This document shows, piece by piece, positions 1 to 64,000 of a stretch of 64,000 bases of DNA. Each line of letters begins with the position of its first letter. The first letter of the stretch is position 1. The DNA comes from Octopus sinensis. Its lineage: Eukaryota. The notes beneath the pieces were generated by a model. The model was not told where the DNA came from. It saw nothing but the letters and a program-made list of their open reading frames with translations, and ran no database searches. The translations under genes were made by a program, and so were the position numbers. The stretch spans positions 46,438,001-46,502,000 of the forward strand of contig NC_043009.1 of NCBI RefSeq assembly GCF_006345805.1. Reading direction: 5' to 3'.

Positions 1-190
1 ATTGTACTGACCAGACGATCCATCTGTTGACAGCGCCCACAGGAAAACGGGCTTGGCACGCCATGGCTGCTAATGCGTGGACGTTCGCTGCGGCTACGCT
101 ATTTCACATTTTCCTGAACGGAGAGCCGGTGATATCTCCGTTTCAAAGACACACCTTTTTACAAGTCTTCTCTTTGATGGAGCTGTAATT
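1..190 (-). CDS. Putative first coding exon (5'UTR plus N-terminus MACQARFPVGAVNRWIVWSVQ...) of a minus-strand host gene continuing beyond the window
   Basis: The minus strand reads ttaagtaacctttgtcttttcttgactcAG (pyrimidine tract plus acceptor at 192-191), followed by GC-richer non-repetitive sequence and GCAGCCATGG (strong Kozak, ATG at 64-62) opening a frame with no stop up to the window edge. Product unidentifiable. Confidence 0.4.
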
Positions 191-513
191 CTGAGTCAAG
201 AAAAGACAAAGGTTACTTAATTTTAAACCCATTTCTGAAGTTTTGCATTTGAAATATTTGAGTCCAAGTCATCAGAGTGGATAACAATCTCAATCATATT
301 AAGATATGTTTGATTCTGCATGTTTAAAGTAATAACGAAGTAGTTACAATCGCTTACCTTCTCACGTATATGTTGTTCAGTTAACAAAACATTAATAGAT
401 ATTACCATCATATGGTTGACCTAAGCCACTAAAAATTTGCTATACCATCTGACACAGACTCATACCTATGTTAAATACGATATACAAGCATATTAGTAGG
501 AGCAGCAGTAAGT

Positions 514-516
<3 letters not shown>

Positions 517-610
<94 letters not shown>
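517..610. repeat. (CA)n(TA)n compound microsatellite
   Basis: Directly visible. Confidence 0.95.
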
Positions 611-612
<2 letters not shown>

Positions 613-960
613 AGCATAAAAGTCAGGATTTATGAGAGCTAAGTATATATATTTAACCACTTCTTATTAGGATCACGGCCGTTTCGCAGCCATCACAATA
701 CTAATTTCAGTGTATATGAATTGTGTTTACGTGTCTTCACTAAAATGTGTGCTACGTATTATATAGTATAAATGAATATTTACAAATCAGTGCAGATAAA
801 GAAATCTAGCTCATCAGATCACCAGAACATCACTGTTACTCAAATGTTTCAACACTATACATACAAAATTTTCCCTTTATACAGATGGAATGAATGTAAG
901 AACGATACTAGATAAAATTAGCCTTGTATGGTCATTCAAAATACCAAATAAGGTACAATA
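611..960 (-). mobile_element. Short interspersed repeat (PLE pLTR-like) carrying a degenerate hammerhead; paralog at about 20798-21180
   Basis: Shares aagcataaa..tcagga..tatgag.gct.a.tatat..tttaaccac, acggccgtttc and tcagatcacca blocks with 20798-21180. Confidence 0.6.
671..820 (-). ncRNA. Degenerate type-I hammerhead motif (long stem II insert, cleavage triplet mutated to GUG)
   Basis: Minus strand: GAT CTGATGA GC...GC GAAAC GGCC GT G ATC. Confidence 0.45.
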
Positions 961-1113
961 TCTAAGTTCATGGAATTGATAATCCTTAATGTTAAAAAAC
1001 AGGAAGAGATAGTCCGCCCGAGGATCTCTCTGTGGTGGCCACACGATTCTAGGAATCTATATATTGCACAAAAAAATTATATACACAGTTGTGCGCGTGT
1101 GTGTATAGGTAAA

Positions 1114-1133
1114 TAGATAGGTAGACAGACGGG

Positions 1134-1205
<72 letters not shown>

Positions 1206-1227
1206 CAGAAAGAAAGAAAGATAGCCG

Positions 1228-1281
<54 letters not shown>

Positions 1282-1296
1282 GATAGATAGATAGAT
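1114..1296. repeat. (GATA)n microsatellite
   Basis: Directly visible. Confidence 0.95.
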
Positions 1297-3332
1297 AAAA
1301 GCCAACGCATCAGTACAGAAACTCCGTTTATGGAATTCCGTACTAAGTATGAATACCAATTTCTTTCTTAGGGAAATTCGGGTAAATTTTAATCCTGAAA
1401 ACAAAAATTACGCCACGTATGAATAGAAAAATTAACAAAATATAACTGTCTTTTTTAGTAATAATGCATTGTTGTGGTACCTCTAAGTTATGTTCGGCTT
1501 TATGTAGAACCACGTGCAGTACAGTGCACTACTGTAATTCCAGGTGACTGGAAAGAGATCAACACGTTTAAGTACTGGAAAGAAGTGCAAAAAGAAATCA
1601 AAAATGGAAAATACGGACTAGTAAGCTTGATGTTTTACAAAGTGTAGGTGCTGGAAAAATTCAGCAATATTCTAAAAATATTAATGCTTGCAGCATATAT
1701 ACAATGAAAATATAGTCAAATCTAAGTTTAAGATCTCAAGAGCTACTCTTGTTTAACTTCTTGCACATTGTTTACCTTTATAAATGTGATATGATGTTTA
1801 ATATGAAGTTCTTGAGTCTACCTTTATAAATGTGATATGATGTTTGATATGGATGTTCTTGAGTCTAGACGTGATGTAGCAACAAATAAGATGATCATTC
1901 TACAAAAGCCTGAAACTTTTGTAGGACATATTCGTATGAAAGTGGATAGGGTCGCTTGGGCTGCAAATGATTTCTTATCTATTAAAGGCTGGTTTGAAAG
2001 GAATAAGAAGAGCTTAATTTTACAAAATATGTAAGTGATTGAGATAATATTGCTAAGGCTGGTAAAGAAGACTGTTTAAAGAAGAGAGAGCCGTAGAGTA
2101 AGAAAAGATCTCCGTTCACCGGAGTTCAGTTAACTGGGGAAAATATCGTTTGTTGGTACCTACAGAAGAAGTATCCAAGTCTTGGCTGACACAGATGCTA
2201 AATGTGAATGTAACGCAAAAACTCAGTTCACAATTAGCTTAGTTCATAATGTCGTACATAACGCGCTCTATATATCAACTGAAATCTTGTACAATTTCAA
2301 AGTATCATTCCGGAGAGGGATATTTGCAAGGATTAATGCTACTTGAAACAAGTTTGTTGAGTAGCTTATTTAGCTATAATACTTTAATGGGTCAACTAAG
2401 TTTGGATATGTTCTTCTAAGATGTATTTGTTTTGCAAGGTTCCTGATAGGTAATCGTGTATTGAAACAGCTATTGTTATATTTCCATGGACTAAGTAGGA
2501 CAGGAGGGAACACATGGGATGGAGTGTCACTAAAGAGGTCACAGGATGTGTGACGAAAGATTTCCCGACAAGAGACATAAAATAAAATAATGATAAATCT
2601 GAAATCAAGAACGAATATATAGAACGTGCGTTTATTTGGCAAAAATTAAATTACCACCCCGAAATATAAGAGCATCTTCTAAAACTTAAGTAGATAATGA
2701 TAATGGCCATCACTTGAGACAATATTAGTCAAATCTTCCTTCTAATGATTCCTGTTGCATATGCATAGAGCAACGAACATGTATACATAAAGTGTGCTGA
2801 AATTTGGAATAGCCACCCTTTGATTTTACACAGTTGTAAGAGATGTATAAATGAACGAATACTTTAGATTAGAAACACGTTAGAATAAAACATTCAGGAA
2901 TGACGCATAACACCAAAAATTAAACAAGACAATACTTAACATTTCCAACCATTATATAGGTATCCATAATGACACACGAAATAATCGTTTAAAGATTCAT
3001 ATATAAAAAAAACGAAAGCAGAGACTTAGCAATAAATTATATTGTAATAGATCATAGAAGCATTCGCCAGCCAATTCAAACATTCAGGAGAATTTCTTTT
3101 TGTTTTTATTGTTATAGTGTCAATATTTTGGATAACATATATTTGATTTACTAGCTGAAGTGCCATCACCTGGAATTGAGAGTAATAATGTCAATAACGG
3201 GTAAGCTTTCAAATAAACACATTAAATATTACATTCCTGTAGTCGCTTACTTTATGCTTAACATAATTATACACATACATACATACATACATACATACAT
3301 ACATACATACATACATACATACATACATACAT

Positions 3333-3731
3333 GGAGTGGCTGTGTGGGAAGTAGCTAGTTTACCAACCACATGATTTCGGGTTTAGTCCCACTGCGTGGC
3401 ACCTTGAGCAAGTGTCTTCTACTATAGCCTCGGGCCGACCAAAGCCTTGTGAGTGGATTTGGTAGACGGAAACTGAAAAAAGCCCGTCGTATATATGTAT
3501 ATATACATATGCGTGTGTGTGTTTGTGTGTCTGTGTTTGTCCCCATAGCATTGCTTGACAATCGATGCTGGTGTGTTTATGTCCCCGTTACTTAGAGGTT
3601 CGGCAAAATAGACCGATAGAATAAGTACTGGGCTTACAAAGAATAAGTCCCGGGGTCGAGTTGCTCGATTAAAGGCGGTGCTCCAGTATGGCCGCAGTCA
3701 AATGACTGAAATAAGTAAAAGAAAAAGAGAG
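3333..3731 (+). mobile_element. tRNA-derived SINE family A (CORE-like central domain, octopus-type)
   Basis: A-box-like tggctgtgtgg, B-box-like gggtttagtcc, CORE-like gcaccttgagcaagtgtctt, tail ...gcagtcaaatgactgaaataagtaaaag; several copies in the window. Confidence 0.85.
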
Positions 3732-3774
3732 ATATACATATATATAGTATATATATATATATACATATTTTCAG

Positions 3775-4900
3775 TGGGTGCTGAAAAGTTGCTGGCTTGG
3801 GGTAGAAGAAAATACAGGAAAATCAGTTGATTATGATTTTATTCAACGTACCCCCCCCCTCTCGTTTCACACACTTATTGCAATGGTCCTTCAGTTTTTC
3901 TAAGACCTGTAAAAGGAACTCGGAAGTTTGGGCCTTGAACCGGGCCTCTGCAGCAGCGATCACTTCCGAATCGAAGTGAAATTTTGTTCGCTTGTCTTGT
4001 TTCTTCAGTTTTGGAAAGAGGTGATAATCAGGTGCCAAGTCAGGATAGAAAGATGGATTGTATACCAATTGGAAGCCAAAGAAGCGTATTTTCTGTAGAG
4101 TTTCATGTGTTGTGTTTGCTGGTGCATTGTCCTGCAAAAAATAGGTCACCACAGTTCAGGTCTCCACCACAGCTCAGGTTTCGCGCTGTTTGTCCAACAG
4201 AGAAATATAGCATTCTATGTTGGTATTTTAAGAGGAACTCCGTCTTTGTCTCAGAATACTGAAGCCAGAATATTTCCTAATGACTTCTGAATCTAAAACG
4301 TCTTGGTGTGCAGTGAACCTCTGCGGCACCACTCCACTGACTGCTCTTCGGTCTGGGAATCATAAGGATGAAGCCAATATTTATCCATGGTGACAAAACG
4401 AGCCATAAACTCAGCTTCTCCTGCCGCAAACCGTTCCGAAATTGCCTTTGATGTTGTCACTCTGACGCGCTTCTGAGCTGCGTTAAGGTATTTCGGCACC
4501 CGTTTTAGTGGAATGCTTTCTCACGTTCAGAAATTCGTGGATGATGTGGCCAACTCTTTTGTGTGTAATCCTCGGCGTCTCAGCTACGACTTTAGTTGAA
4601 ATCCGGTAGTCCTCAACAATCAAGGCGTCTACAACTTCAGCTTTGTCCTCTGTGATCGCGTTGGCCGTCTTGACCGGGATTCATCTGTGACATCGAAAGG
4701 ACCAGTCCGAAACCTTGACACCATCCTTCAAGACTTCCTTCATCTCACCATGGATTTCCGCCACTCCTTTGCCTTACAAAAAGAGGAACTTTATGACCGC
4801 CTGTGCTTCAATTTTACTAAAATCCACTGTAGGAACTGCCTTCATGCGTTAAATTTGTAAAAAAAAGAGAAGGATATATTGTATACCAGCATGTTGTTGT
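3775..4900 (-). mobile_element. Decayed mariner (DD34D-type) transposon
   Basis: Frameshifted ORF pieces FVTMDKYWLHPYD, FLQDNAPAN, FYPDLAPDYHLF match mariner catalytic motifs (TxDExW, HDNA, YSPDLAPxD). Confidence 0.9.
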
Positions 4901-5343
4901 GCAAATCGTCTCCTAAATAGTTGTCCTATAGAATACTGGTAAGTTCACTGCCATCAATTCACCGTAAAGAAAGTTCACCGCGAGGAAAGTTTACCGAGAA
5001 CATAAATATCCATAGTCTCTCACTAGTAATAGTTAAAAGCTATTTTACTAAAGGTAACAGGTCTACCCGTTCGTGATGCCCTTAAAGACAGGAATTTTTC
5101 AGCAAGCTGTTGTCTAAATGCATGCCAAAATGCACTTAGAAACATATATGCATGTAGAGAGAAAGAGAGACAGAAAGAGCGAAAGAGAGAAAAAAGAAAG
5201 AGGGTGACTGTGATAACTCAGCAGGAATAAAATTTTATATTCAAAAGTATATATGGTTTTATATTTATCTGAAAAAGTATGTACGTGGCTCAAGTTCAGA
5301 GAGTTTCGTGCGTCAAATTTACCAAAGAGTATAACTGAAGGTT

Positions 5344-5403
<60 letters not shown>

Positions 5404-6370
5404 CTATCTCTCTCTCTCTCTCTCATATACATATATAGGAACATTATGCTAATTTGCCAGATGTTACTTTATGGTACAGCTTATGAAAAAGATTAATTGA
5501 AGCATTCCATTTTGAGGGTAATGTGACTGGTACAGATTACTTTAATTTGCGGCAACTTATAACCTGTCAAGTCTGGAAGAGAGCTTATAACTTCCAGCCA
5601 GACGATGCAACGCTTACATAGCCATAGTGATGTAATAGTCTTACCTTCATGAGGAGGTGGCAAAGAAGTGGATTGGGTGAAGACGTTCAGTAGAATCCAC
5701 TGTACGTTCACCGAAATTCACAAAAGTAAGTTTGTAATACAAAACTGTCAACGGTCGACAAAATGAGGGAAGCCACTGCACGGAGAATGCACACCAATGC
5801 TGAACAAAATGTTTTTGTTTTGTTTTGTTGTTGTGAGGGTGTGTTTTAGTTTTTTGCGATTTCATTGCCTTGCATTATCACTAGTGCCTACACTAGTAAG
5901 GTTATCGGTTTTAAAATATGCGTTCACTAGAAACATTCTATCACTAGTAGCGGTAGTATGGGAGCATGCGTTGTAGCAACGCATCTCTGCATCCGCCATT
6001 TGTTGGCGATTCCCTACTACTCCTAGTAAATGACACCTCTGCACCACTCAGGTGATAACCCTCCAATCCATTGGTCTGTTTCGACAGTGGTTACTGGTGA
6101 CAATTTTACGAGGACGGAGTGCAACTATATGCATGAGAATACATACATAAAAACAAAATATACTAATATACATACATACATACAAATTCTATTATTATGA
6201 GTATAATTATAATTAGGGCTCAGCAAAATTTGCCTCACCTCATACCGAAATTTAGAAATAACAGTTAAACTACTATTTTACAACCATAAGAAAATCCCCC
6301 ACACAGCAATACTCAACAACTCACGCAGGTAAAGAGAGAAAAAAATAAGGAATCCACCCGGCTCTGATTA

Positions 6371-6454
6371 ACTGTATACGCGTTTCGGAGTTAGAGAAAT
6401 GTGAAAACATGTAAAATCATATTTCTACTCTCTCATTCTCCTCTTTAGTACAGT
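6371..6454 (-). ncRNA. Type-I hammerhead motif with a G5A core substitution (predicted inactive)
   Basis: Minus strand: ACTGTA CTAAAGA GGAG...CTCC GAAAC GC GTA TACAGT; stem I 6 bp, extended stem II, palindromic stem III ACGCGT. Confidence 0.7.
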
Positions 6455-6479
6455 AATTCAAGATTTTAAATTTGAGAGC

Positions 6480-7265
6480 ACTGAAAATTAACATCCCATT
6501 TGTCACGAGAGATGCTAGCATCTTTCAAGGAAGCTTTCAGCAATTCTTCATACCTCTTTTATGGTTTATGTGGAGGTTGTCTTCCTTTAGCTAACTCTCC
6601 ATAAAAGAGTTGTTTTGGCATCCTTGAATCTTTCATCCTGATCAGATGACCACTCCATTTGAGCCTTTTCTTCAACACAAGTGCTTCTATACTTTCACAC
6701 CGAGAGCCTTCCAATATTTCAAGATCACTGATGCGGTTCTCCCAATTAATGCCATAGATCCGTCTGAGACACATCTGTTGGAAACGTTGCAGCTGTTTAA
6801 GGTAGTATCGATATGTGACCCAGGTATCGCAGGCATAAAGAAGAGAAGAGAGCACACACACCTTGTACATCTTTATCTTTGTCTTCTTATCTTCCTACAT
6901 ATGTCTCGCCGACTCCAGGGGCACCTTTCTAGCCTTCCGAAAGCATTACTTGCTTTCCTAATTCTTTATGGAATTTCACTATCCAAATTGCTATATCTAT
7001 TAACAGTACTTCCCAGGGAAACAAACTGATCAACTACACCAAGTCGTTTACCATACACATAGATATTTGGTTCACTATACTGCTTACCAGGGGCAGGTTG
7101 GTATATGACAACAATTTTCTTGAGACTGACAGTCAATCCTAAGGCAATGCAAGCATCAGAGAATGCATTCAAAATGTGTTGCATATTAATCTCTGTGTGC
7201 GCTACTAGATCACAATCATCTGCATACAAAAGGTCACTTACGATAGAGGTAAATACCTTTTTTTT
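6480..7265 (-). mobile_element. RTE-clade LINE fragment (RT C-terminal half)
   Basis: DLLYADDCDLVAH, GLTVSLKK, YKVCVLSSLLYACDTW, RLKWSGHLIRMKDSRMPKQLFYGEL are RTE/BovB-type RT and thumb motifs. Confidence 0.9.
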
Positions 7266-7327
7266 GCAGCATACGTACATACATTCATACAGAGGAAACT
7301 CGAGAGAGACTGACAAACATACACACT

Positions 7328-7536
<209 letters not shown>

Positions 7537-9994
7537 GTAAACTGTTTTCATTCTTAGTAAATTTTACATAGTCTGCATTGTTAGTGCAACTTATTTTGAC
7601 CTTATAAGGAAGGCGGTATTTGGTCAGATTTTAAATAAGTTTTGAATTCGTTTTGGTTGTGATTTATCTTCTGTGAAGGCAGCAGATCTTTTCCATCACA
7701 CTTTATCTCTACATTAAATGGAGTGTTTAGCACTTCTCTCTGATGTTAATGGTTTCTGTGGAATGGAAGTATTTCCTCTAGTATCTCGACAAACATAGCT
7801 TTGTATTCATATTGTTTTTAAGAAAATACATGGAACATTATGCATTTGAAGTCTGAAAAGAAAGAAGCGACGATATGCATATTTTGTTTATTTGTAAACT
7901 CAAATAGTTTCAAAATGCTTGAAAAGAAAATGTGGAAACCGCCTTCAGGCACATCATCGTATAAATTGTAGAGCTTATTTTGTGCTATTTGAAGTTTAAT
8001 TTGTATAATTTTAAACACATTTATCAAAAGTAGTGGGTAATCATGAAGTGGGAATATGTTAAATGAAGTATTATTGTGCATAGAGGCACATACAAACGCA
8101 GTGAAGTGCAGACAAAGCGTGTTTACCATGTCCATCAAGATCTATCAAACATTTTTGTAGATAGAAATTCTAACGAACTAGGAAGACATCATTCTGCAAG
8201 TGGCCTTACAGCGTGTTTATCAAAAAAACATTTCGAGTATTTTTATACCCTGCCTAAAGTTGTTAGATTACCGTTGTCTCTGTGCTTGGTCAACAGGTTG
8301 TTGCCGATTACATGTGACTGGGTACCTTTATATCTATCGAATGAAAGCTTCTAAAAATATAACATGGGCAGACAAGCATATAAATAAAAGCTATCTTGCT
8401 TTTGTTTTTAAGGGAGTGGATGAAAGAAGGGAAAGAAAAATTGTGTTAATCCCTAGGTAAAACAGAAGTGATAAAATAAATGGGTTACTTATGGCAGTAT
8501 ATGTGCTCTCAGCTCAAATTCATGATGGATATTTCGCCGTAAATTTTTTTTTTCCTACTGTATTTCTCTATCTACACGTGAAGTTATTAGAAATGATAAG
8601 CATTTGACAATCGTTAGCAAATCCATTTCTCACTGCGACCTCTCTGGGGGATTGCATTATTGGTGAATACCATGGATTGTAACCCATTCCAGACTTAGTA
8701 ATCCATTAATTTCAAGATATATGAGACCTTTAATTAGGTGGGCATCTTGTTCAGCCACGAAGACAAATCAGCAATATCACTATATAATTATCATACGTAG
8801 CATCAGACTAATGTGAGACGCTGGTTATAAAACTGAAATAAATAACAGCAATTCTGACAGTACACTATATTTACACACTGAGAAGCACTATGTCATAATG
8901 CTTATGATAATACTTTTCAGTGATAAGCGCATGAGAAAACATACAAGGTGTAATCTAATGAGTAATAGAATAGCACAAACTTGAATAGTTTAACTGGCAA
9001 CACGCTTGCACGACAAGCAAGAGATAACAATTGAGACTTGCAATACTAAATTTGATAAGTGTGGGTCGATAATAAATTGGTATTTAAGGAGGTATGCCGT
9101 TTCATAGATTCTATTAAACTCTTATATACATTAGTACATGTTCGATTTATAATTTTAGCGTTCTTTATAGTAAGTTGATATATTCTAGCTTCTTTGGAGA
9201 ATACAAGTTTTGAAATTGTGTGAAATGTTTAATGATTATTTATACATATGTGAGCGTGTAGAAGAAATTCAACACTACGGAAAATGGTACAGGAATATAT
9301 ACCCACTCTGTGACAAAAGCGAGCTCAGTGTGGAGTAACCAAGAGGTAAAGAAGACGGAGTTCAATTCCGGCAACTGCAGTTTATATTTTCTATATATAT
9401 TTATAGTTTAGTTCGTCATATATGTGTGTGTGCGCGCGTGTGCAAGCATGTGTATATATCTCGAGAGTATGTATGTATATATCTTGCTTTTTTAGTTCAA
9501 GATACAGTACTGTGGTTATCTATGCAGCTGTAACTTTAAAGCTTTTCGGTTATACGAATGCGTGTAGAATTTGAAATACAACTTCTGGAATGTTTAGATA
9601 CCGGCATTATCAACTTTCCGAATTTAATAGTTCGGTACCAGTAATATCTTATGTTGACTTAACACGTGCTTGATAAAAGATAAACTTGTGTCAAAAATAT
9701 ATAATGTATTATTATAGAGTCATTTGATATCAAGTCAGTTGTACATTACTGGTATTTGTTCTGCCTTGGAAGGATTAAATGTAGAGTCAACTTATGCTAG
9801 ATTTCGCTTCGTAATATGACAGAATAGGACTGCGATTTACAACATTTTATTTCGTGCTGCATCGATTCCTGCGTTCAGTGTCATGCATTGGATCCTTCTT
9901 GAAAAATCAAGCCGAACTACAAATAAGTTTCTAATTAGAATAGCTTACAAATTCCATCTTACGTTTCACATGCGTATTGTTATATACTTTATAT

Positions 9995-10229
9995 TTATTT
10001 CTTTATTGCCCACAGGGGGCTAAACACAGAGGGAACAAACAAGGACAAACAAGGGGATTAAGTCGATTACATCGACCCCAGTGCGTAACTGGTACTAAAT
10101 TTATCGACCCCGAAAGGATGAAAGGCAAAGTCGACCTCGGCGGAATTTGAACTCACAACGTAACGGCAGACGAAATACCGCTAAGCATTTCGCCCGGCGT
10201 TTTAACGTTTCTGCCAGCTCGCCGCCTTA
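9995..10229 (-). mobile_element. tRNA-derived SINE family B (Meta-like domain) with 14-bp target-site duplication
   Basis: Minus strand ggcggcgagctggcagaaacg...gagttcaaattccgccgaggtcgactttgcctttcatcctttcggggtcgataaa; tatatactttatat duplicated at 9981-9994 and 10230-10243. Confidence 0.9.
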
Positions 10230-10879
10230 TATATACTTTATATCATTATTATGTACACCGAATTTTAAAAAAAACTTTTAGTGTATCAGGTAGAAAGTCG
10301 TGCGTTCTCCATGAGTTCTAAATTTCCATTCCGCTCTTTCGGGACTGACAAAAAAAAAAAGAAGAAAAACTCAACAGTTTCTGGTGAAGATTCTACTTCT
10401 CTCTGTCTCAGTTTGTCACTCCCTGTTTTATTCCTATACATTTTTTAAAAACTGAGATATCCACTTCTCAAATATTTCACCATCCGGTCTATCAGATCAC
10501 CTAAGCATTATTTGGGAGATAGCGGGGTCTCCTGAGTGGAATTGTAAATAAACTTTCTGTTCAGTTTACGCTCACACACACACATACATAAAACTGTGTG
10601 TCTATGTGCATGCATGTATATATGAATGTGTGTGTGTATATGTGTATGTATGCATGAGATAGTAAGCGGCTGTGATAACGATCTGTTTATGTTTTATCCT
10701 TTTCTGTGCGTATCGTTGCTGTCGGACAAATAGATATTCTTAGAATATACACTAGTTAGCCTGAAATATGATCCAATGTGGTTATGGTCGACTACAAGCT
10801 CGGATGCAGTATCCCATCATGACGACCGTTCAATAACAGAAACGAAAATAAAAAAAAAACATACACAGGCATATTTACA

Positions 10880-10917
<38 letters not shown>

Positions 10918-11438
10918 AATGTATGTATGCATGTATATATGTATATGTATGTAAGTTTGCGTGTTGGTGTCAGTCTGTGCCTGTGTGTTGGGGATGGACA
11001 GATGATCAGTTTCACTTTTCATTTTTGTACAAAGGTCTGTAATTGAACGGAGCGAAATGAAAACGAAAACTTTTTCCATTCATTACTATTCAAAATATAA
11101 AATTTGGATTAAATGAAGGAAACCAACTTAAAAGTCATTAAAACCAGATGGTGAACAACATTAATCAACAGCTGATATTTTTATCTCCTTATATTTTCAT
11201 ATATTAACACTTTCCGATTATTAAAACTAAGTTGACGAGTGTAGTGTAAATGATACTGGTATGTCACCGATGGAAACTTGCATATAACCATGAAATGCGA
11301 TCCAACAATTTAAAATGTTGTATATGATGAAGACTGGGGACTCTGTTTAGACACTTAACCATTTCAACGCCCTTTGCTATGGAATATTTCATTCCATTTA
11401 AATGATAGTAGAGAGTAATGTTTCACATTCTTCTTCTT

Positions 11439-11510
<72 letters not shown>

Positions 11511-12231
11511 TCAAAGCATTTCAAAGCTTCCAACAAACTGTGGGCTTTGCAACAGGTAAAAAAAAAAAAATTGATTTGTATTTTATTCCTATATATTCAA
11601 AATTACAAACGGTTAAGCGTCGCTAAAATGCATTGTGGTGGTATTTTGCTGTGTCTGTTTTACTTTTCTGAGTTCAAATCTCGTCGTCTTCACATAAAGT
11701 CTGGAGCTTTCGATAGATTCCTGTAGAGATCTGAAATTTTTAGACTTTGACAAGGATAGAGTCTAGTTTTTGAAATTGTCAGGGCTGATGGTCTTGTCGA
11801 GTGGGGAAAAAGAGGATCTATTTTATCATATGTCGGGTGATCTGCGAGTAAACTCGTCCCCTTCTGGACTTGTTCATAACAAATATGGTGGAGAGCTCTA
11901 CATGATATTTTTACATGATCAGAAATTCCTGGGGGGAAGGCAGTTATGTTGTCGAATATTTGATTTCTACACCTAGATGGGAATATATATTATTGACTAT
12001 CCGAAGAATGAAAGCTAAAATAGATTATAATGGAAATTTGATGTAGGCTCTTAAGGGACATAGATCAAAAGCTTTCGATTTACTTTGGCTTTTGACTTTT
12101 TACCAGTTTTTATTTTATGTTCTATAGTTTTCTGTTGATATGATATATCAAAAGCTTTATTGTATTTCGCAATTATTGTTTGCAAAAACAAGTTAATTTG
12201 CAGATAGACTTCGTTGACTTTTGTAAACATT

Positions 12232-12635
12232 AGGCGCAGGAGTGGCTGTGTGGTATGTAGCTTGCTAACCAGCCACATGGTTCCGGGTACAGTCCCACTG
12301 CGTGGCACATTGGGCAAGTGTCTTCTGCTATAGCCCCGGGCCGACTAATGCCTTGTGAGTGGATTTGGTAGACGGAAACTGAAAGAAGCCTGTCGTATAT
12401 ATGTATATATATGTATATGTGTGTTTGTGTGTCTGTGTTTGTCCCTCTAGCATTGCTTGACAACCGATGCTAGTGTGTTTATGTCCCCGTTACCTAGCGG
12501 TTCGGCAAAAGAGACCGATAGAATAAGTACTGGGCTTACAAAAGAATAAGTCCCGGGGTCGAATTGCTCGATTAAAGGTGGTGCTTCAGCATGGCCGCAG
12601 TCAAATGACTGAAACAAGTAAAAGAGTAAAAGAGT
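12232..12635 (+). mobile_element. SINE family A, full length
   Basis: High similarity to 3333-3731, with head aggcgcaggagtggctgtgtgg and tail gtaaaagagtaaaagag. Confidence 0.9.
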
Positions 12636-14369
12636 ATTAGCTTTCTGACAGGTTTGTATCGAAATTAGCATTGCATACACACAGCAAATGTGCCATTTAC
12701 TGGTTTCAACAACCCATACTCATATGGGCCAAATGAGAAAAAATATCCAACAAAGGAGTTTCTACGTAGTTATTTGACATGCTACAAAGAATAACCAAAC
12801 TGCTCTCAATTGGATTACCTAATCTCCAAAAAAGATAAATATTGCATTGAAAAATTCAGTCCCGTATATATTATCTTTGAAAGGATAATATAAAGATGGG
12901 ATGATCATGGATGTAATATCCTTCATTTCTACCCGATCAGGGCTAACTAAGGAACTAATCAGCCCCATACCCCATTGATATTTTTAACCTAACAAGGCTA
13001 CTGATTCTGGCAATTTTAAATCAATCACCATCGAACATTTTACGCAAGAGTTAACCCCCATACATGCCAAAGACTTAAATATTTCTCTCCCTACAAGTAT
13101 TATTTGAAAGATAGGGATTAAGAAGGGTAAAGGATAGAGACAGAGTCAGTAAAATTAAATCATTTTACCATGAACACATAGTGAGGTCAACAGGATACGA
13201 AGCTTTGATGGTAGGTCATAGTAACCCGTACTCAACAGCGGAAGGGCAATGACTCCTTAACTGAATAAAATGACGAAGTTGTTGTTGAAAAGGCGCTGTT
13301 GGATTGTACGCCGAGGAAACATACATCGTCTAGCCTGACTAAAACAATCATATAAAAGACGTAAAACATGACATTCTTCTATACCATCATAATGCAGAAT
13401 CATAGCTGAAGCAGGAAAAAAATATATATTTAATAATTTAATACAATTATCTAATTTTATCTCAAAGAAATATCTATATGTCTGTCTTTCCAAATTGTGT
13501 TGATAGAATAATATTTTAGAAATCATAACAAATACCTGCTGATCGTACAACTGCAATCAATTTTATAGATAAGTTTTTAAAAAGATGTTTCATGATTCTA
13601 TCATACAGAAGTGGAATTTGACATCTACATTTGATGCAAAAGATATAGTTTGTCATCAATCTGTTTTTCTTTCTCTTATATATGATTCATTTGTATGAGT
13701 TTTATTTTCTTTTTCGTCACACTTTAGAGAAGCAGTTTATTTCGCTAGGATGATATAAAAGATTGATATCATTGACATGGAAGAAGTTGGGTCACAATTA
13801 ATAGCTTAACTCGTTTCTTGTCGTAAAGAGAACATGTAACTTAATACTAGCTAAACTCATGCAAAATATTCATTGACGTCATAGAGTAGAGAGCAATGTT
13901 CTGTAGTTCTACTACAACACAGATCGTATATCATAAATGCAGTAAGTCAACGATGGAACGGAACCGCTACATGTGTGCTTGACACGCAAGAAACAGAAGC
14001 CAAGTCTCATCAGGCTACTCTCTTATCAAAGACACATTGAGGAAATTCGAGATACATTATACCAAACAAGATGAAATCATCTGGGCTCCAATGACCAGCT
14101 CCGATTCAGAAATAAACCTCCCGACAGCAACCACCAAAACCACACCAAAGCATAAACCAGCAGCAGCAGCACCTGTAAAAAGTTAAGGAAAAAGCCTCTT
14201 TACGGTTAGATATACTCTTAGAAATAGCAACAAAATCGGCTGAAATACATTCTACCGCCTTTAACAAAGACACCTTAGACAACACAGCACTCACTGACGC
14301 CTAGACTTTTCCCAAGAACATCGTTGTCATCTTACTTATATCTTGTCCTGTATATATTGCAGAATGGAA

Positions 14370-15790
14370 ATTCTAATGACTGGTAGCGAAAGCTAGAACT
14401 GTTAAAGAGCATCCTTTTCGAACTGGGATGCGGAAAGCTACGTCCGCGTATGCGGATGACATCAGGGTAATAGTGACATATACCATGGAAGCTCCAGTTA
14501 TCGATAACATTTTAAATGAATACCAGGCGATGGTAAGAGCAAAGATAAATCTGAAGAGGTTAGTGGGCTTGCAGCTCGGTAAATAGAGATGGAAGAGTCT
14601 GCCAACGAAATGAGTAGTGGGTCGATGAATAGACGAACCAATGAAATTCCTCTGGAATTGAGTATTTCCACTGGTCAGCTGGTCATCTTTTACTAGCGCC
14701 TTCTGGAAATTGAGTTTGGCTACGTCACTACACATTTGTCTGGATGGAAACCCTATGCCGTCTCACTTTGTAACACACTCTTATCTGCAAGTCATTTCTT
14801 TGAGAGAACTGCAATACTGGGTCAAGAAAACATCAAGATTGTGTGCCTGGCATCAGGAATGTCGCTGCGTGCTGACTTCCTTTTATCATTGCGGTCGGTG
14901 GAAGTTCTACATTAGCTATATATAGAAATCTAGTGCTATGTAAGAGGGATGACGTTCTCGGGGGAAACTCTTGGTGTCGACGAAGATAAATTAGCTGATT
15001 TGTTTCGGAGAACTTTCAGGCCCAATACTAACATGGATACCTTCCAGAAATCCCTGGCCTGGCAGTGATACCGAAGAGCACTGTCGGTCCTAGGTAAAAT
15101 CCACAAGCAGGGAAGCGCTGTCAGGCGGGACTGTCCGAAATGAACGAGCGACGAAACTTTTCTAACGTTCTAGTGTAGTATCTGAAAGTTGCTGCTTCGT
15201 ACAGGTATGTTATACGGCTGTTATCGTGTGTGGGACGAATATGATTATCAATGGAATCCAACCTGAGGATTGCCTACCTCCCACTTATAACAAAGCAGTG
15301 TTCCACTGTCTATTGGATATGGCGAAACATGTTGCCTGGTGGACGGAGCTGAAAGGATTCAAGAAAGACACCTTCCTCTTCGATCAAACCGTCATCAAAG
15401 ATTTTAACTTACCTTTGGAAAGGAAAGTGCAGGTGGGGTGGGAAGTGCTACATTTGGGAAATTTCTGAAAAGGTGGATGACTATGACTAAAAAGTTTAGG
15501 ATACGCCTGTATATTGAGAACAACAATTGAGAGAGGGTATGTGCTTCTAGTGAGCAGGTTAATCCGGATTTTGTGACGTTCTCTCATTGCTTCGAGTTGG
15601 AATTTTTCCTGCATCAAGAGGACTGCAAACTTTGTAAACGACGTATAATTTTTATCGCATTTCACTGTCTTTTCCATTCCTTTGTCCTCATCTTTTATGT
15701 AAACTCTACCTCCAAACTGTTGACTGTTGATTTGATGCTTCTTTACTAATAAAAAAGATAATAATGATAATAATAATGATAATAATAAAT
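14370..15790 (+). mobile_element. Old Tx1-like (L1 clade) LINE 3' fragment
   Basis: SAYADDI RT motif at about 14442-14463, MDTFQKSLAWQ-like zinc-finger region at about 15033 homologous to 33584, aataaa followed by a (TAA)-like tail. Confidence 0.75.
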
Positions 15791-16356
15791 ACTATTATTG
15801 TTGATTTTGTTGCTGTTGTTTCCGATTTAGATAAATGTGTGTATATACGTATTCTCTGACACACATATATGTGTGTGTATATATATATATATGTGTGCGT
15901 ATGTATGTATTATGTATGTATATATGCATGTATACACATTTGCATATATGTATGCGTGTGTATGTGGAGAACATACACACGCTCTTGAAGTAAGAGAATA
16001 AAAAAACTTCCTTACTCGTCAGGTAGGTAAAATTTTGGCGACAGGAAAGGTATCCATTCATAAAAATGCTAACTCCAAAACAAACACCAGTTCAAAAATG
16101 CTAGCATAGGTTAATGGGCACAAAACCATACCGACGTTATGTATGTATGCTTGCATGCATTAATCCCCGCCACACACACACAAACACACATGCACTCACA
16201 GACACACACACGCACAGCACACACACAACATATACTCACATACGTATACATGTATATATATATATATATGTGTGTGTATATGTATAAATGTATATGTACA
16301 TATATAAGTATATGTATATGTACTTATATACGTATGTATTATGTATGTATGTATGC

Positions 16357-16441
<85 letters not shown>

Positions 16442-16451
16442 GTGTGTATAT

Positions 16452-16720
16452 AGTTAATCCAAACATGAAAACACAAAGAGGAAACACAACAACGTGAGGA
16501 CGTGGTACAAGAAGTACTGCATTATCAGACGCTCAGGAAAGGACAGAAAGAGTATTTTACGTTTCGAGCAAAGCTCCTCTTCAGAAATGGAGGAAAGCCC
16601 AAAGGAAGGGAAGACGGAGGAAGAAAATCGCCTATGATACACACGTGGTTACATTTTGAAATGACCGGATGAAGAAAAAGTTCTTTCTAAGACAGGAGAG
16701 TGCAAGATAAGATATGTATG
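16452..16720 (-). mobile_element. Short PLE pLTR-like repeat carrying an intact hammerhead
   Basis: Unique-looking block embedded between (TG)/(TA) microsatellites, containing the hammerhead at 16554-16588. Confidence 0.55.
16554..16588 (-). ncRNA. Minimal type-I hammerhead ribozyme (intact core)
   Basis: Minus strand: ATTT CTGAAGA G GAGC TTT GCTC GAAA CG TA AAAT; stem I ATTT/AAAT, stem II GAGC/GCTC, palindromic ACGT stem III, GUA cleavage site. Confidence 0.8.
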
Positions 16721-16888
16721 TGTATATGTAGGTATGTGCGCGCGCGCGTGTGTGTAAAAATAGCACAAGTATGAGCGTAGGTGCGTGTGTGTGTTGTTTT
16801 GGCTGTTTATATGTGTGTGGAGTGGACTTTGTTTTGCTTAATGTCGAAGGAAGAATTTACAGTAATAACACAGATGCACAGATATATA

Positions 16889-16919
<31 letters not shown>

Positions 16920-17099
16920 GTATATGTTGTAATTATTATAATTATATTTATTAGTCTTTTATTCTTTTACTCGTTTCAACCATGCGGTTGCAGTCATGCT
17001 GGAGCACCATCATTAATCATCACAATCATTATTTTAACTGGCATGATTACTATAGGCGGCAGGTTTTATTTAAATCGTTTGAAAGTATATTTTGTCAAG

Positions 17100-19600
17100 T
17101 GTGGGAATCTCATAGCCTGTTCCTGTCTAGTGTTTATACGAGTAGATCTAGCAGTGAAAATTTGGTACAATTTTTCCACATGAAGTTCACATATATTATC
17201 ACCTTTTCTATAAGGTTTTGCCTTACTAATTATTTCTCAAACAATCGAAAATACTTTGTTACTATCTTCTAGTGCCCAAATTAGCTTGCTAAGGCTAGTA
17301 CAATTCATTTTGTTCCTATTTCTCAACGAACTTAAATGATAGGCAATTCTCTGCTTAATATAACATGAGCTAGCTCCTATATAGAAGTACTACTTATTTT
17401 CCGAGGTGACCTTACATCTTTATACGATAGTTTATTATACCTACAACAGACTTTGTTCCTTGCACAATCGCATTTGATAGTTCTACTATTTCTATTAATA
17501 GTGTCCGCTTCACCTTCTCAATATGTGATTTTAATATTCGGTCTATCTTCTAAGGTATTAGTCTTTTGCATAGAGACAACATTCTGAGTACTGCGCTTTT
17601 TAGGATTCACATCTACTTCTAGGCTAATGGGGGAGTTCACTTGTGTCACTTGAGTTTTATTGGTTGTCAAACCATAGTTCCTATCCTGATAACTCGTAGT
17701 TTTTCTTACGGTTTGTTTGCTCATTTGGACATTTTGTTATTTGCTGATCTATAATTATAACTCTAGTTACTATTATTGCTATTGTTCATATGGAAACTCT
17801 TAAATTTACTAGCTTCGTGTGTTGCTATAATCTGTGTTGGATCTTTGGTATTAGAAAAAGATAGTCTAAATCTATGTTTATTACATTGTTTAGAAATTGT
17901 TTAGTCAATGCCGAATAAAATAATTTTTTATATTGGAAAGTATTTGCTTTCCGAAGGGAATTATATACCGTTCGATATAGCAAGAGGTATCTATGTTATT
18001 AAGGCATGTATTTCTATTTCTACCTAAGCTGTTTGTAAAAATGTGTAACCTATTTAGCTGGTTCTTATTACGGCATTAGCTTTGTTTTCCATTATATTTG
18101 CCATTATATTTGTCACTTATTTTTATAGTACTATTTACAGAGCTCATTCATTGGGTTCCTCCCCTATCTGAATTGGACCTCTTAGTAGATCAATTCATAT
18201 CTAAGCTACTTTGCACTTTATTTGGCACAAATTCAAGTAAATTTGTACTCTTGTTTTTTTATTTCTAGGTGCTCTATTATTGTATTCTAATTGTACAGAC
18301 TTCCTATCTTTTATCTTTCCCACTGTCTGTTCTTTTTGGTTAATGGTTTTCTTCATATTATGCATACTACTTAGATTATTGTCAGGGTGGTCTATCTCGC
18401 TACTTATATTATTTCTACGATTACTACCGTTAAAGAATTTTAATTTTTCTCTATATGCCGCTTAAGCTAAATTGTAAACATCCTCATTTAGTTTAAATAC
18501 TTACTCGTTTGATGAGAGGTTAGTAATGCGGATCGATATATTTTCTACTATAGATTGGGTTATACTTTTGGGGTGGTTGCCATTTTTATGAATGTATCTA
18601 AAGTTCGTATTAGATTTATGATATGGCCTGTATATGCCTGTACTTAAATAAACATCTAGAAAGTTACCTGAGTTATGCTCCTCTTATATTGTTATTGAAA
18701 GTCCTATGTTTTTCGATATTTCTCTATGCCCCGGTTTGAGGAGTTAAACTGGGTGAAAAGTCCATCATCCCTGTATATATCTCCTCCTTTTTCGGGGAGT
18801 TCATTATACAGGCAAAATAAAATGTATATCCCTACTAAGTCTGTTATATGTCCAGAGTCTGTCGATCGCATAGTTATATCGAACATTCTGGTCTATCCTT
18901 TTTCACCCAGTACTTACCTCAAATTTGATAATTGATTCCCTAGCTGCAAGAATATTGTCGACCTCTACTCTTGTAAGACCTGAGTTTTTCATAGCAAACA
19001 TGAGTGCTTTATTTAAGAGGATAGGGTTAATTGAAGCATAATAGTTATGTATATTTGCATGAATCTTCTTTTATTTTTATCTGGGGTTTTAGTAAACAAG
19101 TTAGTTACCTCATATGAAACAGACCATATTTTAAGCTTAATGGCATTCCTAAATGTGGATATATACTTATGTATCATATGCTTACCTAACTTAGCAAGGT
19201 CCGATTTAGCGGGACAAGTGAGTCTAACGGTAGGGTTAGTGTAAAAGTTAGGTTTATGGTCCTTAAGATTAATTCTAGGCGTTTTAGACTCGTAAGGTTA
19301 AGTTCTAACTGCTAAAATATATTTTTCCACGATACCGTTCGCTTGTTGATTAAGTCGTGTAAGGTTGTTAGGATTTGTGGTTTTATAACTTTTAGTTATT
19401 TCTTTTTTGAAGTAGTGTATAGTAATGACATTGGGCTAAATGGTACAGGTTACCCGTTTTATTCGCGTGCACTAAAATTCTCTCTCTTTTCTTAAACTCT
19501 TTAGTAATGGAGTGTAGTTTCTGGAGGTGTTGATGTGTTGATTTGGTGGGATAGCGGGCATCTATACGATTTTGTGAGATAATACGGTATCCGCCAGGAT
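17100..19600 (-). mobile_element. Penelope-like retroelement, decayed (RT plus GIY-YIG endonuclease)
   Basis: Minus-strand pieces LKDHKPNFYTNPTVRLTCPAKSDL, FDITMRSTD..DLVGIYIL..IYRDDGL, YRPYHKSN..YIH..NHP, and YRCKV..YFYIGAS..KQRIAYH..TSLSKLIWAL (GIY-YIG). Confidence 0.9.
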
Positions 19601-19976
19601 AATTTATTCTTTATATATATATTCTTTTGTTCTTTTATATGTTTCAGCCTTGAATCTTAGGCCATGCTGGCTCACCGCCAGCATGTATATATGTTATTTA
19701 ATATACACAATACATGTTTTTATGTTCTACTAATAATTTCATATGTTGTAATATACCTCCATATTTACCGGGCACAAAACCACATATCATAACGAACTAA
19801 AAATTGAATGACAGAAGAAACGCAGAAACTTTTATTTGCGAAGAGGCATAGATGAGGGGAATATCACAAAGGTAGTCAACAATTTGGGGTTGGGGTTTAC
19901 ATAAAAGACGGGGACAAAGAATAGTACATTAGTACATTAGACACATAGCTATATATATACATAGATACATATATAC

Positions 19977-20078
<102 letters not shown>

Positions 20079-20081
20079 ATA

Positions 20082-20118
<37 letters not shown>

Positions 20119-20121
<3 letters not shown>

Positions 20122-20701
20122 CTAGCAATTTGAGGTGCTGTTTTGCCCTTGTTTATGTATTTTACCTTTTTAGTTTTTAATTGCTTTAGTCACCTATATT
20201 ATAACGTGTTTAATATATCATAATATTAATTTATCGTTATAATGTCGTATTGTATGTTTATATACGCTCGAACCGCTTTGAAGTTTGGCACTCGCTGTTC
20301 AACGGTCATTTTCCTTAATGGACTAATGGGAAACAAGCTATCTCCTTAACCTTGAGTGATTTATGGATTCCGCTGAAGAGAAACGAAACGTTATAGGTTA
20401 AATTTCGAAATCATATAATAGAGTCTTACAAAATTACTTCATTCTGCGAGTTTTATCCCGCTGCAGAAAGATGTTGTGGCTTGCCGCTCGCAGACCTTTT
20501 GAACATCTCATGAGGTTGGTGATTTTGTGTGGCTATTCGAGCTATATTTTTTTAGCTCTTATTTCTAGTAATTTCAGGTGCTCTTTTGCATCCTTATTTA
20601 TGTGTCCTACCTTTTTGTTTTTAATTGCTTTCGCCACCTATATTATAACGTATTTAATATATCATAATATTAATTTATCGTTATAATATCTTATTGTATG
20701 T
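20119..20701 (+). repeat. Partial tandem repeat with about 440-bp period, containing a degenerate hammerhead
   Basis: 20119-20257 is repeated at 20561-20701; CTGAAGA GAAA...TTTC GAAA lies at 20373-20410. Confidence 0.7.
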
Positions 20702-20725
20702 ATCTATCTCTCGCTCTCTCTCTCT

Positions 20726-20774
<49 letters not shown>

Positions 20775-20797
20775 ATATATATATATATATACATACA

Positions 20798-21180
20798 TAA
20801 AGCATAAATTCAGGAGCTATGAGGGCTGAATATATATTTATTTAACCACGTGACTTCCATAACGTTACGGCCGTTTCTGAACCTACTTCATAAAGAATTA
20901 ATTTCGGTATGCAGGAAATTATATGTACATGATTGTATTAGTATATATGCTTGGCATTATGCAATGCAATTGTATTCACCAATGAATTCAATTAAAGAGA
21001 GCCTGCTTATCAGATCACCATAAACATCATGATTGTATCAACAGTTCATCTCTTAAAGATGCACATAAAATTCACTCTTTATATATTACAATGTATGAAA
21101 AGCTAGATCTGAACAAAATTATATTGATTTGCTCAATAAAGTGTAAAGAAAACAGAACAAAGGTATACTATGAGGCTATT
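20798..21180 (-). mobile_element. Second copy of the 611-960 repeat, with a degenerate hammerhead (about 20863-21016)
   Basis: Minus strand GAT CTGATAA GCAG...GAAACGGCCGTA; shares blocks with 611-960. Confidence 0.55.
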
Positions 21181-21916
21181 CATTACAAAAAATAATTTTT
21201 CATATATGAACGCTTTCAGATCAAACAAAGTACCAAGGATTTTACCATCGTTAATTTAAGCAAAATAGATTGCGTTACGTGTGTGCGTGCCTTTGTATGT
21301 ATGTGCGTGATTCTCTGTGTGCGTGTGTGCGTGCACGTGCACCAGATGTGTTTCTGTCTGTACGAATATGAACACAAGGCCTTTAGTTTCTAGGCTAATT
21401 TTTGTGTCCCTGCTTTCTACACACGTATGCATCTCTATTTCACAGACTTTGACCCCCCTCTCTCTCTCACGTACATACATACACACACACGTACAGTCAC
21501 ACACATACATACATAAACATACACACACACGCAAACACACAAACACCCGCACATACGCACACATAGATGCAGCATTCCTGGTGACATTATTTGTACTTGA
21601 ATCATCTGATAATGAGTGAGATATCGTGGGAATGTGCGAGAATCGTTGTAATATCCTGTTGACAATTAATCTCGTTTTTAATTAAGATGTATACAGATCT
21701 ATCTCATATGACTCTACTACAACTCTCGCAACATAAGTTCGGCTCATCAACAGCGATCTTGCTGAGCGATTCCAGAGATAGTAACTTTCCATCGCAATCT
21801 TCATTTCTCTGGTACTCCGAAATTTCCTCCTCTTCATCCTCCTCCTCCTCCTCCTCATCATCATCATCATCATCATCATCATTTCCTCTGAAATTTCTGG
21901 CCTTGAGCCCAAATGA

Positions 21917-22455
21917 TTATTATTATGCCCCGAAAACTCACAGCTTATTTTGCTAGGTATGATGGAAAGTGTCAGCTGTCCACATCCAGCAAACTAAGGT
22001 GACACTTGTTTACTGGGCATGCTTCAAGAACCCTGCGAAAAATTCCTTTCAGTTCCAAACAATGCTGATTTTTGTAGGTGATCTACATACACACTTGTAC
22101 TAATCTTTTTCAACCATGTTGGTAGATGAGTGCTGATACTTCCAAGCGCACCAGTTACTATTGGTATCACGTCTACTATCCATAGTTGTTCAGTTTTCCT
22201 TTTTTCTCTTTGATCATGTTGTCACTGCTGAATACTATCTCTTTACTCTTTTACTTTTTTACTTGTTTCAGTCATTTGACTGCGGCCATGCTGGAGCACC
22301 GCCTTTAGTCGAACAAATCGACCCCGGGACTTATTCTTTGTAAGCCCAGTACTTATTCTATCGGTCTCTTTTAGCCGAACCGCTAAGTGACAGGGACGTA
22401 AACACACCAGCATCGGTTGTCAAGCAATGCTAGGGGTACAAACACAGACACACAA

Positions 22456-22554
<99 letters not shown>

Positions 22555-23560
22555 TATACGACAGGCTTCTTTCAGTTTCCGTCTACCAAATCCACTCACA
22601 AGGCATTGGTCGGCCCGGGGCTATAGCAGAAGACACTTGCCCAAGGTGCCACGCAGTGGGACTGAACCCGGAACCACGAAGTTGGTTAGCAAGCTACTTA
22701 CCACACAGCCACTCCTGCGCCTATGTCAATTATCATACATTTTCTTTCGTTTTTATTCCCCACAACCATGACCGGTTTCCGATATCTGGTCAAGTGAGCG
22801 CACTGAGTCCTTGCATCCCACAGGATTTTGCAAATCTCGTTCTCGGTGACTCATTCTGGGGCTTGTTCATACCACATCTTTGTTCTCTGTGGGCTGTGAT
22901 TTCCACGGAGCTCCCAGTAGATCATTCTTGCCACAATGTCATGGCGTCTTTTGTATTCGTGTTGTACTAATTTCAGGCATTCGCTAGCGTTGTGCCATAA
23001 CGTTTCAATCCTCTCACCATATATTCTACATTTGTCGCTGTCGTTAGTGTTGTCTATTCTTCACTTCACTTAGTTGGTCCTTAACACTTGTTCTTGAGCT
23101 GCACATATAAGTGCTTCTGTCTCTGTTCTTAAAGTCATTCCTCCTCATCCAGAGCCACCGGTCCCCTGCATCTGTCTTGGCATTCACATCTCTTGCAAAC
23201 TGACCTTACATTTTTCTCCATCTATACTGTTCTTTCTTTCGTATTTATTTCTTGAAATTTTTTTTTCATTACTCAATTCTCAGTTTTGAAGACGCTGCTC
23301 TTCGTATGTGTCAACAATGGCTCCACGGTTATTTCTTATATACCACCCTAAGCTGTTTTCCTCTGCTTTGATACAGTCCTGCCAACTGATCAAACCTCTA
23401 CCACCTTTGTTCTGGATAAATACAGCCTATCGCTGTCACTCTTTTGGTGGAAGGCTCTGTGGACTGTAAATATTTTTTTTTAACTTAGTACACATTTTCA
23501 TCCCAGCCTCATACCGAAGTGATGCTATCGTCTGCATATTAACTGCTTGGATTTAATTCT
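21917..23560 (-). mobile_element. RLE-type (Dong/R4-like) LINE 3' fragment interrupted by a SINE
   Basis: Minus-strand translation LRTETEALICAAQEQVLRTN..DKCRI..EYKRRHD and LQKSALFGT; the 3' end abuts (TAA)n at about 21917. Confidence 0.8.
22239..22722 (-). mobile_element. SINE family A with expanded internal (TA)n
   Basis: Reverse complement of the 12232-12635 element. Confidence 0.9.
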
Positions 23561-24529
23561 ATCCAGTCAATTTTGAGCGGAACACCAACCCTAGTCTTCG
23601 GAAATATGCCATCCACAGTTGGTCTTTCATTTCCTTCCTTCCTTTCTTCTTCTTCTTCTTCTTCTGAGAAGAAGAAGAAGAACATAAAATGTTTTATGCT
23701 TATATAGCCGACTTTAGGACCTGAGGTCAAATTCCACCTTTGTCTCCTTTACGTTTTTCGATGAAAGGTCGATGTAACCGTCTGTTACCACCCCCAAAAT
23801 GTCAGGCCCTGTGCCTTTAGTATAAGGGATCATTATTATTATTTTCGCATTTTATTTATAAAATACTCCGCTTTCTCGTACATAATTTGTCCCTTGGAAG
23901 ATTAAATGGTCAGCGACCACGTTGAAACTATAACTATGATGTGCAATTCTTTATATATATCGTGTATATTTTATTTCGAAAAGCAGTCTCGTTTAAATAA
24001 AGCTTAGGTATTCTCCGCAATATGTCTGAAGCTCTTACATCACGAGAAAGCAAGACCAATCAGCAGGCGTGATCAGAGAATTCTATGAATTATTTCCTTC
24101 ATACATAATATTGTTTAAAATTACATTTGCAGAAAATCTCAAACGAAAGACAAACAATTGGCTTAAAATAATCAACAGGGAATTATTTGATGCAGTTTCT
24201 CATACTTATGTCAATGTTTCAGGCTAATCTCTTTCACGGTTCTTTATAGGTATTATACCTCACATCCAAATTTCTCTACATCTCAAAATAATATATCAAG
24301 TTTGGGTATATTTAAATTGATTTTTGTATCGTATTCATTATGAACTGACGTTTTCTGTCCGCCCCAACTTAGGATTGTGAATGTAAGATTTTAAATAACT
24401 CATTGCTATTATTATTATTTTTTTTTACTTTACACTGTTTTACAATTGACGCTCATTGGATTGTCTATGTTTTGCTTTCAATTTTGAAATAAATCATCCT
24501 CAACATCCTCTGCATATCTTCATTATCTT

Positions 24530-24730
24530 CAATTAACTTTCGCCTTCGATACAAGCATAAGTTAGACGGCTTAATAGGGTTTGACGAATTGGAGGACAGA
24601 ACCATGTACCACAGTCTTTTTTTGCATGTTTTCTACGGCTGGATGCCCTTCCTAACGCCAACCACATTACGGAGTGTATTGAGCGTTTTATTCGTAGCAC
24701 TAACACCAGTGATCTCCTCGTAACTTGCAA
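24530..24730 (-). mobile_element. SINE-like repeat family C
   Basis: Minus strand ggttggcgttaggaagggcatccagccgtagaaaac, a motif common in metazoan SINEs and non-LTR UTRs. Confidence 0.55.
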
Positions 24731-25399
24731 GGCCTAAAGTGGACAGTAATAACTGACGAAGAACATGGGAAAGAGTATGCGATGATCGTGAACGGGGAGA
24801 TGAGGGGAGGCTAGAGAAGGATGGCAGAAGACAGAGTTGGGGGAAGTGATTAGAAACAGGGTTGAAAAAATAGGAAAGATGGATCTGAAAATATGATAAA
24901 GGGAATTGTATAAGGTGTGGTCAATAGTTATCCAATACTATAAGGGTGACTATGGACAGAAGGTGTGAAGAAAAAGTGGGCATGAAGGGTCAAAAATAAT
25001 CCAGAAAGAGTAACTGAAGGAATGATTGGCATGAAGCGGTCGGGCAGGTTGGTCAGGGGCAGAATGATGAGAAGGGGTGTTGAGGAAACAGATATGACAA
25101 AAAGGGTTGTGAGAAAAGGAAAAATATATTCATAATTAGTTTGCTATATACCTCAGAGAAACTCAGTTAATACTAGAGAAGATCACAGGATAACAGGAAG
25201 CATGAATAAAATACTGGCAAATGAAGTGATCAATGAAATCGACCAATATACTTGATATATATTATGTTGAATTCCATCAATTTTATCTACTATTCGTTTC
25301 CACATATATCGTAGACTAGCTGAGTTTGGAATGTAAGTTTTGTGATATTAAATCTATATCACTTACTTTATAACGCATCTAATCGACAGAAACTATGTG

Positions 25400-25870
25400 A
25401 ATTATGAACTAACAAAATGATTTTTAATATTCCATTACGTCTGTTTACTTTCTGAGTCGAAATATCGCCTGATTCAGTTTTGTCTCTTATCTCACTGGGG
25501 TGGATAAAACGAGAATCAGTCAAATACTGGACTTGATAAAATAGACTCTACCTCTCAGACCAAAAGAGTTTGGTTTGTTTCAATGATAAAAATCATCTAT
25601 CATGCTAATTTCTTAATAAAAACATTCATATTTCATCGTCAACAACAAAAGTGGTAATTCTAAATTTGACAAAGGACAGCGATTTTGAGGAAAGAGATAG
25701 AGTCGATTGTATCGACTTGATACTTGACTTGTACTTTATTTCGTTGGCCCCAGAACGACGAAAGGCAAGTTCACCTTAACGAGATTTGAACTCAGAACGT
25801 ACATAGCTTGAAGATATGCCACTAAGCTTTTTGTCTGATGCGGTAACGTTGCTATCAAGTCTCCGTCTTA
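25400..25870. mobile_element. Two old SINE family B relics in opposite orientation
   Basis: gtttactttctgagtc.aaat..cgcc (plus) and gaaaggcaagt..acct...gatttgaactcagaacgta (minus). Confidence 0.55.
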
Positions 25871-26479
25871 ACAACAATATAATAATAATTTGATTGCTAC
25901 GATAGTAACTTAAAATACACATATTCTCTTATCTCTTGTTATGTTTCTGCATAGTATCGTACAATTCACAGTAGGAGGGGTGGAGTTGAGTCAGCGGTGT
26001 GGCCGTTAATCCACAAGATGTTATTTCATCCCACCCATTACACAAAATACAAGATATTTGTACTGAGAAAAAATATATTCTCAGCTCTTGCTGCGCAATG
26101 GGGGAGGCTTAGACAGTATATAATTTCTTTCCTGTAATCAACTCTAGTAAAATAACTCTTCTCTCTCGTTACTGCAGAATTAATAAAATAAATCATGCCA
26201 AAATATGATGACACTTCTCGCATCTTTTCCCTTTAAACGGCAGATCGAAAAATTAATTTTTTGTAAATAAACACTTTCAAATATTGGACACTGGTAGAAT
26301 GTGTCATATAAAACATCTTTTACTCTTAGTGTTGTTGAGAAAAGTTTCTATTTTCAAAGTGTTAACGTTGTCATATTCGGTAATTTCAACCAATCAATGG
26401 CGTATATTCCGACTCTATATCTACCACAATATTATTTTACAATGAAATGTAAAAATTTTCCTTCTTCTTCTTCTTCTTC

Positions 26480-26573
<94 letters not shown>

Positions 26574-26580
26574 CATTATT

Positions 26581-29500
26581 TAGAAGTTCATGTTGGTGTT
26601 ATGCCTAGGGTATCACATATTTGGTTTTGTACATTGTGTTGTTCTAGAGAATGTTTAATAAAACCATAAGAAAATGATGTGTTTGTTTTAAAACTTGGGA
26701 TTATATAGAAAGTATTTTGCGTAGGATATGGGCAGTTCCCATGAGCACTATCTTTTAAATTTCTGCCATTTTGGGGTTTGCTGGCATCTGAGCCAGGTAG
26801 CAATCAGCCCCTTTTGCTATCATTCTCAAGGCACCTATGACAACAGCTATTGTTTTAGTCTTCAGGTTCCACATTTTGCTAATTTCTATTTCAAGATATT
26901 TATACTTACTCAGTTTTTGGTAGGTCATGACAGATACATTCATATTGATTGGGACAGTCATATCAATGAGGAGGCATGATTTTTGTCTGAAGTCTTTCAA
27001 TATGATTTCTGGCCTATTTGCATCTATCTTTTTGTTAATTTGAATGGTGAAGTTCCAGAGGAGTGAGATGTGATCATTTTCAAGCACTGGAGGTAATTTG
27101 TGTTAACACCAGTTTTTATCATGCGGCAAGTCCAGGTTTTTGCAAATTACCCAGTGAATATATTGTGCAGCTCTATCATGCCTGTTGAGGTACTCTGTAG
27201 GCGCTAGAAGACTGCATTTGGAGACAACATGATCAATGGTTTCATTTTGTTGTCGGCATACACGACATGTTGGGCTACTGCCGTTCTTTAATATGTTGGC
27301 CTGGTAGTTTCTTGTTGGTAGGCATTGATCTTGAGCTGCTAAGATAAACCCTTCTGTTTCAGATTTTAAGCCAGAGGCCATTAGCAAATGATGGGTCAGG
27401 GCTTTGTCAATATCTGTATTATTCGCTCTCTTTGGGTATTTGCCATTTATCAGTCAGAATATCTAAGGCAGTAGTTTCTGCGCTTGTTTCTTGTATGTCT
27501 AATTCCGAAATTTGTTGTATTTGGAATTCACTTAGATATTTCTTTGCCTGCCTTGTCACTGAGTATGATACTTTCTTGTCTTCATGTTTTGAGATATGTT
27601 TTAAAATCCAGTCCTCAGAGTTTTTCAGGTAGGTGTCTAGGCCAATTGTAGCAATCTTCATTGTTAATGCCAGTTGTAAAACTCCACGACCTCCCTCTTT
27701 TCTTGGCAGATAAAGTCGTTCTATGTCCGCCTTGGGTGGTGCATTCTATGCAACGTCAATAGTTTTCCTATTTTTCTGTCAAGATTACATATTTCAGTAA
27801 TTGACCAGTTAATGATATTGAAACTGTAAGTCACGGCTGGTATGGCTAAAGCATTGATCGCTTCGATCCTGTTTATTGCATTCACCTCTGTCTTAAGTAT
27901 TGTTCTCACCCTGCGATAACAGTCTCTCCTGATCATTTCCTTCATCACTGAATGCCTGATTCCGTCCCCTTCAAGTAACCCTAGGTATTTGTAGCTCTCC
28001 GCTGGTTCTAACTCTTTTATGACATTCTGTTCATCAAGGTTAACGTTTGAAGTTTCTGTCATTTTTCCTTTAATAAAGGTAGCTTTTAAACATTTATCGA
28101 GGCCAAATTGCATTCTGATATCATCACTAAATTGTTTAACAATCGCTAGTAAGCCCTTGAGTTGTTGGTCATTTTTTACAAAGAGCTTTAAATCATCCAT
28201 GTAAATGAGATGATTTATATTTTTATCAAACACTTTATAACCTCATTGTGCATCATTGAGCAATTTTGAGAGAGATATTAAGGCTAGACAAAAGAGGGGT
28301 GGTGGTAGTGAGTCACATTGGAAAATGCCACATGAAATTTAAATTTTTACATCTCCAGCATTTAGAGATTCATTGTCACTGTTGAAAGTCAGTGTGGTTC
28401 TCCATGATCTCATACTTACTGACAAAAAGTTTCACAGAGTATGCACTATTGTATACATTTCCAGACATTTCTTAATCCAGCTATGTGGTAGGCAATCAAA
28501 ACCTTTTTTTTATATTCTATCCAGGCTATTGACAAGTTTTTGTGTCGTTTGTGACAATCTTTTAAGATCATCTTATTGATGAGTAGATAATCTTTACAAC
28601 CTTAGGATTCAAGTTTACATCCTTTTTGCTCATTGGGGAATATGCTGCTTTCTATTAAAAAAAAACTATAGGTATATTCAGTCAGGACAGATATTAGCAT
28701 TTTATACATTGCTAAGCAGGTTATGGGTTTATAATTTTTTACTTCATTTGTTTCTTCATTTTATGGAAGCAGGAATGTTAAACCATTAACTAGCCAAGAG
28801 GGCATTATACTAGGATGTTGCAAAACAACGTTGTAAAGTTCTGTTAGCAGTCCATGGCTCTCTGGGAAGGCATTCAACCAGAAGTTAGGAATTTTACTCT
28901 TTTCTGAAGACTTCCATTTGCTTGACCTCCTGAGAGCAGATCTTATATCTTCTACCTTGACACCCTCTCACTTTTGCTCCTCTAAGGAGTCTAAGTCTGT
29001 AGATATTCTATCAATCCAAGGGACCTTCTAATTGTGTGCTTTTTCTTCTGCCCAAATTTTATTCCAAAATCCCTGCACTGCTTCTTTTGATGGGACAGAC
29101 TTTACTGTAACTGGTGTTTTCACTATCTTTCTGTTATAATTTTTGGGGTTATTTTTGAACATGTTGTTGTCGTTGAAGAATCTAATGCGCTTTTCATACC
29201 TTGCTAAGCAGGCAGCTTTATCACATGCCTTTTGCTTGATGGTTTCCATGGTGGCATCAATGTCAAGTATGCTTTTCATATTATATTTTTTCTTTAATTT
29301 TCGAGTTTTTGTAGGTTTGGTATTCTTGCCAAACTTAGGGTTTTTCAAACATTCTATGTTAGACCTAAGTAGCTTAATTTGGTGTTGAATACGCTCTTGC
29401 CAAGAAGGCTTTTGTGGGAATGTTACCGTTTTCTAATCTTTTCACCACATAGAACCGTTGAGATTTTCGCGGATGCATAGTACAGGTGGTTGAGATCTGT

Positions 29501-30353
29501 GATATCAACATCATTAACAGAAATGATATCCTTAAATGCAAGGCGGGCATTACCAATTATTTTCAGGTTTTGGTTAGAATTGCGAATTTTTTGTGAGAGT
29601 ATCGCGTTCATCCATACTGGTTTCTTAAATTTTCAGCCATTCAATCATGATTTGATTTTTTAGATCATGTAGTTCTGTTGGGTCAATATTTGTGTGACTT
29701 TCTTCATCTCTTTGATTTTCATCTGCCTTAGTGTTTATGGTTGTTTCAGAGAGTATTTCACTTTGCTTATCAGTTACATTAACTCTTTCAATCATTACTT
29801 CGTTTTCATCAGCCCTGGTCTGGTCTATAATTATTTCCTCTGTAGTATCGTCTTTAGCTGCAGCTTTGTTCTTTTTATCCCTTACTACTTGTTTAATTTA
29901 GTCAATCTTTACTTCAGTCAGTAATTTTTTTTTTTCATATTTCTTCTGACGTTGGCAAGTTTGCTACTGTCTATGTAGGGTCTGACCTTACTTCAGGGTG
30001 TTTCTGTCTCCAGTTTAAGTAGGTTTGTACAGTATTAGATTTATCTGTGGGGAAATATATGGCATGGTAGAAAGCCGTAGGAACTTCTTTATTATCTTCC
30101 CTAGACCATTTCTAATTCTTTTCTTTTGGTTATTTGATGACGAGCATGGATGGCCATCTGTTGGAATATTCCGGATGTGGGGTACTTTCAGCTCCTGTGT
30201 GTCGGGAAGATTTGAACCAGTAGCTGATTTTTCGTATCGAATCTGGTTCAACATTCGAGTACGGAGTCTTTTGTAATCCAGTGGATCACCATTTAGGTTT
30301 TGCCTTGTTAACAGTGAGGCATGACGAGCTTCGACGTTATCATTAGGGGAGGA

Positions 30354-30355
<2 letters not shown>
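26581..30355 (-). mobile_element. Near full-length Dong/R4-clade non-LTR retrotransposon inserted in (TAA)n, pseudogenised
   Basis: RT INHLIYMDDLKLF, CCHC CRVCRQQNETIDHVVSKC..RHD, RLE-like DANRPEIIL..LIDM; (TTA)n arrays on both sides (26479-26580, 30355-30478). Confidence 0.92.
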
Positions 30356-30394
<39 letters not shown>

Positions 30395-30423
30395 TATTAT
30401 TATTATTATCATTATTATTATTA

Positions 30424-30458
<35 letters not shown>

Positions 30459-30478
30459 TATTATTATTATTATTATTA

Positions 30479-31116
30479 AACCGTCCTGCATGCATTAGTC
30501 CAGTGTCCGTGCATTACTAACCTGTGGAACTTTGTCGAACAGTTGTAGCCGCATGTAGGACGGATCCGGTTATTAACCGAGTCCATTGTGACGATCGCCG
30601 AACCACCTTACTTTGGCCGAGAAAAGGCAAGTTTTCTCTGTCTGGTGGCGATGGTGAAGGAGATAGTGTGGTGGACAAGATTGAAAAGACTGAAGACCAA
30701 TACTTCCCTCTCCGGCCAAGCCCTCATCGACTTTTTGAATTTCCACTTGAAAAGGAAAGTGAGAGTAGAGAGGGATGTTCTGCATCCCAGTAAATTTGTT
30801 GAAAGTTGGGTGCATATGGTGAGGAGGGCCGCTGTACATAGGTCAACTCTGAACTTTTGTTTGTAAACCGGAGGAGTTGAGAAGGAGAGAGGCGCCTGCT
30901 GAGGTGCATCTAGCAGTCAGGAAAACCAGAAACAGTGGGATTTCTCGGTTGTCTGTGAGGAACTTATCACTTTTGGGATTTTTTATTATTTAATTGTTTT
31001 GTTAACCGTTTTTGTTAATTATTGTATACACGACATTGTTCAACACCCCACTTGTCCCTTCTTTTGTATCGTTCCTATATGTTTTGTGTTCGGCCCTTGT
31101 GCCCAATAACGAAACG

Positions 31117-31156
<40 letters not shown>

Positions 31157-31180
31157 TATTATTATTATTATTATTATTAT
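30479..31180 (+). mobile_element. Tx1-like LINE 3' fragment with (TTA)n tail
   Basis: Homologous to 33670-34315 (cagtgtccgtgcattact.acctgtggaactttgtc...); ends aataacgaaacgattattatt. Confidence 0.8.
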
Positions 31181-31511
31181 CTAATTTCAGTTTTGTTTCC
31201 AGTTTTTTGCCGAGAGTCTTCCCAACACCTAGGTCAAAGAAACTCACTGTATACATTGGTAGGCCATCAAAATAAACACACTAGATTGTTCATTTACAAA
31301 GTCATGTGATAGAAAAAAATGGGGAAGAAAGACAGGAAAGAAGAGAAAAATAAAACTTGAAAAAAAAAAAGAAAAGAAAGAAAAGAAAGAGGGGAAACGA
31401 AAGAAAATTCACAGCGACGATACTCTTCTCAATACGTGTGAAGTACCAGTTAAGACAATCTTGTTTATTAGCTTTGATGGTCCGGTTTGTTGTTGTTGTT
31501 AATATTATTAT

Positions 31512-32067
31512 TGAGTGAGAGAGCAGTGCATGCCATCAAAGTGACACTGGGGTAAAATATACGAAGCCCAATATACCCGTCATGACTACCCGTCTGACAA
31601 AGGTACACCAGGCACATGCATCACAACCATATGTGCGCGACATGGTGATCTCATATCAAGATAAACAGCACATGACCTTGCAGGTGGGGCCCAGTTAGAA
31701 TTTTCTTCAGGTTGAGTAGCCCATCCCGCTCAAAAGGTCCCTGAATAAGGGTTGTTTAAGGATGTTGAAAGAACCACTCATGTTTCCAGAGGTGAATTAT
31801 TCAAACCCCAAAGAATCCCTCTCAACACATGGCTATGATGCTCCCCCACTACTTCTGCTCGTGATCAGAGATGCACATATCGTTAGCCACTAAGGGACAT
31901 GGTCAACTGGTTAAGGTCAAACAACTGACAAGCAAATCTGTGGTATTGAGCAGAATATTTGCTGTAGCCCATCTTTTATACCAAGACAAAACAATGTACA
32001 TGATAACACTTCCAATCAGTTAAGATCAGAAGCCATGAGAGCCACTGCCTGGTACTGCATCAGGGCA

Positions 32068-32068
<1 letters not shown>
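31512..32068 (-). mobile_element. Non-coding ~560-bp element flanked by (TAA)n, possibly non-autonomous and Dong-mobilised
   Basis: Unique block with sharp boundaries bracketed by tattattatt runs; no ORF and no TIR. Confidence 0.5.
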
Positions 32069-32100
<32 letters not shown>

Positions 32101-32507
32101 CCTTATTATTATTATGTTCATTATTATTATTATGTTCATGATCTTAATCGTCGAGCTGCGGAGCCGGGGCGTTGGGACCCTGCCTTCTGTGTGCTTTAGG
32201 AGATTATTATCGATCCTAGTGCACAGTACAGTCATGTAATTACTTTAACGATCACTAAGTAACGAATGATGAAAGTACGCTTCGGCATACAACAATACAA
32301 CATGACTAACCGGTTCACTTAAACATAGACTACCTCCACACCCGCCTATATATTCATATATACTTGTGAACACACACGCACATGCATGAAATATGCATGT
32401 GTATTACTTACATACATACATACATAAATATATACATACATGTATACAAATAAATATGTAAGTACATATATATATATTATATATATATATATATATATGT
32501 GTGTATA

Positions 32508-32653
<146 letters not shown>

Positions 32654-32780
32654 ATCTTTGTACCTCATCAGAGACGGATATTTTTCATATACGCATAAAA
32701 ATAGCGTTCATTGAATTAAAGATTCAATTTATATTTAAAATTCACCGTGAACAAGAAAAGCAAGGAAAACAATAGCAACA

Positions 32781-32880
<100 letters not shown>

Positions 32881-32929
32881 CAACAACAACAACACCAAAC
32901 CGGACCATCAAAGCTAATAAACAAGATTG

Positions 32930-34315
32930 TACGGAAGAACCAGTTAAATTGCTCGGGGTTTGGTTTGGTCCGGACCTCCAGGTAGACATAAATAGGGGGA
33001 GGTAACGAGCAGGGTAGCCAGTCTAATCTAGAATTGGGCAGATTCCCCCTGAAGGATCGGGCGGAGATGGCGAATGCATACATCGTTTCCATCATCTTCT
33101 ACCACCTGACCGTCGTCCCTTGCCCTCCTTTATGGCTGCCCAAGCTGGAGCGCTAGCTCTTCCGCTTTCTGTGGAAGGATCGTGTTCCACGCATCAAACG
33201 GTCCATCTGCTATCAAGAGCCGCTGAGTGGAAGAATGACCATGCCGTGGTTAATGATGCGTAGACACGCGATGAGGCTACAGCACATCCAGCACTTTCAT
33301 CACAATGAACAGGTGTAGTTACCGTATGTCAAGCAGGATTTTTCGAAGCTCGTTTCATTGACAGAGCTACAGTCTTGGATCAATCGTAGACCAAAAAAGA
33401 GCACGTAGCACCTGAAGTGTCGGTAAGCACTCACAGCTTTCAGCCAGTCGGGCAACACGGTTGGTGGAGGTTCCACCATGGAGTTCTATAAGGGATTAGT
33501 GGCGCGAAAGAGCGACGACGTCCTCGGGGAAATTTTGGGCGTTGGGAAGGATCGATTAACTGGTCTTTTCCGGTCTGGGGCCTATGGATGGCTTCCAGAA
33601 ATCCCTGGCCTGGCAGTGCTGCCGTGGAGCTCTACCGGTTCGAGACAAACTCTGTAGGCAAGCTCTACCTGTTCAGTGTCCGTGCATTACTGACCTGTGG
33701 AACTTTGTCAAACAGCTGTTATCATGGTTAGGACGGATCCGGTTATCAGCTGAGTCCATCGTGAAGATCGCCCCGTCGCCCTCCTTTGGCCGGGAAAGAA
33801 AGGTAGTTTTTCCTCTGTCTGCGGGCTACGGCGAAGAAGGTAGTGTGATGGACGAGATTGAAAGGCTGAAGAGAGATACTTTCCTCTTCGGCAAAGCCCA
33901 CATTCACTATTTCAAAGTCCGACTGAAAAGGAAAGTGACAGCTGAGAGGGAAGTTTTACCCCCCAATAAATTTGCCGAAAGATGGGTGCGTGTGGAGAGG
34001 ATGGCCCGTATGAATGGGCCTACTCTGAACTTTCGTTTGTAAACCGGGGGAGTTGAGGAGAGAGGTGCCTACTGAGGTGCATCTGGAGGTCGGGATAACC
34101 AGAATGTGTGGGGCTCTTCGGTTGTCTCAGCGAAGAACTTACCCCTTTTGTGAAATTCTGTTGTTGAATTGTATTGTTGTCATTGTTATTTTATTGCTTA
34201 CTCGATGTTTGTGTTAAACCCCATGTGTCCCCAGGTTCGTATTGTCTCTGTTTTGTATTCGGCCCTTTTGACCAATAAAGAAACGATTATATTATTATTA
34301 TTATTATTATTATTA
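32930..34315 (+). mobile_element. Tx1-like LINE 3' portion (post-RT and zinc finger)
   Basis: EEPVKLLGVWFGPDLQ, LFRFLWKD, MDGFQKSLAWQCCRGALPVRDKL, aataaagaaacgattat tail. Confidence 0.85.
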
Positions 34316-34421
34316 AGGTGGCGAGCTAGCAGAATCGTTAGCACGCCGGGCAAAATGCTTAGCGGCATTTCGTCCGTCCTTAGATTCTGAGTTCGATTTC
34401 CGCCGAGGTCGACTTTGCCTT
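34315..34421 (+). mobile_element. SINE family B, 3'-truncated
   Basis: aaggtggcgagctagcagaatcgttagcacgccgggcaaaatgcttagcgg...gaggtcgactttgcctt. Confidence 0.85.
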
Positions 34422-34959
34422 CCGAGACGTCATTGAGTGCTACTTAAAAGACTATCATTCTTCCTGAGGGTACAGTCAGAATACTGTGTAGAAGAATACT
34501 GTGTAAACGGACACACAGAATACTGTGTAAAAGGTTCAAACCTAGAACCACGTAGCAGAAAATGAATTTCTGAAACGCGTCACAACGTGCGTTTTTAAGC
34601 TGTTATCAAAGGGAAAAAAACAGCTGCCGTTAATTACAGTAACTAGGATGATAATAAAAATTGCCGATTTTATTATGATAATGATGTTTATCATTGTTAT
34701 TGTGGACTTTTATTTTCATAGTATGCATATAAGTTGTTCGATTTCTCGCTACCATGAAACAATTTCACGCTAACATGAAACAATCTCAAACAGCTATATA
34801 GCAACAACTACTACTTTCACGGCTGCTACTGCTATTACTACAAGTAGTAGTAGTAGTAGTAGTTGTAGTAGTAACAACAACAACAACAATAATAATTATA
34901 ATGATAATAATAATAATGATGATGATGATGGTAATAATAGCAGGGGTGCTATTATAATA

Positions 34960-35640
34960 ATAATAGCAGGGGTGCTAGAAAGAAATTAGATAACATTATA
35001 CATAATGATACCAGTGGTACCTGCTTTAAATATATAGAAACAAAGACTGGAATAGGATACAAAGAACTTGTGACAAAGCAAACGGGGCGAACACGTGGTA
35101 TAAAACCGACAAATAACAAGGAGTGATGTATGTAGAGGCCACACTCCATGGAGAACTAGCCCGTAGATTTAGGAAAGCTCTGAAGGAGATCAAACTGAAC
35201 AGTAACATTGTTGAAAAGCCAGGGATCTCTGTCAGATCACAACTATGTAGGATGTACCTCTTTGAGAATACTAGAATACTATATGCATCAGTGTTAACTG
35301 CATGGTATGTAGGATTATCCCTGGCATTAACTGTAGAACTAGAAATGTAGTTTACAGCACAAGATGCATAGAAGGTGCTTGTAAAGACATGAATATGACA
35401 AACACAGGGGAAACATCTCGGAGCATTGTAGAACGACTAAATGAACATTTGAGCCAATATGACGACAAAAAAAAGTCCTCCATACACTACCAGCATGCCA
35501 AGGACCAAACGGGAGGCAACCTGGTCATTTTGACATCCGCGTCTTATCCAAGCACCCAAAGGACCCAACACTCAGACAAATACGGGAGTACGTCCTTATA
35601 AATGAAACTGCTCCAATACTAAATAGGAAATATACATAGT
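34960..35640 (+). mobile_element. Penelope-like element 3' fragment (linker plus GIY-YIG)
   Basis: MYVEATLHGELARRFRKAL..VEKPG, then C..C, CRTRNVVY..C...C..TGETSRSIVERLNEH. Confidence 0.8.
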
Positions 35641-35761
35641 AGATATCATACCCTCATACCCCCAGTTTACATAGGTAGACTAGAATAGTTAGTGGGCTGT
35701 TATGTAGATATGTGTGTGTGGGGGTATATATATATATATATATTATATATATATATATATA

Positions 35762-36724
35762 CTAGCTTAAGATGACCCGCTCTCCGCGCGGGTAAGAGTG
35801 TGGTTGTTATTTTCTGTTGCTTCCTTTCTGTTTTTTATTACCACATTCTCCCTCTTTGTTTCTCTATCCTTTCTCTCTCACTTTCCCACTCTCTTACTCT
35901 TCCTTTCTCTCGGACACTCCCTCGCTTTCTCTTACTCTCTATCTTTATCTATCTCTCTCCCATTTGTAAACAACAAAAGATCGTGAGTAAGTTGAGGAAG
36001 AAATATTTTGAAAGATCAATCATAAATATCAGGCAGTGATAACGGAAAGGTCTGCTTCAAGGCAGACAGCAAAATACTAACATTTAAAAGGGACAGACGA
36101 ACTTGCGAGTTGAATAAAAATATATAAATATTGGGAACCAAAGTTTGAAGGGATAGAATATGAGGATAGTAGAGTCACCATGGCTGGCATTTCTTAACGA
36201 TGGACAGAAACGTAGTGGCAGTTTAACGGCTGGCGTAAAATTTTGAACTTGATGTAAAAGAAAATTCCTAAACACCCGCTCCTGTAAATTTTAATCCCCT
36301 TCCAGGCCCATTTAGACCCCTTTACACATTTTGGTTAACATAACCCGATTTCATTCGGGTCTACTCGGGCCACATTAAGTTTTGAAGTAATTCTTTCTCA
36401 CGACAGTAGACTCACCAATGCAAGCATTCAAAACTTCTTCATCATGGACGGCAATACATTGAAGATTTAAAGGCTGGCGCAAATTTTTTTAGGTTGATGT
36501 AACAGAGAATTCCTAAACACCCGCTGGTCTACTCGGGCCACACTTTATAAGATGAGGAATTTTGTCCTAGAGTTCACGCCTTTCATTTGAGGAAAAAAAT
36601 AGTGGCCATGCAAACTCGCCAGCACTTTTAAAATAGGTGTGCATATTTTCAGCTCAATCGACCACATAATGCAAACATTTTATATATATATATACGCATT
36701 ATATATACAAATGTATACAAATTA

Positions 36725-36758
<34 letters not shown>

Positions 36759-36952
36759 AATTAAATTAGAAATAAAACCACTATTAGGCAAATCAAACAG
36801 TGAAAAACATAAACCGAAACATAAAAATAAAAATATAATATACAAAATATATAAAATATAAAATTTAAAAATTCAAATTTAAACAGAAAGGAAGCAACAG
36901 AAAGTAACAACCACACGCTTACCCGCGCGTAGAGCGGCTCACCTTAAGCTAG

Positions 36953-36983
<31 letters not shown>

Positions 36984-37716
36984 TCACACACAGATACATC
37001 TATCTGCATAACAGCCCACTAAATATTCTACTCTACCTATGTAAAATCAAAATTATTAACTTATATTTATATTTTTTTTAAATATATATATAACTATCAA
37101 AAAGTATTAAAAAGTTTAATATACATAAATACAGATATATACACGTTGTATATATACATTATATATACATATTTATATATAGAACACACATACACACACA
37201 CACATATATATTATATAAATTAACCCAATAAATATCTGATTAATAATATTTGTTCTCATGATTCTGTGGTGGTGGTGGCGATGATAATTCTCTCTATGAA
37301 TGCAGACAGACGTAGAGAGAGAGAGAGTGTGTGAAAGCGCTGGCGAAGGCGGGGAGGGGGGAGATATAGGATGCTGTGAAACGACGTTATAAAGAGAAAG
37401 TGAAGGGAAGGGAGGTAGACGCTGTGAAACGACGTTATAGATAGATTGTGAAAGGAAGGGAGGAAAGAAAGTGAGTGATGGAGGAAAACAGTTACATAAA
37501 AGAATGAGAGTAGACATTCCAAGGTGCATTTTGGCCCTAGCAACAACAACTTTTAAGATGGGGATTTAGAACCTAGCTCACTCACATCCTCACCTCATTT
37601 TACATATCCCTGTAAATTTTGGAGTCAATCCGACGGGATCTAGTGGCCTTTAACCCGTTCTCAATGCCAAAACCAGACAAACAAACTTTTCGCATTTCAG
37701 AATTATAATATAGAGA
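35762..37716 (-). mobile_element. Non-autonomous Helitron, unit 1 of a tandem array
   Basis: Minus 5' TCTCTATATTATAATTC; 3' hairpin ACCCGC-gcggaga-GCGGGT followed by CTAG|T. Confidence 0.8.
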
Positions 37717-37909
37717 AGAGACAAGGTTGTATATTTCGAACTACAATACGCCGAAGGGCTTCATTATAGTTTCTTTTTGCTCAGTTTCACTCACAAGACA
37801 TGGGGTAGATTCAAGGTTATAGAAAGGGACAAATGTCCTAGAAACCGTGAAGAGGGATCGAATCCGGCAGAAGCGAACTTCTTGACCATTTGGCCTTATT
37901 ACGCCTATA

Positions 37910-37942
<33 letters not shown>

Positions 37943-38474
37943 AGGTTAGTTATGCAACATTACCCCCTACCTCCTGCAAACAAACACACGTTAGACCGGT
38001 TGATTCTTATAGCGATGCTCTGGCCGTACGTGAACCCATTCTCTCTGACCATCAATCAGGTCACTGACTTCCACTCCATTCAGGGCTCACGTTTCGACAC
38101 CATTCGAGAAAGAGTGGAAGCGGTGTAAGGATATGTACATGGTATGTTACAGTAAATTATTTGTTAAACTAAAAATTTGGGACAATAAAACATACAAGGT
38201 CGCTGTCTGCAAAGTAGCCAGCGATCTTTTATGTCTTATCGTAACAACCACACCCAGCGACCTTGCTTTTTTTATTGTCCCATATTATTAGTTTAACAAA
38301 TGATTTACCAAAAATTTTTATGAGTTTAAGCGTAAATTCAATGTGTTTTGTATGCAACACTGATATTTATATATTTATATATTTTATATGGTGCTTATTT
38401 ATTTATATATTAATATATTTTTAAACGTCGGGCTTTACGTCTGTTCTGTAGATATAAATGAAAAGATGAATATA
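37717..38474. repeat. Inter-Helitron spacer A (near-identical copy at 40508-41276), with an internal fold-back at 38152-38309
   Basis: Base-by-base similarity to 40508-41276, differing mainly in (GTA)n length. Confidence 0.9.
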
Positions 38475-38873
38475 CTAGGTTAAGGTGACCCGCTCTACCT
38501 GCGGGTAAGTGCATGGCTGTTACTTTCTGTTACTTCCTTTCTGTTATTATCACCACATTCTCCCTCAAAACATTAAGTTTTGAAGTGATCCTTTCTCACG
38601 ACAGTAGACTCACCAATGCAAGTATTCAAAACCTTTTCATCATGGACGGCAACACATTGAAGATTTAAAGGCTGGCGCAAATTTTTTAGGTTGATGTAAC
38701 AGAGAATTCCTAAACACCCGCTGGTCTACTCGGGCCACACTTTATAAGATGAGGAATTTTGTCCTAGAGTTCACTCCTTTCATTTGAGGAAAAAAATAGT
38801 TGCCATGAAAACTCGCCGGCACTTTTAACATAGGTGTGCATATTTTCAGCTCAACCGACCACATAATGCATAC

Positions 38874-38946
<73 letters not shown>

Positions 38947-39053
38947 ATGCATTATATATATATATATATTTATGCATTATATATATATATGTGTGTGTGT
39001 ACGCATTATATGTACAAATTATATATATATATATATATCTATCTATATATATA

Positions 39054-39084
<31 letters not shown>

Positions 39085-39873
39085 AACGGCAGTTTGTCTG
39101 TGTGTCTGTGTGTCTGTCAGGTTGTAACCTCACCCTGACCATGGCTTTCAACCGATTCTGATGAAACTTGACACACACATAGCCCAATGTCATAATTCAA
39201 AACTAACGCAGCGAAAATTTTGAAAAGTTCCCCCAGTTCTGAAAAAAAATCGATAAATTCAGCATGGGTCGAGAATCTAAGCTTTTTATATGCAACACAT
39301 TTTCTACAGACTGTCTAGGGGATGCAACTCGACCTTTTTAACTCTCGGAACATGTGGGGTAAGTATCCCAAAATGTATAAAAATGTACAAAAACGGCAAA
39401 AAAAAGCGGGCAGCAATGTGAGTGACAACAACGAAAAAGTCAAAAGTGACCAAACTGAACAAACGAATGGAAAAGGTTTTTTGGTGCACACGACAAAAGC
39501 GGTTTATAATAAACCAAGAGTTTGCAAGTAGCATCCAAGGACCCATAGGGTACGTCAAAAATTTAAGGTAGAACGTTTGGGGTGGTAGTTATAAAGAATG
39601 TGTAATCAAAAAAGTATTCGAATAACTTGCGGCTGCAGCAGCTACTAGCAGAATTGGCGGTGTTGGGGTTAAAGTCTCGAATGTAATTTCTTCCCGGTAG
39701 GAATTGGTTGGGTTGAATTATCGATGGCTGTTTGATAGTTATTTGGGAGTGAAGAGAAGACATTGCAACCTACACATGCGCCTTCGTTCCCTAGAGGGAA
39801 AGGACTAGATTGGAATTAGTCGTTGCCTACTAGGGGTTCTTACATACCCGGGCAATACCGGGCTATGCTGCTA

Positions 39874-39931
<58 letters not shown>

Positions 39932-40507
39932 CAGATATATACACTTTGTATATATACATTATATATACGTATTTATATATAGAACACACACACACACACA
40001 TATAAATTAACCCAATAAATATCTGATTCATAATATTTGTTTTCATGATTGTCTGTGGTGGATGTGGCGATGATAATTCTCTCTATGAATGCAGACAGAC
40101 ATACTGAGAGAGAGGGAGAGAGAGAGATAGAGAGAGAGGGAGGGAGGCGGTGGGGAAAGGGGGACAGTGCTGGCGAAGGCGGCGGAGGCAAAGATAGTAG
40201 TATCTGTCAAACATCGTTATAGAGAAAAAGTGATGGGAAGGGAGGAAACAGAGAGAGACGGAGGAAGACATGCAGATAAGAGAATGAGAGGAGACTTGTC
40301 AAAGTGTGCGTTTATTGCTCTAGTAACGAGGCCTTTTAAGATAGGGATTTCTAACCTAGCTCACTCACATCCTCACCTCATTTTACATGTCCCTGTAAAT
40401 CTTGGAGACAATCCGACGGGATCTAATGGCCTTTAACCCGTTCTCAATGCCAAAACCAGACAAACAAACAAACAAACATTTCGCATTTCAGAATTATAAT
40501 ATAGAGA
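38475..40507 (-). mobile_element. Non-autonomous Helitron, unit 2 (contains a nested Helitron)
   Basis: Same 5' TC end and 3' hairpin-CTAG as units 1 and 3. Confidence 0.8.
39042..39874 (+). mobile_element. Nested non-autonomous Helitron of a different family (Lep1-like layout)
   Basis: A|TCTATATA...taaacggcagtttgtctgtgtgtctg...accgattctgatgaaacttg; 3' hairpin CCCGG-gcaata-CCGGG followed by CTAG|T; absent from units 1 and 3. Confidence 0.85.
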
Positions 40508-40700
40508 AGAGACAAGGTTGTATATTTCGAACAACAATACGCCGAAGGGCTTCATTATAGTTTCTTTTTGCTCAGTTTCACTCACAAGACATGGGATAGA
40601 TTCAAGGTTATAGAAAGGGACAAATGTCCTAGAAACCGTGAAGAGGGATCGAATCCGGCAGAAGCGAACTTCTTGAACATTTGGCCTTATTACGCCTATA

Positions 40701-40742
<42 letters not shown>

Positions 40743-41276
40743 AGGTTTGTTATGCAACATTACCCCCAACCTCCTGCAAACAAACACACGTTAGACCGGT
40801 TGATTCTTATAGCGATGCTCTGGCCGTACGTGAACCCATTCTCTCTGACCATCAATCAGGTCACTGACTTCCACTCCATTCAGGGCTCACGTTTCGACGC
40901 CATTCGAGAAAGAGTGGAAGCGGTGTAAGGATATGTACATGGTTTGTTACAGTAAATTATTTGTTAAACTAAAAATTTGGGACAATAAAACATACAAGGT
41001 CGCTGTCTGCAAAGTAGCCAGCGATCTTTTATGTCTTATCGTAACAACCACACCCAGCGATCTTGCTTTTTTTATTGTCCCATATTATTAGTTTAACAAA
41101 TGATTTAGCAAAAAATTTTTATGAGTTTAAGTGTAAATTCAATGTGTTTTGTATGCAACACTGATATTTATATATTTATATATTTTAATTGGTGCTTATT
41201 TATTTATATATTATTATATTTTTTAAACGTCGGGCTTTACGTCTGTCCTGTAGATATAAATGAAAAGATGAATATA

Positions 41277-41721
41277 CTAGGTTAAGGTGACCCGCTCTAC
41301 CTGCGGGTAAGTGCATGGCTGTTACTTTCTGTTACTTCCTTTCTGTTTTTATCACCACATTCTCCCTCAAAACATTAAGTTTTGAAGTGATTCTTTCTCA
41401 CGACAGTAGACTCACCAATGCAAGTATTCAAAACTTTTTCATCATGGACGGCAACACATTGAAGATTTAAAGGCTGGCGCAATTTTTTTTAGGTTGATGT
41501 AACAGAGAATTCCTAAACACCCGCTGGTCTACTCGGGCCACACTTTATAAGATGAGGAATTTTGTCCTAGAGATCACTCCTTTCATTTGAGGAAAAAAAT
41601 AGTTACCATGCAAACTCGCCAGCACTTTTAACATAGGTGTGCATATTTTCAGATCAAATGTATATATATTTACGCATTATACATATATATATATATGTGT
41701 GTGTACGCATTATATATACAA

Positions 41722-41762
<41 letters not shown>

Positions 41763-42372
41763 TATATATATATATATATATATACATATATATATAAATA
41801 AGATATATACACTTTGTATATATACATTATATATACATATTTATATATAGAACACACACACACACACATATAAATTAACCCAATAAATATCTGATTCATA
41901 ATATTTGTTTTTATGATTGTCCTGTGGTGGTGGATGTGGCGATGATAATTCTCTCTATGAATGCAGCCAGACATACAGAGAGAGAGGGGAAGAGAGAGAG
42001 ATATAGAGAGAGGGAGGGAGGCGGTGGGGAAAGAGGGACAGTGCTGGTGAAGGCGGTGGGGGCAAAGATAGTAGTATCTGTCAAACATCGTTATAGAGAA
42101 AAAGTGATGGGAAGGGAGGAAACAGAGAGAGACGGAGGAAGACATGCAGATAAGAGAATGAGAGGAGACTTGCCAAAGTGTGCGCTTATTGCTCTAATAA
42201 CGAGACCTTTTAAGATAGGGATGTCTAACCTAGCTCACTCACATCCTCACCTCATTGTACATGTCCCTGTAAATTTTGGAGTCAATCCGACGGGATCTAG
42301 TGCCCTTTAACTCGTTCCAATGCCAAAACCAGACAAACAAACTTTTCGCATTTCAGAATTATAATATAGAGA
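41277..42372 (-). mobile_element. Non-autonomous Helitron, unit 3
   Basis: A|TCTCTATATTAT 5' junction; 3' ACCCGC hairpin and CTAG|T. Confidence 0.8.
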
Positions 42373-42407
42373 TGATATATGTAAATAGATGTATGCATGT
42401 GTGGGGG

Positions 42408-42452
<45 letters not shown>

Positions 42453-42809
42453 TGTATGTTAGCATATGGATATGAAAGTAAACAGATCAACATATAGACG
42501 GATAGGTACATAGGTTATATGAACAGACAAGCACGCATACGCAAATGAAAACTGAAACAAATGATCATACACACACACACACTCAGACAGGCACACACAA
42601 GGAGACAGAGGTAGTCACACACACACACATATAAACACACACACACACGCTCACACACATACATAAAAACACACAGACACGGACATGCAAACACATGAAA
42701 ATGCAGAATACATATATACAAATGTACACACATTGATACATATGCCCACGCACACACATACATGCATACGCACACATGCATGCATGTATAGACACACACA
42801 CACACACAC

Positions 42810-43153
42810 TGAAGAAAGTTTGATTCCTGGAGATCCGATGAGGGGTATCGAACTCACAGAATATGTCCTTGTCCATATATAGTTCATAGTAAATTGTTAA
42901 TCAAGCTATGTGAAGAAATTTTGGATACAATCGTGCGAAATTCCTGAAAACTACTGTATTATAATCCGAGGGATAAGCGTAGCGACAGCCTTATAGTGGA
43001 GACGAACAGGCTGTTATTGAAATCTACAAGAATCATAGAGCTAAAGGAAGAAAGTAGAATTTGACCAACTACTGCTATTAATTGCTATATAAAGAGGAAA
43101 TGTTCTGTGAGTTCGATACCTCTCATCGGATCTCCAGGAATCAACTTTCTTCA
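42810..43153. mobile_element. ~345-bp element with ~55-70-bp terminal inverted repeats (MITE or inverted pLTR)
   Basis: tgaagaaagtttgattcctggagatccgatgaggggtatcgaactcacagaa versus its near-perfect reverse complement at 43103-43153. Confidence 0.8.
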
Positions 43154-43370
43154 ATACGGATAAACTCACACCCTCATTTTTATCTTCACTTTCTGGAAAA
43201 CTAAGTTGTTTTTAAAAAAACTTTTTAATAACCTGATATATGACTGTGTAATACTAATTGAACTCTTAGAAACCAATATGTTATCTAAATTCTCATTTTT
43301 ATAGAATTTTCCATGATGTTTCACGAGTGTAACATTACCACTTTGATGTTTGGGAATCTCGGATGTTTTT

Positions 43371-43455
43371 TCGGCTGATGAGTACGAGCCACCTATATTT
43401 ACTGCAATTTTTGTAGCTTTATTAAAGATGTCCTCGTACGAAACAATTGTACCGA
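43371..43455 (+). ncRNA. Type-I hammerhead ribozyme with a fully canonical core
   Basis: TCGG CTGATGA GTACGAG ... CTCGTAC GAAA CAATTG TA CCGA: stem I TCGG/CCGA, 7-bp stem II starting G10.1-C11.1, palindromic stem III ACAATTGT, GUA cleavage after 43451. Confidence 0.88.
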
Positions 43456-43616
43456 TATATTGATCCATTCTTGTTGCTTTTTTCCTATTTGTAATCACCC
43501 CACTTTGTCGTAGGGTTAACACCATATAGATTTCCGGTGCATCCAAGTTAAGTACCATATTCATGTGAATTCATTAGACCTCACTTGAATCTCAATTGCC
43601 TAAACCGAGTATATAT

Positions 43617-43676
<60 letters not shown>

Positions 43677-43686
43677 CATATATATG

Positions 43687-43806
<120 letters not shown>

Positions 43807-44006
43807 ATATATACATTCTTTGGACCATGTATATATTTATATATACCTAAATATTCATCAAATGCGCGTTATTGCGTTTTACAGTCAAAATCTTATAGTT
43901 CGAGCATATCTGTTTGTTTAGCGAGGTTAAAGTATATTTGTTAGACATACAAATGCAAATTCACATACAAATTTATCTGCATGCATGCCGCCTCAGTCCT
44001 AACAAT

Positions 44007-44046
<40 letters not shown>

Positions 44047-44061
44047 ATCTATCTATCTATC

Positions 44062-44134
<73 letters not shown>

Positions 44135-44136
44135 GC

Positions 44137-44187
<51 letters not shown>

Positions 44188-44798
44188 TACATATATAAGT
44201 GTGTGTGTCTGTGTGTATAATACATATATGTATAAACTCACACACGCACACACACACTTATACATATACACTTATATGTTTGTTTGTATATAACGTAGGA
44301 CTAAACTAATATTTGTGTTGTTGTCTACGTTCCGCCCATCAATGGCTTAGCATAACATGATATGCAATCTCCCTCGAAGTACAAACAATATTATATAATT
44401 TCAATCAACAGATGTTGTTTTTAATATGAACAACATTGAGCTATTAGCGAGAAGACACTGTCTGTGAAATAGTGATACAGACCAACATACACGGGTACTA
44501 ACACAAGCACACAGGCACCTTTAAGCATGTATGTATTAACACACGAATACATAACGTATATGCATGTATGTATGTATGTATGTATGTATGTATGTTGTAT
44601 GTATGTATGTATGTATGTATGTATGTATGTGTGTATGTATGCATGTATTGTGTTCAGGCTTGTGTAAGAGTGTTTTCGTGGGCGGCGTTGAAATTGTGTT
44701 GCTCATCTGTCTGAACCTCACTCTTCCATCTTTACAACAAATTCATGACTATGAAAGGAAGATATGAAGCTCTTAAATCTGCCTACCTAAATGCAATT

Positions 44799-44829
<31 letters not shown>

Positions 44830-46565
44830 GTGACAGACATACGCACTCAAATATATACATTTATCTGCATGTGTGAGTATGTACACACACACACAAGCAT
44901 ATTCACACATACACATATGCATGTATGTATGCATGTATGTATGTAGCAAGATATATCGGAGGACCTCAATATCGAAGCTCCATCTGTCACGGGTGGAGGT
45001 GGGCCCTTTGTAGCGAGACGCCTGTTTTTACGACAGTTCTGCACGAAAACGCCCTCTCCCGATTTCGAGGTATACCTGCTTCTTAAAAAGATGTAGCGGG
45101 TGTATCTTTAATGCTTAATGTCAATAATTTTACACGTTTACTGAATCCAATAGCTTACCCCGTCCAAAAGCATCCAAATTCCCTCAGGAATCTAACTGTA
45201 TTTGGGAAAAAAAAGGCGGGAGAAACGAATGGCAATAATAACCATAACAATAACGAAACCCTGAAGCATTACTGAGTAAATTTCAGTAATAATTATGATG
45301 TATTTTATATAGAGAGATAGAGAGAAGTCGTTGTCTCTTGTTCAAATTCCCAATAGTCTTTTTACTGCGTATGATCTGGAAAGGACCATCGAATCATCTA
45401 CTTGGGATTGAAATGCACGGGTGATCTCATGCACACATACATGCACACACATGCACGCATACACACACACGTGCAGGTATATATAGCCTTTCTCAAACTT
45501 TATTATTCAGTTCGACATGGAAGTCTTTTTCTAAGTTGGTCATATTTACGAGAAAAAGGTAAGAACTTTCGGCTTTTATATTTAGCTTACAAGATTCTTT
45601 ATGTGAATAATCATTGAGGTCAAAGGTGGTGACTAAAGGCTTGCGGCAATCCTAGTTGACTGACCATTTGACCGAACGTTTAGTCAAACAGTCGATTAAT
45701 TGGTTAAATGTTTAACCATCAGACAATTAAAGAATTGACGCTGAACTTTTACACGTGTTTATTGACAAAATGACCCGACTGAGATACTACAGAGTAAATG
45801 CCTTATAGTTTCTAAAATTTTAAGTTTGGGTTTACAATTTCAATTATAAAATTATGTTTTGCGTAAGATCACGCATCAGCGAAAACCAATTTCTTTTTCA
45901 GCTTTAGAATATGACGTGTTCAATTTTTTTTGTTGTTTTTCATTTGAACAGAACAGCTTTATTTTCTTCTCATTTTCTATATTTCTTGTTATCTTCATTT
46001 CATACAATCCCATCTCGGCAAATAGATTTTTGGCCATTTTCAAACTTCAATTTCTCATTTTACAATTATATTTCTAAAAAATTACCTTTTGTCTGGTGGT
46101 CTCGTTTGTAGGGACCACAGCGCATGTCTTTGCCAAGGGGCCCGTAAAGCCCATAAGACAGCACTGCAGCTATCATTATTATACTATTTTGGTATTTTCG
46201 TTAATACAATCCGTTGTAATTGAAATTTCATTTTCGCTTTGAAAATGATAAGATTGGGCAATCCTTCATCTCAGAATGCCATTTTCACTCTTGTTAATCA
46301 GAATGGCATCTCCCGAGACACAGGTTCGAATCTACTTTGGTGGGTGGGGTCGTTTTGTTGGTGAGAGGGTTCTCTTGAAATGAAGAAGATGCATTGTGAA
46401 AGATTCATTTGGAAATCTTTTGATTTAAGAACAAAACTTTTGATGGCCGGGTGCATGTACCCGGTGATTCTTGAGGGTCGCCCCCCCCAGTTATCATCGG
46501 TGCCTGGAGCCTGGCCATATAAAGAAAAACTGTCCTCAGGAACAAAATCTTTTGATTTAAGAACA

Positions 46566-46628
46566 AAAGGCGGTGCTCCAGCATGGCCGCAGTCAAATGA
46601 CTGAAACAAGTAAAAGAGAGTAAAGAGT
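46566..46628 (+). mobile_element. SINE family A 3' tail only
   Basis: aaaggcggtgctccagcatggccgcagtcaaatgactgaaacaagtaaaagag. Confidence 0.85.
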
Positions 46629-48196
46629 ATATAACTGAAAAATGAATGAAGCCGAAACCAATAATGGGGAATGTACAAAAAATTACGTGATAACCTGTGT
46701 CATAATGAATGTATAACTTTTTCCGATGCTGCCTTAATTATTTAACTAAACGATGCAGTTGAAAACTAAAATAAATCTATAGTAGCAACTAACTTTTAAG
46801 CATTAACCTAATTGTTTCCATCATTCTGAGTAACCAAGTTAATTTTTGTACATTCCTAATTTTGTTGATTTAATTTTCATTGCTATTTCCTAAATATGTC
46901 TTTAAAACAAAGGACTGTATTCATTTTTCCAATACATTTCTCAGTTTTTAAGTTTTTTTCTGAAATTTTTCAATATATGTGATTTTGTAGTTAATCTACA
47001 AAAATATCTAAAATTGATTCCGACTTTAAGTTTTTCAATGTATTACAAGTTGTTCTTATTGCTATTTTCGTGTTGTTCTCTAAAGTGAATGTTAAATTTG
47101 ACTTAAGCTTACCATAGCATTTTCACTTTCGCAAAGTACATTCACTAATGACGGTGATATAATACCTCTCACTATTGCTAGCGCTTTCCTACAACTTCAG
47201 CGTTCAGTTTCACTAATCTTTATCTTTCAGGGTTGTCGAACATTTGTTGTTATTTAAGCGGATGTCAAAAACCATAATTTCATGGCCGTAAATTGGCAGA
47301 AGTAGAAAAAAATAGGAAAAAAATACCGAAACAAAAATCGAAATCCAAGGATCGCCAATATACATCTAAATTGCAATCCAAAATGTCTTCTGTCACAAAA
47401 TGATTTGGACCGTTACATCTGCAGACAACATTTTGATCAACCAAAGTGAGAGTAGAATTGTAAACTCAAATATCCCCACATGATTGCTTTGAAGTTTAAA
47501 GAGACTCATGAAGTACACACTTCCTGTTCTAGCTATTATATGTATTTGAGAGTGAGTCTATTTGCTTAAAAGTTGCTGCTTCATTAGTTTCTAAGTTTTA
47601 CATTTTTGATTAAAAATCTGTAAGACGTTGATTTACTGTTGATCACTTGGATTCTTTTCTATTAACATTTGATTAAACTTTGACAGCAAGCCTACTTATC
47701 TAATACATTCGTAAGAATAATAGTGCTGGTATGTATATGGTAGGATTAAACGAAGTAAGTCTGTATCGCTGATATTAGCTCTTGTTTGCTTCTATTTTTG
47801 AAACTAGTTTCTCTTTACTTCAATTCAAATTATATTCTCACATAGTTTAGTTGAGTCGAAAAAATGTTACTGTATTGAAGACACGACGTATTACAGAATT
47901 TTTATTAAAAAATGTAAAGCTAAAGAAGCAGTAACAAATGTCGCTTTTAAGGAATTAGCCTTACTCTCAAATACATCTTAAGAAAATATGTGTAACGTAT
48001 TGACATGAAGAATCAGCGCATTCCACTGAGAAACATAGTGAGGCGCCATCTTCGATCTAAAATCAGCTATGTGATTATTTGCCTCAGAAAATTATGTGCC
48101 CGTGCTCTTTTAGTCAAAATCAGCAATATTTCAAAGCAAAAAATATATCTGACTCAGAAAAACAATCCCATTATCACTCGAGGCAAACCATATATT

Positions 48197-48237
<41 letters not shown>

Positions 48238-48299
48238 ATGTATGTATGCTTATACAGGCGCAGGAGTAGCTCTGTGGTAAGTAGCATACTTACTTTCCA

Positions 48300-50476
48300 T
48301 GAGTGTTTGTTGTCAGTGTACGCATGTGTCATTGTGTTGTGCACTGAAGCAGATAGCCGGCGGTGTTTAACCGGCGAAAAAGTAGCTGCTACAAAGTAAG
48401 GCTTTTGTTTCTTGGGTCCAGTGGGGGTTGTTGTCTGTGGTAATATTTTTTACAAACAAGGAGTCCTCACTGGATTCAGGACTTTAGTCTGCTTGCAGTT
48501 CAGAAATATTGTTCACATTAAGTGAAATGTTTTTCCTCATTGTGAGGATATGTTACGAATGTGGCAAGAAGGACCACATTCGGTTTGGAGGCGTATCCTG
48601 CCACCAAAAGTTGTTCACTTTTTATAAATAGTGTGTGTTTTACAACAACGTTTACCAATAATTGGAAAGCTGTATTTCAAGTGGAGCAGTCCAGGTTCTA
48701 ATCGGAGTATCATACTGCTTGCAGTACCTGAATGCCCAGAAGATTTTTTGCTCTGTTTTGTTGAACTGCTGTTTTCTTATTCTGTTCTTTAATTGTGACT
48801 CTCTTTATTGAACTGTTTGCTTTTTTTCTTCTTCCTTTTTGTTTCTTTTTGATTTCTCTCTGTTCTTTTTGAAATTTGTGAACTATTGTTTTGAACTTTT
48901 TAAATTTAAAACATGGTAAAAAATACGGATAAGTTTGTAGAGTGGGAGATTGTCCCACCTAAAGAGTGATTCAGACAGCAAGAGGAGAGGACGGTGGTGT
49001 TGAGAACGTATTCGAAGGTTCTCGACACCATTGCCGTCTTCTCCAAGCAGTTGATTGAGCATGCGTAGGCGGAACATCTGCCAGCCGTATCTCTAGGGGA
49101 GTCAAATATGCAACGGTGTGGTTGCTATTTGACACCCCAGAGGAGGCTCTTTGAGGGTAGAGAATTTTGTATCTTCCCACTTATTGTGGGAAAAAGATGA
49201 CGAGGGCTTGGGTCTGTGGTTTGCCACCTTGAATTGAACCCGAGTGAATAGAGGATGCTATCCGTCGGGGTCTGGGTGGCAGCGGAGCCAAGCTCCTCAA
49301 TGTGAAAATTCTTCCTGCAACTGATTGGTTTGGGTCAAAACAGCTTTTGATCCAATCAGCCATGAATCTGGTTATGCCAGATTTTTTGAAAATGGCCGGG
49401 TGCATGTACCCGGTGATTCTTGAGAGTTGCCTCCACTCCAGTTATCATCGGTGCCTGGAGCCTGGCCATATAAAGAAAAACTGTCCTCAGGAACAAAGCA
49501 AAGTCCTGGAGCAGTTGATTGAGACCTCTGTAGAAGGAACGAAGGCGGCCGAGGAGGAGGAGGACTCCTCAAAGAAGGGCCGCAAGAGGTAGAAGGTGAG
49601 CAACAATTGGTGCTAACCGAATCCTAGGGATGAGGGGGGGAGGCGAATCTCCCGGTCACAGAGGAGATGCACCTTCCCTCAGTTGAGAAGAAAAAAGAGG
49701 AACAGGAAGAGAAATGGTACATTACCGGCAGTCGGTTACATAACACCAGAATGTCTCGGAACCTTGTCGGTAGGGGTTGTGCCACCGGCATGAGAAGAGA
49801 CGCCGTTGGTAGGAATTGTGCCACCAACGGCAGAACTGACTACCTCGACCCCGGAGGGAGACGAATTATTGGTCTTCTTCTACAGAGGCGGAGAGGTAGA
49901 AAAGGTGGTGGAAAAGCACCATAAGGAAGTAACTTTAAACTTTTTACGGGATCCCGGATGGCCTCGGAAGATAGCTGTAGAGGTCATAACGTTGCTTCAG
50001 ATGCGTAGGCTGCAGGGACTCAATGAGGAATATCGCTGTGGCCGGGCGACGCCGACTCGGAACTCGCCTTGGTCTTGAATGAGGCGTGGGTGATGGCGGA
50101 ATATACAGGCACAAGCGATGTTGAGGAAAATTAACAAGAGTTTGAAAAGTCTCAGTGTTGTAATGTTTTTAAGTGTGTTAGAGGCACAGCGCCTCAATTT
50201 TTAAATGGACTATTAAGTCCAAAAATTGTAAAATCGGAAGTAAGAGGTTCAATACTTCGTTTTGTTTTTTGTGTAAAAAATAATGTTTTAATTTGTAAAT
50301 GGACTATTAAGTCCAATCATGATAAAAACGAAAGTAAGAGGTTCAGTAACTCGGCCTGTTTTTTGTGTTAAAAATAATAATGTCTCAATTTGTAAATGGA
50401 CTATTAAGTCCAATAATTGTAAAACGGTAGTAAGAGGTTCAATACCACGGCTTGTTTTTTGTGTAAAAAATAATAT
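48300..50476 (+). mobile_element. Tx1/L1-like element with decayed ORF1 (gag knuckle), no ORF2, and a 3' tandem repeat
   Basis: Interrupted frame from ATG at about 48912 (..LYLPTYCGKK..VCGLPP..) to HRCLEPGHIKKNCP; homologous in layout to the ORF1 at 51226-52250. Confidence 0.65.
50193..50476 (+). repeat. Three tandem ~95-bp units
   Basis: taaatggactattaagtccaa...gtaagaggttca...tgttttttgtgt.aaaaataat occurs three times. Confidence 0.9.
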
Positions 50477-50519
50477 TTTAGAGAAGCAAAAAATCGGCGG
50501 GCGCTTTGGTCTTCTCCCT

Positions 50520-52815
50520 TTAATATCATTTTATTTCATCATTCAATTCATCAGTGTTTCTGATCAGCCCGCAAGCTACTCTGTATCATACCTTTATGGC
50601 AAAATTTTCTTAAATAAAGAAGCTTACCGGTCTCTTTGTTGGAGGTGTTTTTGTTTGTCGGTGAGTCGGGCGTTTTGTTGGAGTTTTGATTATTTTTCGT
50701 CGGATTTATTAACTGTTTATCGTTGTTGAACATTGTTGAATTGTTGAACATTATTGAATTATTGAACTTTGAACATTTTCTGTGCTGCGTCTCGATGACG
50801 GGAGACACGAATTGCCGTTAGTCGTGTTTTTGCTGGTGAGAATTGTTTAATATTTGTTGAAATATTTGTTAAATTGTTAATAGTTTTGGAATTGATTTAC
50901 GTTGAATTGTTGACTGTTCTACTATTACACTGTGAACTTTTTTTAACTGTGCTGTCTACCGGTGACGGAAGGCAGAATATTTAATTCTTGTGAGGCCATT
51001 TTGGCAATTTGCTGACATTGTTGTGAAAAAAAATTGAACAATGTTAAAGCCGTTGTAGTTTTTATTGTTGCGCCCCGCCCCCAACAGGGGCGGGATTTGA
51101 ACTATTGTCCTCTTTAGAGGAAAAATATCTACAACAAAACTGTTTACAAAAAAAAGAGAATTATAGGTTTCCCGTTTTGAGGAAATATATATCTTTTTCG
51201 TATATAATACTGATTCCAGCCAAGTATGTGGGAGGAAATTGCGCAAAAAGATCGTCCTATTGAAGAGAGCGGTTGCCGAGGTGGAAACTGAAAACAATGA
51301 AATCCCAAAAGAGAAGCTCGAAGAGCGGTTCGGCAGAATAAAAGAGGAGGTGGTGAGGTTAAGATTTCACCCTCCTCCAACGTTGGTGACTTGCGGAAGC
51401 GGACAGTCGTTTTTAAGACGTACTGACCGGAAACCAAAAAGTTCAAGCATTTATTTTGAACAGGAAAAAATAGAAAAGTGTATGGCTCCAATATGGAAGA
51501 ACATAACATATGTTGCCGGACATATGGCACAATTATGATCAGATTTACAACGGAAAAAGGGCCAAAGGGTACTCAGTGAGCCCCCTGAAAACGAAGGAGG
51601 TGGTGCTTCTGCCAACCTACATAGGGAGACGGACGTCCCGTGTTAAGGTGGCAGAGGTGCCACCTGAAATTGACGCAAGGAAGGTGGTGGCCGCCCTGTT
51701 GTATAACAAGACGGATAAAATCACCTTCCTGCAGATTACATGCTCTGCCCACCAAAATTGTTTCGGGCAGAACATTTCTACCATTATTCAGGCGGCTCAG
51801 GAGGATATGGAAATGCTTCCTGATAGGTACTCTTGGGTGAAGACATTGCCCTCAAGATACGTGTTGAGCGGAAGAAGCCCATATGTTACGAATGTGGCAA
51901 GAAGGACCACATTCGGGTTGATTGCGCAAAATGGAAAGAAAATGTGACACAGACACAAGGATCTTCAATCACAAAAATTACCCTAAACCTGCGCACACAC
52001 TAGCCCCTGCAATAACAAAAACCCCCACTCCCCTAACTGTGGTTTCTGCCCCTAAACAAAACTTTCAAAGACCCCAGCCCATGCACACACCAGTCCCTAC
52101 AAAACCAAAAACACCTATCCCCTCTAAAGCGTCATCTGAATGTGTAACTCCCTCGGAAGACACCATGGGGGTGATCGAGGGTGAGTTTACTATGGTACGA
52201 AAAAGAACACTTGCACCTTTCCCATGCATATCCCCTACAAAAGAAAATTGACGAAAGCATTAAAACGGCCACGCCCCAATATCCCAGAAGGAAAAAGAGA
52301 CAAAAAAACAAGAAAATACATTCCCGTGGAATTCGACACCTGAGATTAGTACGCTCGAGAAATTGTGGAGAAACATCACACCGCCAAGATGTTACCACAG
52401 CATAAAGAATAGGCCTCCAGATAGAGAATAGTTGGAGTGAGGTGACCAACAACGTGAGTGCTCTAACCAAGACCTGGTCTGGGCGGGCGTTATCCTTGCC
52501 AGGAAAGGCGGAGGTGGTGCAGATGTTTAAAGCATCGGTTATTACTTACCGTCTGACCATGGTGTCTTACCCCGATCTCTGATTGAACATGTTGGAGAGA
52601 ATCCTTTTCCGCTTTTTGTAGAAGGGAGGAAAGCCACTTGTGAAGCGCTCTGTCTGCTGCCAGAAACCGCTAAAGGGAGGGCTAGGGATGCCTTGTCTGA
52701 GGATGCGAAATTCGCGTTAAGGTTGAGGTACCTCTAGCTTTACCTTGATGGAGAGCAGGTGTGGTCACCGCACGTCCGGTTCTACCTTCCACAGTTGACG
52801 TCTTTAACGGACATT
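50520..52815 (+). mobile_element. Tx1-like LINE with ORF1 and an internal deletion of EN/RT
   Basis: LLPTYIGRRTSRVKVAEVPPEID, CYECGKKDHIRVDC knuckle (51884-51925), a Pro-rich tail, then a jump to the post-RT region (IGLQIENSWSEV..WSGRALSLPGKAEV). Confidence 0.8.
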
Positions 52816-53573
52816 GGTACAATATTTAGTCAATATTTACAGTCATTTCCAAAAAATAGTGTTGGATGTTTTGCACCCGTATCAAATTATGTGTATGTGT
52901 GGAACATCCAACACTATTTTTTGGAAATGACTGTAAATATTGACTTCACACAAACACGTTGCTTCCCGATACAGGCACAAGGCCAGCAGACCTATAAATA
53001 TCGAAAATTGTACCCACACACGCACACATATATACACGCACGCGCGCCCCAACATACATATAAACACACACACACACACGCGCGCACACATACATACATA
53101 TAACTCTTCCTGTCCTAAACGAACTTACTTTTCCAGCTCAAATTCAGTCACGCGGAAAATACACTCCTTAACTACGCGCTAAAATGCTATTCAAAATATC
53201 CACATGACGTCTACTGACCAGCCTGAACAATAAGAATTTTCAACAACGCTATTTTCGAAAACTCCATACACCACTCACACCAACATTCATTCTAAACATT
53301 CACGTGACATCTCTATTATGACCACATTCACGTGACCTCTTTATTATGACCAATAAGAATTTTTAGGCGCGATACTAGCCAAATTTTTACATCTCTGGAG
53401 CCTATTTTCTTACCCCAACACCAACCTCCATTCAAACATTCACGTGACCCTTTTATAATGACCAATCAAAATTGTATTGACCACTGTCCACAAGAAATGT
53501 TAGGTGCGAAACCAAGCAAATCTTAAACAACTCTGGAGCCTCTTTTTCCATATCAGCATTAACGACAGCACAA

Positions 53574-53673
53574 NNNNNNNNNNNNNNNNNNNNNNNNNNN
53601 NNNNNNNNNNNNNNNNNNNNNNNNNNNNNNNNNNNNNNNNNNNNNNNNNNNNNNNNNNNNNNNNNNNNNNNNN
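53574..53673. other. Assembly gap (100 N)
   Basis: Run of n. Confidence 1.
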
Positions 53674-53737
53674 ATATATATATACATACAATATATATGC
53701 ATATATATATACATATATATATATACATACATATATA

Positions 53738-53785
<48 letters not shown>

Positions 53786-53799
53786 TATATATATACATT

Positions 53800-54016
53800 T
53801 GTTGTGTCTTTGGCTGTGTTCCCTGCACCCCACCATCGCTTGAAGACCGATTTATAGCGTATTTATGTCCTCGAAACTTAGTGGTTCGGCAAAAGAGACC
53901 GACAGAATAAGTTTTAAGCTTACAATGAATAAGTCCTGGGCTTAATTTCTTCAACTAAAGGTGGTGCTACAGTATGGCCGCAGTCAAATGACTGTAACTT
54001 GTAAAAGAGTAAAGAA
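53800..54016 (+). mobile_element. SINE family A, 3' half
   Basis: ggttcggcaaaagagaccgacagaataag...gcagtcaaatgactg. Confidence 0.8.
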
Positions 54017-54106
54017 AGGAGTATATATATAAATATATAAATTAGAGACAAGTATTCTCCGTATATAATACACGTTGTAGTGCTCAAGAGATTCGAACTT
54101 CACCAG

Positions 54107-54562
54107 GTAGAGGAATAAATGTGAAGACAAACAAGTTAGGCAAGTCGATATACAAAATATGCCAAATACATTTAATATCAAAAATGCACATACATATGCA
54201 AATAAAAATAGGTTCGACTTATACAGAAAGAATATAAATGATATCAGCAATTAAAGGGGTTGAGTAAGAGTTTTAAGGGTTCAAAAGCTGTTTCTGGAGA
54301 TTTGGTGGTCGAAAATAATGATTGAACTTGATTCCATCATTAAATATTAGCATATTAGCCGCTTCGACTACCAAACCCCCCAGAAACAGATGTTGGGTCC
54401 GTAAACCTCTTACTCAGCTCCTTTAATTCCTAATATCTTTTATATTCTGTGTAAGTGGGGCGTTTTTATATGCATACATATGTACATTTGTGCTATTAAA
54501 TGTATTTGGTATTTTTTGTATTTCGACTTGCATAACTTGCTTGTCCTTACATTCAATCCTAC
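54107..54562. repeat. Long imperfect fold-back (arms ~200 bp, loop ~50 bp)
   Basis: For example ttaaaggggttgagtaagag pairs with ctcttactcagctcctttaa, and caagtcga.atacaaaa with ttttgtatttcgacttg. Confidence 0.8.
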
Positions 54563-54859
54563 ATATGTGTCTGTGTGTGTGTGTATTATTCACTATGTAG
54601 TGCATAGTGTTTATCTTTAATTATATAACAGGATGTGAGGTTTAATGTGTCACTACCTGAATTTATATCTGTCTGAGTATTATCCTAATGTGTATTCACA
54701 GGTGCACACGTGCAATTTCAATGCATTTAACGTCAGCGTGTCTATATTCGTTAATTTTTATACGTGTGACTGATTGTATTGTGCTAACTCAGAAGTTTTG
54801 CTTTATTTGCCAAATTCGTTAAGTTACAATAAAAGCTCTCTAGCATTCAAAGTAGGTCA

Positions 54860-55170
54860 TAGTGTTACACTAGTTGAAGCCACGTTACTACCAGTTCTAT
54901 GATCCCACGTTGATATCAGTTTTTGCACTTCGAGGCGAAGAACTCCTTCACTGAAGTTTCCACGTACCCTTGGTTGATGAAAGGCTTGGAATCGGGGGAC
55001 TGAGACATGAATTGGAACAAATAATACTGTGAGGCAGCGAAGTCCGAACTATATGCTAGGTCTGGCATTAGTTCGATTTCCTCAAATTTCTGGTGTTTAT
55101 TTCGGGCCGTTCGAGCGATATGAGGTATTGCGTTGTATTGCTGCCGGACAGCTCGCTTTCGTTTAATCAA
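54860..55170 (-). mobile_element. Mariner transposase C-terminal relic
   Basis: QYNAIPHIARTA, AYSSDFAASQYYLF, VKEFFASK resemble the HDNAxPH and YSPDLAPSDYHLF motifs. Confidence 0.7.
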
Positions 55171-55215
55171 TGTCGAATATTTTTAGATAGATAGATAGAT
55201 AGATAGATACATACA

Positions 55216-55247
<32 letters not shown>

Positions 55248-55767
55248 CTCGAGCTCTAATAGCTGGCAGAATCCTTAGTTCCACGTAACATAAGTTTAGA
55301 AGAATTTCGCTCGTCTTCACGTTCTTAGTTCAAATTCCACCGAAGTTGACTTTCAATATTGGGTCCGATGTGATCGTCTGGCCACGAGCTCAAAATTTTG
55401 GGCTTTGTGCATATAGTCGACAGGATGATAGAAAAAATTTCTTCGCATATGAACAACACCCTATCAATTAGTCATACACCATCCTTAATTTAATCAAAGA
55501 ACAAGGATAAAAAATAACATGAAAATATAAGCCAATTAAGTTTTAAAATTTATCAGATAAATTAGTACTAGTGGATAAGCGGGGAACAAAGTAAATGGTG
55601 ATTTAAAAGTTCAACAGAATTTACGGATTACTAGTTATGTTTTACAAGTTGTACAGTCATTTCAATACGCTTGCCAAATTAGAAGCAAAACAGTCGGTTA
55701 ATGATTTTACTCCATAATCCTGAGTATTCTATGAAGTATGACATACTTGTAATATTAAAGTATATTA

Positions 55768-56203
55768 AGACGGCTTGCTGGCAGAAACGTTAGCAAGTCG
55801 GACGAAATGCTTAGCGGCATTTCGTCTGTCTTTACGTTCAGAGTTCAAATTCCACTGAGGTAGACGTTGCCTTTCATCATTTCGGGGTCGATAAATTAAA
55901 TACCAGTTGCGTACTGGGTCAATCTAATTGACTAGCCTCCTCAACAAAAATTTCGGGCTGTGTGCCTTGAGTAGAAAAGATTATTAAAGGTGGCAAACTG
56001 GCAGAAACTTTAGCAAGCCGGGGGAAATGCTTAGCAATATTTCGTCTGTCTTTATGTTCTGAGTTCAAATTCCGCCGAGGTCGACTTTGCCTTTCATCCT
56101 TACGTGTCGATAAATTAAGAACTAGTTGCGTACTACAGTCAATCTAAACGACTAGCTACCTCCCCAAAAATTACGAGCCTTGTGCCTAGAGTAGAATAGA
56201 ACA
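55768..56203 (+). mobile_element. Head-to-tail dimer of SINE family B
   Basis: Two consecutive copies, 55768-55985 and 55987-56203. Confidence 0.85.
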
Positions 56204-56465
56204 TTAATGTATGTTACATTGCAAATTTTTAAAATTGTAAAAGATACAAAATGCAAAAATAATATGTGAAAAATCAGGCTAAGTACGAATTTTAGAAACT
56301 TATCTATCCACAAACGCACACACGCACACACACACGCCCACACACACACACACGTCCACACACACACACACACGTCCAAACACACACACACACACATATA
56401 TATATATATTACGGAGATGTACTTGCATAGCAAGTGATTTGATCTGAGATCGTGTGTTGGAACGA

Positions 56466-56724
56466 AAACAATTGCGGGGTGGAAGGTGTTTGTTAAGCCA
56501 TTTAAGAAACACACAAAAGTCGTTCGATTCACTTCAACATTAAAGTTTAATTTGTCAAAATATTTTCGTCGCTATAAGACCGCGACCTGTTCACTGACAA
56601 AAAAATCCGTGTTGCATCTGAGCAGCAATATTTTCACAAATTAAACTTAAATGTTGAAGTGAATCGAACGGCTTTTGTGTGTTTCTTAAATGGCTTACAA
56701 ACACCCTCCACGCTGCAATTGTTT
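56466..56724. mobile_element. Inverted-repeat element (inverted pLTR-like) carrying the G3:C8 hammerhead
   Basis: 56466-56564 is the reverse complement of 56627-56724. Confidence 0.8.
56551..56601 (-). ncRNA. Hammerhead ribozyme variant with a swapped G3:C8 core pair
   Basis: Minus strand: TTTGTCA GTGAACA G GTCGC ggtcttata GCGAC GAAA ATAT TT TGACAAA; 7-bp stem I, 5-bp stem II, palindromic stem III. Confidence 0.72.
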
Positions 56725-56760
56725 ATATATATATAATTTAATTGAATAAGATAGAATCAA

Positions 56761-56991
56761 CAAGGAGTACGGTTAGACAGTTACTTAATAATCACTGAGT
56801 TGGATGTGTTAGCACCGAAGTCGAAGGTTTTGTAACTACAGCTACAGCAATTGTTTATCACATGAAGATATACAACTGGATCCCATTTTGAAGTAAGCCG
56901 TTGCATAGTTAAATTCCTGTATATATGAAGATCTATGTTGTATGGAAATATGTGCAGTGATTATACAATAACTGTCTAACTGTACTCCTTG
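56761..56991. mobile_element. ~230-bp element with ~37-bp inverted termini
   Basis: caaggagtacggttagacagtta...atcactg versus cagtgat...taactgtctaactgtactccttg. Confidence 0.7.
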
Positions 56992-57420
56992 GAAGTATAT
57001 CATAATACTACCGGCTATTTAGTAATTCTAAGGGTAAACGAGCTCTATTTTGTACTCTGCTACAATCCTAACGGAATACACCTTAGATATATATATATAA
57101 AGATACGGTTCATTGAATCTAATCAAGAAGGGTGATTGATTACTATTTCTAGAATGCAACAAACAAATCATTTGTCTCTATGCAGACGATTGCCAAATTA
57201 ATAAAAAAATTATCGTGAGTAGGTAAAACAACAATAATCAAACACCATGATGCTCATTTCTCTCTTAATATGTGCCGTGAGATTTGAACACTGTTGTATT
57301 TGAAAGAACACCGCTCTCTTCAGACGAGTGGGAGTCGAAAACGCTAAGAAGTGGTGCATGGCACTAGAATTTTCGACTCGAGTCAAATGTAGCACACTAC
57401 TCCAAATCTCGTTAAACTAA

Positions 57421-57782
57421 CAGCATAAGTGGAGTCAAGACCGGTGAGGTTGCACCGGCATCGAGTAGTAATGTAATAATGATTTATTTATATTAGCAAT
57501 TGTAATAATGAAATCATTTAATACGTACGTTTGCGTAATATATAATAAGAAATGCATTCATTATGTAAACCTTCCTCAGTTAAAAGATTTTTTAAATAAT
57601 TTTGAAATGCTTTAACTGATGAAGGTTTACATAATGGATGCATTTCCTATTATATATTATGCAAGCTTTAAACGTACGTTTTACCTGATTTCAAAATGTC
57701 ACTATCTGGTTTGACTTCATTATCACAACTAATAGGTCTAGATGTCAGTGCAAGCTGGTCGGTCTTGACTCCAGTTATGCTG
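57421..57782. repeat. Fold-back / MITE-like palindrome
   Basis: Outer arms 57421-57462 and 57741-57782, and inner arms 57531-57584 and 57611-57664, are reverse complements. Confidence 0.8.
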
Positions 57783-58664
57783 GTACTGTAATAGCGACAA
57801 TTCTGGTACCTTGCACCGTTTCTCAGCATAACACGATTTATATATAACAAATCATGATAAACACAATCAGAATCTGATCTCTAAAAACCCGTGTTAATCC
57901 ATACACCCCAAATATTATTGAAACTTATTACACAATATACATGGATACAGCACCAGTCGTTGTTTATTCGAAACAGCTGTAAAGATACGACCTGATTACG
58001 GAGTTCTTTTATTATTTGTATATTCAGCTTCATGTGTAAATACACTATTAATGCCTACTTTTCTTCTCTTCCTCTACACACACACAAACACACACACGCA
58101 CATAACGCACACACGGTCATATATGTGTGTGTGAACTAAACCTTTCTCGACTAAAGCTTTGCAGCCTTGCGATCCTCAAGCGAGAATTGTTACAACTCAG
58201 TATTGGTGGTAGATTTATATCGTTTAATGCGTGTGTGTGGTTTAGTTTTTGTGATTCTTCATGGGTTTACGTTTCGCATTTATTTATCGGTGGGATGGGC
58301 TCTCTTCTCTGTAATCATTATTAAATATTTATGTTTTTTATTGTGTGAAGCGGTGTTCGTATTTCTTGCAATTGTTAGTGGGAGGGTGCGTTATTAATTT
58401 GTTTTATGATTGGTGAAAGAACATATTTTCATATTTTATTTTTTGTGCCTATATGTGTAGGTTGAATGTACGTTGGCAGATGTTAGTTGGAGAATAGTTG
58501 CTAATGAATGGGCTTAAATGTAAAACTATTTGGATACATACATATTGTGAGTAAATATATCCGTGATGGGGTGTAACTATACAAACAAATATACATGCAT
58601 ACACACATACACACACACATATATACGCATATATATATTCATATACACATGTATATATATATTG

Positions 58665-61283
58665 CAGGGACTTGCGTCTAGGTAGGCGAGGTCGGCAGTG
58701 CCTACCTTGAATAAAATAGATCAATAGCAGCAGTTTCCTTTTATGGCAAACTATACACTTAATTCAATAAAATTATGAAGGTTACTCTGATTACTATGCA
58801 TAAAATATAAAATCTTTTTTTGTAGATTAGATAGGTATAATTCTCCCCTGCCTTTGAATCTCATTATTTAAGCTACGCATGGTATTGCTGAAGTACACGT
58901 GTCATGTGCACTCCTACAGCACTGCTTTCTAACCGTGCTATAAAGGCAGAAGTAAATCTGCCTCCAGCTCAGTCACGCGCCTGTGTTTCGCATATTTTTC
59001 GTGTGTTTTACTTTCAGTTTTAGCTCATTTCCATTTATTTATATTTTTCCCCATTTCCAGCAATGGATAGTGACTATCCTAAGACATTTTCAAAACTAGC
59101 TTATGAAGAAAAATGACAAATTATTTAAAAAATGGTAGACCAACACCAGAACTTGAGGACCTAAAACAACAGAAAAGGACAAAAATCATTAGAACATTTC
59201 AAACCACTTGGTGCAGCAAGAAGAATGGTTGTGGGGCTGTACTACAAGAAAAATGCATTTTTTGTTAAGCATGTTTGCTATTTTCTGTATCTAGTGTAAG
59301 TTTGTAGGTAAAAGAAGAATATTGTGATTTAAATAATTTGCCCAATGCTTTAAGTAAACACGAACGATCAGCAGAACATTATAGAAGCCAAATATTGAAA
59401 ATATTAGGATCTACGCAAATCGACTTACTCTTAGACAAACATAAGTCTGTCAGCATTGAAGTTCACAATAAAAAGGTTAAAGAGCACAGATATATTTTTA
59501 AAAAATAATTTCTGCTACTCGTTTCTTGAGTAAACGTGAACTTACTTTTCACAGAGATAATGAACAGAAATCATCGTTAAATTGCGAAAGCTATGTTGAG
59601 TTACTGAACTATACTGCAAGATTTGATAAGAAATTGGCATAACATTTACAGAATTCATCAGTTTTTTTCTGGTCTTTATAATAAAATACAAAATGACTTG
59701 ATAGAAGCAGTAGGCACGATCATAGAAAATAATATTAAAGAAGTCGCACAAACCTCGTTCATTACCATAGACGTAGATAAAACGACTAATATTTCATGTA
59801 CAATTCAATGTTCTACAGTATTGAGGTACATGTTGGACTCTGATATCGAAGAAATCTTTATAGGATTTGACATTCTTAAGGACAAATCTGTTGGAGGTGT
59901 AACAGAGTGTACATTTAATAATTTGGATAAATACGACTGTTGTGAGAAACTTGTATCACAGACGTACGATGGGGCAATAGTGATGGCATCCAGTTTAAAT
60001 GGTGTTCAATTTAAAGTAAGAGAAAGGGCATCAGCAGCTTTATTTATTCACTGCTATGCTCATAAGCTAAATCTTGTTCTATATCAGTCAATAAAATTCA
60101 TTCCTGAATGTACAAGCTTTTTCAAGACCAATGAGGCATTTGCCTCAATTTTCCATCACTCTACAAAGCAAACGTAACTTCTTGAAAAGGCAATCTTACG
60201 AGATGGAGTTCGAATTCAAAACTAATCCAGACTATTTTACAATACTGTTGTGACCTTTGCAAACTCTTCAACAGTATGAACAATGATCCTATGGTGTGGG
60301 ATCCAGATACTTTAGTGCGAAGCAATGGGTTTTATGAGTGGCTAACAAAAGACTCAACGTACTTTTTTCTGATGGTTTATAATGAAATTTTCATTAACTC
60401 TGACACTCTTTTTAATCTCTTACAAACCAAAATGATAGACATTTCATACTGCATTGAGAGGATTAATGGGATAATAAATTTATTTGAGAATCTACACAAA
60501 ATTTCGAGGATTTGTATGTAAAGTTTGTAGAATGTTACAGAGAAAATAACTTAATTAAATCAAATTCTCGTGCGAAAGGTTCAGTTAAAGAATAAAGAAT
60601 GGGAATATTTGGAGTAATTTTGGATGACATACTGATGAACATGAAAGTAGGATTTGCTGATTTCAAAAAGTTCATTTCATTAGTTCATGAAAATAAATTT
60701 TAAGATCTTGCTTGCCAAGTTGATAAGGATGCATTTGAAAGTTTAGAAAAGAACGATGGAAAAATTTTCGACGACATAAGACTGAAAGCGGATTTAGCGG
60801 GAATTTACAATGCACGAGTGTTTCGAGATAAATCCGTTAAAAATTTGCTTGATTCTATATTTGGAAATAAACTGACACAGACGTTCCTCGAAGCTGTGAA
60901 GTTGCTGTAATTAATCTTAACAGTTCCTGTTATAACTGTTTTTGTGAAGAGGTCGTTTTCTTCTTTCAGAAGAATTAAGAGCTACACTAGGAACAGAATG
61001 ACAAATCGAAGGCTTTTGTTACTTGCTTTAATATCCATTGAAAAAGAAAGACTTAACAAAATGGGGAAATACCCTACTTTCAATTTCTACGAAAAAGTAA
61101 TTGATATTTTTGCTACAAAGAAAGCGAGAAGAATGCATTTCCTGTACAAATAGGCTAATATAATTGGGAAGTAAACATTTTAAATATTTTATCCTTCTAT
61201 ATACTAACAAATCTGTTGATGATAGTTTACTACATAAATGTCACCAATTGTCTACCCTGAGAAATTTTGACGGCACGTGCCTG
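58665..61283 (+). mobile_element. Full-length decayed hAT DNA transposon (ZMYM1/DUF4371-like transposase pseudogene)
   Basis: NKIQNDLI, FITIDVDKTTNIS, SQTYDGAIVM, FIHCYAHKLNL, and the hATC motif KRSFSSFRRIKSYTRNRM..RL..LALISIE; TIRs cagggacttgcgtc / gacggcacgtgcctg. Confidence 0.9.
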
Positions 61284-61305
61284 ATATATATATATATATA
61301 CATAC

Positions 61306-61368
<63 letters not shown>

Positions 61369-61658
61369 TGTGTGCGTGTGTGTGCATGTGTGTGTGTATG
61401 TGTGTGTGTGTATACAGAATATGTAAAAATTTAAGATAATAGGAACGTATTACGAATGCTCTGTTTTGTTTACCATCGAACCTCCGGCTTGAAATGCAAC
61501 TGAATGAGTGATGTTGAAACTGCTTATCAAAAGCAGCAATTGCTGGTTTAACCCTGAGCAGGTAGATAAAGATTAAAGTAAAAATGAAAAGGCAAACCAT
61601 TTGGCATCGCTTGAAATTGATATTTTATTTAGATAGAGAATATAGGGATACAGAATGT

Positions 61659-62088
61659 CTTACAGCTGTTTCTAGAATAACCAAGCATGTGGATCATTAT
61701 ATTGAGTAATGGTTTCACAGACTGAGTTGCTGGATGTTCGATGATATTTCATGAAAGTAAACAGTTTCAGTTTTCAGAACTGGAACTGGTAACTCCCACC
61801 ATGTCTTGCCATGGCTTTTCATGGTACATTCTTATTTGAAGTTGCAATTAGATATTATCTATAACTGCATTTTTCATTTACTTGTGGATCTATCTAACTC
61901 ATTCCTATTTTACTCTGATCCTTGCCTCATTCGTTACGAACTGGAATATATCAATATCCTCGATTGGGAAATTCCCCTCCCTTCTACACTTCCTTGACTT
62001 CTCCCTCTCAGATGATTGAATAATCAGACTATGGAACCACAACTCAATATGATCCACACGCTTGACTATTCTAGAAACGGCTGTAAGG

Positions 62089-62090
<2 letters not shown>
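61659..62090. mobile_element. Inverted pLTR-like structure with a hammerhead relic
   Basis: 61659-61725 is the reverse complement of 62024-62087; both carry GAAAC(A/G)GCTGTA. Confidence 0.7.
62002..62090 (+). ncRNA. Hammerhead motif with a U4A core change (predicted impaired)
   Basis: tccctct CAGATGA ttgaataatca...tgactattcta GAAAC GGCT GTA aggga. Confidence 0.5.
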
Positions 62091-62170
<80 letters not shown>

Positions 62171-62260
62171 GCACGCACTTAGATAGATATACACACAGAC
62201 GCGTACACTCACGGACACACACAAACACAAACTCAGGCACACATGTGCACACACACGCGC

Positions 62261-62293
<33 letters not shown>

Positions 62294-62305
62294 CTACATG
62301 CATAC

Positions 62306-62362
<57 letters not shown>

Positions 62363-63285
62363 TCAACCCCATTCTGCTTGGAAGCTATGTTCGAGTATTT
62401 AATAGTGTCTTTCAAAATGTGCTTAAAGAATATCTGTTTAATAGTTTCTAGATTTCATATTTCATATCCGAAGGATTTCGAATGAAATTCGCGTAAGCAC
62501 GTGATGTATGGCGAGCCAATTATTCACTCAAACGTCCACGCCTCTCTTTCACCCACAGCATTTCGCTGTTTGATTAAATAACTGTGAAAATGGCGCATAC
62601 ATTAAAACTACTACCACCATTGTTGCGAACTATGTACACCACCAAACATCATGTATATCTTAGGCTCGTACACAGCCAAAATCTCACTACTAAATATTAT
62701 CCAACGTTAGCTTATTACAGCTGACCAACAATGACTGTCCGAGTTGGTATTTAGACGTTTTAGAGAAGTTTATGAGGAGGATTTGATAATAACTGATAAT
62801 CCTGGCTTGTTTCATAATTGTCCGAACATAATTTCAATATGAAGAAAGGTAAGCTATAATTATTTGGGTTTGCTTTGAAGAAGAAAAATTTTTGTAACGA
62901 TAAACCGCTCGCAGGGCGACCAATAAAATAAACTTTCTTTACGGACGATGACATGATAGATCATGCCCATCTCTATGCACTTATTTTCATCTGAAGTGGT
63001 AACAATGGGGAGTGATTTGAAATGACGCAATAATTACTTCCTACTGGATTATAATCTTAGTTTGTCAAGGGAGACTATTCATAGGGGAATAGTCGCTGCA
63101 ATATCAATATGTTATAGAAATCACAAAGTCATTTTTCTGTCACTCGGATCCTTAGTCTGAAAGGTATTTTGATGTGTGTGTGTATGTGTGAGTTTCTGTG
63201 TGCGCGTGTGTATGTATATATAATGTGTGTGTGTGTAGTGTATGTATATAGTGCATGTATATATATATATATATATTATATATAG

Positions 63286-63330
<45 letters not shown>

Positions 63331-63372
63331 TATATATATATTATATATATAGTTGTGTATATATATTATATA

Positions 63373-63407
<35 letters not shown>

Positions 63408-63411
<4 letters not shown>

Positions 63412-63598
63412 CATTTGCTTCAGTCATTTGACTGCCCTCATGCTGGAGCACCGCCTTTAGTCGAGCAAATCAACCCCAGAACTTATTCTCTGTAAGCCTA
63501 GTACATATTCTATCGATGTCTGTTGCCGAAACACGAAGGTACGGTGACGTAATCATATAAACATCGTTGACAGGCGATGTTGGGAGGGCAACATATGC

Positions 63599-63640
<42 letters not shown>

Positions 63641-63836
63641 ATATATATAATATATATATATATACATATATACGACAGGCTTCTTTCAGTTTCAGTCTAC
63701 CAAATCCACTCACAAGGCTTTGGTTGATCCGGAGCTAAAGCAGAAGACACTTGCCCAAGGTGCCATGCTGTGGGACTGAACCCGGAACCATGTGGTTGAT
63801 AAGCAAGTTACTTACCACACAACCACTCCTGCGCCT
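63408..63836 (-). mobile_element. SINE family A
   Basis: Reverse complement of the 12232-12635 element. Confidence 0.9.
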
Positions 63837-63963
63837 ATATACCTCCCACATATATATGCGTATGTATGTATATATATATATATATACGAACACACACACA
63901 TTTGTATATCGAGGGATATACCGTTGTAGCTTATGTATAAGCATGCATGTCTCTCTCTTTCTA

Positions 63964-63994
<31 letters not shown>

Positions 63995-64000
63995 TTCTCT

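Follow-up and report, generated by a model that had tools for sequence, protein, structure and literature searches.

Can a natural hammerhead ribozyme carry G:C instead of C:G at core positions 3 and 8, or does such a core mark a motif in decay? The question is raised by a type I minimal hammerhead motif with a G3:C8 core pair, recognized from its sequence, its predicted fold and a scan that disregards positions 3 and 8, on the minus strand at 56551..56601 of a 64,000-nucleotide stretch of Octopus sinensis contig NC_043009.1 (the window, by which we mean that whole stretch). Read along the minus strand, the 5' strand of a 7-bp stem I (56601-56595) is followed by the core GUGAACA (56594-56588; G3 at 56594, C8 at 56589 and A9 at 56588), an extra G after A9 (56587), a 5-bp stem II (56586-56582 with 56572-56568, seen in sequence and fold), GAA (56567-56565), the palindrome AAUAUU (56564-56559), which could serve a dimer-type stem III, U17 (56558) and the 3' strand of stem I (56557-56551). 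By hammerhead numbering, cleavage is predicted 3' of U17, between 56558 and 56557.

RNAfold formed stems I and II on the motif (-13.8 kcal/mol, z -2.6, with 3 of 200 shuffles as good), and the minus-strand hammerhead architecture claimed by the initial annotation is borne out by both sequence and fold. The two stems surround the core with a G10.1:C11.1 closing pair, and U4, G5, A6, A9, G12, A13, A14, A15.1:U16.1 and H17 are in place. Where the CUGANGA consensus has C3 and G8, the motif has G3 and C8, and positions 3 and 8 are Watson-Crick paired as G:C. The AAUAUU sequence is self-complementary and its free duplex very weak (-0.2 kcal/mol). Rfam matched zero families across the whole window at the gathering score, and at E values up to 10 within 56400-56760 it returned zero hammerhead families and five weak non-hammerhead matches far below the gathering score; standard searches therefore do miss the G3:C8 form, as had been foreseen for CUGANGA-based ones. 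Cleavage at a UUU triplet is slow. The exact UUU triplet, which had been called unusual, is indeed rare (1 of 56 representatives), but U17 as such is common (24 of 56; our counts from the text of Fig. S3 of PMC4209133). The extra G after A9, once listed as a peculiarity, is instead a standard trait of Penelope-element hammerheads, as described in the same paper.

The motif lies in a high-copy repeat (56408-56724), the window copy of which consists of a sense arm and an inverted, truncated second arm between (TA)n tracts, one at 56392..56410 at the insertion boundary (no strand assigned) and the other after 56724; (TA)n is found at most boundaries of family copies. The sense arm (56408..56619, minus strand) is a pseudo-LTR (pLTR) with a tail, 90.6% identical over 212 nt to the 5' pLTR and ORF start of the full-length copy L261, and it ends at the family's long 3' end. 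Within it, the segment 56408..56501 (minus strand) holds the first codons of a reverse transcriptase (RT)-endonuclease ORF, with the AUG at 56501, 56 nt past the predicted cut, and continues in frame into the ORF in L127, L177 and L261. The tail of ~57 nt, present in the sense arm only (56408..56465, minus strand), matches the tail of Penelope-like elements (PLEs) described in PMC11167929 and PMC8557442. The second arm (56627..56724, plus strand; 94.9% over 98 nt) is a 5'-truncated pLTR copy running from a point slightly upstream of the predicted cut to the short 3' end of the family, whose copies terminate at either of two fixed points ~57 nt apart. Were the window copy transcribed through both arms, the predicted fold suggests that the inverted arm would likely pair with the 3' half of the motif and sequester it.

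In L261 the motif is found both before the ORF and ~1.1 kb after it. The family has an open reading frame of 1,042 codons, located upstream of the 3' motif, with the RT motif YVDD, a GIY-YIG domain at the cut-off of PF01541 and a pair of cysteines flanked by the GIY-like and YIG motifs; RVT_1 matched weakly, in a sister family from the same genome. A single ORF of RT and C-terminal GIY-YIG bearing CCHH, as in EN+ Penelope-like elements, occurs together with tandem pLTRs, inverted truncated copies and a tail at one end. By these marks, as described in PMC8557442 and PMC11167929, the element is a Penelope-like retrotransposon. Its clade is likely Neptune: the linker between RT and endonuclease, C-X3-C-X2-C, fits the CX2-5CxxC form common to the Neptune and Nematis clades (PMC8557442) and points to one or the other, judged by published description.

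Other accounts of the element and its core were rejected. Non-LTR retrozymes are tandem ORF-less monomers with canonical type I hammerheads, whereas the copies here are dispersed, often inverted, and derive from an ORF-bearing element. Coding constraint on the core is rejected because the ORF begins 56 nt after the cut, and a spliced short 5' exon because the sense strands of four long copies contain no donor site that would suit it.

Several further observations concern the copies and their surroundings. Short copies (e.g. L288, L294, L297, L426 and L440) begin sharply ~60 nt upstream of the cut, corresponding to window 56617-56619, and in 30 of 42 distinct junctions the base immediately preceding the common start is G in place of the parental C, against a background of 13%. 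Either a reverse-transcribed 5' cap marking where transcription starts or template switching at microhomologies would fit this G; the parent has a sequence resembling an intron end at this position. On contig C30 (11.1-12.5 Mb), tandem and inverted pLTR copies are clustered (L195-L200), with G8 and C8 cores mixed. MITE-like inverted repeats adjoin the element at window 56761-56991 and 57412-57791, the latter containing a nested inverted-repeat element at 57509-57693. A dispersed repeat of 220 bp, likely a SINE, occurs twice head-to-tail at 55778-56207, with more copies in the window and at other loci. Short open frames are present at 27721-28242 (-), 33560-34042 (+) and 59608-60177 (+), which we take to resemble pieces of non-LTR retroelements and of a hAT-like transposase.

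The initial annotation had proposed genomic copies as the check on whether GUGAACA is the consensus of its family, and the check came out in its favor. Genome-wide, 5,770 of 6,374 exact matches to a 19-base pattern (90.5%) carried G3:C8, compared with zero genome matches for the reversed pattern; these are counts of pattern matches in which inverted arms are scored separately, and not copy numbers. In one pattern frame across the genome, 384 matches had G3 with a base other than C at position 8, and 220 had a base other than G at position 3. Counted by hand, the first 100 of the 384 matches listed had G (43), T (40) or A (17) at position 8, and the first 100 of the 220 listed had A (55), T (28) or C (17) at position 3, with zero C3:G8 among the latter. 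An older-looking loop-II subfamily had 94 C8, 4 T8 and 2 G8 among the first 100 of 1,990 matches listed, and another subfamily 80 G3:C8 and 9 G8 among the first 100 of 197 listed. The RT tree separates a young from an older group, ~15% apart, and G3:C8 motifs occur in both. Contigs of the runs labelled organisms A, B, C and D listed no alternative letter at 5% at positions 3 and 8, a weak observation from a type of contig that cannot show RNA ends, strand or level. G3:C8 is thus the state of the family and prevails in every subfamily tested.

Related elements were compared at the same pair. Of 31 related loci from metagenome contigs, 13 extended past the ORF end by 187 nt or more and were used, one being kept of four near-identical loci; with the two families of the genome they gave 15 post-ORF windows. 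The blind scan, which ignores positions 3 and 8, detected a hammerhead at the corresponding position in 12 of the 15 (10 of the 13 metagenome loci and both genome families). All 12 top matches were Watson-Crick at 3:8, as C:G (7), U:A (4) or G:C (1), compared with 4 of 15 comparable matches in the shuffled control, drawn from 450 shuffles. The three other loci lacked a blind-scan motif, and one of them, L165, has a degenerate motif by eye. One core base was missing in 2 of the 12 motifs; the extra nucleotide after A9 was G in 10 of 12, and U17 was likewise present in 10 of 12. A strict scan, which itself required the 3:8 pair, matched 6 of the 13 loci against 0.05 expected. A PDB search returned zero matches, and viral contigs one, weak. 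Among these relatives, L147 combines C9 with U3:A8, C9 being another departure that CUGANGA searches miss, and L148:4590 has a hammerhead with U15.1:A16.1, a rare variant described in PMC3088659.

U3:A8 is dispersed across a tree with poorly supported inner branches, where it may stand for one or several independent swaps, and G3:C8 arose once in the sample, in which the nearest outgroups are represented by the sister family only. That family (L129-L140), at ~57% RT identity (UFBoot 100), has an open ORF of more than 1,000 codons and a C3:G8 core, with C at position 9 in 15 of the 15 motif copies printed. It agrees with the G3:C8 family at 4 of 5 bases in stem II and at 8 of 9 in the comparison of stem II and GAAA. 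The flanks show little of this: the upstream 60 nt are 14/60 identical, which is chance level, 13 of 300 shuffles match or exceed the score of the upstream 100 nt, and for the downstream 100 nt the alignment does not surpass that of shuffles. C3:G8 is likely the ancestral state and, since the sister family has C3:G8 and stem II is conserved between unrelated flanks, the swap is likely a selected covariation. The earlier preference for covariation over decay is therefore supported by 12 of 12 Watson-Crick pairs of three types in a scan that did not look at the pair.

Two further sets of observations, the mismatched minority and the ends of the copies, count against a strict requirement for cleavage. 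G3·G8 is in excess among the matches listed (43/100 G among non-C8 against 17/100 C among non-G3; Fisher p 1e-4) and, within these matches, about four times commoner than the mirror-image change predicts. Among the 43 G3·G8 copies examined, about seven at separate loci have a common second, private change in stem I, from which it follows that some mismatched sources likely transposed. A few of the 43 have G8 in both arms; further copies carry C8 in the partner arm and resemble recurrent changes. G3·G8 as an ancestral intermediate is unsupported, because G3:C8 is the majority in both older-looking subfamilies and G8 appears on several backgrounds, although some G3·G8 copies may be relics. In upstream pLTRs joined to the ORF (L256-L259, L371 and L376), G3·G8 accounts for ~3 of 11 independent cases compared with ~2.6% genome-wide, and L257 has G8 in its upstream and C8 in its downstream pLTR. 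This enrichment, small and noticed post hoc, may be what selection for uncut 5' ends would give.

The 5' ends were compiled from 101 distinct copies, a few of them segmental duplicates, that had been selected with a pattern lying 3' of the cut. Relative to the predicted cut, 67 start 43-66 nt upstream and 4 are more distant still on that side; the start falls within the motif in 19 and downstream in 10, and a single copy starts no more than 3 nt from the cut. With 1 of 101 copies near the predicted site, the 5' ends show no genomic footprint of cleavage, and since most copies start upstream of the cut, uncut RNA was the template of the inserted copies. Cleavage, if it takes place, would consequently be slow or conditional.

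Considering the sequence evidence as a whole, we think the motif is probably a slow, dimer- or protein-assisted self-cleaving hammerhead in which C3:G8 was replaced by G3:C8, likely kept by selection. The element RNA would begin ~60 nt upstream of the cut, with one motif per pLTR, and two motifs might join through AAUAUU, building stem III. The G3:C8 pair would then position the 2'-OH of residue 8 as C3:G8 does, G12 would act as the base, and the chain would be cut after U17. Such cleavage could trim tandem read-through transcripts or strip the leader from the ORF RNA, insertion ends being made otherwise. The catalytic roles of G12 and of the residue 8 2'-OH are described in PMC8495972. In a PLE hammerhead, single changes at position 3 or 8 abolish cleavage and C3G/G8C "partially restores" it (PMC11167929), the same wording being used in the accessible text of PMC8495972; the initial annotation, which spoke of substantial activity, had the direction right and the extent overstated. 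Cleavage by the Anolis element ribozyme depends on the element's protein, is not required for insertion in vitro and gave no RNA-seq ends at the cut (PMC11167929). The C9 of the sister family and the U15.1:A16.1 of one relative imply that the clade tolerates core departures, which counts against the ribozyme reading.

The same uncut copies could also result if the hammerhead fold, the 3:8 pair included, were kept as a structural signal with little or no cleavage in vivo, for protein binding, RNA folding, or the control of translation or reverse transcription. That G3·G8 sources likely transposed, that PLE minimal hammerheads have low activity in vitro by the authors' own caveat (PMC4209133), and that insertion proceeds in vitro without cleavage (PMC11167929) all speak for a signal of this kind. 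We nevertheless hold it to be unlikely, because the 3:8 pair is part of the active-site conformation (PMC3884650) and because U4, G5, A6, G12, A13, A14, G10.1 and the 15.1:16.1 pair are kept together in elements whose proteins are 26-55% alike.

If the ribozyme had died in the ancestor of the family, two drifted core changes would have become complementary by luck and hitchhiked on an element with no need of the ribozyme. Chance alone makes one-third of double changes at these two positions Watson-Crick; the single origin of G3:C8 in the sample and the persistence of a G3·G8 minority would fit. Yet similarity to the sister family has been lost in the flanks and retained in stem II, core and GAAA, and subfamilies ~15% apart in the ORF differ in loop II while retaining both stems and the core, making this course of events rather improbable. 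As for a chance look-alike in a MITE-like DNA element with long terminal inverted repeats, suggested by the window copy being a 100-bp inverted repeat around a short spacer, it is hardly credible and the reading is already refuted: the arms are cut at varying points, there are two fixed ends, long copies bear an RT/GIY-YIG ORF, and relatives have canonical hammerheads at the same place.

Beyond the slow self-cleaving hammerhead that we favor, it is a tentative and rather doubtful proposition, drawn from sequence comparison, that the G3:C8 family is active in vivo and would be the first natural one genome-wide, in a clade that may have sampled three Watson-Crick states at 3:8. In that case the G3·G8 minority would offer a single-mismatch control made by nature, and its apparent excess in upstream pLTRs would be the trace of selection for uncut RNA at the time of insertion. 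The ribozyme reading itself, if true, would give natural proof that the hammerhead 3:8 pair can be G:C. Descriptor and Rfam searches have a blind spot for a family of thousands of copies, and claims of hammerhead-free Penelope clades may accordingly need a recheck based on pairing. The role of hammerheads in Penelope elements is an open question that becomes testable in one genome, as the same genome holds the 1,042-codon ORF, the C3:G8 sister family, and natural paired and mismatched forms. Lunse et al. reportedly listed ~150,000 PLE-associated variants in 2017. The natural G3:C8 form may be without published precedent, none having been found in a search that covered literature other than Lunse et al. 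2017, figure panels and supplement 1 of PMC4209133. In the accessible text, G3:C8 appears only in engineered uses (PMC11167929, PMC8495972 and PMC3884650), and a natural form is unnamed in the corresponding parts of PMC6155905, PMC7229834, PMC6765202, PMC2837043 and bioRxiv 10.64898/2026.07.22.740005.

Four known systems are closest to the present family. The minimal hammerheads of PLEs described by Cervera and de la Pena in 2014 (PMC4209133) are likewise type I and located in pLTRs, with the extra nucleotide between A9 and G10.1, a G10.1:C11.1 pair, a palindromic, unstable stem III and frequent U17, and they too occur in thousands of solo and inverted copies. They differ in the core pair: by our count of Fig. 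S3, 0 of 56 representatives have G3 (53 C3:G8, 2 U3:A8 and 1 U3·G8), and the descriptors given there could not have found it. Natural U3:A8, reported by Perreault in 2011 (PMC3088659) and in Cercyon of S. mansoni (PMC4209133), and found in the blind scan in 4 relatives of the present element, is likewise a double change that keeps the 3:8 pair; it takes two transitions with a possible U·G wobble intermediate, whereas G3:C8 takes two transversions and must pass by way of a G·G or C·C mismatch. Neptune and Nematis elements (PMC8557442) likewise have a C-terminal GIY-YIG with CCHH, a CX2-5CxxC linker and a DKG-type motif, as well as (TA)n targets, a tail and inverted copies. A further counterpart is the engineered C3G/G8C form of Anolis Poseidon (PAc; PMC11167929), an identical pair swap in the same class of element with partial rescue. 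The PAc ORF begins inside the ribozyme, whereas that of the present element begins 56 nt after the cut, and the swap engineered in PAc is here natural and fixed across a family of thousands of copies.
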